DNA of 64,000 nucleotides, taken from assembly GCA_946965045.2 (NCBI GenBank), contig OX337236.1:2666001-2730000 (forward strand), read 5' to 3'. The notes below the pieces were generated by a model. The model ran no database searches. It was not told where the DNA came from and saw only the letters and a program-made list of their open reading frames with translations. Of the stretch, positions 1 through 64,000 are shown piece by piece (the first letter of the stretch is position 1; each line of letters starts with the position of its first letter). Source of the stretch: Epithemia pelagica (lineage: Eukaryota; Protista; Bacillariophyta). The translations under genes were made by a program, and so were the position numbers.

Positions 1-3000
1 AGGAGCATAACATTGCAAGTCCATGCTGTAGCTCAAAATTCCAAATTGCCATCCGTCATGATGTGCGAAAAACGTGATGGTTACAACATTCTCCTTGTAG
101 AACTTGGGTGTCAAATATACTTCCAAATGTAGGATATGATATCCCTCAGGGACGTTCTCTTCCTTGGTAAGACTTGCATGTAAACCATTCGAGTATGTCT
201 TGGGATCGTGGAGATTCGTAATATCCCAAATTTCTTCGTCATTGGAGAAACTAAAACCAATACCTTCGTGTGCGTTAACATTCTTTACAATCAGACTGAA
301 ACGCGCGATCACAAGCTCCGTATAAGCTGGAATATGCACACTCTTGGCCACCATAGTATGGTTCTTCTTCAAAACAGCAACAGGATGAGTTCCCCACATG
401 CCATGGTATGTGTTTACCCATGTATCCACCTCAGCGTCACTATACATCGTACCCGAAGCAAAGGTTGTACCGTCCGAGTTGCTCGACAAGAAATCGTAAC
501 AATCCGGAACCTCCGGGTATGGACATCTGGGAGGGAGGTTACACGGAACTTTGTATGAAAACTTTTTGATCATAGACTTGTCTTTGTTCATGAACTTATC
601 ATGACAAGCTTTATGAATCGAATCGGAATCAAGATAAAGATCTTTGAACGTAATATCCCACGCGTAAATATCAAACTTGGCAAATCCATCTTCGTCACAT
701 TTGGCTGTGTAATTGTCGTGATGACCAAAGCCAACATCCAATCCTCCATCTGCACAAACATATTGATCATCCAAGTCATGGTAATGTGTGAAAAAGGCAC
801 AAAGAGAACCCTCCTTCACATACTGGTGAACTCCTGCCGTAACACTCTGGTTGTTCCAGGCATAAATGGTGATCAAAATGTCCAACGGATAAGCATTGGA
901 ATGCTCAATAACATACTTCGCATCATACGGACACTCTTCGGTAGGAGTGCTGCTCGGAGATGAACTGGGACTAGAGCTCGGCGATGTACTGGGAGAGGAG
1001 CTTGGTGAGCTGCTTGGCGAGGAACTAGGAGATGCGCTAGGTGAGCTGCTGGGTGAGGAACTAGGCGATTCACTTGGCGAGCTACTCGGAGAGGAACTGG
1101 GAGATGTGCTGGGCGAGCTGCTAGGAGCTGAACTGGGAGATGCACTTGGTGATGCACTTGGACTTGCACTTGGCTCTGAGCTCGGCGACGCACTGGGATT
1201 CTCACTGGAATACGATGGCTTCCAGCTTGGAGAGGAACTTGGACTCGAACTTGGTGAACCACTTGGGGAGGCACTTGGAGCTGAACTTGGAGAAGAACTA
1301 GGAGAAGAACTTGGCTCTGAGCTCGGAGACAAACTTGGACTTGAACTTGGTGAAGAACTTGGACTAGCACTCGGAGAAGAACTGGGACTTTCACTCGGAG
1401 ACGAGCTCGGTTCTGAGCTGGGCGACGAGCTGGGAACGGAACTCGGAGAAGCACTTGGACTAGAACTAGGACTCGAACTCGGTGAAGAAGATGGTTCAGC
1501 ACTCGGAGACTCAGATGGACTGGAACTCGGAGAGGCCGAAGGGGACTCAGACGGATGAACACTTGCAGTGATTGTAGGTGTCATCGATGGCGAACTACTT
1601 GGAGACTCTGATGGGTGAACACTTGCAGTGATTGTAGGTGACATCGATGGCGAACTACTTGGACTGGAACTAGGAGATTCACTAGGAGAAGAACTCGGAG
1701 ATGCACTGGGAGAACTGCTCGGAGATGAAGATGGCTCGGAGCTTGGACTACTACTTGGAGATGAACTTGGTGAAGCACTTGGGGACAAACTCGGGGATGA
1801 ACTTGGTTCCGAACTTGGGGATGAACTGGGAGATGCACTCGGCGTCGATGAGGGACTTTCACTTGGACTGTTGCTGGGACTGCTGCTCGGTTCGGAACTC
1901 GCTGTTACTGAAGGAGAAGAGGAAGGCTCGGAACTCGGACTTGAGCTGGGAGAAGAACTCGGGCTTGAGCTCGGCCCTGCACTTGGTGATTCGCTAGGGT
2001 TTTCACTCGGGGAAGAACTGGGGGATGAACTGGGGGTTGAACTTGGTGATTCACTTGGAGATAAACTGGGGGACGAGCTGGGAGAAGAGCTCGGAGAAGA
2101 ACTTGGCGAGTTGCTGGGTGAGGAACTAGGCGATTCACTTGGCGAGCTACTCGGAGTTGAACTGGGAGATGTGCTGGGCGAGCTGCTCGGAGCTGAACTG
2201 GGAGATGCACTTGGTGATGCACTTGGACTAGCACTTGGCTCTGTGCTCGGCGACGCACTAGGATTCTCACTGGAATACGATGGCTTCCAGCTTGGAGAGG
2301 AACTTGGACTCGAACTTGGTGAACCACTTGGGGAGGCACTTGGAGCTGAACTTGGAGAAGAACTAGGAGAAGAACTTGGCTCTGAGCTCGGAGACAAACT
2401 TGGACTTGAACTTGGTGGAGAACTTGGACTAGCACTCGGAGAAGAACTGGGACTTTCACTCGGAGACGAGCTCGGTTCTGAGCTGGGCGACGAGCTGGGA
2501 ACGGAACTCGGAGAAGCACTTGGACTAGAACTAGGACTCGAACTCGGTGAAGAAGATGGTTCAGCACTCGGAGACTCAGATGGACTGGAACTCGGAGAGG
2601 CCGAAGGGGACTCAGACGGATGAACACTTGCAGTGATTGTAGGTGACATCGATGGCGAACTACTTGGAGACTCTGATGGATGAACACTTGCAGTGATTGT
2701 AGGTGACATCGATGGCGAACTACTTGGACTGGAACTTGGAGATTCACTAGGAGAAGAACTCGGAGATGCACTGGGGGAACTGCTCGGAGATGAAGATGGC
2801 TCGGAGCTTGGACTACTACTTGGAGATGAACTTGGTGAAGCACTTGGGGACAAACTCGGGGATGAACTTGGTTCCGAACTTGGGGATGAACTGGGAGATG
2901 CACTCGGCGTCGATGAGGGACTTTCACTTGGACTGTTGCTGGGACTGCTGCTCGGTTCGGAACTCGCTGTTACTGAAGGAGAAGAGGAAGGCTCGGAACT

Positions 3001-6000
3001 CGGACTTGAGCTGGGAGAAGAACTCGGGCTTGAGCTCGGCCCTGCACTTGGTGATTCGCTAGGGTTTTCACTCGGATAAGAACTGGGGGATGAACTGGGG
3101 GTTGAACTTGGTGATTCACTTGGAGATAAACTGGGGGACGAGCTGGGAGAAGAGCTCGGAGAAGAACTTGGCGAGTTGCTGGGTGAGGAACTAGGCGATT
3201 CACTTGGCGAGCTACTCGGAGTTGAACTGGGAGATGTGCTGGGCGAGCTGCTCGGAGCTGAACTGGGAGATGCACTTGGTGATGCACTTGGACTAGCACT
3301 TGGCTCTGAGCTCGGCGACGCACTAGGATTCTCACTGGAATACGATGGCTTCCAGCTTGGAGAGGAACTTGGACTCGAACTTGGTGAACCACTTGGGGAG
3401 GCACTTGGAGCTGAACTTGGAGAAGAACTTGGAGAAGAACTTGGAGAAGAACTTGGCTCTGAGCTCGGAGACAAACTTGGTCTTGCACTTGGTGAAGAAC
3501 TTGGACTAGCACTCGGAGAAGAACTGGGACTTTCACTCGGAGACGAGCTCGGTTCTGAGCTGGGCGACGAGCTGGGAACGGAACTCGGAGAAGCATTTGG
3601 ACTAGAACTAGGACTCGAACTCGGTGAAGAAGATGGTTCAGCACTCGGAGACCCAGATGGACTGGAACTCGGAGAGGCCGAAGGGGACTCAGACGGATGA
3701 ACACTTGCAGTGATTGTAGGTGACATCGATGGCGAACTACTTGGAGACTCTGATGGATGAACACTTGCAGTGATTGTAGGTGACATCGATGGCGAACTAC
3801 TTGGACTGGAACTTGGAGATTCACTAGGAAAAGAACTCGGAGACTCGCTTGGTGATTCTGACGGCGAAGCACTAGGCGAGGATGAGGGACTTTCACTTGG
3901 ACTATCGCTGGGACTGCTGCTGGGCTCCGAACTCGCTGTAATAGATGGAACAGATGAAGGCTCTTCACTTGGGGACTCGCTAGGGTTACCACTAGGGGAA
4001 GAACTTGGAGATGAACTTGGGGAGCTGCTAGGAGAAGAACTCGGAGATGAACTTGGCGAGTTGCTTGGCCAGGAACTAGGGGAAGCACTTGGCAAGCTGC
4101 TCGGCGAGGAACTCGGTGCATTACTGGGGGACACACTGGGACTAGTACTTGGCTCTGGGCTTGGTAAGGAGCTCGGATTTTCACTGGAATACGACGGTTT
4201 CCAGCTCGGTGATGAACTGGGGGACGAGCTGGGAACAGCACTCGGAGAAGAACTTGGGTTGGAACTTGGCGTGGAACTGGGAGAAGAGCTTGGACTCGAA
4301 CTTGGCGATGAACTGGGAGACGAACTTGGACTCGCACTTGGTGAATCACTTGGACTCGAACTTGGGCTGTCACTGGGGCTAGAACTAGGCGATGAACTTG
4401 GCGAAGAACTTGGTGTTGCGCTTGGAGATGAACTTGGGGATGCAGAAGGCTCCGCACTTGGTGACCCTGACGGATTTGCGCTTGGCTGGGAAGAAGGTGA
4501 TTCCGAGGGATGAACGCTTTGAGTGATGGTAGGTTGGTTTGATGGCGAACTACTAGGTGACTCCGATGGATGGACGCTCCGAGTAATAGATGGAGGGGTC
4601 GACGGCATCTCACTGGGGCTGGAACTGGGCTCGGCGCTGGGAGACGACGAAGGATTAGAACTGGGACTGCTGCTGGGAGAGTTCGACGGTGATTCACTAG
4701 GGCTGCTACTCGGGGAACTACTTGGAGAAGAACTTGGACTCGTAGACGGCATCGAGCTTGGACTAGCACTTGGAATGGCACTCGGAGATGAGCTCGGACT
4801 CGAACTCGGATTGGCACTGGGGGAAGCACTTGGACTGCTCGACGGATTTTCACTCGATGCACTGGGTTTATTACTGGGCATTGAACTTGGCTCGGTACTT
4901 GGTTGCGCACTCGGAGATGAGCTAGGACTCTCACTTGGTGAAGAACTAGGGCTTTCGCTAGGAGATTCACTGGGCGATGCACTGGGACTGCTGCTTGGAT
5001 TGCTGCTGGGGGGAGAGCTTGGAGAACTACTAGGGGACCCACTCGGGCTGGAACTGGGGTCGTTACTTGGAGCACTGCTTGGCACTGAACTCGGACTCGA
5101 GCTCGGCGAAGAGCTAGGAGATTCGCTTGAATAGGACGGTTTCCAGCTCGGACTTGAGCTCGGAGATGAGCTCGGAGATTCACTTGGACTCGAACTAGGC
5201 ATGGCGCTCGGTTCGGCACTGGGCTCAGAACTAGGCGACACACTCGGTTCAGCACTGGGCTCAGAACTAGGCGACACGCTTGGAACGGAACTTGGACTGT
5301 CGCTGGGCGAGCTGCTCGGGAGACTTGATGGTTTGGAACTGGGATCCATGCTTGGGGATGTACTCGGCGATGAACTGGGCGAAGAGCTCGGGACACTGCT
5401 TGGGTGTCCACTCGCCACCACAGTCGGGGATTCGCTGGGGACAGACGACGAACAAATCACGGAAATGGTAACACGATCCAATCCAATCTTTCCATGAACC
5501 ACTGCTAGCGCAAAATTCAAAAGATCACCTTCGTCCGTTGGAAGAGTTGCAGTGAACTGACGACTAACTTGCTTTGTGTCACTGTTCACGGTGGCTTCGG
5601 AAATGTGCAAATCAACGCCATTACTTGTCGCGGCACGTCCATTGGCATAAACTTTGAACAAGCTGCTCGTGCCCAGGTACATAAAAATAGTCCGGGGACG
5701 ATGGTCCATGTATTCAAAGATAGTGAACGAAATCGTTGCATGATGAGAGCCTGCGGGAAGCTGGAAGAGTTTGTACAAATGACCATGAGTACCTGTGGTC
5801 TGCATCACGGTATTGCCTTGCGGGCCCATATAGGCCGCAACACCACCCTTATACAAATCATGAGGTCCCAAATCTTGCATGTCATCATGGATGACGACAG
5901 TGCCATCTGAATAGTCCAAACAATCAGACGGTTCTGTCAAAGGAGGACAACGGTCAGGCAGAGAACAAGGGATGATGTAGTCGTACTGATGAATCTGCTT

Positions 6001-7110
6001 GTCGTGATTGGGAAGGTGTCCTTCGTTTTTTTCAATGCACTTGGGGTCCGGCATCTCAATATAGTAGTCTTCGAAGGTAATATCGTGGAAGTACAGAGTC
6101 ACATTTGCATAGCCGTCCACACAGACGGCCTCATAGTCTCCGACCAATCCATATCCCACGTATTTCGCACCAGGACATACATATGTTTCCGTGTCAGCGT
6201 CCTTGTATAAGACGCCAACAGCGCAAACAGATGTTTTCTTCAGGAATTGAAATACAGCGAAACGGACAGTTGAATTCTTAAATTCCAACGGCTTCAGGTA
6301 GTGATTGTCCGCTTCCCAATCGGGATGCGAAAACACAAGGTCAGCTTCGTATGGGCACTCCTCCGTCGGTGATCCACTCGGGGATGAACTAGGACTTTCT
6401 GACGGTGAAGCAGAGGGTCCCATGCTGGGGTCCGAACTGGGGAGGGAGCTGGGTGGAGAACTGGGATCACTACTAGGTTGCGAGCTGGGGGAGGCGGACG
6501 GTGTGGAACTCGGAGCGGCACTCGGATTCTCGGAAGGAGAGGAACTCGGAGAAGCACTCTCAGTCGTTGTTGGGGCCATGCTCGGGGACACCGACGGAGA
6601 GGAACTCGGAGAAGCACTGGGAACAGAACTGGGGGATGAACTGGGACCGCTACTAGGCGTCTCGCTCGGACTGGAACTAGGAGAGGAGCTGGGAGAAGCG
6701 CTGGGAGAGGCACTGGATGTAATACTTGGGGGAATACTGGGAGATGAACTAGGAGATGAACTCGGGGAGGCACTGGGCGTAGAACTGGGAGAGGTACTGG
6801 GAGATGCACTGGGGGAGGAACTCGGTTGGGCACTGGGTTGAGCACTGGGTTGAGCACTGGGTTGAGAACTGGGTTGAGAACTGGGACCTGACGTAGGAGG
6901 ACTGGAAGGTGTCGAACTGGGCTCGGACGATGTATCGAAATGCAACATTTCAGGCTCTTCCTTAAAACAGGTAAAGTTGGTAATCGTCCTATTCACCTCG
7001 TCCTCAGGAGGATGCCATGCCACATCCGATCCGACATGATGATCTGCATGACCCGCAGCCGCAGCCGCCCCGCCCAAACTCATGAGAATGGCGGCGGCAA
7101 CCTTCAACAT
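1..7110 (-). CDS. Giant secreted Ser/Pro-rich mucin-like protein, paralog 1 (5' part; 3' end lies beyond the left edge of the window)
   Basis: ATG at 7110-7108 gives MLKVAAAILMSLGGAAAAAGHADHHVGSDVAWHPPEDEVNRTITNF, nearly identical to the N-terminus of the 4690-aa ORF. 7110 is divisible by 3 and positions 1-18 read LQCYAP in the same frame, so about 2370 codons appear open. It is absent from the ORF track, probably because there is no stop in the window. Internal frame continuity was checked at the ends and by homology, not codon by codon. Confidence 0.9.
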   Translation of the reverse strand, partial: MLKVAAAILMSLGGAAAAAGHADHHVGSDVAWHPPEDEVNRTITNFTCFKEEPEMLHFDTSSEPSSTPSSPPTSGPSSQPSSQPSAQPSAQPSAQPSSSPSASPSTSPSSTPSASPSSSPSSSPSIPPSITSSASPSASPSSSPSSSPSETPSSGPSSSPSSVPSASPSSSPSVSPSMAPTTTESASPSSSPSENPSAAPSSTPSASPSSQPSSDPSSPPSSLPSSDPSMGPSASPSESPSSSPSGSPTEECPYEADLVFSHPDWEADNHYLKPLEFKNSTVRFAVFQFLKKTSVCAVGVLYKDADTETYVCPGAKYVGYGLVGDYEAVCVDGYANVTLYFHDITFEDYYIEMPDPKCIEKNEGHLPNHDKQIHQYDYIIPCSLPDRCPPLTEPSDCLDYSDGTVVIHDDMQDLGPHDLYKGGVAAYMGPQGNTVMQTTGTHGHLYKLFQLPAGSHHATISFTIFEYMDHRPRTIFMYLGTSSLFKVYANGRAATSNGVDLHISEATVNSDTKQVSRQFTATLPTDEGDLLNFALAVVHGKIGLDRVTISVICSSSVPSESPTVVASGHPSSVPSSSPSSSPSTSPSMDPSSKPSSLPSSSPSDSPSSVPSVSPSSEPSAEPSVSPSSEPSAEPSAMPSSSPSESPSSSPSSSPSWKPSYSSESPSSSPSSSPSSVPSSAPSNDPSSSPSGSPSSSPSSPPSSNPSSSPSASPSESPSESPSSSPSESPSSSPSAQPSTEPSSMPSNKPSASSENPSSSPSASPSANPSSSPSSSPSAIPSASPSSMPSTSPSSSPSSSPSSSPSESPSNSPSSSPSSNPSSSPSAEPSSSPSEMPSTPPSITRSVHPSESPSSSPSNQPTITQSVHPSESPSSQPSANPSGSPSAEPSASPSSSPSATPSSSPSSSPSSSPSDSPSSSPSDSPSASPSSSPSSSPSSSPSSSPSSTPSSNPSSSPSAVPSSSPSSSPSWKPSYSSENPSSLPSPEPSTSPSVSPSNAPSSSPSSLPSASPSSWPSNSPSSSPSSSPSSSPSSSPSSSPSGNPSESPSEEPSSVPSITASSEPSSSPSDSPSESPSSSPSASPSESPSESPSSFPSESPSSSPSSSPSMSPTITASVHPSESPSSSPSMSPTITASVHPSESPSASPSSSPSGSPSAEPSSSPSSSPSSSPNASPSSVPSSSPSSEPSSSPSESPSSSPSASPSSSPSARPSLSPSSEPSSSPSSSPSSSPSSAPSASPSGSPSSSPSSSPSWKPSYSSENPSASPSSEPSASPSASPSASPSSAPSSSPSTSPSSTPSSSPSESPSSSPSNSPSSSPSSSPSSSPSLSPSESPSSTPSSSPSSYPSENPSESPSAGPSSSPSSSPSSSPSSEPSSSPSVTASSEPSSSPSNSPSESPSSTPSASPSSSPSSEPSSSPSLSPSASPSSSPSSSPSSEPSSSPSSSPSASPSSSPSESPSSSPSSSPSMSPTITASVHPSESPSSSPSMSPTITASVHPSESPSASPSSSPSESPSAEPSSSPSSSPSSSPSASPSSVPSSSPSSEPSSSPSESPSSSPSASPSSPPSSSPSLSPSSEPSSSPSSSPSSAPSASPSGSPSSSPSSSPSWKPSYSSENPSASPSTEPSASPSASPSASPSSAPSSSPSTSPSSTPSSSPSESPSSSPSNSPSSSPSSSPSSSPSLSPSESPSSTPSSSPSSSPSENPSESPSAGPSSSPSSSPSSSPSSEPSSSPSVTASSEPSSSPSNSPSESPSSTPSASPSSSPSSEPSSSPSLSPSASPSSSPSSSPSSEPSSSPSSSPSASPSSSPSESPSSSPSSSPSMSPTITASVHPSESPSSSPSMTPTITASVHPSESPSASPSSSPSESPSAEPSSSPSSSPSSSPSASPSSVPSSSPSSEPSSSPSESPSSSPSASPSSSPSSSPSLSPSSEPSSSPSSSPSSAPSASPSGSPSSSPSSSPSWKPSYSSENPSASPSSEPSASPSASPSASPSSAPSSSPSTSPSSSPSSSPSESPSSSPSSSPSASPSSSPSSSPSSSPSTSPSSSPSSSPSSTPTEECPYDAKYVIEHSNAYPLDILITIYAWNNQSVTAGVHQYVKEGSLCAFFTHYHDLDDQYVCADGGLDVGFGHHDNYTAKCDEDGFAKFDIYAWDITFKDLYLDSDSIHKACHDKFMNKDKSMIKKFSYKVPCNLPPRCPYPEVPDCYDFLSSNSDGTTFASGTMYSDAEVDTWVNTYHGMWGTHPVAVLKKNHTMVAKSVHIPAYTELVIARFSLIVKNVNAHEGIGFSFSNDEEIWDITNLHDPKTYSNGLHASLTKEENVPEGYHILHLEVYLTPKFYKENVVTITFFAHHDGWQFGILSYSMDLQCYAP
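896..3700 (-). repeat. About 1065-bp higher-order tandem repeat (roughly 3 units) of the SPSS-coding linker inside paralog 1
   Basis: Identical antisense ORFs recur at a fixed offset: 1628/2693, 1701/2766 and ends 1558/2623 (offset 1065), then 3700 (offset 1077, a 12-bp insertion). Confidence 0.9.
4200..7110 (-). repeat. Segmental duplication: 5' part of paralog 1 matches 5' part of paralog 2 (about 20440-23278)
   Basis: Identical or near-identical shadow ORFs at offset 16192 (4523/20715, 5201/21393) and 16168 (6940/23108). Confidence 0.95.
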
Positions 7111-8040
7111 GATACTTTTTTTATTTTTTTGTTTTTTAGGTATATCGATTATCTTGTTGCGCGATCGTTAACTTGGTTGTTCTCTCTTACTTTGGACTCT
7201 CTTTTCTTGCAAAGCAAACACCAATGAATTGGGCCACTTGCAAGGCAAAAGAATGGAAACAAATCGTTACTTTTTCGTTCGTCCTTGGCCGCTGTTGTTT
7301 GGACATTTTGTTTGATATTGTACACTATATAGCACAAAGTCATGATCGGATGTCTGGAGGAGATTTCTGAATGGGAAATGTTTCGAATACAGTGAATATG
7401 ACATATTGTAAACGAATATTTTTATTCATGTACACCTCTGTCGTCAGCAACAACAGCGTCAGTACGAGTATCTACACACAGAATTGAAGTACTTTCGCAA
7501 AAACTCAGAGAATTCGCAGTACCACTACGACACATCGGAAATTTCCATATCCATATGTCTCATATTTTTGTATTTTCAATACGTAATATATAATCTCGAG
7601 CTTTAAGTTAGGATGACCCTTCTTTCAAGCTTTAAGGACTTTGAACATGATTATGAACTTTTAATTTCAAATTTATCTTTTGGCAACACCGGGATACGAG
7701 ATACGAGTACCCATATATAGAGATATTCAGTCCCGCCAAATCACTCCGGCTGTCCTCCAAGTTTCTTATGAATTTTGAAAGGGGATTATCCAAACTTTGA
7801 GTTACGAGTATCGTCGTCCTGCTTCCATGGTGGCTGCTGGCTGTCGGAAGTTCGCTTTGATTATTTAAGCCTTCAGGTCATTGTGCCATCTTTTCTATGA
7901 TTATGGTCTATTCGTATTCTGTCGGGGGCACTATAAGCACTCGGGAAGAATGACCATTGCTAGAGTCTACGATTATTAGTAGGTTTATCGATCGAGAAGT
8001 ATACACGTTCCCAATCTACCCTGGACATTATCTATTTCTT

Positions 8041-8061
8041 AAATGTCGGTCACCGACATTT
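8041..8061. other. Perfect 21-bp palindrome/hairpin AAATGTCGGT-C-ACCGACATTT in the intergenic spacer
   Basis: 10-bp arms are exact reverse complements around a 1-nt centre. Confidence 0.75.
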
Positions 8062-9205
8062 TCGTCATCGGAGAGTGACTTTCGTACTGGAAGCGGGTTG
8101 GGTGTGTTGACTGGCAAGAAATAATATAGACAAAATAGTACGAACGGAAGAGAGAGGTTCGGGTCGGGGGCCAGCACAGATTTCAGACTATCAAGAAAGG
8201 ACATTATGGATTCCGGCCGTAAAAGCCCCTCCCCCCGAAGAGCAATGGAGGCTCCTCGTCGTCATGAAAAACAAGACGCTGGAACATGAGATAGTTCCAG
8301 CGAGATCAACCGCGCCTTTTACCCGTCCCGTCGGAAGAGGAGAGGCGGAAAAGGTTCCTGACTCCGGATTCTTGACTCCGGACTCCGTTTTTGGCTGTAA
8401 CGATTGAGGTGTCGATATCAAGCTGTAATGTGACCGCTCTATGATCTACCGTGATGCTCCCCGATCCCCGTTGTTCGGCCGCGGTCGTGAGCTTTGTATC
8501 ATTTAGAAAGTGGCGCACTCGAATAGAAAGTCCATTGTAAGGCGAACCGTAAGTCGCCACGTTGGGGTTGCTGTCGGTGAAAGCAAAGGAAAAGGGAACC
8601 TGAGGTATATGGATTTCCATTGCATAGGGAACGCTTCCTGTTCACTCTAGCCATTTTGATACTTTTATCCGCGTCATATTAAATCTTTATTGCAACCATG
8701 CTGATACCATGTTTCCTGTGTTCATGAGTTTCTCCTTTTGTTATGTACACCTTGTCAGGAATGCCCAATAAGAAAAAACAAGAGTTCGAAAAGACCATGA
8801 GCGAACGTTGTCATCGTGAATGCGTGTTGTCGAGAACAGTTTGCCATAGCATGCCATGTCTTACCGTACATGGCGCCGCGGCAAAGGCAGCGTCAGTTTC
8901 TTCCAGAAGTACATAGTATTCTATGTTGAGAGAAGTGGACAACACAACTTGTTTTATTATATTGTTAGTTTTTCTGAGAATGAAATGTTGGCATCTTTTA
9001 TGCGGTGTATTGGGTCGTTTCTGCTTGTGTAGTGGTTTGTGTTTATTTCGGTTTTCTTTTTGTTTTGAATTTTGATTTGGAATTGTGTTACGTTTCGTAT
9101 TTCGTTTCGTAGTTGTTGTTGGTTGTCATTGTTGTATAATGAGTCTTTTCTTTTCTTGTTGGGAGACGTTGTTGTTTATCATTTCAAGTTGTTGCGTTGG
9201 GTTCC

Positions 9206-12200
9206 TTACGACCCATTCATGTAGATTGGGGAAACAATAATATCCATATTTTTCATTTCGATTGCAAAGTTCACACGACGATCGTGGCTGAACGGTTCAA
9301 TGTTACTGATCGTAATCGTGAAGGACGTCTTCGTGGAGCTGGACGACGAAATAGACACGAAAACATCATTGGGTTCATAGGCGTCCATGTAATAGCTGTC
9401 ATCGTCCCACGTGCCGACACTAAAGCTGTCCAAATGCAATCGGGTGTAACCCACTGTCAAAAGAAGAGTACCGGCTGGTCCATCTGACTTGTGCAAATCA
9501 AACTTGATGGTCAACGTGGTTAACGACGGTGGGAGCACCACGGTTCGTGCAGCTTCAATGTCACGGGGAATCTTGATGAACTTCTTGCCATTCTCTTTAA
9601 CGGTCTGAGCCAAGCCTAATGCGTCAATTTCGATGGGCATCCGCTCGGGTTCGGGTGTGGGACAGTACACGTCACAAGGATAGGCAAAGTCCAAACGATA
9701 ACCCGATTCGTGGAATGATTTCGGGTCAGGACATTTCATGGCCAGAGTACCTTCAATCACATCGCCGAAAAATTCATCAAACGCATGAACGGTACCACGA
9801 GCGTAGCCATCGGCAGCGCAATCAATAGTAAATTCATCCTTTAGTTCACCGTATGGGACGGCATGGTAGTCATGACAGTGCGGCGTACTCAAATAGTTGT
9901 CTGTGTAGTTCACAAGCATGCGACAGACACTGTTGGTCCACTCTTGTGCAACCTTCACCGTCACGGTAGTCGGTGTCTGTCGAATGAGTCGGACAGCACT
10001 GTGAGGAATAGGAGGTTTGGTCGTTCCCCAATCAATCTCCGCCGGACATTTACTTTCACAATTGGAACGGACTCGTACAGAATCCACGTCCACAGTCAAC
10101 GTTCCGACTTGCGTCTTGAATGCCAAAAAGAATACATCGGGGGTCTGGAAAAAGGACGATGGAACAGTCATTCCCACATGGCAGTGTGTAGTAGATGGAT
10201 AACAGGATACGACAACGCCGACATTATCTGGAAATTGGCCAGAGAGATGGTCCTCTGAATCCCCGGGAGCAAAGGTGCCAATGCGGAAATCATGTTTACC
10301 CGCCATGACGATCAAATCACCCAGCGCTTCTTTGGTCAAACTGAACTCAGCGGTAATACTCGAAGTTTTCTCGGGAAGGATGTAGGTCTGACCCACAATC
10401 TTGGTGCCGTAGTGACTCAAGTATGTGGACCAATCACCGGCAGTCTTGGTAACCTCGGAACCACATGGTTCGTCCTCCTCAGGCTTGCAGGCCGGAGGTC
10501 CATACGAGCATGGCAAGGTAAAGACGTATTTGTGGGTATGGTCTGAATCAATCACGTGGCATTTGTCAGGGACATCAATATGATCTCCAGCCACGAGCTT
10601 CTCATCATATGCGAAAACGGTGACAGTCACCTTTCCATTTACGCATTGGGCTGTGTGCACTTCCGGTTCACCCGGTTCCACATTGGACGTATTAGCGCAT
10701 GTTTCGACGATTCCGCCATGTTCCTTCTTATCATACAACACAGACAAGAGACAGAGAGTGTCATCCAGGAATTCTTGTTTCACCAAGAAAGTAACATCCG
10801 TGTGTCCATAGTCAAGAATGTAAATGGGAGGTTCCAAAGGATTGTGGGTGATGGAACTGGAGGGCTCCATTTGTTCCACGTACGGACATCCCTCACAGTA
10901 GGCATAGATGGACACATTGTCCACAACGAAATGACCGTCCTTAAACGAAAAGCCAAGGTAAAAGATATCGTCGAACATATCCGCGTCGACAAACATGGTC
11001 ACATCACATTGACTTGTTGCACTTCCGCTTCCAACAGTACAGCTAACGCTCACAGGAACTTCGTCGCCGAAAGTATATTCGAATGAATTGTCTTGACCAA
11101 TCGCGGCGAAGTGTCCCATTTTCAAAGTAGGCTTTTTGCCAACTGAAATCATGAGGTCACCATCATGCTTCACGTCAAGTGTAAACTTCACACTCAAAGA
11201 AGTACTGCTGGATGGTGGGATGTAAGTGCGGCTTGTGTAATTGTAGTGATTTGAAGACACAGCTGAGCTCCAATCTCGAATACTCCTTGTAACATCGTCG
11301 TCACAATCATAGTCCTCCGGCTCACAATCCAGTCGCATTTCCTCACATGGGAACTCATAAATAAATCGCTGTATCTTATCACTCTCGGAAATGGACTTCA
11401 TATCTGTACATTGGCCGTAGACATGATGATGTGTCGGGTTTTCAGGGAACATCGGTTCATACAGGAAAATTTCGATTTGAGCCATTCCTTGATAGCACTG
11501 GATCGTGTATTGAAATGCTTCGCCATGAGTCACTTCGTTCTGCTCGTCACACATATGATCCGTCGATTGAATCGTCTTGGTTGAATCATACGGTTTGTAG
11601 TATGCGGCGTACTTGCAAACAGGGTCATACCACCACAATTGCTCAACAGCAACAACCACAGCTGAGGAATTGTACGAAACGGCTTGAACTGGAATTTCCT
11701 CTTCGTCGGTCGCAATATCAATGCTGTTATCTCCCGGAGGTGTGGCATCCTGAACGTACGGGCACCCCTCGCAGAAGGCGTGGATGGACACATTGTCCAC
11801 AACGAAATAATCCTCCTTAAACGAAAAGCCAAGGTAAAAGCTGCTGTCGAAAAGATCAGCATGAATAGCCATGGTCACATCGCATTGACTTGTTGCGCTA
11901 GCGCTACCGTCAGTGCAGGTAACTCTCACAGGAACTTCATCGCCGAAAGTATATTCGAATGAATTTTCGTGGCCATACGCGGTGAAATGACCCATGTGCA
12001 ACGTAGGCCATTTTCCAACTGAAACCATGAGGTCACCATCATGCTTCACGTCAAGTGTAAACTTCACACTCAAAGAGACACTGCTGGATGGTGGGATGTA
12101 AGTGCGGCTTGTGTAATTGTAGTGATTCGAAGACACAGCTGAGCTCCAATCTCGAATACTCCTTGTAACATCGTCGTCACAATCATAGTCCTCCGGCTCA

Positions 12201-15200
12201 CAAATCGGTCGCATTTCCTCACATGGGAACTCATAAATAAATCGCTGAATATGGTCGGACTCCTCACCCATGGAAAATTCCTTCATATCTGAACATTGGC
12301 CGTAGACATGATGATGTGTCGGGTTTTCAGGGAACATCGGTTCATACAGGAAAATTTCGATTTGAGCCATTCCTTGATAGCACTGGATCGTGTATTCAAA
12401 TGATTCGCCATGGGCCACTTCGTTTTGCTCGTCACACATATGATCCGTCGATTGAATCGTCTTGGTTGAATCATACGGTTTGTAGTATGCGGCGTACTTG
12501 CAAACAGGGTCATACCACCACAATTGCTCAACAGCAACAACCACAGCTGAGGAATTGTACGAAACGGCTTGAACTGGAATTTCCTCTTCGTCGGTCGCAA
12601 TATCAATGCTGTTATCTCCCGGAGGTGTGGCATCCTGAACGTACGGACAGACATCAGTAGGTGGCAAAGTTGGGACGGACGTTGGAACGCTGGTGGGTGT
12701 CAGTGTTGGGGCAGCTGTGGGTGCGTAACATTGGATATCCACGCTGAAATCTTTTATTCCGAGTGTTCCTTTTGGAATAACAATGAGAATACCGAATACA
12801 TCAGAAGGATAATGGTTGTGGGAAGACGAGAATACAAGAGTGAACTGGCGGATCACAACGTCAGAAATAGACTGCATATCCATCGTCTTCACATGATGAA
12901 TATGGACACCATTGTCAAGTAATTCGTTTTCTCGGTCTTCGTGATAGATTGGGATCTCAAAATTGCTTCCAGATAGTGTCATATTTGCGGGCCTTGATTC
13001 GTCCTTGTGTTCCAGTGTCATAAAACTGACTGTCACTTGTGCTGTATTTTTAGGAACTGATAGCGACCGATAAACGTGGATCGGCGAATTTCCAGCTATC
13101 ACCGCTGCGTCTATCTTATCGCCTTCATGCCCAAAACTTCCTGGGATCGCACCAATGTATTCTTCTACGCCATTTCCGTCTACCATGTCGTCAAACATAA
13201 TTTCGTGTACATTAACATCACTGCTTCTCGCAAGAACATCCACGCACTCTTCAAGTACTGGATACGGGCACCGTGGATTTTCAACACATTCAACCATGTA
13301 ACGGAAATGCTTGACATTGTCCGACGAGGATATCGCACACCCTTCTGGTGGATTGTGGTCGGCATCTTCACTGAATGATGAATCACGCACGTAGACATCG
13401 ATCTCGGCCATATCCTTCACACAGACAGCAGTATATCTTCCCACGTGACCATACGGAGTGTCCATATTCGTACCCTTCTTCTCGTTATAACACTCACTTC
13501 CAACGCCAGATTCCTCATTACCTGGCAGGTAGGTCGCCAACTCTTCCACCGTCGGCGCCAAATACTGAAACACATCCAACATAATTTCGTTATTGCCAGC
13601 TGCCGCAATTTTGACGAGACTATACTCCTCCTCTGACGCGGATGATTCCATGTGCACCGAGTCGGGACAGAACTTGCTCGGGCTACTACTTGGCATCGAG
13701 CTGGGAGACAAACTTGGGCTAGCGCTCGGCGATGAACTTGGACTGGCACTGGGTAATGCACTCGGGGAAGTGCTCGGTGGAGAGCTTGGAGTGTAGCATT
13801 GCATTGATACATGCATAGACTCAATGCCCACAATTCCATGTGCAACGCGGAACCCGACTTTGAGGACATCATGTGGGTAATGATGAGGCTGGAAATGTAG
13901 CCAGATCTTTCGGGCGTAATAATCTTCTGTCCCCCAATGTAAGTCCTCCACCTTCAAATAAACTTTGTTCGGCAGTTCGACATCGGAGTCTCCTTGTGGA
14001 ATTTTAACACGAGAATGCTTGTCGTCCAAACTCACAATAATATGGTGTGGTCTATTTTCAATCTTTTCGACAATGACAATCTCCATTCCGACTGTTTCCG
14101 TCTTGGACGGTACCCAAATGTTCTTGAAAAGCCAATACGGTGCAGGGATCAGAACTAAATGCTTGCGATCACCAATCTCTCCAGCAACCCCGTCGAGATA
14201 GGAGTCCACATGCTCCTGTAGCTTCATGTCTTCGGACAAGATCACGCCATGGCCGTTCTCTTCATAGAACGAATCACAATCGGATGGACCCGGATGCTCG
14301 CAGAAGTCGTACAGCATACATGGTACTTTGTATGAGAACTTTTTGACCTGCTCGCCCGATGAGGGGATGATATTTTCATGGCTGCAGTCCTCAGGTACGT
14401 CATGGACAACCGAGGTATATGTCGTGTCAAAGGCATATATATCAAAGTACGCGTATCCATATTCATCACACTTTGCCGTATACCGGTCAGAGCGACCATA
14501 TGGAACATTTGCACCACCGGTATGGCAGACTCTCGTCCCTCCAGAAGGTTCTTCAAAGTCAACCATTAAACCGCAAAGCGAAGTTTTCTTTACATGTTGG
14601 TGGACTTCGACTGTGACAGTCTCTTTATCCCAGGCATAAATCGTAATAAGATTGTGGAATGGTGCTGCTTCAGGTTCTCCAAGGAAAATTGCACTGTATG
14701 GGCATGTGTCACTCTTCTTCGAAGGCGAAGAAGAAGGACTACTGCTCGGAGACAAGGAAGGACTGCCGCTGGGCGACGAACTCGGAGATTCACTGGGTGA
14801 ATTAGATGGAGACTCGGACGGATGGACGCTATAGTCCACAGTAGGTGCCAATGATGGATTGGAACTCGGAGAGCTACTTGGACTAGAGCTCGGACTTGAA
14901 CTCGGCGATTCACTGGGAGATTCGGAGGGAGCCTCACTGTCAGACACCGAGGGCGCAGTAGATGGCGAATTGCTGGGAGAACTTGACGGTGATGCGCTGG
15001 GACTCGAACTCGGACTTGTGCTCGGTGATGATGATGGAGCTGAGCTTGGAGCACTACTAGGAGATTCTGAAGGAGAAACACTTGGTGAAGAAGAGGGCAA
15101 TGATGATGGACTTTCGCTTGGAGTGTTGCTTGGGCTCTCGCTTGGTTCCGAACTTGCAGTAATCGATGGAGCTGAAGAGGGCTCAGAACTCGGACTGGAA

Positions 15201-18200
15201 CTGGGCGAGGAACTAGGGCTTGAACTGGGTTCAAAACTTGGTAATGCACTTGGACTTGCACTTGGAGATGAACTTGGTGCTGCACTGGGACTTGCACTCG
15301 GCAACGAACTCGGTGACGAACTGGGAGAACTGCTTGGGGATGCAGATGGCTCAGAGCTTGGAGACGAACTTGGTTCCGAACTCGGAGATGAACTGGGAGA
15401 TGCACTCGGTGACATACTCGGAGATGAACTCGGAAGAGCACTGGGTGATTCACTCGGATTAGAACTAGGAGCATAACATTGCAAGTCCATGCTGTAGCTC
15501 AAAATTCCAAATTGCCAGCCATCATGGTGAGTGAAAAACGTGATGGTTACAACATTGTGCTGGTAGAACTTGGGTGTCAAATATACTTCCAAATGTAGGA
15601 TATGATATCCCGTATGTGCGTTCTCTTCCTTGACAAGACTTGCATGTAAACCATTCGAGTATGTCTTGGGATCATGCAGATTCGTAATATCCCAAATTTC
15701 ATGGTCATTGTCGTAACTCAAACCAATGCCTTCGTGTGCGTTAACATTCTTTACAATCAGACTGAAACGCGCGATCACAAGCTCCGTATAAGCTGGAATA
15801 TGCACACTCTTGGCCACCATAGTATGGTTCTTCTTCAAAACAGCAACAGGATGAGTTCCCCACATGCCATGGTATGTGTTCACCCATGTATCTACCTCAG
15901 CGTCACTATACATCGTCTCCGAAACAAACGTTGTACCGTCCGAATTGCTCGACAAGAAATCGTAACAATCCGGAACCTCCGGGTATGGACATCTCGGAGG
16001 GAGGTTACACGGAACTTTATATGAAAACTTTTTGATCTTTGACCATTCTTTCTCAATGAACTTCTCATGACAAGCATCATGAACGGAATCGGAATCAAGA
16101 GAAAGACCCGTAAACGTAATATCCCAAGCGTAAATATCAAACTTGGCAAATCCATCGTCACACTTGGCAGTGTAATTGTCGTGATGACCAAAGCCAACAT
16201 CCAATCCTCCATCTGCACAAACATATTTATCATCCAAGTCATGGTAATGTGTGAAAAAGGCACAAAGAGAACCCTCCTTCACATACTGATGAACTCCTGC
16301 CGTAACACTTTCGTTGTTCCAGGCATAAATGGTGATCAAAATGTCCAACGGATAGGCATTGGAATGCTCAATAACATACTTCGCGTCATACGGACATTCT
16401 TCTGTGGGTGTACTGCTTGGAGACGAACTGGGACTAGAGCTCGGCGATGTACTGGGAGAGGAGCTTGGTGAGCTGCTTGGCGAGGAACTCGGAGATGCGC
16501 TCGGTGAGCTGCTGGGAGCTGAGCTGGGGGAGGAACTAGGTGAACTACTCGGAGAGGAGCTGGGTGATCCACTAGGACTTGAACTTGGTGAGGAACTGGG
16601 TGAAGAACTAGGATTTTCACTGGAATACGATGGTTTCCAGCTCGGAGATGAACTAGGCACAGCGCTTGGACTCTCACTTGGCGAAGAACTAGGGCTTTCA
16701 CTTGGCGAGGAACTTGGACTTTCACTTGGAGAAGAACTGGGGTTCGAACTTGGGGACGAGCTGGGAACAGCACTGGGGGAAGCACTTGGACTCGAACTAG
16801 GGTTTGAACTGGGCGCAGAAGACGGCTCAGTACTTGGAGAATCAGATGGACTTTCACTTGGAGATGCCGATGGGGACTCAGACGGATGATCACTTGCAGT
16901 GATTGTAGGTTGGTTCGATGGTGAGTTACTCGGGGACTCTGATGGATGGACACTTGCCGTGATTGTTGGTAACATCGATGGCGAACTACTGGGACTGGAA
17001 CTCGGAGATGCACTAGGAGAAGAACTCGGAGATGCACTGGGAGAAGAACTCGGAGATGCCGAAGGTGGAGAACTGGGCAACGAAGAGGGACTTGCACTTG
17101 GACTGCTGCTAGGACTGCTGCTAGGTTCTGAACTCGACGTCATCGATGGAGGAGACGAAGGCTCAGAACTTGGACTGGAGCTAGGCGATGAACTAGGGTT
17201 GGAGCTGGGCTCTGAGCTTGGCGATGCACTGGGACTTGCGCTCGGCGACGAACTAGGTGATGAACTGGGAGAACTGCTTGGTGATGCAGATGGCTCAGAG
17301 CTTGGAGACGAACTTGGTTCCGAACTCGGAGATGAACTGGGAGATGCACTTGGTGACATACTCGGAGATGAACTCGGAAGAGCACTGGGTGATTCACTCG
17401 GATTAGAACTAGGAGCATAACATTGCAAGTCCATGCTGTAGCTCAAAATTCCAAATTGCCATCCGTCATGGTGTGCGAAAAACGTGATGGTTACAACATT
17501 CTCCTGGTAGAACTTGGGTGTCAAATATACTTCCAAATGTAGGATATGATATCCCTCAGGGACGTTCTCTTCCTTGGTAAGACTTGCATGTAAACCATTC
17601 GAGTATGTCTTGGGATCGTGGAGATTCGTAATATCCCAAATTTCTTCGTCATTGGAGAAACTAAAACCAATACCTTCGTGTGCGTTAACATTCTTTACAA
17701 TCAGACTGAACCGCGCGATCACAAGCTCCGTATAAGCTGGAATATGCACACTCTTGGCCACCATAGTATGGTTCTTCTTCAAAACAGCAACAGGATGAGT
17801 TCCCCACATGCCATGGTATGTGTTCACCCATGTATCTACCTCAGCGTCACTATACATCGTCTCCGAAACAAAGGTTGTACCGTCCGAATTGCTCGACAAG
17901 AAATCGTAACAATCCGGAACCTCCGGGTATGGACATCTCGGAGGGAGGTTACACGGAACTTTATATGAAAACTTTTTGATCTTTGACCATTCTTTCTCAA
18001 TGAACTTCTCATGACAAGCATCATGAACGGAATCGGAATCAAGAGAAAGACCCGTAAACGTAATATCCCAAGCGTAAATATCAAACTTGGCAAATCCATC
18101 GTCACACTTGGCAGTGTAATTGTCGTGATGACCAAAGCCAACATCCAATCCTCCATCTGCACAAACATATTTATCATCCAAGTCATGGTAATGTGTGAAA

Positions 18201-21200
18201 AAGGCGCAAAGAGAACCCTCCTTCACATACTGGTGAACTCCCGCTGTAACACTTTCGTTGTTCCAGGCATAAATGGTGATCAAAATGTCCAACGGATAGG
18301 CATTGGAATGCTCAATAACATACTTCGCGTCATACGGACATTCTTCTGTGGGTGTACTGCTTGGAGACGAACTGGGACTAGAGCTCGGTGATGTACTGGG
18401 AGAGGAGCTTGGTGAGCTGCTTGGCGAGGAACTCGGAGATGCGCTCGGTGAGCTGCTGGGAGATGAGCTGGGAGAGGAACTAGGTGAACTACTCGGAGCT
18501 GAACTGGGAGATGTACTGGGCGAGCTGCTGGGAGCTGAACTGGGAGATCCACTTGGAGATGCACTGGGATTAGCACTCGGTTCTGAACTGGGCGAGGAAC
18601 TAGGATTCTCACTGGAATACGACGGTTGCCAGCTTGGCGAGGAACTTGGTGAAGAACTGGGTAGAGCGCTCGGATTAGAACTTGGTGAAGAACTCGGATT
18701 ATGACTCGGAGAAGAACTCGGATCCGAGCTGGGTATTGAGCTGGGGGCAGAGCTTGGTGAAGAACTGGGCGAAGCACTTGGACTCGAACTAGGGTTTGAA
18801 CTGGGCGCAGAAGACGGCGCGGCACTTGGAGACTCAGATGGACTTTCACTAGGAGATGCCGATGGGGACTCGGATGGATGAACACTTGCAGTGATGGTAG
18901 GAGACATCGATGGCGAGCTACTCGGGGACTCCGATGGATGAACGCTTGAAGTGATTGTAGGTGAACTACTGGGACTGGAACTCGGAGATGCACTGGGAGA
19001 GGAACTCGGATACTCACTCGGAGAACTGCTTGGCGATGAAGATGGCTCGGAGCTTGGACGAATACTTGGAGATGAGCTTGGAGAAGAACTTGGGGACAAA
19101 CTCGGGGATGAACTTGGTTCCAAACTTGGGGATGAACTAGGAGATGCACTTGGTGACATACTCGGAGATGAACTCGGAAGAGCACTGGGAGATTCACTCG
19201 GATTAGAACTAGGAGCATAGCATTGCAAGTCCATGCTGTAGCTCAAAATTCCAAATTGCCATCCGTCATGGTGTGCGAAAAACGTGATGGTTACAACATT
19301 CTCCTGGTAGAACTTGGGTGTCAAATATACTTCCAAATGTAGGATATGATATCCCTCAGGGACGTTCTCTTCCTTGGTAAGACTTGCATGTAAACCATTC
19401 GAGTATGTCTTGGGATCGTGGAGATTCGTAATATCCCAAATTTCTTCGTCATTGGAGAAACTAAAACCAATACCTTCGTGTGCGTTAACATTCTTTACAA
19501 TCAGACTGAAACGCGCGATCACAAGCTCCGTATAAGCTGGAATATGCACACTCTTGGCCACCATAGTATGGTTCTTCTTCAAAACAGCAACAGGATGAGT
19601 TCCCCACATGACATGGTATGTGTTCACCCATGTATCTACCTCAGCGTCACTATACATCGTCTCCGAAACAAACGTTGTACCGTCCGAATTGCTCGACAAG
19701 AAATCGTAACAATCCGGAACCTCCGGGTATGGACATCTCGTAGGGAGGTTACACGGAACTTTATATGAAAACTTTTTGATCTTTGACCATTCTTTCTCAA
19801 TGAACTTCTCATGACAAGCATCATGAACGGAATCGGAATCAAGAGAAAGACCCGTAAACGTAATATCCCAAGCGTAAATATCAAACTTGGCAAATCCATC
19901 GTCACACTTGGCAGTGTAATTGTCGTGATGACCAAAGCCAACATCCAATCCTCCATCGGCACAAACATATTTGTCATCCAAGTCATGGTAATGTGTGAAA
20001 AAGGCGCAAAGAGAACCCTCCTTCACATACTGGTGAACTCCCGCTGTAACACTTTCGTTGTTCCAGGCATAAATGGTGATCAAAATGTCCAACGGATAGG
20101 CATTGGAATGCTCAATAACATACTTCGCATCATACGGACACTCTTCGGTAGGAGTGCTGCTCGGGGATGAACTGGGACTAGAGCTTGGCGATGTGCTGGG
20201 AGACGCACTTGGTGAGCTGCTGGGAGATGAGCTGGGAGAGGAACTAGGTGAACTACTCGGAGCTGAACTGGGAGATGTACTGGGCGAGCTGCTCGGAGCT
20301 GAACTGGGAGATGTACTGGGCGAGCTGCTCGGAGCTGAACTGGGAGACCCACTTGGTGATGCACTGGGACTAGCACTCGGTTCTGAGCTGGGTGTGGAAC
20401 TAGGATTCTCACTGGAATAGGATGGCTTCCAGCTCGGTGAAGAACTGGGGGACGAGCTGGGAATAGCACTGGGAGAAGAGCTTGGACTCGAACTTGGCGA
20501 TGAACTGGGAGACGAACTTGGACTCGCACTTGGTGAATCACTTGGACTCGAACTTGGGCTGTCACTGGGGCTAGAACTAGGCGATGAACTTGGCGAAGAA
20601 CTTGGTGTTGCGCTTGGAGATGAACTTGGGGATGCAGAAGGCTCCGCACTTGGTGACCCTGACGGACTTGCGCTTGGCTGGGAAGAAGGTGATTCCGAGG
20701 GATGAACGCTTTGAGTGATGGTAGGTTGGTTTGATGGCGAACTACTAGGTGACTCCGATGGATGGACGCTCCGAGTAATAGATGGAGGGGTCGACGGCAT
20801 CTCACTGGGGCTGGAACTGGGCTCGGCGCTGGGAGACGACGAAGGATTAGAACTGGGACTGCTGCTGGGAGAGTTCGACGGTGATTCACTAGGGCTGCTA
20901 CTCGGGGAACTACTTGGAGAAGAACTTGGACTCGTAGACGGCATCGAGCTTGGACTAGCACTTGGAATGGCACTCGGAGATGAGCTCGGACTCGAACTCG
21001 GATTGGCACTGGGGGAAGCACTTGGACTGCTCGACGGATTTTCACTCGATGCACTGGGTTTATTACTGGGCATTGAACTTGGCTCGGTACTTGGTTGCGC
21101 ACTCGGAGATGAGCTAGGACTCTCACTTGGTGAAGAACTAGGGCTTTCGCTAGGAGATTCACTGGGCGATGCACTGGGACTGCTGCTTGGATTGCTGCTG

Positions 21201-23278
21201 GGGGGAGAGCTTGGAGAACTACTAGGGGACCCACTCGGGCTGGAACTGGGGTCGTTACTTGGAGCACTGCTTGGCACTGAACTCGGACTCGAGCTCGGCG
21301 AAGAGCTAGGAGATTCGCTTGAATAGGACGGTTTCCAGCTCGGACTTGAGCTCGGAGATGAGCTCGGAGATTCACTTGGACTCGAACTAGGCATGGCGCT
21401 CGGTTCGGCACTGGGCTCAGAACTAGGCGACACACTCGGTTCAGCACTGGGCACAGAACTAGGCGACACACTCGGAACGGAACTTGGACTGTCGCTGGGC
21501 GAGCTGCTCGGGAGACTTGATGGCTTGGAACTGGGATCCATGCTTGGGGATGTACTCGGCGATGAACTGGGCGAAGAGCTCGGGACACTGCTTGGGTGTC
21601 CACTCGCCACCACAGTCGGGGATTCGCTGGGGACAGACGACGAACAAATCACGGAAATGGTAACACGATCCAATCCAATCTTTCCATGAACCACTGCTAG
21701 CGCAAAATTCAAAAGATCACCTTCGTCCGTTGGAAGAGTTGCAGTGAACTGACGACTAACTTGCTTTGTGTCACTGTTCACGGTGGCTTCGGAAATGTGC
21801 AAATCAACGCCATTACTTGTCGCGGCATGTCCATTGGCATAAACTTTGAACAAGCTGCTCGTGCCCAGGTACATAAAAATAGACCGGGGACGATGGTCCA
21901 TGTATTCAAAGATAGTGAACGAAATCGTTGCATGATGAGAGCCTGCGGGAAGCTGGAAGAGTTTGTACAAATGACCATGAGTACCTGTGGTCTGCATCAC
22001 GGTATTACCTTGCGGGCCCATGTAGGCCGCAACACCACCCTTATACAAATCATGAGGTCCCAAATCTTGCATGTCATCATGGATGACGACAGTGCCATCT
22101 GGATAGTCCAAACAATCAGACGGTTCTGTCAAAGGAGGACAACGATCAGGCAGAGAACAAGGGATGATGTAGTCGTACTGGTGAATCTGCTTGTCGTGAT
22201 TGGGAAGGTGTCCTTCGTTTTTTTCAATGCACTTGGGGTCCGGCATCTCAATATAGTAGTCTTCGAAGGTAATATCGTGGAAGTACAGAGTCACATTTGC
22301 ATAGCCGTCCACACAGACGGCCTCATAGTCTCCGACCAATCCATATCCCACGTATTTCGCACCAGGACATACCCATGTTTCCGTGTCAGCGTCCCTGTAT
22401 AAGACACCAACAGCGCAAACAGATGTTTTCTTCAGGAATTGAAATACAGCGAAACGGACAGTTGAATTCTTAAATTCCAACGGCTTCAGGTAGTGATTGT
22501 CCGCTTCCCAATCGGGATGCGAAGACACAAGGTCAGCTTCGTATGGGCACTCGTCCGTCGGTGATCCACTCGGGGATGAACTAGGACTTTCTGACGGTGA
22601 AGCAGAGGGTCCCATGCTGGGGTCCGAACTGGGGAGGGAGCTGGGCAGAGAACTGGGATCACTACTAGGTTGCGAGCTGGGGGAGACGGACGGTGTGGAA
22701 CTCGGAGCGGCACTCGGATTCTCCGAAGGAGAGGAACTCGGGGAAGCACTCTCAGTCATTGTAGGGACCATGCTCGGGGACGCCGAGGGAGAGGAACTCG
22801 GAGAAGCACTGGGGTTAGAACTGGGGGATGAACTGGGGCCGCTACTAGGCGTCTCGCTCGGACTGGAACTAGGAGAAGAGCTGGGAGAAGCGCTGGGAGA
22901 GGCACTGGATGTAATACTTGGGGGAGTACTGGGAGATGAACTAGGAGATGAACTCGGGGAGGCACTGGGCGTAGAACTGGGGGAGGAACTCGGTTGAGCA
23001 CTGGGTTGAGCACTGGGTTGAGCACTGGGTTGAGAACTGGGCTGAGAACTGGGACCTGACGTAGGAGGACTGGAAGGTGTTGAACTGGGCTCGGACGATG
23101 TATCGAAATGCAACATTTCAGGCTCTTCCTTAAAACAGGTAAAGTTGGTAATCGTCCTATTCACCTCGTCCTCAGGAGGATGCCATGTCACATCCGATCC
23201 GACATGATGATCTGCATGATCTGCAGCCGCAGCCGCCCCGCCCAAACTAAGGAGAATGGCGGCGGCGATCTTCAACAT
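9206..23278 (-). CDS. Giant secreted Ser/Pro-rich mucin-like modular protein, paralog 2 (4690 aa, apparently intronless)
   Basis: One uninterrupted 14,073-nt ORF. Hydrophobic signal peptide MLKIAAAILLSLGGAAAA, long (SPSS)n linkers, about 10 modules each starting CP(Y/D/A) with a Cys-bracketed domain followed by a beta-rich domain. No C-terminal transmembrane segment visible. Confidence 0.93.
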   Translation of the reverse strand: MLKIAAAILLSLGGAAAAADHADHHVGSDVTWHPPEDEVNRTITNFTCFKEEPEMLHFDTSSEPSSTPSSPPTSGPSSQPSSQPSAQPSAQPSAQPSSSPSSTPSASPSSSPSSSPSTPPSITSSASPSASPSSSPSSSPSETPSSGPSSSPSSNPSASPSSSPSASPSMVPTMTESASPSSSPSENPSAAPSSTPSVSPSSQPSSDPSSLPSSLPSSDPSMGPSASPSESPSSSPSGSPTDECPYEADLVSSHPDWEADNHYLKPLEFKNSTVRFAVFQFLKKTSVCAVGVLYRDADTETWVCPGAKYVGYGLVGDYEAVCVDGYANVTLYFHDITFEDYYIEMPDPKCIEKNEGHLPNHDKQIHQYDYIIPCSLPDRCPPLTEPSDCLDYPDGTVVIHDDMQDLGPHDLYKGGVAAYMGPQGNTVMQTTGTHGHLYKLFQLPAGSHHATISFTIFEYMDHRPRSIFMYLGTSSLFKVYANGHAATSNGVDLHISEATVNSDTKQVSRQFTATLPTDEGDLLNFALAVVHGKIGLDRVTISVICSSSVPSESPTVVASGHPSSVPSSSPSSSPSTSPSMDPSSKPSSLPSSSPSDSPSSVPSVSPSSVPSAEPSVSPSSEPSAEPSAMPSSSPSESPSSSPSSSPSWKPSYSSESPSSSPSSSPSSVPSSAPSNDPSSSPSGSPSSSPSSPPSSNPSSSPSASPSESPSESPSSSPSESPSSSPSAQPSTEPSSMPSNKPSASSENPSSSPSASPSANPSSSPSSSPSAIPSASPSSMPSTSPSSSPSSSPSSSPSESPSNSPSSSPSSNPSSSPSAEPSSSPSEMPSTPPSITRSVHPSESPSSSPSNQPTITQSVHPSESPSSQPSASPSGSPSAEPSASPSSSPSATPSSSPSSSPSSSPSDSPSSSPSDSPSASPSSSPSSSPSSSPSSSPSAIPSSSPSSSPSWKPSYSSENPSSTPSSEPSASPSASPSGSPSSAPSSSPSTSPSSAPSSSPSTSPSSAPSSSPSSSPSSSPSSSPSASPSTSPSSSPSSSPSSTPTEECPYDAKYVIEHSNAYPLDILITIYAWNNESVTAGVHQYVKEGSLCAFFTHYHDLDDKYVCADGGLDVGFGHHDNYTAKCDDGFAKFDIYAWDITFTGLSLDSDSVHDACHEKFIEKEWSKIKKFSYKVPCNLPTRCPYPEVPDCYDFLSSNSDGTTFVSETMYSDAEVDTWVNTYHVMWGTHPVAVLKKNHTMVAKSVHIPAYTELVIARFSLIVKNVNAHEGIGFSFSNDEEIWDITNLHDPKTYSNGLHASLTKEENVPEGYHILHLEVYLTPKFYQENVVTITFFAHHDGWQFGILSYSMDLQCYAPSSNPSESPSALPSSSPSMSPSASPSSSPSLEPSSSPSLSPSSSPSSSPSIRPSSEPSSSPSSSPSEYPSSSPSASPSSSPSSSPTITSSVHPSESPSSSPSMSPTITASVHPSESPSASPSESPSESPSAAPSSAPSSNPSSSPSASPSSSPSSAPSSIPSSDPSSSPSHNPSSSPSSNPSALPSSSPSSSPSWQPSYSSENPSSSPSSEPSANPSASPSGSPSSAPSSSPSTSPSSAPSSSPSSSPSSSPSSSPSASPSSSPSSSPSSSPSTSPSSSPSSSPSSTPTEECPYDAKYVIEHSNAYPLDILITIYAWNNESVTAGVHQYVKEGSLCAFFTHYHDLDDKYVCADGGLDVGFGHHDNYTAKCDDGFAKFDIYAWDITFTGLSLDSDSVHDACHEKFIEKEWSKIKKFSYKVPCNLPPRCPYPEVPDCYDFLSSNSDGTTFVSETMYSDAEVDTWVNTYHGMWGTHPVAVLKKNHTMVAKSVHIPAYTELVIARFSLIVKNVNAHEGIGFSFSNDEEIWDITNLHDPKTYSNGLHASLTKEENVPEGYHILHLEVYLTPKFYQENVVTITFFAHHDGWQFGILSYSMDLQCYAPSSNPSESPSALPSSSPSMSPSASPSSSPSSEPSSSPSSEPSASPSSSPSSSPSSSPSASPSASPSSEPSSNPSSSPSSSPSSEPSSPPSMTSSSEPSSSPSSSPSASPSSLPSSPPSASPSSSPSASPSSSPSASPSSSPSSSPSMLPTITASVHPSESPSNSPSNQPTITASDHPSESPSASPSESPSDSPSTEPSSAPSSNPSSSPSASPSAVPSSSPSSNPSSSPSESPSSSPSESPSSSPSESPSAVPSSSPSWKPSYSSENPSSSPSSSPSSSPSGSPSSSPSSSPSSSPSSAPSSSPSASPSSSPSSSPSSSPSTSPSSSPSSSPSSTPTEECPYDAKYVIEHSNAYPLDILITIYAWNNESVTAGVHQYVKEGSLCAFFTHYHDLDDKYVCADGGLDVGFGHHDNYTAKCDDGFAKFDIYAWDITFTGLSLDSDSVHDACHEKFIEKEWSKIKKFSYKVPCNLPPRCPYPEVPDCYDFLSSNSDGTTFVSETMYSDAEVDTWVNTYHGMWGTHPVAVLKKNHTMVAKSVHIPAYTELVIARFSLIVKNVNAHEGIGLSYDNDHEIWDITNLHDPKTYSNGLHASLVKEENAHTGYHILHLEVYLTPKFYQHNVVTITFFTHHDGWQFGILSYSMDLQCYAPSSNPSESPSALPSSSPSMSPSASPSSSPSSEPSSSPSSEPSASPSSSPSSSPSSLPSASPSAAPSSSPSASPSALPSFEPSSSPSSSPSSSPSSEPSSAPSITASSEPSESPSNTPSESPSSLPSSSPSVSPSESPSSAPSSAPSSSPSTSPSSSPSASPSSSPSNSPSTAPSVSDSEAPSESPSESPSSSPSSSPSSSPSSNPSLAPTVDYSVHPSESPSNSPSESPSSSPSGSPSLSPSSSPSSSPSKKSDTCPYSAIFLGEPEAAPFHNLITIYAWDKETVTVEVHQHVKKTSLCGLMVDFEEPSGGTRVCHTGGANVPYGRSDRYTAKCDEYGYAYFDIYAFDTTYTSVVHDVPEDCSHENIIPSSGEQVKKFSYKVPCMLYDFCEHPGPSDCDSFYEENGHGVILSEDMKLQEHVDSYLDGVAGEIGDRKHLVLIPAPYWLFKNIWVPSKTETVGMEIVIVEKIENRPHHIIVSLDDKHSRVKIPQGDSDVELPNKVYLKVEDLHWGTEDYYARKIWLHFQPHHYPHDVLKVGFRVAHGIVGIESMHVSMQCYTPSSPPSTSPSALPSASPSSSPSASPSLSPSSMPSSSPSKFCPDSVHMESSASEEEYSLVKIAAAGNNEIMLDVFQYLAPTVEELATYLPGNEESGVGSECYNEKKGTNMDTPYGHVGRYTAVCVKDMAEIDVYVRDSSFSEDADHNPPEGCAISSSDNVKHFRYMVECVENPRCPYPVLEECVDVLARSSDVNVHEIMFDDMVDGNGVEEYIGAIPGSFGHEGDKIDAAVIAGNSPIHVYRSLSVPKNTAQVTVSFMTLEHKDESRPANMTLSGSNFEIPIYHEDRENELLDNGVHIHHVKTMDMQSISDVVIRQFTLVFSSSHNHYPSDVFGILIVIPKGTLGIKDFSVDIQCYAPTAAPTLTPTSVPTSVPTLPPTDVCPYVQDATPPGDNSIDIATDEEEIPVQAVSYNSSAVVVAVEQLWWYDPVCKYAAYYKPYDSTKTIQSTDHMCDEQNEVAHGESFEYTIQCYQGMAQIEIFLYEPMFPENPTHHHVYGQCSDMKEFSMGEESDHIQRFIYEFPCEEMRPICEPEDYDCDDDVTRSIRDWSSAVSSNHYNYTSRTYIPPSSSVSLSVKFTLDVKHDGDLMVSVGKWPTLHMGHFTAYGHENSFEYTFGDEVPVRVTCTDGSASATSQCDVTMAIHADLFDSSFYLGFSFKEDYFVVDNVSIHAFCEGCPYVQDATPPGDNSIDIATDEEEIPVQAVSYNSSAVVVAVEQLWWYDPVCKYAAYYKPYDSTKTIQSTDHMCDEQNEVTHGEAFQYTIQCYQGMAQIEIFLYEPMFPENPTHHHVYGQCTDMKSISESDKIQRFIYEFPCEEMRLDCEPEDYDCDDDVTRSIRDWSSAVSSNHYNYTSRTYIPPSSSTSLSVKFTLDVKHDGDLMISVGKKPTLKMGHFAAIGQDNSFEYTFGDEVPVSVSCTVGSGSATSQCDVTMFVDADMFDDIFYLGFSFKDGHFVVDNVSIYAYCEGCPYVEQMEPSSSITHNPLEPPIYILDYGHTDVTFLVKQEFLDDTLCLLSVLYDKKEHGGIVETCANTSNVEPGEPEVHTAQCVNGKVTVTVFAYDEKLVAGDHIDVPDKCHVIDSDHTHKYVFTLPCSYGPPACKPEEDEPCGSEVTKTAGDWSTYLSHYGTKIVGQTYILPEKTSSITAEFSLTKEALGDLIVMAGKHDFRIGTFAPGDSEDHLSGQFPDNVGVVVSCYPSTTHCHVGMTVPSSFFQTPDVFFLAFKTQVGTLTVDVDSVRVRSNCESKCPAEIDWGTTKPPIPHSAVRLIRQTPTTVTVKVAQEWTNSVCRMLVNYTDNYLSTPHCHDYHAVPYGELKDEFTIDCAADGYARGTVHAFDEFFGDVIEGTLAMKCPDPKSFHESGYRLDFAYPCDVYCPTPEPERMPIEIDALGLAQTVKENGKKFIKIPRDIEAARTVVLPPSLTTLTIKFDLHKSDGPAGTLLLTVGYTRLHLDSFSVGTWDDDSYYMDAYEPNDVFVSISSSSSTKTSFTITISNIEPFSHDRRVNFAIEMKNMDIIVSPIYMNGS
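10885..12650 (-). repeat. Intragenic tandem duplication of an 885-bp module (CPYVQDATPPGDNSIDIATDEEEIPVQAV... x2)
   Basis: Sequence near 12601 recurs near 11716 (offset 885); the translated duplicate is visible in the 4690-aa ORF. Confidence 0.92.
15467..20160 (-). repeat. Three near-identical ~940-bp domain modules (CPYDAKYVIEHSNAY...MDLQCYAP) spaced 1800 and 1944 bp; a fourth copy at 1-960 in paralog 1
   Basis: Repeated shadow ORFs at 15674, 17618, 19418 and 208; the translated repeats are visible in the long ORF. Confidence 0.95.
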
Positions 23279-24260
23279 GATGAAAGCTCCAACTTTTTTT
23301 GTTTTTTTTTGTTTCTTTAACGGAACTTTCTGTATCTCTCGCCTCTTGGTTGCGATCTACTTGAAGTTGACTTGCGTTCTTCCTTCTCTTCTTGTTGCTG
23401 TTTGTTTGGTTTGGTTCTTCTTGGTGGCTTTCAGATTGATGATATATCGATGGATCCTTGTCTGTCTAAAAGCACCAGGCCAAAAAGAATGAACGACTGT
23501 GATTCTCGATGGCCTCTGTTTTTCTCCGATTGAAACGGTTTTGGTTGGAGGGCTTACTGTTGTTGCCACGTGTCGTGCTCGGATTCTTGCTGGGGCGGTC
23601 TCTTGCGTATTGGGTAAACCAAAATGTTACTCTCGAAAGCGTTCCAAAATTGTTCAACTCCATGTTCTAATCAATGGAGAATTCATTTGATCACTGGAAA
23701 TTATGACCAAATGTGAAGGGCAATGATTTTCTCAATGACTCTAAACGTAGATTTCTGTATGGGATAATGGCCATCTTTGTACAGTATTACAGGTCTAAAC
23801 CGCTAGGGTTCGCTAGGTGTGATCATAAATTCTAATCAGCATCTAGAAGTAGATCTTGATTTAGCTCAAAGAGCTAAAACATTTTCCTTGAAAAGACTTT
23901 ATCGTTCTTACTTGTTGAGGCAAAGTAGAAGACCTAAAAATGTGGGACACTTGTTTCCGAGCGGGGTGCCCTTCTTTCGTGATTCGATAGTGTACACTCT
24001 TTCTTTCCAAGCACCTGTGTCAGACGCCAAGATTGCCGAGGAGTGGGAAGATATAAAATCAATGTACTATTATCCTATTAGTAACTTCACTCGCTAGCGT
24101 TTATCATTGTCATGTCTGTGCCTCAGACTATGATTACTGTCCCAAGAAGAACTCATTCACTGGATGGGCAGGACAATTTCTACTCTACAAACTCTACGAG
24201 TACTCGTATTCATGTCTTGGGCCAGCGAGAAGACAGAGAATTATGTTCGGAAACCTGCAG

Positions 24261-24440
24261 TTTTCTCGGGAGACGTGATCTGGTTTGGGGCAGGACGTCT
24301 TACTTTGGTGAAGATTCCCAGAGTATAACTGGCTTTTCTATAGAGAATTGTGTAGGGTTCAGGTTTCTCGGGACAGACGTGATCTGTGGTTTTGAGTAGA
24401 TTCCAAGACTACAACCGGTTTTTTTATAGAGATTTCTGTA
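24261..24440. repeat. Degenerate ~100-bp tandem duplication
   Basis: tttctcggga..gacgtgatctg...agattcc..ga.ta.aac.gg.ttt..tatagaga occurs at about 24261-24355 and again at about 24363-24440. Confidence 0.6.
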
Positions 24441-25757
24441 CTCTACAAATCACACATAGTCTCGACGTCCGTCCTGCTCTATACGTCCAAGAGGATAGTT
24501 TTCAAGAGTACTATGAATCTTTATTGTAAACTTTCCATACAGCCTCATCGACCGCTGGGGAAACGTATATGTACCGATATATATTGGATCAGTCGCACAT
24601 ACACCGTCGGAACAACTTCCGTGCGACGAAACAGCCAAACACAACAACACAATGGGGTTGTGGAAGTTGGAACCACTCGAGTCGACAACAACATACCTCT
24701 CTCGGAAAAAGTCATGAATCGATGTATACAATGTGTTTGTTTTACTGCAATTCCAAGTCAGTCGAATGGTTCGCTCACTCTTTGTCACAATGCACAAAGG
24801 AACGAGTCGATAGACCCATTCTTTGTCCGAGGAACACCACCACACGCAGTCAAATGTCCTTCTGCCCAGAAAAAAAACACATTCAGGCATGTGCCGTCTC
24901 TCTCTCTTTTCCAGAGACCTCTCTCTCTCTCTCGCTCTTCTTTTGGAAACCACATCTTGTCTCGCATCGTGTCTGGACCAAGGAGTATTCTACTACACCC
25001 ACACCTGGACCCCGAACCAAGGGACCGTTTGTTTCCGTGCACACACGAGAGGAGTGTTTCGTGTGTTTGGAACACCAACGAGGAGCGCACAACCGGAACC
25101 AGGCGCACCAACAATCCATCCAAACCAGGAGAATTCGGACAAGTACCTAGGTAGTCGTGCTAGAGAACAACACGGTTTGGTGTGGCGGGTAGTCCGTGAC
25201 GACCGACCATGACAAATCGTAGGAGTCTGGAACTAATGCGGCTGCTGGAATACCCGATTGTCGTGTGCATTGTGGTGTGTATGTTGTGGTGTGGTCCGGT
25301 TTAATACTTGTGTGCCGCAACAACGGCAAACAGAGACCACACCCCAACCACATCCTCCCGTGTTTCTTCGGTTTCGGTTCGTGTTCGTCTTGTGTGTTTC
25401 TTGTGGTGATGCGCTTCCACAAAGACACGAACGAGATGATTCGATTCGTCTCGTCCCCCTCCTTCTTTCTTGGAAGTGCTCTCACGTTGCCCTCTAAAAA
25501 AAAATGTGTTTCTTCACAATGTGGAGAGCTCGGTATGCGTTGTGTGTGGAACACAACGCCAATCTCCTGCCTCGTCCAATGGATTCCTCTAGGTAGTAGC
25601 TTGTGGTGGAGAGTGCGTCGTTGTATAGAGTCGGATGGATTGTTGCTACGAGTAGAGTGCCTCGTCTAGAGAGAACACATGCGCGAAACAACGACATGCC
25701 GTGCATTCCGTAACATCGAATACTGTGACCCGTTTTTTGGTGTTTTAGAGTATTCTA

Positions 25758-28223
25758 TTATTGAAACAAGCTCTTGATCCATACCAACAACAAGAAGCAA
25801 ACCAAAAGGGTCCGATACCGGGTCAAGAGGGTTCCAACTTTGCGCAGCAATCGGACGCCATACCACACACGTTGTCCCGTGGTGAGATAGGACTGCAAGT
25901 GTTGAGGTTGAATCCCATGACAGGTCCGGACAATGCGTGACGCGGTGCGATCCGACAAGGGGACACCCGCCAGGGAGGCATAGTGTTGGATTTGATGGGT
26001 CGAGGTGGAATGCAAGGCGGCACAAATCATGTTTTGCGTCGAGGGAGACGACAAGGTTTGGAGCCATTGACGACCAGCACCACCCAAGAGATTGTTCCCT
26101 TTGGTCTGGCTGTTGCTGTTGCTGCTACTCGGAAGTCCAAACGGACTGTTCCCACCCAAGGCTGCCCCCAACAAGGAGGAGGCCATACCATCCGGAAACA
26201 AGCCTCCCATCAAGTTGGGCATGGGCATGTCCGCCACACTACTACCACCACCACCATTGTCGTCATTGGATCCCAAGAGTGCCGAAAACAAATCCTTGGC
26301 GGCGGCTGGATTGGACGACGACGATGACGACAAGAACCCGTCTCCCATCCTGGAAAGCAAGGGCGATGCTGACGATGATGACGAAAGAGAGGCAAAGGGT
26401 TGTGGAGTCGCCTCGCTTCCTCCGCCCGTCGCCGTGGCATCTTCTCCTCGCAACAATTGTCCATACAATTCGACCGCCTTGCGATCGCCCAAAAAGGCGG
26501 CTTGTCGGGCATCGTTGCGAGCCGCCTGGAGTTGTTCGGTCGTTGTTGTTGTCGTCGTTGTTGTCGTCCGGCCACTGGTCGTCACCGTGGCCAGGGCCAA
26601 ACGTGCCTTGGCCCGTCGATACAAGGCTCGAGCCTTGAGTGTGGGAGAAATGGCCGCCACCTCCAAGACTTGATGGCAGGCTTGCAGGGCGGCTTCTAAA
26701 TCGGACGTATCTCCCAATTTCAAGGCACACAAGGCTTGGTGCAAACGACAGGTACACAATTCTTCCATGGTCTCCATCCACAAGGACGATGAGGATTGTG
26801 GTGATTGTGATTCGGATTGCTGTTGCTGCTGCTGCAAGGCATGGATTCCGTAGGCAGCCTGGCCAAAGCATTGGACGGCTCGTCGATAGTCACCGGCATC
26901 GTGCCATTCCTTTCCTCGACTTCGTAGTTGTTGAGTCCATTCTCGCATCTCTTGCAGAGTCCAATCATGACTGTCCCAATCCATGGACATTGGCACTCCA
27001 AGGTCGTTGTCGTCGTCCTTGTCATTTTCGTCCTTGTCATTTTCTGGTTCGGGATCGTCCTGGTCCTCGTCCTTGTCGTCCTTCTCCTTCTCGTCGTCGT
27101 CCTGTTCCATGCTTGGTTCCACGAATTGATCCTCCTCGTCGTCATCCTCCTCGTCCTCCTCCTGGACGGTTTGATCGGGGTCATTGGCAGTATTCCTGGA
27201 TTCCACTGTGGTTGTTGCATCGGGTGACGAGGACGACACGAGGGGTTCCTCTTTTTCTTCTTCCTTTTCTTTTTCCTCCTTCTCTGTGACTGGATCCTTC
27301 TCTTTGTCTTCTTCTTCTTCCAGGCGCACCAATACGTCTGTTTCCCCCTCTTCTTCTTCTTCTTCTTCCACAGGACGGTGACGGTCCTCGTCCCTCTCTG
27401 GCTCGTTTTCCTGGACCGTGCTGGTGGGTTCCGTTTCTCCCCCCGACACTGTGGAATCTGTCCGACTCGTCAAAGTCGTTGTCGTCGTTCCATTCGTGGA
27501 CCGTACTGGTGCGGCCCAGGAAACGACACGTTTGCCGTCGAGACCCTGGACAGTCTGGAAGAAAATATCACACAACGACGACGACGACACGAAAGAATCG
27601 GATGCTGGCACCACCACAGTCTCTTGGGTTCCACTAAGAGTTTCATTCGTCATGTGGATCCATGCTTCCAGGACATGGCAGACATGGCAAACGGTCGACA
27701 ATCGACCCACTACTGGAGATTGATTTAGCAGGAGAGGATCCTGTGGTGGACGACTGCGACCCCGATTCCGACGATGGCGACGTCCGGGTGGTGCATCCTC
27801 TTGTGTGGGAATCCACACAAGTTTCACGTCTGGTGAGGAGTGTGGGGGACTGTTATTGTTGTTGTGGATGGTTTCGCGTTCGGTTTCTTCTTGTTGTTCT
27901 AGTTGTTTGGGTGATACAGTCTGGTTGGGTTCCTGCTTCGACTCGTTGGTCGTTGTAGTGGTTGTATTGGAGGAGAGACTGTCGTCGGGTGATGGTGGTT
28001 CTTGTGGTTGTTCTTGTTCTTGTTCGTCCTCTTCCAGGGATGTTGTTGTGCTTCCTCCTCCTCGAAGAATCGTCCATCTTGTTCTAGCAGTCGTTGTTGT
28101 TGGTATCGTCCTCCTACAGTCCTTGTGACAAGCGGCTGCCGTTGCCGTTGCGGTTGGCACCGAGAATGGTACTCCGACAAGGACGACAAGAAGAAGAAGA
28201 AGCAGCTGGACCAGCATCCCCAT
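25758..28223 (-). CDS. TPR-domain co-chaperone-like membrane protein (N-terminal hydrophobic leader, acidic linker, 3 TPRs, C-terminal hydrophobic anchor)
   Basis: 881-aa ORF 25758-28403; likely start MGMLVQLLLLLLVV at 28223. TPR motifs QQLRSRGKEWHDAGDYRRAVQCFGQA, CRLHQALCALKLG and KARALYRRAKARLAL; terminal LLVCFLLLVWIKSLFQ. Confidence 0.75.
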   Translation of the reverse strand: MGMLVQLLLLLLVVLVGVPFSVPTATATAAACHKDCRRTIPTTTTARTRWTILRGGGSTTTSLEEDEQEQEQPQEPPSPDDSLSSNTTTTTTNESKQEPNQTVSPKQLEQQEETERETIHNNNNSPPHSSPDVKLVWIPTQEDAPPGRRHRRNRGRSRPPQDPLLLNQSPVVGRLSTVCHVCHVLEAWIHMTNETLSGTQETVVVPASDSFVSSSSLCDIFFQTVQGLDGKRVVSWAAPVRSTNGTTTTTLTSRTDSTVSGGETEPTSTVQENEPERDEDRHRPVEEEEEEEGETDVLVRLEEEEDKEKDPVTEKEEKEKEEEKEEPLVSSSSPDATTTVESRNTANDPDQTVQEEDEEDDDEEDQFVEPSMEQDDDEKEKDDKDEDQDDPEPENDKDENDKDDDNDLGVPMSMDWDSHDWTLQEMREWTQQLRSRGKEWHDAGDYRRAVQCFGQAAYGIHALQQQQQQSESQSPQSSSSLWMETMEELCTCRLHQALCALKLGDTSDLEAALQACHQVLEVAAISPTLKARALYRRAKARLALATVTTSGRTTTTTTTTTTEQLQAARNDARQAAFLGDRKAVELYGQLLRGEDATATGGGSEATPQPFASLSSSSSASPLLSRMGDGFLSSSSSSNPAAAKDLFSALLGSNDDNGGGGSSVADMPMPNLMGGLFPDGMASSLLGAALGGNSPFGLPSSSNSNSQTKGNNLLGGAGRQWLQTLSSPSTQNMICAALHSTSTHQIQHYASLAGVPLSDRTASRIVRTCHGIQPQHLQSYLTTGQRVWYGVRLLRKVGTLLTRYRTLLVCFLLLVWIKSLFQ

Positions 28224-28774
28224 TGTTGTTGATGTCGTTGTCCATTCTCTTTTTCGTCTTCTTCTTGTTCGTTGTGGTTGTGGTTTGGGCATCCCAGGCA
28301 TGAGGATCCAATCAAGATGGCACGGCGGCGGCAAATCCTGGGAATGTTCCTTTCGCATGGTCGGATCCAGTCGTCGTCTTGGTATGCTACAACGTTGCTG
28401 CATTATCCTGTCGTCACGAGGAGAATGATACTCGTAGCAGTAGTAAAAGAATCCAATTTCTCTCTTCTTCGTCCTCCTCCTCTTTGCTGATTGCCAAAAG
28501 ATCTCGGTGGATTGTGGATCGCGAGATGATGTCCCTCCCCTCCACGTGTCACATTCATCAACAACTACTCCCGAGCGATACCAAATAGTCGCATTAAATC
28601 CTTCACGACATAAATCATTGTTCGTTAGTTTTGATGACCAAAAAGCGATTCATATCCACTGAGAGTTGGCACGATATGGAACCCAACTCTCGATTCTCTC
28701 CATCTTGACACACCATGCATCCTATCTGTTGGTCGTTTCCATACTAGTAGTTCGTTGTGGGTCATCAGATCACC

Positions 28775-31015
28775 ATGGTTGGACAAGACGACGATGACAA
28801 CAACAACAACAAGAATGAGCCAGAGCCACCTCCCGTGTTGATTCCGGAAATCCGTGGCATGTTGGGCGATCATGGCGATTCGCAAAATTGGTTGGATGCC
28901 GTAGGATCCTTTCCCAATGGCGTGCCCCGCTTTGACTCGCGAGCGGCCTGTTTGGACTTTATGCAAAACTATGTCCGAACCAATGGAGGGAGCAATCCCG
29001 AATATCCTCATTTGCAACACATTTTTACCATGCTCATTAGTTGGAAGCAAGTCGAAACCATGTTGTTGCCTGCCATGGAACAAGCCCGAAAGGAACCCTC
29101 GTCGGCGAAACGCATTCCACCATCGTATGGAACCAACCAAGACGACACCTCCAGCAATACTACTTCCAAGAATATTTACGAACAACCAGACGCTCGTTCC
29201 GTGAATGAGACCGTGGCCGATCGATTGGACGTGCCCTTTCATCAATGCACCACGGTGGAAAGTGTCCACAATACATTGAAATACCTGTTTTTTCACATGC
29301 GATGCGGCATTTATGTCATGATTCGCAATGGAAAATTGCGAATCTTTTGTCCCTTTGTCAATAGCTCCTATCGAAATACCTGGGACAAAGTCATGTAAGT
29401 AATGTTAGAGGAGGAGGACCAGGGACGTTTGGGGTGGAACCACGATGGGTCCAATGCCTGTCGGTGTCTTTCTCTTCTTTTTGTGCTTCTCACTGTCTTT
29501 CTCTCGGCTCCTCTTCTCTCGATGGATACTACTACTATCTACTATAGAAAGCTGGAAGGAGACGATACATTGGATTCGTACTACACCAAAAAATCGGGCC
29601 TGTATCGGGAAGAGCAGATTGAACCCGATCGGTCCAAATGGTGGGCCAATGGCAATATCATTTGCAATGAACTCACCAAATTTGAAGACAAGACCAAGAG
29701 TCAACATTGGGGCGATCACTTTTTGTCACCCCTCCGGGACATGTTGGGCGAAGCCTGTCGACTCCGCGAAATGCCGGACTGTGAGTTTTTTCTCAACAAG
29801 CGCGATTATCCCCAACTCAAGGTCAATGTCCCTCGGGGGGAACCAGTCGAACCCTATGGCTTTATTTTTGACAAGGACGACCGGGATCCCCAACAAGATG
29901 TCGATCTCGTTCCGGAACATAAATTCCCTTCCTATGCTCCCATTGTCTCCTTTTATGCCGCCGCACCCGATCGCTTTACCGACATTCCCTGGCCAAGTTC
30001 CGAGGATTGGGAGGCGGCCTGTGGTCTCGTCTTTCCCCACACCTTTATGCATGTCAAGAAACGAGGCGGCCGAGAGATTGAATTGAATGGCAATCCTCGC
30101 GATTTGTTTACCGAAGCCAATTTTCGAAAATTTGAACGCACCTGGGAAGACAATCGCGTCGCCACGGCCTTTTTTCGGGGCACCGCCACGGGGGGAGGAA
30201 CCACGGTGGACAACAATCAACGTCTCAAAGTCGCCTCGCTGTGTCATGAATGGAAAGACGATCCCGTCAAGGGAGGGACGGAACCCTACTTGGATGCCGC
30301 CATTGTGGGCTGGAATCTCCGTGACAAAAAGATTGCCGAAGGACCCATGACCTTTTTGCGAGCGTCGACCTTTCCCTTTACGGCCGGGAAGCATCATTTC
30401 ACACCCATTTACGAACAATCCAAGTACAAATACCTTGTCTATGTGGATGGACACTGCGCTGCTTGTCGGTATGGATTTATGATGCGACTCGGGTCCGTCA
30501 TTCTCAAGGTGGAACCCCGGCAAGTGGCGGATCGCATGTGGTACTTTCCCTTGCTGAAACCCTATCACGATCATGTTCCAGTGAAATCGGACTTGTCGGA
30601 TTTGGAAGAAAAAATCAAATGGTGTCGAGAACATGATGACGAATGCAAACAAATTGGTCAAAACGCCTTGAAATTCTATGAAACGTACGTGGCACGCAAT
30701 GCCTTGCTCGATTACCTCCAAATGGTTTGCCGGCACATGGCCAAACGGCATCAGGATCCCCCGTCGTGGTGGGAACGACCACCCCCGGAAGAAGATCCTC
30801 CGCAATTGAGCAAACCCGATGGCGTATTATGCTATGAGGATAAAAAGACGGGCACCAGTCGCCGGTGCAAACGATGCAGTACCGAATTTGAGGCAGAACA
30901 ACAAAAGCTCCAAGAGGCTCAAACCAAAAAGGCTACGGAAAAACTCGACAAGGGAGCCAAGAAGCAACAACTTCGGGCGCGAATGAGAAAACGGGCGAAA
31001 TCCTCCAAGAGTTGA
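28775..31015 (+). CDS. Glycosyltransferase family 90 (CAP10-like); exons 28775-29394 and 29548-31015
   Basis: Intron GTAAGT(29395)...CTACTATAG(29547) joins the two ORFs in frame (WDKVI|KLEGDD). GT90-type motifs FFLNKRDYP, AFFRGTATG, YKYLVYVDGHCAACRYGFMMRLGSVILKV and LKPYHDHVPVKSDLSDLEEKIKWCREHDDEC. Confidence 0.88.
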
Positions 31016-31435
31016 GACAATGTGGTGGTGGAGATACACACATGACACACCCTTGAATGACTGGAGACGGCGGATTCGGAGCGCGATCAAGGCGAAAAAG
31101 GCAGTGGTCCGCTGGTCAGTGAGTTGATTGCTGGTTTCGGTTTCATCTACTCAATACTGTTAAGAATTAGCTGCTGACCTGGTTTCTTTCTTAGTAAGAA
31201 GCTTCGAGGTTTCCCATAACTAGCGAACTCCAATATTTCTGAAACATCAACCTTATAATCCATTTAAACTACTATGATACGATCACTCTCTCTCGGTTTC
31301 TTTCTCTTGTTGTTTTCTCTCGATGTATTTTATCTTGCGCACGTCCCTGTGCTCAGGCTATGTGAGCCAATCTTTGTGGACCCTCTTTTGTGTATTTTGT
31401 GATTCTTGGAGTATCCATGGTTTCTCTCTCTTTCT

Positions 31436-34400
31436 CTACGATGCAAACGGGTTGTCAAAGGTTTGGGCCGAGTAATTGGGTGGATCAGGAATACTAAAGC
31501 CGTCACTGCTGTTGGCCATGACATTTGGCTGGAATCCTCCCATGGCGCCGTCCTGCACAGGAGGAAGAGGGGCTTGTGTCATTGGCAGTGGTTGTTGTTG
31601 TTGTTGCTGCGGTGGAGGATAATAGGATTTGGGCAGTTCTTGCGATGTGGGCTCGGGGATACCCATTCCACCATTGACAGTCGGTGGTAGTGTCGCCGCC
31701 GCCGGTTGCGGAGGTGGTGGCTGTTGTTGTTGTTGTTGTGGAGGAGGTGCTTGTTGTGGTTGTGCCTGGGGCGGTGCGGCGGGTTGCGCTTGCTGCAATG
31801 AATCTGCTGATGCTTGAGCCATTTCAGCTTCTTCCACGGCGCGATGCAACCGATCGGATTCTCGTCGCGTTTCCATGGCCAAGGCTTGTGCGTCATTGGC
31901 TCGACCCTGTACCTGCAGCAATTCATCTTTCTTGGCCTTGGCATCCAACTGCATCTGTTGTTCCAATTTGGCCTCCTTCTTTTGTTGTTTGTTTCCGCCA
32001 CCAAACAGACCCTTCTTCTTATCCTTGTTGACTTCGGAATTTCGGCGTTGTTTGGTCAATGCCGCTTCCGCATCTTCTGCAGCCTTGCGGTATTCCGAGA
32101 CTTGAGCCAAAAGGACGCGGTGATTTTCTTCCGCATCGCGAGCGACGGCATCGGCTTCCTTGGCCTTTCGACGCATTTCTTCAAAGTCCATTTTGGGTGG
32201 TGGAGGCGGCTTTTGTTGAGCCGTAGCGGCAGCAGCTGATGCTGACGAGGAAAAGTCCATGGTCGATCCTCCTCCCGCCACAGAAGAGAGAGGCTCACCT
32301 CCCATAAAGTCTCCGTCATTGAAGCCAAAGGCTGAAGTGGTGGACATGTTCCGGTTATGATTCCCTCCAGAGGATGGTGGGAGATTGTCCATGGTGGGAA
32401 CCGCACTGACGGGTTGCGCATAATCATAGGGCCCTGGCACCGTCCCGGGGGAAGCAACGGGTTGAGCCGGTGGGGAGGCCGCGCCCACGGAGCGTTCCAG
32501 ATTGGACGCGACTTCGGGAATTGCTGGTGGCCCAGCCGTGGCATCGAGAGTCATTTCAATGCTATTTGCGTCCACCACTTGTGTCACTGCCGTGGGAGGA
32601 GGAGCTGGTTGTCCATACAAGTCCCCTTGTGCTGGAGGAGGACTTTGGCCATAGGCCGCCGCTTGAGGAGGGGGAGGAGGAGGCGCCGCCGCAAACATGT
32701 CTGGAGCAGCTTGGAGGGCAGGGCCACCCGCCGCCGCAGCAGCAGTGTTGGCAGCAGCGGATGCCATCATGGTTTGATTGGCCTCTTCCAAGGCATCTCG
32801 TGTGGCCGTTTCTTCCGTGATCAAACTGTTGAGTAATCTGGAACGACGACAAAACGACATGAATACACAATGTGAGCAACCCCAAATCAGGAACCAATCC
32901 CTCACGTCTCGTTTGTTGAGCAAATGTTAGTTTGACGTACCCGGCATTGTCCTTGGCCGACTTGAGTGTGGCGGTCAAATCGGCAAAGCGTGTTTTTTGG
33001 GCCGCCACTTGTTGTCGCAATCCAGTCAAGACACTGGACAAGCGTGCCACTTCGGCAATGGTAATGGCCAATTCCTTTTGGACATCGCGTTCGTCTTCGG
33101 TACTTCCCGACAATTGTGCCTTGAGACTAATGTTTTCGGCTTGCAATTTTTGCAACAATTCTCGCATTTGCGTCAATTCCGCACTGCTACTACTACTACC
33201 ACCATTGCTCGTACCGACCGCCGCGGCCACGGCGGCCGTTGTGGTGGCAGCCGCAACGGCTGGTTCCATGGTCGGAGCCGGGGTTGTGGTGGGTGCTGGC
33301 ATGCTGGTGGGTGCCGGTGGAGCCGCCGCAGCCGGCACTGCGGGTGGTGGAACAGCGGCCGGTTCCGAGAATTGGTGCGGTGGTTGGGCTGGTTCCGGTA
33401 CGGCGGCGATTGGTGGAACGGTTTCCACTTCGGGTGGTGCTGCCATCATATCGGAAGCCATGGTCGGTTCTGTGCCCAATCCTTCAAAGGCATCGGAAAT
33501 GCTCATACCTCCTGCAGCCGCACCCAAGGGAGGAGGTTGTGCCGCTTGTGCCAAGACGGCTGCCGCACTGGCATCGGCTGCTTCGGCCAAGGCAGCCGCG
33601 GCTGCGGCATCAGTGGTTGTGGGTGGAACCGGTGACGGTGCCGGTGGTTGAGGCGTCGGTGTGGGTTGCGGGGGAGCTGCTGCGGCTGCTGCTTGTGGTG
33701 GCTGCTGTGGCGACTGTTGTTGTTTGAATTGCACCAACGAGTTGGGAAGCGAGGGTGGCATGGGCAAGGACTTTTTGGAAATACACACAATCAAATGCAT
33801 GGCAATGGCAAATTCGACCTTATCCAATCGATTGTCAACCGGATGATCCACCATGTTCCAAATAGCCGCCAATGCCTGTTGCGGCATGCCCGATTTGGAA
33901 AAGAGAGCCACGGCTTCCGCACCGTAGACAAATCCATCCTCCTTGCTGTATTCGGGAAACAAGCCTTCGTATCGAGAAAAGTCACTGGGTGCCATGGAAT
34001 AGGGATCCTGTGCCGTCAAGGCTGTGCTACTGCCCATTTGCTGTTGTTGTTGCATCATGGACATGCGTTGTTGTTGTTGCTGTTGCGTTGGTTGAGGGGA
34101 CATGCGAGGTTGCGAGGGAGGGGCTTGTTGTTGTGGTGGTGCTGGTGCTTGTTGGGGAGTCGCGGGTGGCTGTTGCATCGGCGTGGGGGATGCCGATGGT
34201 GCCGGTGGGCCTCCCGCAGCTGCAGCCGGTTCCGGTGGCAAGGGTACCGTGACACCACTCACCCCATCAAACATGGGTGGTCGCATCACGACACCGGGCG
34301 GTGTGGCCAAGGTGGCACCCTGTCCACGATGTCCATTTTGCGTACATTGAATCAATCGTACCGCGACGGCAAACTTGGGCAAATCCAAATAATTGGACGG

Positions 34401-34905
34401 AGGCTGATCGGCCACGGTCCAAATATTTTTGAGTGTGTCAATGGGCAATTTGGATCGCGTAAAGAACTGAACCGCTTCCGCACCTCCAATTTGACCCCGA
34501 CCGGCCGTGTCGGCTACTTGGAACAAGGCTTGGTAATAGGCCTATGATGCACGAAAGACGTCGATCGTAGTGACAATGTGAGTGGGTGTTCCACCGTGGG
34601 TGGTAGATGATGAAACGAACAAAAGGAAGAAAAATGATATTCAAGCCACATGCGCAAGAGCCGATCATGTCACAGTGTGACACCGGTGACAGTATCGGAA
34701 TAGGATCCGGATCATGGCCACCAAACCATTTACGTTGGAAACCATGAAGAGGATCGAACGCAACACACAGAAGCAGGAGAATATGTGTCGTGAGCTTTCT
34801 TGTTTGCAATGATTTAAAAAAAAGGCCGTCACACCAAGCACCTACCCGTTCATGGTCTTCTGGAATGTACTTAATGGCTGGTGCGTTGGAGGGTGGAGCC
34901 GACAT
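31436..34905 (-). CDS. Eps15/Ede1-like endocytic adaptor with two EH domains, coiled coils and a C-terminal NPF; exons 34905-34846, 34541-32941, 32837-31436
   Basis: EH1 FQVADTAGRGQIGGAEAVQFFTRSKLPIDTLKNIWTVAD; EH2 YEGLFPEY...GAEAVALFSKSGMPQQALAAIWNMVD...EFAIAMHLI. GT-AG introns 34845-34542 and 32940-32838 restore the frame (EDHER|AYYQAL; KDNAG|LLNSLI). Ends DNPFAS. Confidence 0.88.
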
Positions 34906-35240
34906 GATGATAAGGCTGAAAAAACAGATGAATAGGAAACGTTCAACTGGGAGAAAACGTTTGGGAACACTGTCGACAAGACGGCACTTTGGAAGGAAGC
35001 TATCTCTCTCTCTCGTGAGAAGGATGGAAGGTGCGAGCCTCGTCTCTCGCTAGTACTGCTCAAACGGTCTGAGCAACACACAAGGCACACGTCGTTTGCC
35101 TTTCAATCTCTTTGGAGGATAATAACAGCCTTGTCTCGTTTCTGCAATAGATCTTGTTCTTGTCCGTTGGCAGTCCACTTTTCTCCATTCCACACATGCC
35201 GCCAACCCAAGGTTGAGGGGCGTGCTGCCGTGTCCAATAA

Positions 35241-37371
35241 ACCCCAAAGACGCGTAGCAAAGCTTCCCAAGATTTGGATGCGGCCGTATCTTTTGCGCCT
35301 CCTCTTGTACACAAAACGATACAATGGATGTTCAATCTACCTCCATTCTGTATACTCTTTAGATTATACCGAATCTCTCAACGGTCGTTTTCACAGTCGC
35401 GGTCCACGTCGTACGTGGCAGTATCTATAGCGAATAAGTCGCGTTTCGGTCATTGTACAGATTCACAGTCGCGTCCAAAGTACGTCACGTGGATTCCTCG
35501 TGAATCTCCTATCGGATGGCCGGACAGACGAACAAGACCTGCACCACCCCACGATAACCTTACACAGACAGCCGCCCGCACGCATTCGTGTGGCGTGCGC
35601 GGAAGTGCACCGACACAGGACGGACAGACGGTCGTCGTGGTGTGCCGTTCACGTTCGCTCGTCGAAACACGAGGAGCGGTCCACCATCATCATCAACATC
35701 CACCACACCGAGACCTTTGCTCTTGTGTTGGCGTTGTCTTGATCTCTCATTTCCGTAACCAAAAGAACGAATTGAACCATGGCTGATGGAGAAGAAGACT
35801 ACAATATTGAGAATGCCGATGCCGATGCCTCCTCTACCATTCGTATGGAAGCTGGTCAGATCAAAAAGGGAGGGTAAGGAACACACACATAGTTGTACCG
35901 AATCTCTTACCTAATCGCTCATCGCAACCACCATCGCCACAACGCTCGTGCGTTGGAACTGTTGGAACTGGTTTGTTGTGCTCCTGCTCGACGCGAAAGT
36001 GCCAAACCCGTTGTTCCGAATGGTTATTATGGATTTGTTGGAGGCAAGGTGAAACCGGATTGTGTTGAAGTGGCAGTTCGTGAACTAATAGATTTATTGC
36101 TGTGGAATGAAGAAACAGCATCCTTCGAGGTCAACTGGTTACCGCCTACAGCAAGACCGGAGCTATTGGCCTTGTACCAAATTCCATCATCCATCGTGTC
36201 TACAAACGACTCTACCGACACAGTTCCAGAGGGCGTAGACTTCATGGAGGAAGCGGAGGATAGAGATGATGCTAGTCTTGTTCGCGCTGATGTGGCGGGT
36301 GATGGAAAGGACTGGTTTGAGATGCTGTCGAACATGCCTGATTGTGACTATTTATCGACAAGTCCTCACGGCAAGCCGTACAAATTAACTCCCACTCGTT
36401 CCAACATGACGAAAGTCGTTCAACGATTATTATTTCCACATCATTAGCAAGAGGAGTGGACATTGCTCCAGGATTTGCAGCACTTTTGGAGGGCAGATCG
36501 ATTGAATATTGAGCTGGACACTTTCACGGAACGTGCCAAAATGTCTCACGAGCTTTTGGTGCATCAAGTCGCAACCATTCATGTGGAAAGTCGCACCAAT
36601 GCCATTGAAATGCGCTTACGATGTGATTGGGAACGTAACACGGGCTTTGCGACTGTGACACATATGAAATTGCAGCGAGAGCGAGAACTGCTGGGACAAG
36701 ACCAATAGGACTAACTACTGCAGTCTCTCGACTTGCATTCTCATGAGACGGACCAGAGTTGGCTGGTTCCTTTTTCGCTTTGCTTTCTTAGTGCTAATGA
36801 CATTACGCGATCGAGCAGGAACCATACGTCTGATTCCTTGCCACTTCATTTGATATCTTCGCTCTATGGTGCGGACCGACGAGAGTTGATGCAAGTTTCG
36901 GCAACGTCAGACTTGGAACGGGAGGACCGAGCATTTTAAAAGGCTTTAAGGGAAAGTCAAGATATGCTCAAGGCGACAGTAACCGAGTTGTGTAAAGGAT
37001 TTAGTAGTGGTGAAAATAGCGAGCAGGCTGTTAGCCATGCGGAGTTACTGGATTGGATACTGTGCCAAAACCCGAATGTGACGATGACTAGCAACAACTT
37101 CCTGCCTTATTCAAAGGCGGCTTCGTTTGATTCTAATGTGGAGCAATCGTTGTTGTCTTTGCCTCCCGAGATTATTTTGGACAGCCCAGCGATCCAACTG
37201 GGATTGGCACGGAACCGGTGGATGTGTCGAGGAGAGCTGTTGAACAAGTATGCCCAATGGAGGAATGGCAAACCATCTCGATGGGATGTGGTCCAGAGTT
37301 TGGGAGTAGGAGAGCTGTTCTCGTTTCTAGTTGGGCGCTTGGACGCGGACTGTCGTGAAATGGGAAGTTGA
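35241..37371 (+). pseudogene. Decayed gene of unknown function, interrupted by an insertion and four in-frame stops
   Basis: ORFs 35893-36447, 36463-36708, 36733-36939 and 36964-37371 are all in the same frame, separated by TAG(36445), TAG(36706), TAA(36712) and TAA(36937). The upstream piece ...FRLYRIS (35274 frame) joins YRISYLIAH... when the 35379-35907 block is removed. The true 5' end is uncertain. Confidence 0.7.
35379..35895 (+). pseudogene. Captured copy of the eIF5A promoter, exon 1 (35779-35873) and intron start, bounded by the 12-bp direct repeat TACCGAATCTCT
   Basis: About 35400-35895 aligns with about 45773-46255. Exon reads MADGEEDYNIENADADASSTIRMEAGQIKKGG|gtaag versus MGDNEEDYNIENADAGASSTIPMEAGQIKKGG|gtaag. 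No exon 2 follows. The repeat lies at 35367-35378 and 35896-35907. Confidence 0.9.
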
Positions 37372-37824
37372 GGCCAATGCATCAGTAATCAGTACGGGCC
37401 GTGGAATATCGCCAATTAGACAACGTCGATTGAGAGGGTGCAACTGGCTACATGGAATTTCCCACTCCGGCGTTCACGAGTGAGAAAGGGAAGATAAAGA
37501 TTAGATGGAGCATTTACGGAACACCTTGGGTGCTAAATCATCTCTTTGTAACAAACCCAAACTTCAAATGAAACAGAACGCTATAGATATTATAGTCCCA
37601 CATTTCCCGGCTGTTCTCGACGATGCCCGTTTGACGCGACAACCGAAGAGTTGGTTTTCGAGAAAAGAGTATATACCATCTGTAGTTGCTTCCGGATGCG
37701 ATCGCCCTGTCGAACGAGCAAGATCGTTGTCAGTGTCTCTCTGACTTTGAAGCCTTGATAACACCAACGATGCATCAAGAATATATGGCCTCAGGTGGTA
37801 CCGAGGCCGAAAATCCTAAAGTAC

Positions 37825-39168
37825 TTAATTCCATGAAGCACAAGTGATGTCGTCGTCCTCAAATTCATCGTCAGTCACAGCGGGGATTTCGATTTCTTTA
37901 TCGAGCAGCTCCAGAAAACTTGTTTTGGGAGGATTTCTTTCCGCTGGGTCAAACAGCAGAATGTCCACGGAGGAGTCTGACTCCTCTTCACCCGAAGAAA
38001 CAGAGGATGAACAACCGGGTAGAAGCTTGCAATGATGGTATGAATCATCCCTTGTTGTACGGGTAATATAGGAAGACAAATTCACGCCTGCCTTGATCAA
38101 TGCTGTGTACGGATCCATGATGTACTTAGCCCCTTCTGTTCCCGTTCCGTATAGAAGTCCAAAATCGATGACGTCAAGTTTGAATTCATGACCTTGGCTG
38201 TCCTTAAGTTTTGGAACATCAACTTTCCGTTCTTCCCGCAATATATCTTTCATTGTTCTTAGCATATTCTTCCCACTCGTACCACCATCGGACTCATCAA
38301 AATTCTGGTAGTGGTTATCCCAGTTGGTAACCAGCGAATCCGCCATAGCTTTCATCACTTCCGCCAAAAGGGTCGTCGCATTCTGCACTTCCTCTGTGGA
38401 TGCTATGCTGATATGGTTATATGAAGCATCCTGGTGCATTTGAAGCTGCTTATAGGTTGGCGCATAGTCAGCCACCATGAGCATTTTGTACCCAGTCTGG
38501 TATTGCCACTTTGCCATATCTTCCATCGACGAGAAGATTGGGATAGCGCAAACTACCCCGTTATTTAGGGTGTCGTAGATATGATTGTGCTCACTAGCGA
38601 AATATAATTTGGAGGTTCTCATGCTGGCGAGCTTCTGGATGAGGAGCTTGCTATAAGACCTGTTTCTGTGTCCAGTGACAAGTTCGAACATTGGCCACCA
38701 GAACTTGTGGCATTGATGGTTGGCGGGAAACGTATGTGCTCGCGACACATTGCTTCTGTCAAGTGATTCACCGAGAATGGTTTTGGCATACTTTTTCTCG
38801 TGGTTCTTTCTTGAAGTTCTGTTAGATCCATCGATTGGTCCATCAACATCAGGCACTTTAATGGAAATTGAAGAGGTAGAGTCCGCATCCTTCATGAATA
38901 GACTCGATGTGTTGTTGGGATCAGCCAAAATGAATTCCAAACCCTCCTTACTGTCAAAAACATTGACTACTTCCTCACGCCAATACAACGAGCATCTATG
39001 ATCGCGGCGAAGTGTCAATGCATTACGATAGCATTCCGTGTATTCCTGAGCCTCAAATTCCCAGACATTTTCGATGGTATCCCAGTAACGGCCCGAATCC
39101 TTTTCTAAGGTATCCTCCTTAAACTTCAGGAGCTCCCCGTATGATGGCTTGGAACTATCCGCCCCCAT
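37825..39168 (-). CDS. 447-aa protein with an N-myristoylation-type start and a degenerate HNH-endonuclease-like core
   Basis: Starts MGADSS (MGxxxS). SRAHTFP...KLYFASEHNHIYD resembles the AHIxP...NxLxLxxxHHxxFD pattern of HNH_2-type nucleases. Single exon with an acidic tail. Confidence 0.55.
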   Translation of the reverse strand: MGADSSKPSYGELLKFKEDTLEKDSGRYWDTIENVWEFEAQEYTECYRNALTLRRDHRCSLYWREEVVNVFDSKEGLEFILADPNNTSSLFMKDADSTSSISIKVPDVDGPIDGSNRTSRKNHEKKYAKTILGESLDRSNVSRAHTFPANHQCHKFWWPMFELVTGHRNRSYSKLLIQKLASMRTSKLYFASEHNHIYDTLNNGVVCAIPIFSSMEDMAKWQYQTGYKMLMVADYAPTYKQLQMHQDASYNHISIASTEEVQNATTLLAEVMKAMADSLVTNWDNHYQNFDESDGGTSGKNMLRTMKDILREERKVDVPKLKDSQGHEFKLDVIDFGLLYGTGTEGAKYIMDPYTALIKAGVNLSSYITRTTRDDSYHHCKLLPGCSSSVSSGEEESDSSVDILLFDPAERNPPKTSFLELLDKEIEIPAVTDDEFEDDDITCASWN

Positions 39169-39281
39169 TGTTTCTCTGTTGTGAGTAAATATTACAGATT
39201 ACAGCAATCGTATTGCCGTCACGAACGCAGCGCAGTGTGAGTGTGATGAGGAACGCAAGCGCCCTATCCCCTATCGCTTAT

Positions 39282-39311
39282 GGGGTTGGGTCTGGGGTCT
39301 GGGGTCTGGGG
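39282..39311 (+). repeat. (GGGGTCT)n-like G-tract array, potential G-quadruplex
   Basis: ggggttgggtctggggtctggggtctgggg contains five G-runs of 3-4 nt with 2-3 nt loops. Confidence 0.65.
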
Positions 39312-39548
39312 TTCCAAGTTACAAGACCCCCCTCTCTCTCTAGCGGGGGTGGCTAAGAGGGTTTAATTTCGCGTTTCAACCAAATTACAACCTATAAAAC
39401 ACCCCCGCGCTAGGGTGTGAGTCTGGATAAAAAATTCGAATGGAGCATGTACGTAATAATGCTAGAACACTTTTAGACTGGCGGTTTTCGGTATTCCCAA
39501 TTCCCAACTCATGATTTCCTGTTGTTTTGTTGTTAATCGTAATGTTCG

Positions 39549-39573
39549 CACTTCCAGCCCCTCGTATCCCAAT
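39549..39573 (+). repeat. Left terminal inverted repeat
   Basis: CACTTCCAGCCCCTCGTATCCCAAT; matches the right TIR at 21/25. Confidence 0.8.
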
Positions 39574-40150
39574 CGAAACGCCAGCCTAGCCGACACCCTT
39601 CACTCGCATCTTCAGAAACCCAAAAATTCACTATAGGCATAAAGTGTGGAAAGAGGTTTTCATTAAGTATAAGACGAGACTTAGCGAAAATTTCGGCCTT
39701 CATTGGCTAACAACTTGGATGGCCAAAATAGACCCATTCCAACGGTCGGCATTTCCGACTAAGTATCCAAAACACTTCCATAATTGTTATAGAAAGATGC
39801 CCCAATGTTAGTAGGACACCAGCGTACGTGCATTTTGCCTCAAAGTGCAGCACCACCCAGCATCCATCACGGGCAATTTTATGAGAAAAGTCACCTACCC
39901 ACAGATACCCGATTCATCCCGCGCGCTTCACAGAACATTAATTTTATTCATGGCTGGTTTAACTTATCATATAGTCGCAAATCAATCGTCCTTAGATCGT
40001 CGATTCTAAAATGAGTTTGGGTAAGATTGTTGGGCCTCATGCCTCACAAAATAGAAAACGCGATGACCGATCGCTCTGAAGACTCTTACGTATCTCACTC
40101 CTTATGGCAATAGATTACTAACAGAATAGCTATTCCTGTTTATTTCGAAG

Positions 40151-43100
40151 ATGGACAATATGGACGAGTCAATGCTTTACTGCCAGGAGATCCCATCTTC
40201 CGTGAACCAAGAGAGCGAAGGCAACGAGACCATCCCTCTCTCGCCGAACCTACAAACCCGATCAAGACGCATATTGAACAAGAACCCCATCGTCACATCT
40301 ACTTCAGAGCGGATTCGAATTGCCAAGATCTGTGAAGACTTCGAAGACTGGGACAACAAGCCCTGCTCTGTCTTTGGAATGGAAAGATACAAGAAATACC
40401 GAGGCGGCTTTTTCTTCTGTGGCAACTGCAAAGATGCCGATGACTTTGACATCGCCAATGGAACTTCAGTGAATAGGAAGAATAAAAATGGGAACTACTT
40501 TTGTACGGCAAACCATGACAATATCCTACAACCAACCGACCGCATCAAGCAGATTTCTGTAGCAAAAAAACGACCAGTCAAGAACAAGAATCCGAGTGAC
40601 ATATCGGAGAACAAGGGCAAAAGGGGAAGAAAGAAGGTCAAGAAGAATCGAACCAGGTCAAGGTCAATGGAAGACATTGAAACTACCAAAGATTCAACCA
40701 ATCCTTCAAGAAAGCGGAAGAAGGCACGACACCATCATGAAGATGACAGACAAGGTTCTCCCACAGTGGAGACAATTTTCGACAACTCGGACATGGAAGA
40801 AGAAGACGAGGAAGCCGACCCGCCACAATCTGTCCCCGATGCACCTGTAGAAATGTTCCCAAATGCACCAAGTTCAACGCTGCCCACTCAAAGGGCTTCA
40901 ACTACCACCCACCATACCGATTCCGTACCACCGAGCGACCTTCAAGATCCCGAACCACCAGCATCTACACGTCCGACTCATGATAGCACGAGCGATCCAA
41001 CCTCCAACCCAACCCAAACCAATGCAAACGACGAACTCATTAGAGATCTCCAGAAGCAAATAGAAATCCTAGCCAAGGCTAACCAATCTGTTCGTCGAAG
41101 AGCAGAGAAACAGGAGAAGATCATCAAGTCTCACCTGAATGAGATTGCAACTCTACAAAGACGAGTTACCACTCTCGAGGCAAAGCATGGAAAGATACCA
41201 ACTACATGCTCGTCCGATGCCAATCTGCAAAAACTGCTTAATCACATCAAGGCAGTGATCGTAGAGGCCGTTCGTAACCACAATGGTAACAGCCACAGAG
41301 CCAAACGTTTCTTTGGTCAATTATCTCGCATGCTCTTGGACGCCCCGATCCACCATAAGCAACTCCAACAAATCCTTGTCCGTGTAGTTCAAAGGCATCT
41401 CCGTAAGACAACCTTTACGCCCTTCAACATATTGCGGGAGATGGACTTTGCCGGAGGGACACTCAACTACGGAGGAATTGAGATTCTCCGTCGTGTTGAA
41501 TGTGACGGTGAACCAAGAAAGCACACAATGATTCCCTCTACGTCCGCGATTCGACGTTGTGCGAATCTCATTGAAACCTTCGCCGATACTGTAGTTCCCT
41601 GTCGACCAATCAAAAGTAAAAAGAATGGGTCGGAAGGGTTCTATTTTCGTGCTGCAGACGTTTTCGTAGCAATCTTAAAGGCAGCAAACATGTTGGACGG
41701 CGAGGCCCGGGAACGGGCGATAATGTTCGCCCAAAGCTTGGACGGGGCAACACTTACCAAGTCATTGTCCCATGTTCTAGGTGGGTTGAAGTTCAATGAC
41801 CGCGGTGGTCCCTTGAAGACGCAATCTCGGGACATGGTGTTCCCATTGGTATGTGTCATTGGTAGGGAAACGAAGTCGCTCGTTAGGGGGTTATTCTCAC
41901 GAATGATTCGAGAGATCGAAGAGCAGCGAATAAAGTTCTACCTACATTGTACGCTATTGTGGCCTTGAAGATCGTCACCAATTGTGACATGTCCGTGGAC
42001 TGGAAGCTGTCCGGACGCGGTGGTGCTGCCAAGAACGCGACATACCCCTGTTCGAAGTGTTTTCTCCGTAGCGACGAGCTACACACAAAAACCGGAACAG
42101 CGTCAACTTGCAAATGGTGCATTCACCATAAGTACACAGAAATTGACGAAGATTGGCAATGTCGTCATTTCAACATGTACACAGAAGACCGCGTGGCCGA
42201 AATGAACGAACAAGTTCTTTCCTTTGAGAAAGATATGCCCAAAGTTTCCAAAAAGATAACAACTATTTGGGACCAATCATCGATTGCCATCAATCGGCAT
42301 GTAGATCCGCGAGTACCTCCAGAGCCCTTCCAGTTGAAGGAACTGGATTCGATCCACTTCGACTCTCGGGGGAAGGACAGGAAGAGCTGTCAGCTATACT
42401 CGTCCCACCTTAACAACGATTTGCAACTACGAGATCTCCCAATCCATGGATCATTGCAGGATAGACAGCGGCGATTGAAAAAACAACTAATTTCGGAGTG
42501 GGCATACGTCGATGCAAGCACCACGATCAAGAAGCATGGAGAGGCATCTTTCACGTCCGCCATGGTTATGGTCATGGAGACGATTCCATGTGTGCTACAC
42601 ATGGAAATGCGCCTGGGCATTAAGATTATTTCGATGCTATTTAAGACAGGACTGACCAACGCAAAGAACAAGCTGCTGACATGGATCGACAAGGATGATC
42701 AGAAGTCAGTGGACAAGACGTGTCGATCGTTCATTGCGGGTATTGAAGACTGTTTGAATACGAAGATTCTTGGAACCGAGTCCATGCCAGCCCAGAAATA
42801 CGTCCCATTGGACAAGAAAACCCATCTTATTGGTGAAATCAAACTGAACAACGGTAAGGTACGGAAAATCTTCCCCAAACTGGAACTGCTTATCGACCTG
42901 TGCATTGCAAAGGACCTAGAGAAAGAACAATGGGCCATGGCGATGGGACATTTCAGAGAGAGCATGAAGATCATTCTAAAGAAGGAAGATCTCACGAATC
43001 AAGAGATTTTCACGTACCAACAACATGCCGATATGTTTTTCAAGTATTGGCTGGCTTTATACGGGGAAGAAGGAATAACAAACTACGTACACTTGGTGGG

Positions 43101-43581
43101 TAGTGGACATATTGGGGAATACCTGTTCCATTGGAAAAGCCTTTATGTCCATTCCCAGCAAGGATGGGAGGCATTTAACGCCCTCTTCAAGTCCTTTTAC
43201 TTCTCCCGCACTCAGAGAGGCGGGGCGACAAACCGTGGACTCGGAGATCGATCGCGTTTGAAGCCTGTTGCTAAGTGGCTTCAACGCAGGTTAGTGTTTC
43301 TAATGGGCCACAGTATTGAATCCATCAAGGAACATTTGTCTTCGAGAACAGCCGAGGACAAACGGAAGGACCGGCAGTGGGTAAAAAATAGTGGAGGGTC
43401 CGTAGAGTTTGGCCAGTTGATACGAAGCGACTCAGAGTCCTCTTCTGACAGTGACGCCAGTACGCGAGTGGAGGATGATTGGGAAATTGGAACCCAAGAG
43501 CTTTATCAAGAATGGGACGATGGTAAAGATCAGGTGGAGGTAGAGTCTAGTGAAGAGTCAAATGACGAGGATTGGTGGTAG
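40151..43581 (+). CDS. RAG1/Transib-like DDE transposase (about 1140 aa), split by a single frameshift near 41920
   Basis: ORFs 40151-41968 and 41947-43581 overlap in adjacent frames; restored junction MIREIEE/AANKVLPTLY. Motifs in RAG1 order: SLDG (D, 41741), NCDM (D, 41986), YPCSKC, VLHME (H, 42598), ITNYVHLVGSGH (H 43090, H 43108), QGWEAFN (E, 43168). These parallel RAG1 D600, D708, C727/C730, H795, TNYFHKTLAH (H937/H942) and EGNESGN (E962). Confidence 0.8.
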
Positions 43582-43605
43582 GGGGTAGATACATTCTAAT
43601 TTAGA

Positions 43606-45396
43606 TTAAGAGTAAGCCTTCAATGCCTCAGCAATCTCATCCGTATGCTGAATAATGATGTGTTTTTGTTCTGTACCGGGTTTCTTCTTGTTATAATCTG
43701 GACCAGCTGCGACACGACAAGCGTAGGTTGGGATATCGGACGGCATAATCACGTCCACGTACTTCAGCTCGTCGTCGTCAATCTTGGAATTATGAGCGGG
43801 GTCCTTGTATGTTGTGAGGAACTCAGCTGCAAGAGTATCAAGAATGATCCATCGTTTCTTGCAGCAATCGGGCCAAAACAATGCAACAATCTCGTAGACA
43901 TTCGAATTCATGAAGAACTGGTCTCCTTGGTACACATCGTGGTCCTCGAAACGAAAGAAGACAGTCGAGTTGTGGGTGTGTAGAGACAGGTTGTCATCTT
44001 CTGCATTATTGTCTTCTCCATTGTTGTCCTCTTCAGACGAAGTCATCTGAAGGATCTTGTTGAAGGTATCTGGACTGCCTTGCATTCCATTCCCTTGGCG
44101 ACTGTCTTGAATCGATCCGTCGGTGCTTTCGGACTCATCAGTGTCCGAGTCAACATCGTCGTTTGCATATGGAGTGCAAGTCAGAAGGGACTTGAGATGT
44201 TCCGTTGGAGGTGCATTGATAATCGTCCCATCTTTCTTGGAGTCGTAATGGTAGCGCTCAAAAGAGACTGTCACTTTGACAGCAAATGGTGAAAAGGATA
44301 AATCAACACGTTGCTTGAGAGTACGGCGCTGCAACTTGTTGGGGGGTCCATCTTGAGGCTCACCACCTTTTACGACAGTAAGGAAGTGACCGCGTTTCAA
44401 AGGTCTACCGGCTTTCCCATCACCAAGGGTGGGTCGGGCTTCACTTGACCCATATACGGCTCCAATCCCAAGCAGCGATCGCAAAATATCGATGTCCTGC
44501 CAAGATTCGAAACGGATCAGACCACTTTGGAAGGTCATTTTGATCTTACGACGCGTGAGAGAACGATCAACATCAAGGTAAGATTCAGAAGTCGAAAATG
44601 TATGACAAGACAAAGACTCAATACCGGAATTGGCAACCATATGGATATAATTGAAGGTTTCCAGCGGAATTGTTCCGAGTGTGATGGAATCATAGTCCAA
44701 GTGTTCGTTCTGTCCACTGCGTTTGTTGAGTATCTTCATTATACCTTTTCGTAGCTGGAATAGGCCTGACCATACATTACGATGGTAACAACGGGGAGGG
44801 GCCACCAGATTTGGAAGTAGGGCTTTGTAGTTCTCCTTTTCCGTAGGGAAACAAACCACTTCGCCTTCATGGAGCTTAACGAGACGGAGTTTGCCGTTGA
44901 CTCGGGTTTGTTTGAAGCGAAGGAGGAAGACATTCTTTAGGCCGTCGCCCCAGCGATTCTTGGGGTTCGACAGGTCACTGGGCATGAAAACAAACGCGGG
45001 AAACATAATCTTGAAGTCCTTGAAACGAGGGTCCGGGCGAGTTAAAACATCGGATGACTGGTACAGCTCAATGATGTTTGAACCGCATCCATGCAGCACA
45101 GGTTCTTGCGAGTGACTAGGAACAGAAGGGTGGCATTTCAAGTTTTTCTTGGGGAAGAGTGGGAAGAATAGACGAATAGCAATGTCACCATTGGGGATCT
45201 TTTGGATGCGACCAATTGTGGTGGTGTTGCGGTCTTGGTTGGGAAGCTTCAGGTGAACGAACGTTCCCATACGGAACGTATCGTCGATTGACGGGATGTA
45301 AATTGGTGCGGGTACCATTCTGGAGTGGATATCGAAAGGTACTTGCTTTTTGTATGATGGAATGGGATCCTTCTGACAACAAGTCGTTGTGTTCAT
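43606..45396 (-). CDS. Transposon accessory protein of unknown function (about 596 aa from MNTTTCC; ORF extends to 45519)
   Basis: Intact ORF wholly inside the TIRs and convergent with the transposase. The N-terminal part (MGTFVHLK...IELYQSSDV...PAFVF) is loosely reminiscent of a BAH-like fold. No kelch or PHD pattern of RAG2 was seen. Confidence 0.75.
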   Translation of the reverse strand: MNTTTCCQKDPIPSYKKQVPFDIHSRMVPAPIYIPSIDDTFRMGTFVHLKLPNQDRNTTTIGRIQKIPNGDIAIRLFFPLFPKKNLKCHPSVPSHSQEPVLHGCGSNIIELYQSSDVLTRPDPRFKDFKIMFPAFVFMPSDLSNPKNRWGDGLKNVFLLRFKQTRVNGKLRLVKLHEGEVVCFPTEKENYKALLPNLVAPPRCYHRNVWSGLFQLRKGIMKILNKRSGQNEHLDYDSITLGTIPLETFNYIHMVANSGIESLSCHTFSTSESYLDVDRSLTRRKIKMTFQSGLIRFESWQDIDILRSLLGIGAVYGSSEARPTLGDGKAGRPLKRGHFLTVVKGGEPQDGPPNKLQRRTLKQRVDLSFSPFAVKVTVSFERYHYDSKKDGTIINAPPTEHLKSLLTCTPYANDDVDSDTDESESTDGSIQDSRQGNGMQGSPDTFNKILQMTSSEEDNNGEDNNAEDDNLSLHTHNSTVFFRFEDHDVYQGDQFFMNSNVYEIVALFWPDCCKKRWIILDTLAAEFLTTYKDPAHNSKIDDDELKYVDVIMPSDIPTYACRVAAGPDYNKKKPGTEQKHIIIQHTDEIAEALKAYS

Positions 45397-45644
45397 TTGT
45401 GGTTCTTGTGTGGATCTGTTTCTCCATTGGCATGCAATCGTTACGGGATGGAGGGTCCGAGTTGGTAAGTACCGAGTACGAAAATGTGAGCGAATACGAC
45501 GATTCTTTGAGAAAAACAATTAAATGGGTAAGAAAAATAGATTGTTTACGTTTAATGTAGTTTTGAAGAGCATGCCAGGTCGGAGGTGCGCGAGGCAGGT
45601 TTTTGGTGGACTGGCCGGCGATTTTGGCTCATCCGTTCTGCAAA

Positions 45645-45669
45645 ATTGGGATATGAGGGGCTCGTTGTG
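45645..45669 (-). repeat. Right terminal inverted repeat
   Basis: ATTGGGATATGAGGGGCTCGTTGTG on the + strand; the reverse complement begins CAC. Confidence 0.8.
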
Positions 45670-45697
45670 GTATTCCCATGGGAGTTGTCATCCTGAC

Positions 45698-45768
45698 TTG
45701 ACTCCCAACTATACCGCAGCTTGACTCCCATCACGGGATCACATAGTTTACCTAGTAGTTGACTCCCA
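45698..45768 (+). repeat. Three direct copies of TTGACTCCCA
   Basis: Exact 10-mers at 45698, 45721 and 45759, between the right TIR and the eIF5A promoter. Confidence 0.8.
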
Positions 45769-45857
45769 GCAGGGGTTCACTCGTACGTGGCAGAAGAAAT
45801 AGCGACTTAGTCGCTGTTAGGTCATTGTACAGATTCACAGACTGTCGCGTCCAAAGT

Positions 45858-45867
45858 ACGTCACGTG
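45858..45867 (+). promoter_or_regulatory. Overlapping ACGTCA / CACGTG (bZIP/G-box-type) motif upstream of eIF5A, conserved in the captured copy (35482-35491)
   Basis: ACGTCACGTG lies about 270 bp upstream of the ATG and is identical in both copies. Function is inferred only. Confidence 0.35.
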
Positions 45868-46137
45868 GATTCCTCGTGAATCTCCTATCGGATGGCCGGA
45901 CAGACGAACAAGACCTGCACCACCCCACGATATACACAGACAGCCGCCCGCACGCATTCGTGTGGCGTGCGCGGAAGTGCACCGACACAGGACAGACGGA
46001 CGGTCGTCGTGGTGTGCGCTGCCGTTCGAAACACGAGGAGCGGTCCACCATCATCATCATTCACCACAACGAGACCTTTGCTCTTGTGTCGGCGTTGTCT
46101 TGATCTCATTTCCGAAACCAAAAGACCGTATTGAACC

Positions 46138-47021
46138 ATGGGTGATAACGAAGAAGACTACAATATTGAGAATGCCGATGCCGGTGCTTCCTCTACCATT
46201 CCTATGGAAGCTGGTCAGATCAAAAAGGGAGGGTAAGGAACATACACATAGTTGTGTTGATTGGAATGTCATTTTTTGGCCGCCGTGATTCGAGGTGAAC
46301 AAAGTTCCATGGAATGATGCCGGAAGTGGAGATTTGGAGTCGTGTTCAGCGAATGATGGAAACATCTCTCATGATGCGAATCAATGGTCGAGGAACTTGT
46401 GTCATTGTGTCATTGCGCAATTTGCTGTTATCATTGCTGTGTCACGCAGTTGCGCAGTGTGTGGTTTCGTTCCACTTTGTGTGCTTTGATCGACAGTTCC
46501 TTTCTTCTAACGCTTTTTTTCTTGATCAATCTTATTTTGTGGCTGGATTGGCTTGTCCAAATGGATGGATTCTTCCAAATCGAACCACGTCTTGATGCTG
46601 TTGCACCTATTCGCACGATTTCGACCACAGTTACATGATGATCAAGGGAAAGCCCTGCAAGGTTCTCAATATCTCCGTGTCCAAGACGGGAAAGCACGGT
46701 CACGCCAAGTGTAACTTTACCGCCACGGATATTTTCACCGGCAAAAAGTACGAAGATATGATCCCCTCCACCCATGGTACCACGGTCCCCATTGTGAACA
46801 AATCGGAATGGGAAGTCATTGATATCAATGAAGATGGTGAATTGACTCTTATGGACGAAGGTGGAAAACAGAAGACCGACTTGAACTTGCCTACCTTCCC
46901 GGAAGGTTTGGATGATGAGATTAAGGATGCCTGGGCGGGTGGTGAAAATTCGGTCATGGTCACGGTTCAGGCTGCTGTTGGTATTGAGCAGGTGATTGGA
47001 TTCAAGAAGGAAAGTGCTTAA
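46138..47021 (+). CDS. eIF5A: Eukaryotic translation initiation factor 5A; exons 46138-46232 and 46631-47021
   Basis: Hypusine loop SKTGKHGHAK. Intron GTAAGG(46233)...CACAG(46630) joins QIKKG|GYMMIKGKPCK in frame. Confidence 0.97.
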
Positions 47022-48107
47022 ACATGGAAACCGTCTTTTTAACACATTTTATCACACTGTAGAGCCAAGCAACCAGCACAAGAAGAAGGACATGCCTGAA
47101 GAGGGAAATGAGAACGAAAGGACGGATTTTGACGGATGCACGCCTTTTTTCTGATTAGCCCCTGTCTTTCTTTTTACCTTTTGCTGCTACCACTACTATC
47201 AACACATTAATCATCATTCCACTCTTTTTTTCTGGATCACAATGTCCTGTTATCATGCATAGAGTGATTGATTCGTAAACGGGCATGTATCTTTCGTATT
47301 TGTGTGGTGAAGCATATGTTTCCCTTTTGGACTTGTTTCGATCCAAGTGTTTCGTTTGCTAAGAATCACAGTCGTCCAGTCATTCAAGGAAGAACCTTTT
47401 CGTACTACTCCAGGTTGGCTCGTTTTCGCCAAAATGTGGATTCTAGATCAAAAGTCGGACAGACAAAATCCGTACGAGAGGATGGGGAAACATAGGCAAC
47501 AAGTTTCTTCTCTTACAGTTATTCACTGAGTATGCATGCAGGGTATCTAAGGAGGGACTAATCATAATCATCACGTGTTGTGTTTTTGTGTGTGTGTTTC
47601 TCGGGTGAATCATTTTTGGTACGGTTCTTCGTTCAAATGTAATAATAATAATAATTGTGACTTGGGTGGACGGATCAATGGTTTCCTCCACAGTTTCTCT
47701 TCTATCTTTTCTTCTTCTTATTTTTCTTTTTTCATCGGGACAGAAATATTGTTCAAACAGTATTGGAGTATCGTAGCGGCAATGATACGCGGGTCGTGTT
47801 AGGTGTGCAGAGTGTGTGCGTTTCGTGGGGTTTTGTCTGTTCTTGAGGGTCTCTTGGAACACGATCCAGTTCCATTGTTAAGAGGACAGATACAATCACA
47901 TATGGTGATACAGGAATCGTAATAGTAGTAGTACTTGAATGGCTTGGTCTTCTAGCTTCTAGTAGCTCCGACACCACAATCCAATTTGTTCCAGTGCGTT
48001 TTTCTTCAGGTACGGAGTGGTAGCCATTACATTTTTCTTCAGTGTCTTTCCTTGAGAGTGTCTTTCTAACACTCTTTTGCTTCTGGTTTCAAATCAATCA
48101 ATAATAG

Positions 48108-51100
48108 TTACATGTAGGTTCCACCCAGGCTTCCATCAATTCCACCAATGCCTCCCTCGTTGCTCGCATTGAAGGGATCGTAGTAGGGTGGACCCGTCGC
48201 GGCGGCCACACCACCCAAGGGAGCACCTCCAATGCCCAAGGGATTGTAGTACGATGTGGGCGGTGGTGGTGGCGGCGGCGGAGGAGGTCCTCCGTAGCCG
48301 GGTGTCGTTCCGGCCCGCAATCCCACCACTTCGGGTGGAACGACGGGGGAGCGCAAAAAGCCACCGCCCACGGCACCATAGGTGGGAGCCGGTCCTGCGG
48401 CAGCCGTCAAGGGATGACCCCCGGGTGGAGCCATGTTGGAAATTCCCCCATTCATGAGAGAATTCGTAGTGCTGTGGTGGTGGTTGTTGTTGTTGTTCGA
48501 TGGCGAGGGCATGCCTTGATAACGGCCCTTGTTGCGACTGTACAATTCTTCGTGGGGGGAATGGTGGTGATGGTGAGGATTCTGATGGTGGTGATGGTGA
48601 GGATTATGATGATGGGGATGGTGATGACCTCCTCCTCCTCCACTCATGGGAGACGATACACCACCGCCTCCTCCACCATGTTGTTGTTGTTGATGATGGT
48701 GGTGGTGATGATGATGGTGATTGCGTCGGTACAAATCTTGTTCTCCCGGTGTGAGAGAAAAGTTGGGGAATCGGCGACAAATCTTGGCAATGATGCGACG
48801 ACCACCCGCCGTATTTCGGACACCGCCATTGCGTTGTCCTCCACCAATGACGCCGCCACCGGGCATGGAAGGACCCGTGGCCGTGGTGGTAGTGACCAAA
48901 TGGGGACGCATCGCCTCCACCAATCGAATGGCTTGCGCATGCGTGGCTACCGACAAGGCACGTTGGACGACATAATTCCCAAAGGGGTCCATCATGAGTT
49001 CCCGCACTCGTTCGGGGTCACTCATTTCCTTCATGTAGCATTCCTTGACGCGTTCCGAACACCGTTCCAGACATTTCTCCATTACATTGGACGAAAACTT
49101 TTGAATGGCCAGGAGATTAACTTTTCCCACCACTGATTCACAAACGGCATGAACGTCTTCGTCGGAACACACATCCAATACGTACTGGACGACATAATTT
49201 CCATAGGCATCTTGCATGAGTTCCAAGGCCTTTTCCACAATGCGATGGACCAAATGCGATCGGGCTTCACTGGGTGCCGAATCCAAACACCGTTGAATGA
49301 CACAACAACCATGCCGGTGTCGAGCCACATCGCCCACCGAAGCCGCCACGGCATCAAAGACAAATTCGGAATGCCGAGATCCCAATTTCAAAATAATGCG
49401 TTGAATCACATGGTTGCCATGACTGTCAATACACAATCGTGCCGCAGCCGGAGACAGGGCTTCGGTCAAAATATCGGCCGATGTTTCGCCCGTTTCATTT
49501 GCACCCGACTGTGGTGCGGGTGGTTCATCGGCCGCACAGAGCTCCACCACTTTTTGGACACTCCGCGTTCCATGCAGATTCAAACTGGCATTGACCAATC
49601 GAGTACTGACGCTCTTGACCAACATGATGCGTTCTTCGGGTGTCACCTTTTCCAAAATCTTTTGAAACAGATAGTTTCCAAAGGGATCTACCATGGCTTC
49701 TCCCCAAAAGGGCAAGCCTTCTTGTAGAATCAAGGATGCCGCCATGGGACCTTCTTCATCCAAGGCCTGTTGGACCAACCGGCAACCGACTTGATCTCGA
49801 GACAACCGACGGACTTGACCGAGCAAGGCATCCAGGGGAGGGCGTTGGGGAGAGGCATACAAGGAGGCAATGGTCGGATCGGCATGAAAGGGTGCTCCTC
49901 CTGCGGCCGAGCGACCATAGTCACCTCCCTCTCGCGTATCACTGTAGGATCGACCCATTTCCGTCACCCCCGGAGGCGCCATTCCACTTGCACCACCACC
50001 GTAGGATCCTCCACTGGTTCCAGGCATTCCTCGACCATTGGTTCCATTGGTGCTGTTGTTGTTCGTAGGAGTATTGACGGTAGGACCAGTGGTACCCATG
50101 GGATTGCGATTCACTTGCATACTAGAATCGGGTGTACCACCAATGACTCCCAAGGACGGACCCGCCAAGCCTGTGGGAGCTGCTGTTGCAGCTGCGGCTC
50201 CGCCATAGGGATCCAAGGGTTCCTGGGGAGGAGGAGGAAGAGGAGCCGCCATGCCAGCGGGTCCAGCCACCACATAGGCCATTTGCTTACCGGGCAATTG
50301 CACCATTTGGACGGGTTGCAAGACTTGTCCGCGTCCATCGGGCGATTGGACTGCCATGTACAAGACTTGTCCGGGTTGAGCTGGATCCACCAAGGAAGGT
50401 GGAATGGTGTTGGTGGATGTGGCGGCTCCAAACTCGTTGGGAGGATTATTATTATTGCTGTTGTTGTTGTTGGGGAAGGAAGGATAGGCTTTGCTAGTGC
50501 TCTTGGTACTGTACGGCGAGGAAACGGTACTGTTGGAAGTCGCACTGGTATTGTGCGGATGATAGGCTGGACTGGAGGGTGGTGGAGGACCGGTAGTCGT
50601 CGAGTTGTTGTTGTTCGGTGGATTCATGATAAAGGAGGAGGCATAATCGGGTACCATCATCATCAAGGGAGCTCCAGAGGCATCCGTCGCTGGTGCCTCG
50701 GAGGAATAGGGAGGAAAGGCTTGAATGGACCCCGTGGGAGGTGCCGATGGGTTGTGGTTGTTGTGGTTGTTATACGAGGAAGCGGACCGCGTGGTGGAGG
50801 TGGTTCCAGCCGTGACCGCCGAAGCAGGCGATTCGGTCCGGGCACCGGTCGTATCTCCTCCTCGATGATGGTGTGTCGTGCCATTGCTACTCGTTCCACC
50901 GGAACCAGAGGTATTGTTCTTGGGAATCATGGCGGCCGCAGTGTTTGCGTTGTTGTTGTTGTTGTTGGAGGGCAAGGCGTCAGAAGGAGGGATTCCCAAT
51001 CCACCATTCAACCGAAAGGCCGAACTGGCATTGACGGGAGGATCCGTCGGGGTGGGAGGAGTGCCGGTCGCAGCGGCACTACTACCATTCTCTCCAGCAG

Positions 51101-51794
51101 CTAGGGACGTGAGATTGGGATGACTCAAACTACTCAAGACATCGTCTCCCAAGGAATGAGACGGATCACGAGAGAGAAACAATTCCAAACTGGCATCTCC
51201 ACCACCCGCAGTGGTGGTGGTCGTAGCTTCGCCCGCATGATGATGATCCACTGCGGTGGGAGCAGCAGATGGAGCCGTGGTGGTTCCAAAGGCGGATTCC
51301 GCGGACACATCGGTAAAATTGCCCCATCCTGAAGCATCGGAGGACTGGTGGTTGTTGGCAGAAGAAGAAGCAGTTCCTCCAGCGGATCCACCACTCGGCT
51401 GGGTTCCTCCTCCCGTTCCACCCGATTCTCCCGCACCATTAGTAGTAGTAGTAGTAGTCGAAGGAGTGGGTGCTTCTCCATGGTTCCTCCCATTCAAGGA
51501 GGAAGAAGAAAAGGCAAAGGCCGAGTCGGTAGGAGATCGACTCGTTCCTCCAGTAGTTCCTCCTCCAGTAGTTCCTCCTAAACTAACTCCTGCCAAGGCT
51601 TCTCCCAACGACTCGACACCATTCGTTGTAGAAGTCGTACTTCCATTGCTCTTGGAAGTTCCAGTCACTCCTCCTCCTTCTTGCACGGATTCCGTAGGAG
51701 GATGATGATTGTCATCACTCCCATTGGTTCCTCCCACAAGGCCACCTTCTCTTGCCGCTGCCGTCAAAGCAGTAGCCGCCACAACCTCACTCAT
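48108..51794 (-). CDS. PUM: Pumilio/PUF RNA-binding protein with 8 PUF repeats and long disordered N- and C-termini
   Basis: Repeats DQVGCRLVQQ, DPFGNYLFQK, NLHGTRSVQK, DSHGNHVIQR, HRHGCCVIQR, DAYGNYVVQY, QKFSSNVMEK and DPFGNYVVQR; poly-His/Gln/Gly tail. Confidence 0.95.
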   Translation of the reverse strand: MSEVVAATALTAAAREGGLVGGTNGSDDNHHPPTESVQEGGGVTGTSKSNGSTTSTTNGVESLGEALAGVSLGGTTGGGTTGGTSRSPTDSAFAFSSSSLNGRNHGEAPTPSTTTTTTNGAGESGGTGGGTQPSGGSAGGTASSSANNHQSSDASGWGNFTDVSAESAFGTTTAPSAAPTAVDHHHAGEATTTTTAGGGDASLELFLSRDPSHSLGDDVLSSLSHPNLTSLAAGENGSSAAATGTPPTPTDPPVNASSAFRLNGGLGIPPSDALPSNNNNNNANTAAAMIPKNNTSGSGGTSSNGTTHHHRGGDTTGARTESPASAVTAGTTSTTRSASSYNNHNNHNPSAPPTGSIQAFPPYSSEAPATDASGAPLMMMVPDYASSFIMNPPNNNNSTTTGPPPPSSPAYHPHNTSATSNSTVSSPYSTKSTSKAYPSFPNNNNSNNNNPPNEFGAATSTNTIPPSLVDPAQPGQVLYMAVQSPDGRGQVLQPVQMVQLPGKQMAYVVAGPAGMAAPLPPPPQEPLDPYGGAAAATAAPTGLAGPSLGVIGGTPDSSMQVNRNPMGTTGPTVNTPTNNNSTNGTNGRGMPGTSGGSYGGGASGMAPPGVTEMGRSYSDTREGGDYGRSAAGGAPFHADPTIASLYASPQRPPLDALLGQVRRLSRDQVGCRLVQQALDEEGPMAASLILQEGLPFWGEAMVDPFGNYLFQKILEKVTPEERIMLVKSVSTRLVNASLNLHGTRSVQKVVELCAADEPPAPQSGANETGETSADILTEALSPAAARLCIDSHGNHVIQRIILKLGSRHSEFVFDAVAASVGDVARHRHGCCVIQRCLDSAPSEARSHLVHRIVEKALELMQDAYGNYVVQYVLDVCSDEDVHAVCESVVGKVNLLAIQKFSSNVMEKCLERCSERVKECYMKEMSDPERVRELMMDPFGNYVVQRALSVATHAQAIRLVEAMRPHLVTTTTATGPSMPGGGVIGGGQRNGGVRNTAGGRRIIAKICRRFPNFSLTPGEQDLYRRNHHHHHHHHHQQQQHGGGGGGVSSPMSGGGGGHHHPHHHNPHHHHHQNPHHHHHSPHEELYSRNKGRYQGMPSPSNNNNNHHHSTTNSLMNGGISNMAPPGGHPLTAAAGPAPTYGAVGGGFLRSPVVPPEVVGLRAGTTPGYGGPPPPPPPPPPTSYYNPLGIGGAPLGGVAAATGPPYYDPFNASNEGGIGGIDGSLGGTYM

Positions 51795-52553
51795 ATTTGT
51801 TCTTTTTTCTTCTTCTTTTGTCTAATTTACAACAACACAATAACCCACAAACTTGTACAAAACCAACCAACAACAACAAGTCTACTCCACAACGACACGA
51901 ACGAAAGGTCCACTTGAATACAGCATTCGGTCTCTTTCAGATAATAGGTACAATATAGCAGGATCGAGGAGAAAAAGCAAGGATCGAGGAATCTATTCAA
52001 AACGAAGAAAGGAATATACTAGCAATCGGATCAAACGAGAGGATCGCAACTGTACACACAGTAAAAAGAGAGAGAGGATTGGAGTTGGAGATGTGTGTGG
52101 AAACGATGAGAGCAAACGAAACAACAAACAACCAACCACCACAGATCAAGAGGATACAATAGCTTTTTGGGGCACAACAACAACACGGAGAAAATAATAG
52201 AGGGTGGGGATGATATGGGGCACGTGTATGTGGTGGGGACCACTGTCAGATGGACAGACGGTCGAAAGAGGAAACCCGTGACCGGTTTCGCGGCGAATGA
52301 CCCCTGTTTCCGCGACCCTATACTCCCCGTATCCACTATCTTCGAAAAGTTTCATAATACTCTTTAAACTATTATGAGTACAACCGCTGAAAAGTATAAG
52401 TTTTTCCGCGATCCCCCAGAAGGCAGGACGTCATCGACGTCCTTCGTGACGATGGATACTCCTTCCTGCATACAAGAATGGGACTGGGTGTGATGTCTTC
52501 CACCCCACACACGAACGAGAAGGCGCGCTTGCACACCACACAAACAAGTGCTA

Positions 52554-52841
52554 CCGTAAATAGCGGAACTTAAGAACCACCAAATGTCCTCATTTCGGGC
52601 AAAATGGTTCTTATCTTCCGCAATATAACAAAAGGGTGACCCCTGAAAATTTTCTTATATCTCCCCTTTATTGTTCTTAAAATTCGGGGGGTGAATGTTC
52701 ACATCTCTTTGGAATAGGGGGTGGTGGATGCATGTGCACCTAAAATACTAGGTATTGGGAAGTGGGGGTGAAGGGACATGTCCGACAAAATGACCAAAGT
52801 GGTTCTTATAAGCGGTGGTTCTTAAGTTCCGCTATTTACGG
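52554..52841. mobile_element. 288-bp MITE with 28-bp perfect TIRs and TA target duplication (Tc1/mariner-pogo type)
   Basis: GTGCTACCGTAAATAGCGGAACTTAAGAACCACC (52548-52581) is the exact reverse complement of 52814-52847. TA sits at 52552-52553 and 52842-52843. The interior is AT-rich and non-coding. Confidence 0.88.
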
Positions 52842-53187
52842 TAGCACGGACATTTTTACCTTTTGGTTGTGTGGTTGCGGTGGCACGACCGAGGAGGTGT
52901 ACGTGTGTCCTCGGAAACGGGGGCATATGTTATCTGGGGGCCCCACAGAAACAACACCGGAAACGGCAGATGGTCCAAGATACGCGAATCATCCACGAAC
53001 CCATCCATTATCCGCGACCACATCCGAAGGTATGACTACTCTCTAGCGAAGAAAATATGTACGTTGGAGTCGCAGTTAAACAACTTGTTTCCCATGATTT
53101 TCAGTAGATTTTAAATCAAGCCGCTTGGGTGTAAAAATTGGAATCTGGAAGCATTGGTTGTCGTCTCGTCCTATCAATCATTCCATC

Positions 53188-54777
53188 ATGAGATTACGCG
53201 GAGCAACATGGCTTGCCACTGCCCAAGGTGGTGGCGACAGTGGCGGCGTCATCTCCACAAACAAGACGACAACAAGTGCTGCACCATTTTTCCAGGAGAC
53301 GGGGAGAAGAAGAAGAAGAAGAAGAAGGACCTTGCAAAGTAGTAGCAAGGCCACGAGTTTCCCAGAAGGAGGAGAGATTTGTCACAACGTTTCGTCTCGA
53401 CCGTTGCGGGTGGTGCTCTTCTTGTTCCTAGTATTTCTCATCTTCTTCTTGTTTGGTACAAGGGTGTTGTTGTTGTTGTTTCCCTATGACACTTCTTCTT
53501 CTTCTTTTGTTGTTGTTGGGTGGAACCACAAGGACGACGACGAGGATTCCAGGTCATGGTTGCTTCCCCAAGAGTATTTGCATCCCTCGGTTCTGGCACC
53601 TCCTCCCTTGACGGAATCGCAATATTTGCCCTGTTTGCATCGAGCCAAGCCACAAGAACCGCCAAACCTCGTTCCATTTCACCCAAATCGTTCGTCGTCC
53701 ACAAGGTGTCCCACGGCCGTGGATTTGATTGCCTCGCATCGTTTGCCACAAACAGATGTGCGTCGACGACCCGTCACCACAAATCAAACGGCGGCACTCT
53801 GCTTGTTTCTCAAACACGAATCCTTGTATGTGACGGAATTTGTCGATTATCATTTGGCCTTGGGATTTGACCAAATTTACATTTACGACAATGGTGCTAC
53901 ACCACAAGAAACCAACAACAACAACAACAACAAGAATCCCCCCTTGCTTCTAAATCGACCCGGTGTTGTCGTGACATCCTGGCCTGGAACCGATCAACAA
54001 ATTCCCGCCTATCACCATTGTTGGCAAACCTTGTTGCATACCACCAATCATACCTGGATGGCCCTCCTCGATGTCGACGAATACATTGTCTTGAAGAAAA
54101 CAAACAAGAACCAGAAGAAACATTCCCTATCCTCCCAACAACCATCAGTAGTACCGCACATTGTCGATGACTTTTTACAAGTCTATTGCCAAACGGGTTC
54201 CGTCAGTGTCTATTGGCATGTCTTTGGACATGCCAATCAAACGCGGTATCGACCCTATCCCTTGACCCAACGCTTTCGCTATCGAAGCGCCTATCCTTCA
54301 CCCGGGGGGTACAAATCCATGGCCCGTATTGCCCATGTCACCAGTGTCCACGTGCATGACATTAAAGTCCATGACAAGAAACATAAGAATACGACGCACC
54401 AGAATTATACCCAACACAATGTATTTGGACATGACATGCGAAAGAAAACGGCACAACGCTTGGAGGGGCCGCAATTGCTGGAGGCCACCCAAACCATTGC
54501 CGCCATTCATCATTATTGGGTCAAATCTCTGGAAGAATGGTACATTAAATCCTGTTGGCGGGGACGACCCGTGGCGGGACCATCCATGCAAGAATCCTCC
54601 AACAACAACAACAACAGCAACCCACTGCGACACAAGGTGAATTGTCATAAATCGTGGGCCACGACCACGCGTCCCCCCGTGGCCAGTGACGTGTATGACG
54701 ATGCGGCCTGGCAAACCTTGAAACAATTGGTTCCCGCCTATGCGTATTTGGAACAACCACCACAACGATACCACTGA
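53188..54777 (+). CDS. Glycosyltransferase family 92 / DUF23-like type II membrane protein
   Basis: TM segment VVLFLFLVFLIFFLFG; AALCLFLKHESLYVTEFVDYHLALGFDQIYIYDN; WMALLDVDEYIVL (DxD); HHYWVKSLEEW...RGRP. Confidence 0.88.
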   Translation: MRLRGATWLATAQGGGDSGGVISTNKTTTSAAPFFQETGRRRRRRRRTLQSSSKATSFPEGGEICHNVSSRPLRVVLFLFLVFLIFFLFGTRVLLLLFPYDTSSSSFVVVGWNHKDDDEDSRSWLLPQEYLHPSVLAPPPLTESQYLPCLHRAKPQEPPNLVPFHPNRSSSTRCPTAVDLIASHRLPQTDVRRRPVTTNQTAALCLFLKHESLYVTEFVDYHLALGFDQIYIYDNGATPQETNNNNNNKNPPLLLNRPGVVVTSWPGTDQQIPAYHHCWQTLLHTTNHTWMALLDVDEYIVLKKTNKNQKKHSLSSQQPSVVPHIVDDFLQVYCQTGSVSVYWHVFGHANQTRYRPYPLTQRFRYRSAYPSPGGYKSMARIAHVTSVHVHDIKVHDKKHKNTTHQNYTQHNVFGHDMRKKTAQRLEGPQLLEATQTIAAIHHYWVKSLEEWYIKSCWRGRPVAGPSMQESSNNNNNSNPLRHKVNCHKSWATTTRPPVASDVYDDAAWQTLKQLVPAYAYLEQPPQRYH

Positions 54778-55688
54778 CGACCACCACCTGGCAGCACGCA
54801 CCACGACGACGACGACGACGACAAACTCGTCGTGACAAGAACCGAGCCGAAACGTAAAAAAAGAAGGCCGAGACTCATGGGTTCCTGCTCTAGTAGAGTT
54901 GTCTCCCACACACTCCGAGAGACTGCACTACTCGACGCTCCAATCTCATTTGGGCGTCCGGACCGACGAGAGAAGGCCTCTGTGTGTGTGTGTGGATTCA
55001 TGCTTGTGTGTTTGGGTCGGGGAGAAGAAGAAGAAGAAGTACGACGACGATGACGACGACAAGAAGCGGCTTGTCTTGTGGGACGACGACGACCCTACTA
55101 CATACGCTTTTACTTTCCATGTTTGTGAGATGCTCGAACGCAGAATTCTCCGGAAACAAGTTTGGACTCTACCAGAATGTTTCCACCACAAATGTTCTCT
55201 CTCTCTCACGTTGACCCTGGATTCTCTTGGGAAACGGTCAGATCTCGAGCCGCTGTACCAGGTCTTATCATGACAAAAAAAGAGAGACTCCTCTCTCTCT
55301 TGGTTTCTAGTTGGAGCTGCTGTTTCCGTACAAGGACGACAGTCCTACTTACAGGCTGTAATATCGTGTTTGTGCTACTGTCTCTAGAAGGAGCATTCGC
55401 TCGATACTATAGAGTGGTTTCACCAAGGGTAAACTGTTATGAGATCTACCCACCATTAAAACGTATCCTTGTGTATCGTACCGCCTTCATGGATGCATGC
55501 TGAAACGAAGGTACAAAAATGTCTGTGGGTGCGTATCCATCCACGGGAGGGTCGATTGCGTTCCAAAGGGCCCCTGCGACTCCGACCGATACCGTGCAAT
55601 TGGTTTGGCAATCGTCCTGCATGGTATGGCAATCAGTTTGTACCAATCGTTGGTGCTTCCACCAACAAGTCGGGTTTGGAAAAACGGT

Positions 55689-58600
55689 TCATCCTCCAGC
55701 CTCGCCACCATCCATCGACCCAGAAATGCCTTGGGCTTCCGTAGGGTGATGGTTATGGTGGTGGTCGAGGAGCAATTCGGTAAATTCTTCATCGTCCGAT
55801 ACGGTTTCCTCGGCCAAGAGCGGAACTCGTAGTACCAGGTCCCATGTCAGGGTACTCCAAATCCGAATCTTGCCGCCACTTCGAGCCAAGGCCGACGACG
55901 GTTCCCGCAGTTTGTCGTCGTCGTCGGGATCCTCGGACAGAGCCATCCATTGGCCGTCTTGACTAAACGACACGGACCCAATCGACCGTCGAAAATGATT
56001 CATTCGCGTATCCGAGGAGAATTGGGTCACTTGGGCCACTTCCGACCAAAAGACTGTATCAATCACTTTGAGCTGTTTGCCTTGGCCCATGACGGCAATG
56101 TGACGTCCCGAAGGACTCCATTTCAAACTGGCAATGGAAAAATCAATCGTCGAGACTTGATGGACCATGATCCAGGTATCCTTATTCTCCGGTGCACTCG
56201 TGTGGTGGTGTACCGAACCTGCTTGGTGGTGGTCCTGCAAGTGTTTGGAGGAGGAGGCGGTCCGACAAAACACGGTCAGAGTACCATCATCTCCTCCCAC
56301 CGCCAGGAAACGGCTACTGGGTCCAATGGCTACCGCTCGGACCGGTGTCGGTTGGCGTGCCACAATGGCCGCCTCCATCGTCAGGTGGTGATTGGACACT
56401 GTGTCGTCCCCCAAGACGTCGACGGACCGATAGACACAAACGGCACCATCTTCATGACCCATGACCAACACCTTGGAACTCCAATCAAAGCAGGTACTAC
56501 TACTACTACTACTGGAGGATTCCAGTCCTTCGGCAGACGAGTCCGCACCAAGCACGAGACAGCACTGAAATTCCGTTTGCGGATTCAACAACCGAAGCAT
56601 GCCATCGGTTCCCAGGACGGCCAGTCGTTCATTGTTTTTGGAAAAGGCCATGGTCTGAATGCCTCGGGTCCCCGGCACCGTGGCGACCGTCACGACTGTC
56701 CACGAAGGTGCCGTCGCCACGATATGGACATGACCATTGTGATGGGAGGCACAGGCCAAGAGACGACTGCCATTGGAAAAGGCCAGACACGTCATGGGAT
56801 TCAAAAAGTCGAGTTGACAGAGGGGATGCCACGCCATGGCCGCTGGATGGTTGCTGTGGTGATTGGTCGATCGCACCGTGACACTGGCATGATCGGCCGA
56901 TGCCACGGCAAAAAAGGCCGATCGTCGAGATTTGCTTCCCCGCGAAAAGGCCACCGTGGCCAGGCAGTGGGGAGTCCACGGTTCGGAGGAGGACGCATGT
57001 TCCAACCGGGGTTGCCAGGGAAAGTCCTCGTCTTGTCGTGGGGATGGCGTTCGAAACACATTGTCGGAAAGAAACATCCAGTCATGCTCCTCCTCCGCCT
57101 TGTCGTCGTCGTTCCGGTCCGGCCACGGAGACGGGTAATTGGATCGTCGGTTGGTACTGCTGTGGTCCTCCCCAAAGGACGACGAGAGTGCGCAACTACT
57201 ACTCGTCGTACTGCCCAAATGATAGGACGACGATCGACACGAACCCTCCGTATGGTTGTACGAATGGTGCATGAGACCCGCCTTGAGGACCAGGGCCTTG
57301 CCGGAGGAACCGCCCACCACCAAGTATTGCGGAGGCACGAGCAAACTCGTGGGAGCGGCTTGTCCCCATACGACGGAATTCACCCCTCCCACGGACAATT
57401 CTTGAATGGTGGAAAAGCTCTTGGTGTCCAACAGTTTGGTCGTACTGCTCTGGCCCGACGAATCTCGGGTACACACCACCAAGTACTGCCCCGTCCCCGG
57501 CGACCAACACAAATCCTGAATTCGAACCGTACTACTGCTAGTCCCACCCAAACTATGGCTGCGACGATGCTGCGAACCCAACACTGGTGGCGATGGTGCC
57601 TCCTCCAACGTGACTTGTCGAAGGACATTTCCCGTGACCCGATCCACCACCAAGATCTGCGGACAGGCACATCCAATCGCCACGACTTGTCCCTGCGGAT
57701 GCCATTCCACACTCGTCACGGCGGCCGGACACTTCCATTGATGCACAACCTTGTGCGTCGTGGCATGAAGGACGGTACACACCTTGTCCCATCCTCCAAT
57801 GGCCAAGAGGGTACTGTCGGGACTCCACTCCAAGGTTGAGACGAGTCCCACCACGGGCACGTCCGTCACGACCCGCTTGGACAAAAGGTCCACCATTGCC
57901 ACCGTTTCCTCGTATCCACCAATCGCCACCGACTGTCCATTGGGACGGAATCGCACGGCATAAATGCGATCGACGCGGGGAATTTCCACCACCACCTGCA
58001 CGACGGGAGGACGGGAATCCTCCTCATTGTTCGGGTCCTTGTGGACGCTCCAAATGACACAGGTTCCATCGTCGCCGCCACAGGCCAACCAACACGACGA
58101 CGTATTGTCATGGGTGGTCGTGGTGACACTAAAATCCAAGGACCGAATCCGTCCTTGGCGTTGCAACGTGCAAATGGGACCCAGTCGTTGTTGCCGCTTC
58201 TTGGTATCCTGGTGGTTCCAGGCGGACAAGGCCGGCGGTTGTTCGTCCTCCTGCAAGACTTGCGTGACGAGGACTTGGCCCGATTCCGTGCCGACGGCCA
58301 AATACAGTGGAGGAGGAGTAGCCCGTTGCCACATGGGAGGAGGATTGCTGCTGTGCGACTGGAATGATGATGACGACGACGACGACAAGGCCACGGCCCC
58401 AATGGCATCCTTCTTGGGAGGACCAAAGGACGAGGACGTCACGGATGCTGCAGTATCTGGATGACTGGTATCGAGTTGCGCCCAAATCAAGCTTTGATGC
58501 AACGAGGCTTCAAAGTCGTCCTGGTCGTTGGACGTTCCAAAGGGATCTTGAGAAAATTCTTCGGCGCGCGGCGGTTGGGACTCCACGGCAAAGGGATTCG

Positions 58601-59501
58601 GCTGGTTCCACTGTGGTGGTGCTGCTGCGGGTGCGGATTGACTGGCAGTCCACTGACTGCTGGTATCGTCAAGCGACGAGACGGCACTCTGCTGGTCTTC
58701 GAGCAGTGCACTCGTGTTGCTGTTGTTGGATGGTTCGTGTGGTGGTGGAGTGGCAATGACCAAGGGAATGGTCGAGGACTGATCCTCCGAGGGCGGCGGC
58801 GAGTTCGGAACCGCCGTGGGTGAAACCACCCGAGGAGGAGGAGGAGCCTTGTTGTTGCTGCTGCTTCGTGGTTGATCGGCTCCCGTGGACGTGTCGGCCC
58901 CCTTTTGTGGTCGACGATCCAACGACGATGATGAGGACGAGGAGGAAAGAGAGGGACGCCGCCGATGCGGACTAGAACGAGAACGAGGCGTCGTGGTCGT
59001 TTGATTGGGAAAATACAAGGCAATCGGAGGAGGGTCGGCCGCCGTGGACGTGGACGGTCGTCGAGGTGGTCGAGTCCAGTGTGTGGGTGTGGAGGAGGGT
59101 GGTTGTGCCGGAGAAGAAGAGAATCCAGTGGAAGAGGACACGGCCGAAGCCGGAGTCAAGGGCAGCGTCTTTTCTTCTTCCTCGTCGTCGTGGTCCTCCT
59201 CGGTCTGTTCGGTAGGGTCCGCATCCCCCTCCAAAGGTGGTTGCTGCTGTTGCTTCTTTTTGCGGGGAGGTGTGGTTTTGGTAGGTTCGTAAAGGACACC
59301 CAACTTCTTGTGGGGGCCTTTTTTGCCCAGAGCTTTGCCGTTGCGGGTGGCTGGTGGTGGTTTTCGAGTGGAGAAACTCGTGCTCTTTTGGATGCTCTTC
59401 TTGTTCTTGTTGTTGGTGGTGGAAAAACCTGCAGTGTCCTGTTCCGACAACAATCGTTCCCCACCCTTTGCAGAGGGTGGTGTACTAAAACAATTCCCCA
59501 T
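55689..59501 (-). CDS. WD40-repeat protein (probably multi-propeller) with an N-terminal MGNCFS acylation motif and disordered N-terminus
   Basis: Many WD-type repeats (WLACGGDDGTCVIWS, VSTLEWSPDSTLLAIGGWDKVCTV, FLAVGGDDGTLTVF, ASLKWSPSGRHIAV). The ORF extends to 59567; MGNCFS at 59501 is the more plausible start. Confidence 0.88.
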   Translation of the reverse strand: MGNCFSTPPSAKGGERLLSEQDTAGFSTTNNKNKKSIQKSTSFSTRKPPPATRNGKALGKKGPHKKLGVLYEPTKTTPPRKKKQQQQPPLEGDADPTEQTEEDHDDEEEEKTLPLTPASAVSSSTGFSSSPAQPPSSTPTHWTRPPRRPSTSTAADPPPIALYFPNQTTTTPRSRSSPHRRRPSLSSSSSSSSLDRRPQKGADTSTGADQPRSSSNNKAPPPPRVVSPTAVPNSPPPSEDQSSTIPLVIATPPPHEPSNNSNTSALLEDQQSAVSSLDDTSSQWTASQSAPAAAPPQWNQPNPFAVESQPPRAEEFSQDPFGTSNDQDDFEASLHQSLIWAQLDTSHPDTAASVTSSSFGPPKKDAIGAVALSSSSSSSFQSHSSNPPPMWQRATPPPLYLAVGTESGQVLVTQVLQEDEQPPALSAWNHQDTKKRQQRLGPICTLQRQGRIRSLDFSVTTTTHDNTSSCWLACGGDDGTCVIWSVHKDPNNEEDSRPPVVQVVVEIPRVDRIYAVRFRPNGQSVAIGGYEETVAMVDLLSKRVVTDVPVVGLVSTLEWSPDSTLLAIGGWDKVCTVLHATTHKVVHQWKCPAAVTSVEWHPQGQVVAIGCACPQILVVDRVTGNVLRQVTLEEAPSPPVLGSQHRRSHSLGGTSSSTVRIQDLCWSPGTGQYLVVCTRDSSGQSSTTKLLDTKSFSTIQELSVGGVNSVVWGQAAPTSLLVPPQYLVVGGSSGKALVLKAGLMHHSYNHTEGSCRSSSYHLGSTTSSSCALSSSFGEDHSSTNRRSNYPSPWPDRNDDDKAEEEHDWMFLSDNVFRTPSPRQDEDFPWQPRLEHASSSEPWTPHCLATVAFSRGSKSRRSAFFAVASADHASVTVRSTNHHSNHPAAMAWHPLCQLDFLNPMTCLAFSNGSRLLACASHHNGHVHIVATAPSWTVVTVATVPGTRGIQTMAFSKNNERLAVLGTDGMLRLLNPQTEFQCCLVLGADSSAEGLESSSSSSSSTCFDWSSKVLVMGHEDGAVCVYRSVDVLGDDTVSNHHLTMEAAIVARQPTPVRAVAIGPSSRFLAVGGDDGTLTVFCRTASSSKHLQDHHQAGSVHHHTSAPENKDTWIMVHQVSTIDFSIASLKWSPSGRHIAVMGQGKQLKVIDTVFWSEVAQVTQFSSDTRMNHFRRSIGSVSFSQDGQWMALSEDPDDDDKLREPSSALARSGGKIRIWSTLTWDLVLRVPLLAEETVSDDEEFTELLLDHHHNHHPTEAQGISGSMDGGEAGG

Positions 59502-60424
59502 GCTATGAATCAATTGAACCAGACTACGACGATTCTTGTGGCGCTGTTGTTGCTCGCCTGGCACCATTCACGCCACAGCCAGTCAATCGACACTGTTGGA
59601 ATGGCACTGTCTACGATTGCTTGCTGCCCAATACGGAAGGATGGTATACTTGACTGAAACGGCCGAGAGAGCCAGAAACGTTCCGGGATACACGCAATCT
59701 TTGGACGATTTGGATGGGTCTTGTTGTCGTGTGTGTCTCGGCCGACGGACTGCGAATCCCGCCTGGCGTGCCCAACGGCGTAGGTAAGTGACACTCGAGA
59801 TGTTTCATTCCGGAAAAATCAAATCATTGTTACGTATGTTTAATGTTCGTAACACTCGGGAGTCGTTGGACCCAACCGATCAACGGTCCAGGAATGCCGC
59901 ACCCAACGAGATCGAGAACACGCACGGGCTCAACGCATCCTACACGAGCCCATTGTATATTGTATTCTTCTTCACGCAATGCGCACCCCACCAAACGCGC
60001 ATCTGCATCTCGCCCTCATTTTTTCAGAACCGAGAACACACGTGTGTTTGCACCCAGGGATCCAAACACTCTAGCATGATCCAATACTACTACCGTGTCG
60101 GGTCTCATTCGCTGTGGCAAGAGACATGTAGTGTTGCGCGCGTCCAGAATCCTCCATGGACGGAGAGAGCTGTGGAATACTCTACTAGTAGCATCTAGTA
60201 GTGGGTATTATTGTTGGAGACTCCAAACGAGGCCGTCGAGCTCCAGTTCTACCTCGTTCGGACGGACGGATACGGGAACCCAAACAAGGTTCCAGCACAC
60301 ACGTGTGCTTTATGTAGGAGAGTGTGTCGTTGGGTTCCGTGGGACGGAATGGAACACCCCAACGTCTGTTTGTCTGTTTGGTTGGTGGACTCTCTCTTCA
60401 CTCGCAAACCACAAGCAACAATGG

Positions 60425-60480
60425 TCGACCAAACAAGCAGAAGAAGAAGAAGAAGAAGAAGAAGAATGACCATGAGGATG
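60425..60480. repeat. (GAA)n microsatellite
   Basis: gcagaagaagaagaagaagaagaagaagaatga. Confidence 0.7.
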
Positions 60481-60812
60481 AGGAAAGAGACGACAACGAA
60501 CGCATCCACCCACATCCTGGATACTGGCACAGTCAACTCGTTGCTCATCGAACAGAATCCAAGTCCAGAAACCAACAAACACAACAGGAGAATTTCTAGT
60601 AGACAATTGCGGATTCTTTTTCGACTACTCAAACAGAATATATTAATATGATAGCCCATTGACGAACAAACAAACAAACACGACGGGAATTTTGATACAC
60701 ACTTGGATTCGTTTTCTTCCTTCACCCACACACTCAGCGTCCAACGGCTTGTCCAGTAACAAAAAGAGGTCCCCCGAGCTACTTTGTAGGAACGAGATCC
60801 TCTCTCCATGGG

Positions 60813-61592
60813 TTACGGTGTGAGGAACCACCATTGTTTCCCGACGACGACGACCCTTGTCGTCCCAACCAGGGACACCAAGGCAGTGGTCGCCACCAAC
60901 CACACTGCCGCCGCCCGACGCCGGGAGGCGCCCCGTGTTTTCTCATCACCACGAACCCAGTTCAGGCCGGTGGCGAGTGGCATGGCCACGAGACTGGCCA
61001 TGACAGTCTGGAGAATGACCATTCCAACTGCTTGGATCCCGACAAGCCGTGTCCACGTAACGGAGAACGACGACCACCGAGCCACGGCACCAAGGGTCCG
61101 ATTCACCAGGAACCAGGCCAGGACCAAGGCGGGACCATACCGTACCAGACGGTGTCGCAGTGACAGTCGTTGTCGACGACTGTTGCGACTCGAGCCGGCC
61201 GTACTAGGGGTGGCGTCGTATCCATGGGTCCACAAGGATGGCATGGTAAACCAATCGCCTGGTTGCCCTGTCGTCGATTGGTTCCATCGTGGTCCAAAGG
61301 CTCCCAAGTTCCTGCCGTGCCACCGATTCTGTTCGGCGTGACGAATTTTGGCGTACTGTTCCGCCGTCAACCCGTCGGGAACATACGATGACTTGGATGT
61401 GACAGCCGGAGGAGGATTGTTGTTCTTCTTCTTCTTGAGAATTCGAAACAGGTGCAGTCGGCTGGAGCTTGTGGTTGTTGTGGTTGTTGGCTGGTAGTTA
61501 CGCCGTATGCATGGTGTGGGAACAAGAAACGAACGACCGTGCCCCACAAGGAGGAGGAGCAAGCACAAGACGAGTTGGAGACCGAGTCGCAT
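60813..61592 (-). CDS. Putative plastid-targeted membrane protein (259 aa)
   Basis: Signal peptide MRLGLQLVLCLLLLLVGHGRS followed by F (ASAF-type junction) and a Thr/Ser/Arg-rich transit region; then YVPDGLTAEQYAKIRHAEQ...NLGAFGPR and C-terminal hydrophobic helices. Confidence 0.7.
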   Translation of the reverse strand: MRLGLQLVLCLLLLLVGHGRSFLVPTPCIRRNYQPTTTTTTSSSRLHLFRILKKKKNNNPPPAVTSKSSYVPDGLTAEQYAKIRHAEQNRWHGRNLGAFGPRWNQSTTGQPGDWFTMPSLWTHGYDATPSTAGSSRNSRRQRLSLRHRLVRYGPALVLAWFLVNRTLGAVARWSSFSVTWTRLVGIQAVGMVILQTVMASLVAMPLATGLNWVRGDEKTRGASRRRAAAVWLVATTALVSLVGTTRVVVVGKQWWFLTP

Positions 61593-62125
61593 TCTTGGAG
61601 TCTTCTTCTTCTTCTTCTTCTTTTTAGGTTATTGCCGTTGTTGTTGTTAGTCTGCCACTGCTGCGGCGAGAGTCTTGTTTACCCACCAAGATCCGTCGAT
61701 TCCCTATGTAGTCGGTAGAACGGTTGGTTCCTCCTTCATCTCATTCGTTGTGTAAGGTTCGTATCATGCTTGTGGTTGTTCGTTTGTGTTGGTTCAACAT
61801 TCTCCGCCGAAAGACAAAAGAAGCTGCCAAAGAACATGACGTGTTTTGTGGATGGGGGATGGGGGCGGGTTGGATCGCGCGACGGGACTCCGCGATTTAC
61901 TACTTGTAGGTGTTGACTCCTGGAAATATAATGATCATGTTTAGAAAAGAAATTCATTGACCGGATGGGGAGTGTACGGATCGCCTTTGCGAGCCAAAAA
62001 GATACCCCCAAGTAGGGGTGAGTGGTCGGGTCGCATGTGTGTCGTGCTTTTGGTGTGCAAACTGTTACTCACCCCCGCTAGGGGGTAGCCAAAAAGAGTT
62101 TGAGGACACCACCACCGTGACCATC

Positions 62126-63628
62126 ATGTCATTCCACTCATCAAGGAGCAGTACTATGGCCATTGTCCGGTCGTTTCTCGTGGTGCCAGCCAGGAAACAG
62201 ACCAAGATTCTGTTGTATAGTGGTCTATTGGCATTGTTTGTGTCGTACCAGGTTCTTTTATTTGATAGAACACAACGACTTCATCAAGACATTTTGATAT
62301 CCGCCGAGTTCGAATCCACTACTCCATCGAAAGCCGTTCACTTCTCCTCTTCGGACAGAGAAAGAACTAGTCCTGCTGAACTGTTGGCCAACAGCCAATC
62401 CATTCGAGATCGAATTCGACCCTTATTTTCTTCCCACACTTGGCGGCAGCAGCACTCGGTGGATAGCTCATCCGATTTTGTTGTGGTTCCAGTGTTTGAA
62501 CACAACTCGACAGACAGTCCATACTTTGAGGTACCCTTTGTCACGGACAACCGTCATTTACCAACGGAGAATGACAACGACAAGATTTATACCATCACAG
62601 CCTTTACCCAAGTCAGTGTTAACAAATTGCCCAGAGTCAAGAACATTGTCCGACGATGGAGGGCACCGGTCAGCTGTGCCGTCTACCTGTCGACTGAGCA
62701 GGATATGGAAACCCTTATCGACTTTTTGGAGCAGCAGCAACAACATCTAGAGGACGGTATGTGGTGGACAAACTTTGTAGCATTTCACGTCATGGTGGAG
62801 CCTCTTGTTGTTGTTCCGAATCCTGACCATACGACAAACAACGAGAACACAAGTAAACCGTACCCTGTTAACATTCTTCGATCCTTGGCCCTCAAACACG
62901 TACAGACGGATTATGTATTCCTGCTGGATGTTGACTTTGTTCCAAGCGTGGGTGCACATGATCGAATCGCACGTATAATGGAATCCATGGAACACAAAGA
63001 GAAGCAGCAGCAGCAGGCCCAAAGCAACAACACAAACAACAAGGACGTGAATCAACATGCAAAAACCATGTATATTTTGCCAGCTTTTGAACAGTTTCCG
63101 GAAAATGGCACCGATGTCGTAAATAATGTATCAAGTGTACCCTCGACAAAGAAGGAGCTTTTTCGTGCCGTAAACCAAAAACGAGTGGAAAGATTCCACA
63201 AAAATAGGGGATGCCACCATTTCATCAACTACACGAAATGGTTTTCTCTGACCAACACATCAACGGAAAATCAAGAAAGACAGTCGTATCATCATCATCT
63301 CTATTGGGTGAAGTACCGAAATATACACTTCGAACCTTATGTGGTTGCACGAAAAGACTGCTTGCCACTCTTTTTCCCTGAATATCGTGGATTTGGGTTC
63401 AACAAGGCATCTTGGTTCGTGGAATGTGTGTTGCGGGACTTCAAGTTCCGAGTACTTCCCGATGACTTTGTGGTTCACATGAATCATCCCTATGGCAGAG
63501 GACGTTTCGCCGGTAAGCTGGGTTTCTACAACCAAAAATTTTTGCAGTATCTCAAGAAGGTGTATGGGCCTGAAAAGTTTGAACTCTTCATTTCGCCTGT
63601 CAACCGCGGGTGGATTATCTTGCAATAG
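62126..63628 (+). CDS. Glycosyltransferase family 49 (LARGE/B4GAT1-like glucuronyltransferase domain), type II membrane protein
   Basis: TM segment ILLYSGLLALFVSYQVLLF; ITAFTQVSVNKLPRVKNIVRRWRAPVSCAVY; YPVNILRSLAL...TDYVFLLDVDFVPS; FEPYVV; EYRGFGFNKASW. Confidence 0.9.
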   Translation: MSFHSSRSSTMAIVRSFLVVPARKQTKILLYSGLLALFVSYQVLLFDRTQRLHQDILISAEFESTTPSKAVHFSSSDRERTSPAELLANSQSIRDRIRPLFSSHTWRQQHSVDSSSDFVVVPVFEHNSTDSPYFEVPFVTDNRHLPTENDNDKIYTITAFTQVSVNKLPRVKNIVRRWRAPVSCAVYLSTEQDMETLIDFLEQQQQHLEDGMWWTNFVAFHVMVEPLVVVPNPDHTTNNENTSKPYPVNILRSLALKHVQTDYVFLLDVDFVPSVGAHDRIARIMESMEHKEKQQQQAQSNNTNNKDVNQHAKTMYILPAFEQFPENGTDVVNNVSSVPSTKKELFRAVNQKRVERFHKNRGCHHFINYTKWFSLTNTSTENQERQSYHHHLYWVKYRNIHFEPYVVARKDCLPLFFPEYRGFGFNKASWFVECVLRDFKFRVLPDDFVVHMNHPYGRGRFAGKLGFYNQKFLQYLKKVYGPEKFELFISPVNRGWIILQ

Positions 63629-63687
63629 TGTAAACATGTAAAGGGTAAATACCCACAAAGATATACCGCATCATATCCTCGCCGCAA

Positions 63688-63760
63688 AACCACAACAACA
63701 ACAACAACAACAAAAAGAGCCACCACAACAACAACTCCTACACCAACAACCACTGCTACA
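63688..63760. repeat. (CAA)n-rich microsatellite
   Basis: accacaacaacaacaacaacaacaaaaagagccaccacaacaacaac. Confidence 0.6.
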
Positions 63761-64000
63761 ACAAGTGTCTCTTTTGCGACAACACCACACGGCCTCTAGG
63801 GTTCTTCCGTTTGGAGGTTGGTTTGCCTCGCTAGCTAGGTACTTTTGAAACAGAAAAGTTCTTGCCAGTTCAGTAGTGTGTACATCTCTATACTCGAGTA
63901 TTGTAGTATCTACACCAGCACACACGGTAGCAATGCTCTATCCTTGTTGGTCCTGCCAAGGCACCGCCAACCCTGGTTTCAAACTAGACATGGACATGAA

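Follow-up and report, generated by a model that had tools for sequence, protein, structure and literature searches.

A two-gene diatom transposon predicted to pair a RAG1-type transposase with a BAH-fold partner protein

Positions 39549-45669 of the window (the whole stretch of 64,000 nucleotides that was analysed) form one element of 6121 bp with inverted ends of 25 nt. This element is a real and recently mobile diatom DNA transposon; it meets the criteria of a DDE cut-and-paste transposon, with a D/D/E triad, terminal inverted repeats (TIRs), a second copy elsewhere and an insertion polymorphism. Taken as a whole, the evidence makes it likely that this is a two-gene cut-and-paste transposon of autonomous type, encoding a transposase with the RAG1 fold and an accessory protein with a BAH fold. 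The ends and non-coding parts of the element are as follows.

39549..39573, plus strand: left TIR, CACTTCCAGCCCCTCGTATCCCAAT; similarity to copy L001 begins exactly here, and the L001 flank forms a loose end at 39549
39574..40150, plus strand: non-coding region without a long ORF, ahead of the transposase gene and presumed to be its promoter, a role that is inferred
43582..43605, no strand: spacer of exactly 24 bp between the convergent stop codons
45319..45644, minus strand: non-coding region ahead of the partner gene and presumed to be its promoter, again by inference
45645..45669, minus strand: right TIR, reading CACAACGAGCCCCTCATATCCCAAT on that strand

The two TIR arms are 25 nt long and 84% complementary (21/25), each starts with CAC, and each occurs only once in the window, where 0 matches would be expected by chance. 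A search for further copies carrying both ORFs and the TIRs found a second one, L001 (L001:8293-14416; ENA ERZ21939226 ctg1356l), at a different site in the same assembly, which is 99.2% identical to the window element over 6124 nt. The alignment is limited to exactly 39549 and 45669, i.e. CAC...GTG, and the flanks are unrelated; because similarity to L001 stops exactly there, the ends of the element are independently confirmed. Elements of the family are 5.5-6.5 kb long and their TIRs share the contiguous conserved block GAGCCCCTC[G/A]TATCCCAAT. The window element, L001, L003 and L005 begin with CAC (heptamers CACTTCC, CACAACG and CACTACG), and L002 and L004, which belong to sister subfamilies, begin CAATAGG and so with CAA rather than CAC. 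An earlier note on the window, made without database searches, had described 25-bp TIRs identical at 21/25 positions and starting with CAC, and this held for the window, though the CAC start is not family-wide. It had also seen no nonamer at 12/23 spacing, which held too: no nonamer-like second box was seen at this spacing at the element ends, and neither a CACAATG heptamer nor an A-rich nonamer after a spacer was present in the family elements compared. The sequence CACGGCTCGC was considered as the TIR of L003 and dropped when a motif search located the true L003 ends.

Gene 1 is interpreted as a DDE transposase of about 1150 aa whose copy in the window is inactivated by one frameshift. The coding sequence is now divided between an ORF of 605 aa (40151-41968) and one of 544 aa in another frame (41947-43581), and its parts can be listed thus.

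40151..41921, plus strand: N-terminal piece of the transposase, ending at the frameshift; collinear with the intact relative P0050 (1094 aa)
40364-40519, plus strand: Zn-finger-like CxnCxxCxnCxxxH motif in the N-terminal piece, which also contains a low-complexity linker
41033-41191, plus strand: coiled coil in the N-terminal piece
41741-41743, plus strand: first catalytic Asp, in SLDGA; the RAG1-like core begins in the N-terminal piece
41921..41922, plus strand: frameshift by deletion of 1 nt, seen as GAAGA[A]GCAGCG in comparison with the sister copy and borne out when both copies were aligned with MAFFT
41923..43581, plus strand: C-terminal piece in the other frame, with an acidic tail and the stop codon TAG at 43579-43581
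41986-41988, plus strand: second Asp, in the C-terminal piece
42049 and 42058, plus strand: Cys residues of TxPCxxC, in the C-terminal piece
42598, plus strand: His of PCVLHME, in the C-terminal piece
43090 and 43108, plus strand: His residues of ITNYVHLVGSGH, in the C-terminal piece
43168-43170, plus strand: catalytic Glu in QQGWEA, in the C-terminal piece

Both the sister copy and P0001 have an uninterrupted IEEAANKVLPT across 41921/41922. A contig of the public run X2 carries an additional A behind 41921, and the contigs of X1 and X3 are without it, as in the window. The ORF of about 1140 aa given in the earlier note is thus only partly upheld, although its reference to a "repaired" transposase implies that the frameshift had been noticed. 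The transposase is broken in both the window copy and L001, and the partner ORF is intact in both; the polymorphic insertion is therefore either older than the frameshift or the product of mobilisation in trans. Family transposases are 1094-1296 aa long, and intact members are found within the same genome in the L003, L004, L008 and L009 elements.

The motifs proposed to follow the order seen in RAG1 (D, D, CxxC, LH, TNYxH..H and E) were confirmed, and are conserved in 73 family members as S[IL]DGA, TNCDMSxxWK..GGAAK..TxPCxxC, PCxLHMExR, GITNYxHMxGSGH and SQQGWEAxN. Among these 73 sequences D185, D266 and E658 (numbering of P0050:300-1060) are near-invariant; the catalytic and zinc residues as a group are invariant or near-invariant, and all are kept in the window copy.

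A structure model was made with AF2, without templates, from an intact relative (identity 53%/45%), with pLDDT 92.7 and pTM 0.89. When this model was compared with the PDB by Foldseek, the best 49 matches were all RAG1, HzTransib or BbRAGL (E 7e-11 to 6e-3), the next match having an E of 0.19. VIA-align gave Z scores of 17.8 for RAG1 residues 460-1005, 17.7 for HzTransib 21-472 and 16.3 for BbRAGL, as against 9.4 for the P element transposase and 5.6 for Hermes, and the match spans around 450 residues across several domains. Language-model (Atlas) features gave 0.91 to the RAG1_RNase_H/ZnC2/ZnH2 clusters. Pfam gave no RAG1 match with the window pieces, 20 family members or 9 distant members, nor did phmmer/hmmsearch against PDB sequences with single sequences or with profiles of 20 or 73 sequences; sequence methods give no link between the transposase and RAG1/Transib, and so the homology to RAG1 is visible by fold only. 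The kinship thus rests on the predicted structure of a relative with 45-53% identity, on the motifs and on the language-model features, no tree having been built. On this basis it is very likely that the transposase is of RAG1 type, by predicted fold and not by sequence HMMs. The claim of a RAG1-type transposase is accordingly supported, and an unrelated superfamily is not indicated. The family is likely, again without a tree, to be a deep and apparently undescribed sister of Transib/ProtoRAG.

The second gene lies on the opposite strand. Its mechanical ORF (43606-45519) starts with a TTG at 45519 and would encode 637 aa. The start found in homologues is the ATG at 45318, from which the protein has 570 aa. 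An intact second ORF of about 600 aa, tail-to-tail with 24 bp between the stops, had been reported for this region and is confirmed, with the start revised as stated.

43606..45318, minus strand: partner gene, 570 aa, intact in the window and in L001
44839-45318, minus strand: BAH-fold domain, residues 1-160, by the partner model and structure searches
44164-44787, minus strand: conserved central domain whose fold is unknown, residues ~178-385
partner residues 387-442, minus strand: acidic disordered linker
43609-43986, minus strand: C-terminal beta-rich SH3/Tudor-like domain, residues ~445-570

The model of the partner has a pLDDT of 75.8. In a Foldseek search against the PDB, BAH domains lead (probability 1.0, E 4e-5), VIA gave a Z of 8.8 to BAH, and AFDB clusters also returned BAH; in a Foldseek-independent scan of 48,161 PDB representative chains the top 19 were all BAH domains, with Z up to 8.6. 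The match is a middling one, with a Z of about 8.6-8.8 and a TM of ~0.4 by target. No Pfam family was found at E up to 1, and hence there was no match to the PF01426 BAH profile. The structural matches contained neither a Kelch propeller nor a PHD finger, and RAG2 was absent from them. The central domain (residues 178-385) had no structural match in the VIA, AFDB-cluster or 48,161-chain searches. An ESM Atlas shape search with the partner gave only TM < 0.3 and was discarded. It is therefore very likely, as a prediction from the model, that partner residues 1-160 adopt the BAH fold and that the protein is not RAG2-like; binding to histones or nucleosomes has not been shown. The proposal of a non-RAG2 partner thus held.

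Transposase and partner were found tail-to-tail in all 11 loci examined (the window and L001-L010), of which at least 8 are independent; these loci include an NCBI assembly and metagenome contigs. Orientation and spacing remain fixed down to 29-33% transposase identity, and the partners of the remote L005 and L007 match the partner profile with an hhalign probability of 97.6-97.8% (E 1e-12). Identity to the window falls in parallel for transposase and partner (58/50, 48/40, 44/36, 43/39, 37/22 and 33/24%). For L008 against L009/L010 the transposase has an omega of 0.10 and the partner one of 0.18-0.23. It is clear that the two genes co-diverge and that both are under purifying selection. No free-standing host homologue of the partner was found among 17 sequence-level homologues, all from large ENA contigs, and every one of these that was looked up adjoins a transposase. 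These observations of linkage, co-divergence and selection support the suggestion of a distinct two-gene branch; that the partner was "recruited as cofactor" stays an inference. A search for representatives of the family returned 3828, each standing for a cluster at 50% identity; the family members scanned all lack a Pfam family.

The empty site of the window insertion, read from loose ends of run contigs, is carried by contigs of three public runs from two samples. In the public runs, junction words have a depth of 66-69 compared with 115-121 on the flank. The insertion is polymorphic and is likely to be hemizygous. At the insertion point the empty-site contigs read AATGTTCG directly followed by TATTCCCATGG, with only one G present before insertion, so that the occupied site has the following duplication.

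39548..39548, no strand: left copy of the 1-bp target-site duplication, G; a single G in the empty-site contigs
45670..45670, no strand: right copy of the 1-bp target-site duplication, G; the base of 39548 repeated

Where the ends are clear, the flanking base is the same on both sides of the element (5/5), and a sixth element agrees if its end is adjusted by 3 nt; the probability of such matching by chance is ~0.001-0.004. No 5-bp target-site duplication was found in any element examined, the flanking 5-mers of six elements being different while the adjacent single bases match. In the L008-L010 subfamily the ends are ambiguous and there is no clear fit to a 1-bp duplication. The evidence consists of one empty site together with flank-base identity in five or six elements, and from it we consider it likely that the family duplicates 1 bp of its target, unlike the 5 bp of Transib. 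The phrase for a 1-bp duplication in eukaryotic DDE transposons was not found in the literature searched, and no eukaryotic DDE superfamily is known to us to make one. A duplication of 8-10 bp with filler was also considered, as the 9-mer GTATTCCCA, which directly adjoins the right end, is found again 49 nt ahead of the left end; for the window it was rejected, since the empty allele keeps those 49 nt and shows a 1-nt duplication only. A similar 10-mer is present at L009 and is unexplained.

Transib elements make a 5-bp target-site duplication and have been found in animals and one fungus (PMC1131882, Kapitonov & Jurka 2005). They are 3-4 kb long, with a single gene for a transposase of ~700 aa. 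The window family resembles Transib (e.g. HzTransib of Helicoverpa zea) in its TIR cut-and-paste organisation, its multi-domain core fold (Z 17.7), the motif order D..D..[ST]xxCxxC..NYxH..H..E and ends that begin CA(C). It differs in the 1-bp duplication, the longer transposase (1094-1296 aa) with an N-terminal Zn-finger-like motif and coiled coil, the second conserved gene, the lack of a CACAATG heptamer or spaced nonamer and the diatom host, and it is missed by Pfam RAG1 and by PDB sequence profiles. With ProtoRAG/RAGL of amphioxus and other invertebrates (BbRAGL, PDB 6b40) it shares convergent, tail-to-tail genes between short TIRs and a first gene with the RAG1 fold (Z 16.3 to BbRAGL), whereas the second gene encodes a BAH fold and an SH3/Tudor-like C-terminus without Kelch propeller or PHD, the duplication is of 1 bp instead of 5 bp and the host is a stramenopile. 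The label "ProtoRAG-like" given in the earlier note holds for the gene arrangement; the 1-bp target duplication is unlike ProtoRAG/Transib.

Vertebrate RAG1-RAG2 is similar in the fold of the catalytic core (Foldseek E 7e-11, Z 17.8, RAG1 460-1005) and in the pairing of the enzyme with a protein bearing a histone-reader type of domain. Here, however, the pair belongs to a mobile element and is not a domesticated host pair, the domain is BAH and not PHD, the partner is unrelated to RAG2, and there are no asymmetric signals of the 12/23 type at the element ends. Partner residues 1-160 superpose on BAH readers (ORC1, PBRM1, EBS/SHL, BAHCC1, DNMT1/MET1/DIM2 and Sir3) with a Z of 7-8.8 over ~120-130 residues, but identity is only 10-20%, there is no Pfam BAH match, the protein is transposon-encoded and its remainder is family-specific. 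Fungal elements with TET/JBP dioxygenases (PMC12730594) likewise combine a DDE transposase with a chromatin- or epigenome-related second gene; they differ in both the transposase superfamily and the accessory protein, and in the window family linkage is universal in the loci examined.

A mechanism can be suggested, of which most steps are inferred. The predicted core of ~650 aa, which follows the N-terminal Zn-finger-like motif and the coiled coil, is built like that of RAG1/Transib: D..D..E lies in an RNase H fold, and TxPCxxC and NYxHxxxxxH form a Cys2/His2 site. The transposase would bind the conserved boxes GAGC and TATCCCA within the 25-nt ends, and may cleave at the CA/CAC boundary by nicking and hairpin formation as in RAG1/Transib, a chemistry that is inferred from the fold only; integration would then occur with a stagger of 1 nt instead of 5 nt. 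The BAH protein would serve as an accessory subunit, encoded by the element itself, through which the transposase is coupled to nucleosomes or to a histone mark; it would then be analogous to RAG2 in function without being homologous to it. RAG2 stimulates RAG1; it also stimulates Transib transposition, and its PHD finger reads H3K4me3 (PMC4840297). A chromatin-targeting or cofactor role of the partner remains an inference, there being no data on interaction, histone binding, need in transposition or expression, for which a search for RNA runs returned none.

It is possible that the partner is not a cofactor at all but cargo borne by the element and acting on the host, for example a BAH/Tudor-like protein directed against chromatin silencing of the element, in which case it would resemble the TET/JBP dioxygenase genes on fungal DNA transposons. 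The fold of the partner suggests just a chromatin reader and there is no evidence of contact with the transposase; both copies with a broken transposase retain an intact partner ORF, and DNA transposons with epigenetic-modifier genes are known (PMC12730594). Against this, the strict linkage, the fixed orientation and spacing and the parallel divergence fit a subunit at least equally well, and the 17 sequence-level homologues include no free-standing host homologue. The apparent duplication of 0-1 bp could also have arisen if host end-joining ligated a blunt, RAG-type-excised fragment into a chromosomal break. RAG1-type cleavage leaves blunt signal ends, as this explanation would expect, the empty site has just one shared base, and a 1-bp duplication is without known precedent among eukaryotic DDE superfamilies. 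We regard end-joining as unlikely, however, because the regularity of the flanking base (5/5, plus the adjusted sixth) is what a fixed 1-nt stagger would give, and ligation into random breaks usually yields deletions or filler, neither of which is seen at the empty site.

It also seems unlikely that the element is an ordinary Transib member or ProtoRAG relative that lives in a diatom and has already been entered in a catalogue such as Repbase. Agreement exists in the core fold, the order of motifs and the CAC ends, and with 3828 representatives the family is not rare and has perhaps been seen before; but the duplication is of 1 bp and not the diagnostic 5 bp, the transposase has 1094-1296 aa compared with ~700 aa, there is a second conserved gene, Pfam RAG1 models miss the family, and the CACAATG heptamer and nonamer are absent. 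In the literature searched, which did not cover Repbase, there was no description of Transib in diatoms or with a BAH protein, nor any prior description of the two-gene family. Least probable of all, and in our view very unlikely, is that the RAG1 likeness is convergent or an artefact of prediction and that the protein comes from an unrelated DDE superfamily. Sequence-level significance to RAG1/Transib is absent and the model was made from a relative and not from the window's own broken protein, but the match is multi-domain over ~450 residues with a Z of 17-18 against at most 9.4, the family conserves D, D, CxxC, HxxxxxH and E in the order known from RAG1, the independent feature search also returns RAG1 families, and no templates were used in the prediction.

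The preferred reading is thus still that of a RAG1-fold transposase with a BAH-fold accessory protein, and on the predicted folds it is likely that a RAG1-type enzyme has, independently of RAG2, gained a partner of histone-reading type, the histone reading itself being inferred. A bolder reading, which we would not yet favour over its negation, is that this is a separate, superfamily-level RAG1-fold lineage, widespread in diatoms and marine protists, with an obligate BAH/Tudor-like reader subunit and a 1-nt stagger; a histone-reading cofactor would then have been recruited twice, as the RAG2 PHD in animals and as BAH here.

The family fills a gap in transposable-element annotation: as there are 3828 clusters and the members scanned have no Pfam family, it has probably been left unclassified in protist genomes. 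The 1-bp duplication, if general, would widen the range of target-capture geometry among DDE enzymes and would be diagnostic for the family in annotation. The dependence of RAG1 on RAG2 is an open question in the origin of V(D)J recombination, for which the natural comparators have so far been Transib, with no partner, and ProtoRAG/RAGL, with a RAG2-like one; the diatom family would be a third, independent case. Since diatoms are transformable, and the intact L003, L004, L008 and L009 elements lend themselves to assays in the presence and absence of the partner, the question of why RAG1-class enzymes recruit chromatin-reading partners becomes testable.

The element at window 39549-45669 is a polymorphic terminal-inverted-repeat (TIR) transposon which encodes a DDE enzyme of predicted RAG1 fold together with a co-inherited protein of predicted BAH fold, both folds coming from structure models.

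Features of the element, in window coordinates
39549-39573 and 45645-45669: inverted repeat arms, 25 nt, 21/25 positions matching, both beginning CAC
40151-41968, + strand: transposase ORF, piece 1, 605 aa
41947-43581, + strand: transposase ORF, piece 2, 544 aa, in a different frame from piece 1
43606-45519, - strand: partner ORF, mechanical extent, 637 aa counted from TTG

The stop codons of the two convergent genes are spaced by exactly 24 bp, and no further copy of either arm occurs elsewhere in the window, where none is expected by chance. An earlier note, made from the sequence alone, had described the TIRs, the long ORFs, the convergent layout and the 24-bp gap, all of which held; its “~1140-aa ORF” held only in part, since the 605-aa and 544-aa ORFs occupy different frames and it therefore consists of two pieces.

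By protein search, a transposase product with 99% identity (P0001) was located on a 1.73-Mb ENA contig. The locus encoding it, L001, aligns with the window at 99.2% over 6124 nt, from exactly 39549 to exactly 45669, and the flanks of the two copies are unrelated; the window element is thus a real mobile element with precisely these ends. Logan contigs of three public sequencing runs from the same organism (X1, X2 and X3) were mapped onto window 39100-45099. In 3/3 runs a loose end at 39548 runs on into TATTCCCATGGGAGTTG..., the right flank of the window element from 45671, and this junction is the empty site. Another loose end, at 39549, bears the left flank of L001. Word depth was 66-69 for the contig spanning the occupied junction against 115-121 for the flank, so that the insertion looks hemizygous and, on this reading, is probably recent.

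Several other features lie to the left of the insertion. Behind 39213 the X2 and X3 contigs have 10 extra nt, TGTGACTGTG, relative to the window, an allelic or strain indel of the flank. A palindrome at 39343-39408 (27-nt arms, 78% complementary, 12-nt loop), 140 bp from the insertion site, is a MITE-like hairpin repeat present in multiple copies; the contigs have a word depth of 350-750 over it, compared with ~130 close by, and a number of distinct loose ends begin at 39340 and 39371. A minus-strand ORF of 447 aa (37825-39168) begins 380 bp to the left of the point of insertion, which puts the element in what is presumably that gene's upstream region.

Between the window and L001 copies there are 44 substitutions and three indels of 1 nt each. 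An A present in L001 and in an X2 contig is missing from the window at 41921/41922; with it restored, the transposase frame continues through IEEAANKVLPT. L001 has two other 1-nt insertions, and P0001 terminates just before the codon at window 42724, where X1 and X3 contigs show C>T. The premature stop in L001 is most simply explained by this change, CGA to TGA at a CpG, a likely reading that rests on the X1/X3 contigs and the end of P0001 and not on the L001 codon itself; such a change would fit methylation-driven decay of the element, which remains a possibility. It follows from the missing A in one copy, and the insertions and premature stop in the other, that both transposase genes are broken, in different ways. 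The partner ORF is undamaged in both, with 10 nucleotide and 5 amino-acid differences between them.

Pfam and PDB sequence searches with the window transposase returned nothing relevant, and no Pfam family was found in the homologues scanned. A word-indexed search gave 27 homologues; a profile run against 1.84 billion representatives gave 3828 with E of 1e-3 or below, of which 595 had E no higher than 1e-30. Relatives that are intact (1094-1296 aa), for example P0050, the transposase of locus L004 in the same assembly as L001, are collinear with both window pieces, including an N-terminal CxnCxxCxnCxxxH motif. Across an alignment of 73 sequences, invariant or near-invariant acidic residues occur in S[IL]DGA (D), NCDMS (D) and QQGWEA (E), together with both Cys of TxPCxxC, another Cys/His cluster, PCxLH and both His of NYxHxxxxxH; the window copy has them all. 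The [ST]xxCxxC motif seen here is the same as that which, according to Kapitonov and Jurka (PMC1131882), Transib has in common with zinc finger B of RAG1.

A template-free AlphaFold2 model of P0050:300-1060 (pLDDT 92.7, pTM 0.89) was compared with the PDB by Foldseek. The first 49 matches were all RAG1, HzTransib or BbRAGL (E 7e-11 to 6e-3, 660-800 alignment columns); the 50th was ISCth4, at E 0.19. VIA-align gave Z-scores of 17.8 for RAG1 (residues 460-1005), 17.7 for HzTransib (21-472) and 16.3 for BbRAGL, against 9.4 for the P element, 6.8 for ISCth4 and 5.6 for Hermes. Language-model features independently placed the core beside the RAG1_RNase_H/ZnC2/ZnH2 clusters (score 0.91), more weakly for the window piece. 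The claim of a RAG1-type transposase therefore held at the level of fold, with a RAG1/Transib fold very likely on the evidence of a modelled relative, and sequence searches gave no RAG1 match. Even the 73-sequence HMM found no RAG1 chain in the PDB, and so the kinship must be deep.

The search for further copies sharing both ORFs upheld the two-gene linkage: transposase and partner lie tail-to-tail in 11/11 loci examined, both in the same assembly (window, L001, L002, L003, L004, L008, L009, L010) and elsewhere (L005, NCBI GCA_025491035.1; L006, a JGI metagenome contig; L007, an ENA metagenome contig). L005 and L006 have identical flanks and are one element sampled twice. The downstream ORFs of L005 and L007 matched the partner profile with hhalign probabilities of 97.6-97.8% (E about 1e-12), and BLASTP comparisons of partners reached E-values as low as 1e-13. 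Transposase/partner identity to the window drops in parallel (58/50, 48/40, 44/36, 43/39, 37/22 and 33/24%). In the comparison of L008 with L009, the transposase had a dN/dS of 0.10 and the partner one of 0.18; in that of L008 with L010, the partner's value was 0.23. In the 11 loci examined the two genes form one conserved, co-inherited unit. The surroundings are mixed: some copies lie in TE-rich DNA, with Copia-type (RVT_2) retroelement genes within a few kb of three elements (L001:15598-19482, L004:1-112, L010:130-4194), and L003, L008 and L009 lie among ordinary genes.

At the sequence level the partner has 17 homologues, all on large ENA contigs, which begin at the equivalent of ATG 45318, giving 570 aa. 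Its AlphaFold2 model (pLDDT 75.8, pTM 0.62) comprises, in order, a beta domain at the N-terminus, an alpha/beta domain in the middle, a disordered acidic linker and a further beta domain at the C-terminus. For residues 1-160 BAH domains rank first in every structural search (Foldseek against PDB, E 4e-5, probability 1.0; VIA-align, Z 8.8); AFDB clusters also point to BAH, and the top 19 hits of a non-Foldseek scan of 48,161 PDB representatives are all BAH. The C-terminal domain weakly resembles SH3-like barrels (KOW, Tudor, PWWP; Z 3.5-4.5), the central domain had no match in structural searches, and weak Atlas leads (BAH, Agenet, PWWP, Tudor, SAWADEE, MBT) are all chromatin readers. Neither a propeller nor a PHD finger is present in the model or was found in the structural searches, and the partner is therefore not RAG2-like, in agreement with the earlier note.

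The ends of five subfamilies have in common GAGC near positions 7-10, and those of several TATCCCA near positions 17-24; the window element, L001, L003 and L005 begin with CAC, and L002 and L004 with CAA. No 5-bp duplication was seen at any element examined. Comparison of empty and occupied sites shows that insertion added the element and one G. In five clear-ended elements the base before the left end equals that after the right (G/G, T/T, C/C, T/T, A/A), and a sixth has T/T once its end is shifted by 3 nt; the chance of such agreement is about 0.1-0.4%. As these bases are direct repeats and not complementary, they are read as a 1-bp target-site duplication, which is likely from one empty site and the flanks of five or six elements. 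The L008-L010 subfamily, whose outer ends are ambiguous, shows no clear fit.

The 9-mer GTATTCCCA, at 39491-39499 and 45670-45678, was considered as an insertion-made duplication and rejected because the empty target already has it two times over, with its left copy lying within the empty-allele contig. L009 has a direct repeat of 10 nt, CATTTCCACT, one copy of which lies against the left TIR (L009:8647-8656) and the other 29 nt beyond the right TIR; L010 shares the outer 13-20 nt past that TIR, and for this subfamily neither the true right end nor the duplication is resolved. The left junction of L010, made up of flank and the initial 57 nt of the element, is repeated 261 bp upstream (L010:8394-8450 and L010:8655-8711), a local tandem duplication of the transposon end. 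L008 alone has an extra inverted pair outside the conserved TIRs, with ATAGCCCGTA lying ~30 nt to the left of the left one and TACGGGCTAT 4 nt beyond the right one.

The defining features of Transib are a single transposase of ~700 aa, a 5-bp duplication and CACAATG-type TIRs, and its reported hosts are animals and one rust fungus (PMC1131882). ProtoRAG carries an additional, convergent RAG2-like gene. The family described here, whose window copy the earlier note placed in a probable diatom, has its fold in common with both and its convergent two-gene layout in common with ProtoRAG, but differs from them in duplication, TIR, size and partner. A prior description of the two-gene family would have refuted the proposal; none was found in the literature searched, nor any report linking Transib or RAG1-like transposases to diatoms or to a BAH partner (Repbase was not covered).

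In the most likely reading, which is inferred and without binding data, the transposase would bind the conserved end boxes, excise the element at the CA(C) boundary by nick-and-hairpin chemistry of the RAG1/Transib type, and then integrate it with a 1-nt stagger. The main rival makes the partner anti-silencing cargo and not a cofactor, which is possible; it is also possible, as a second rival, that integration proceeds via host end joining. RAG2 stimulates RAG1 and Transib and reads H3K4me3 (PMC4840297). By analogy, in the preferred reading of the partner as an accessory subunit, it may tether or license the enzyme on nucleosomes, its nucleosome binding being likewise inferred.
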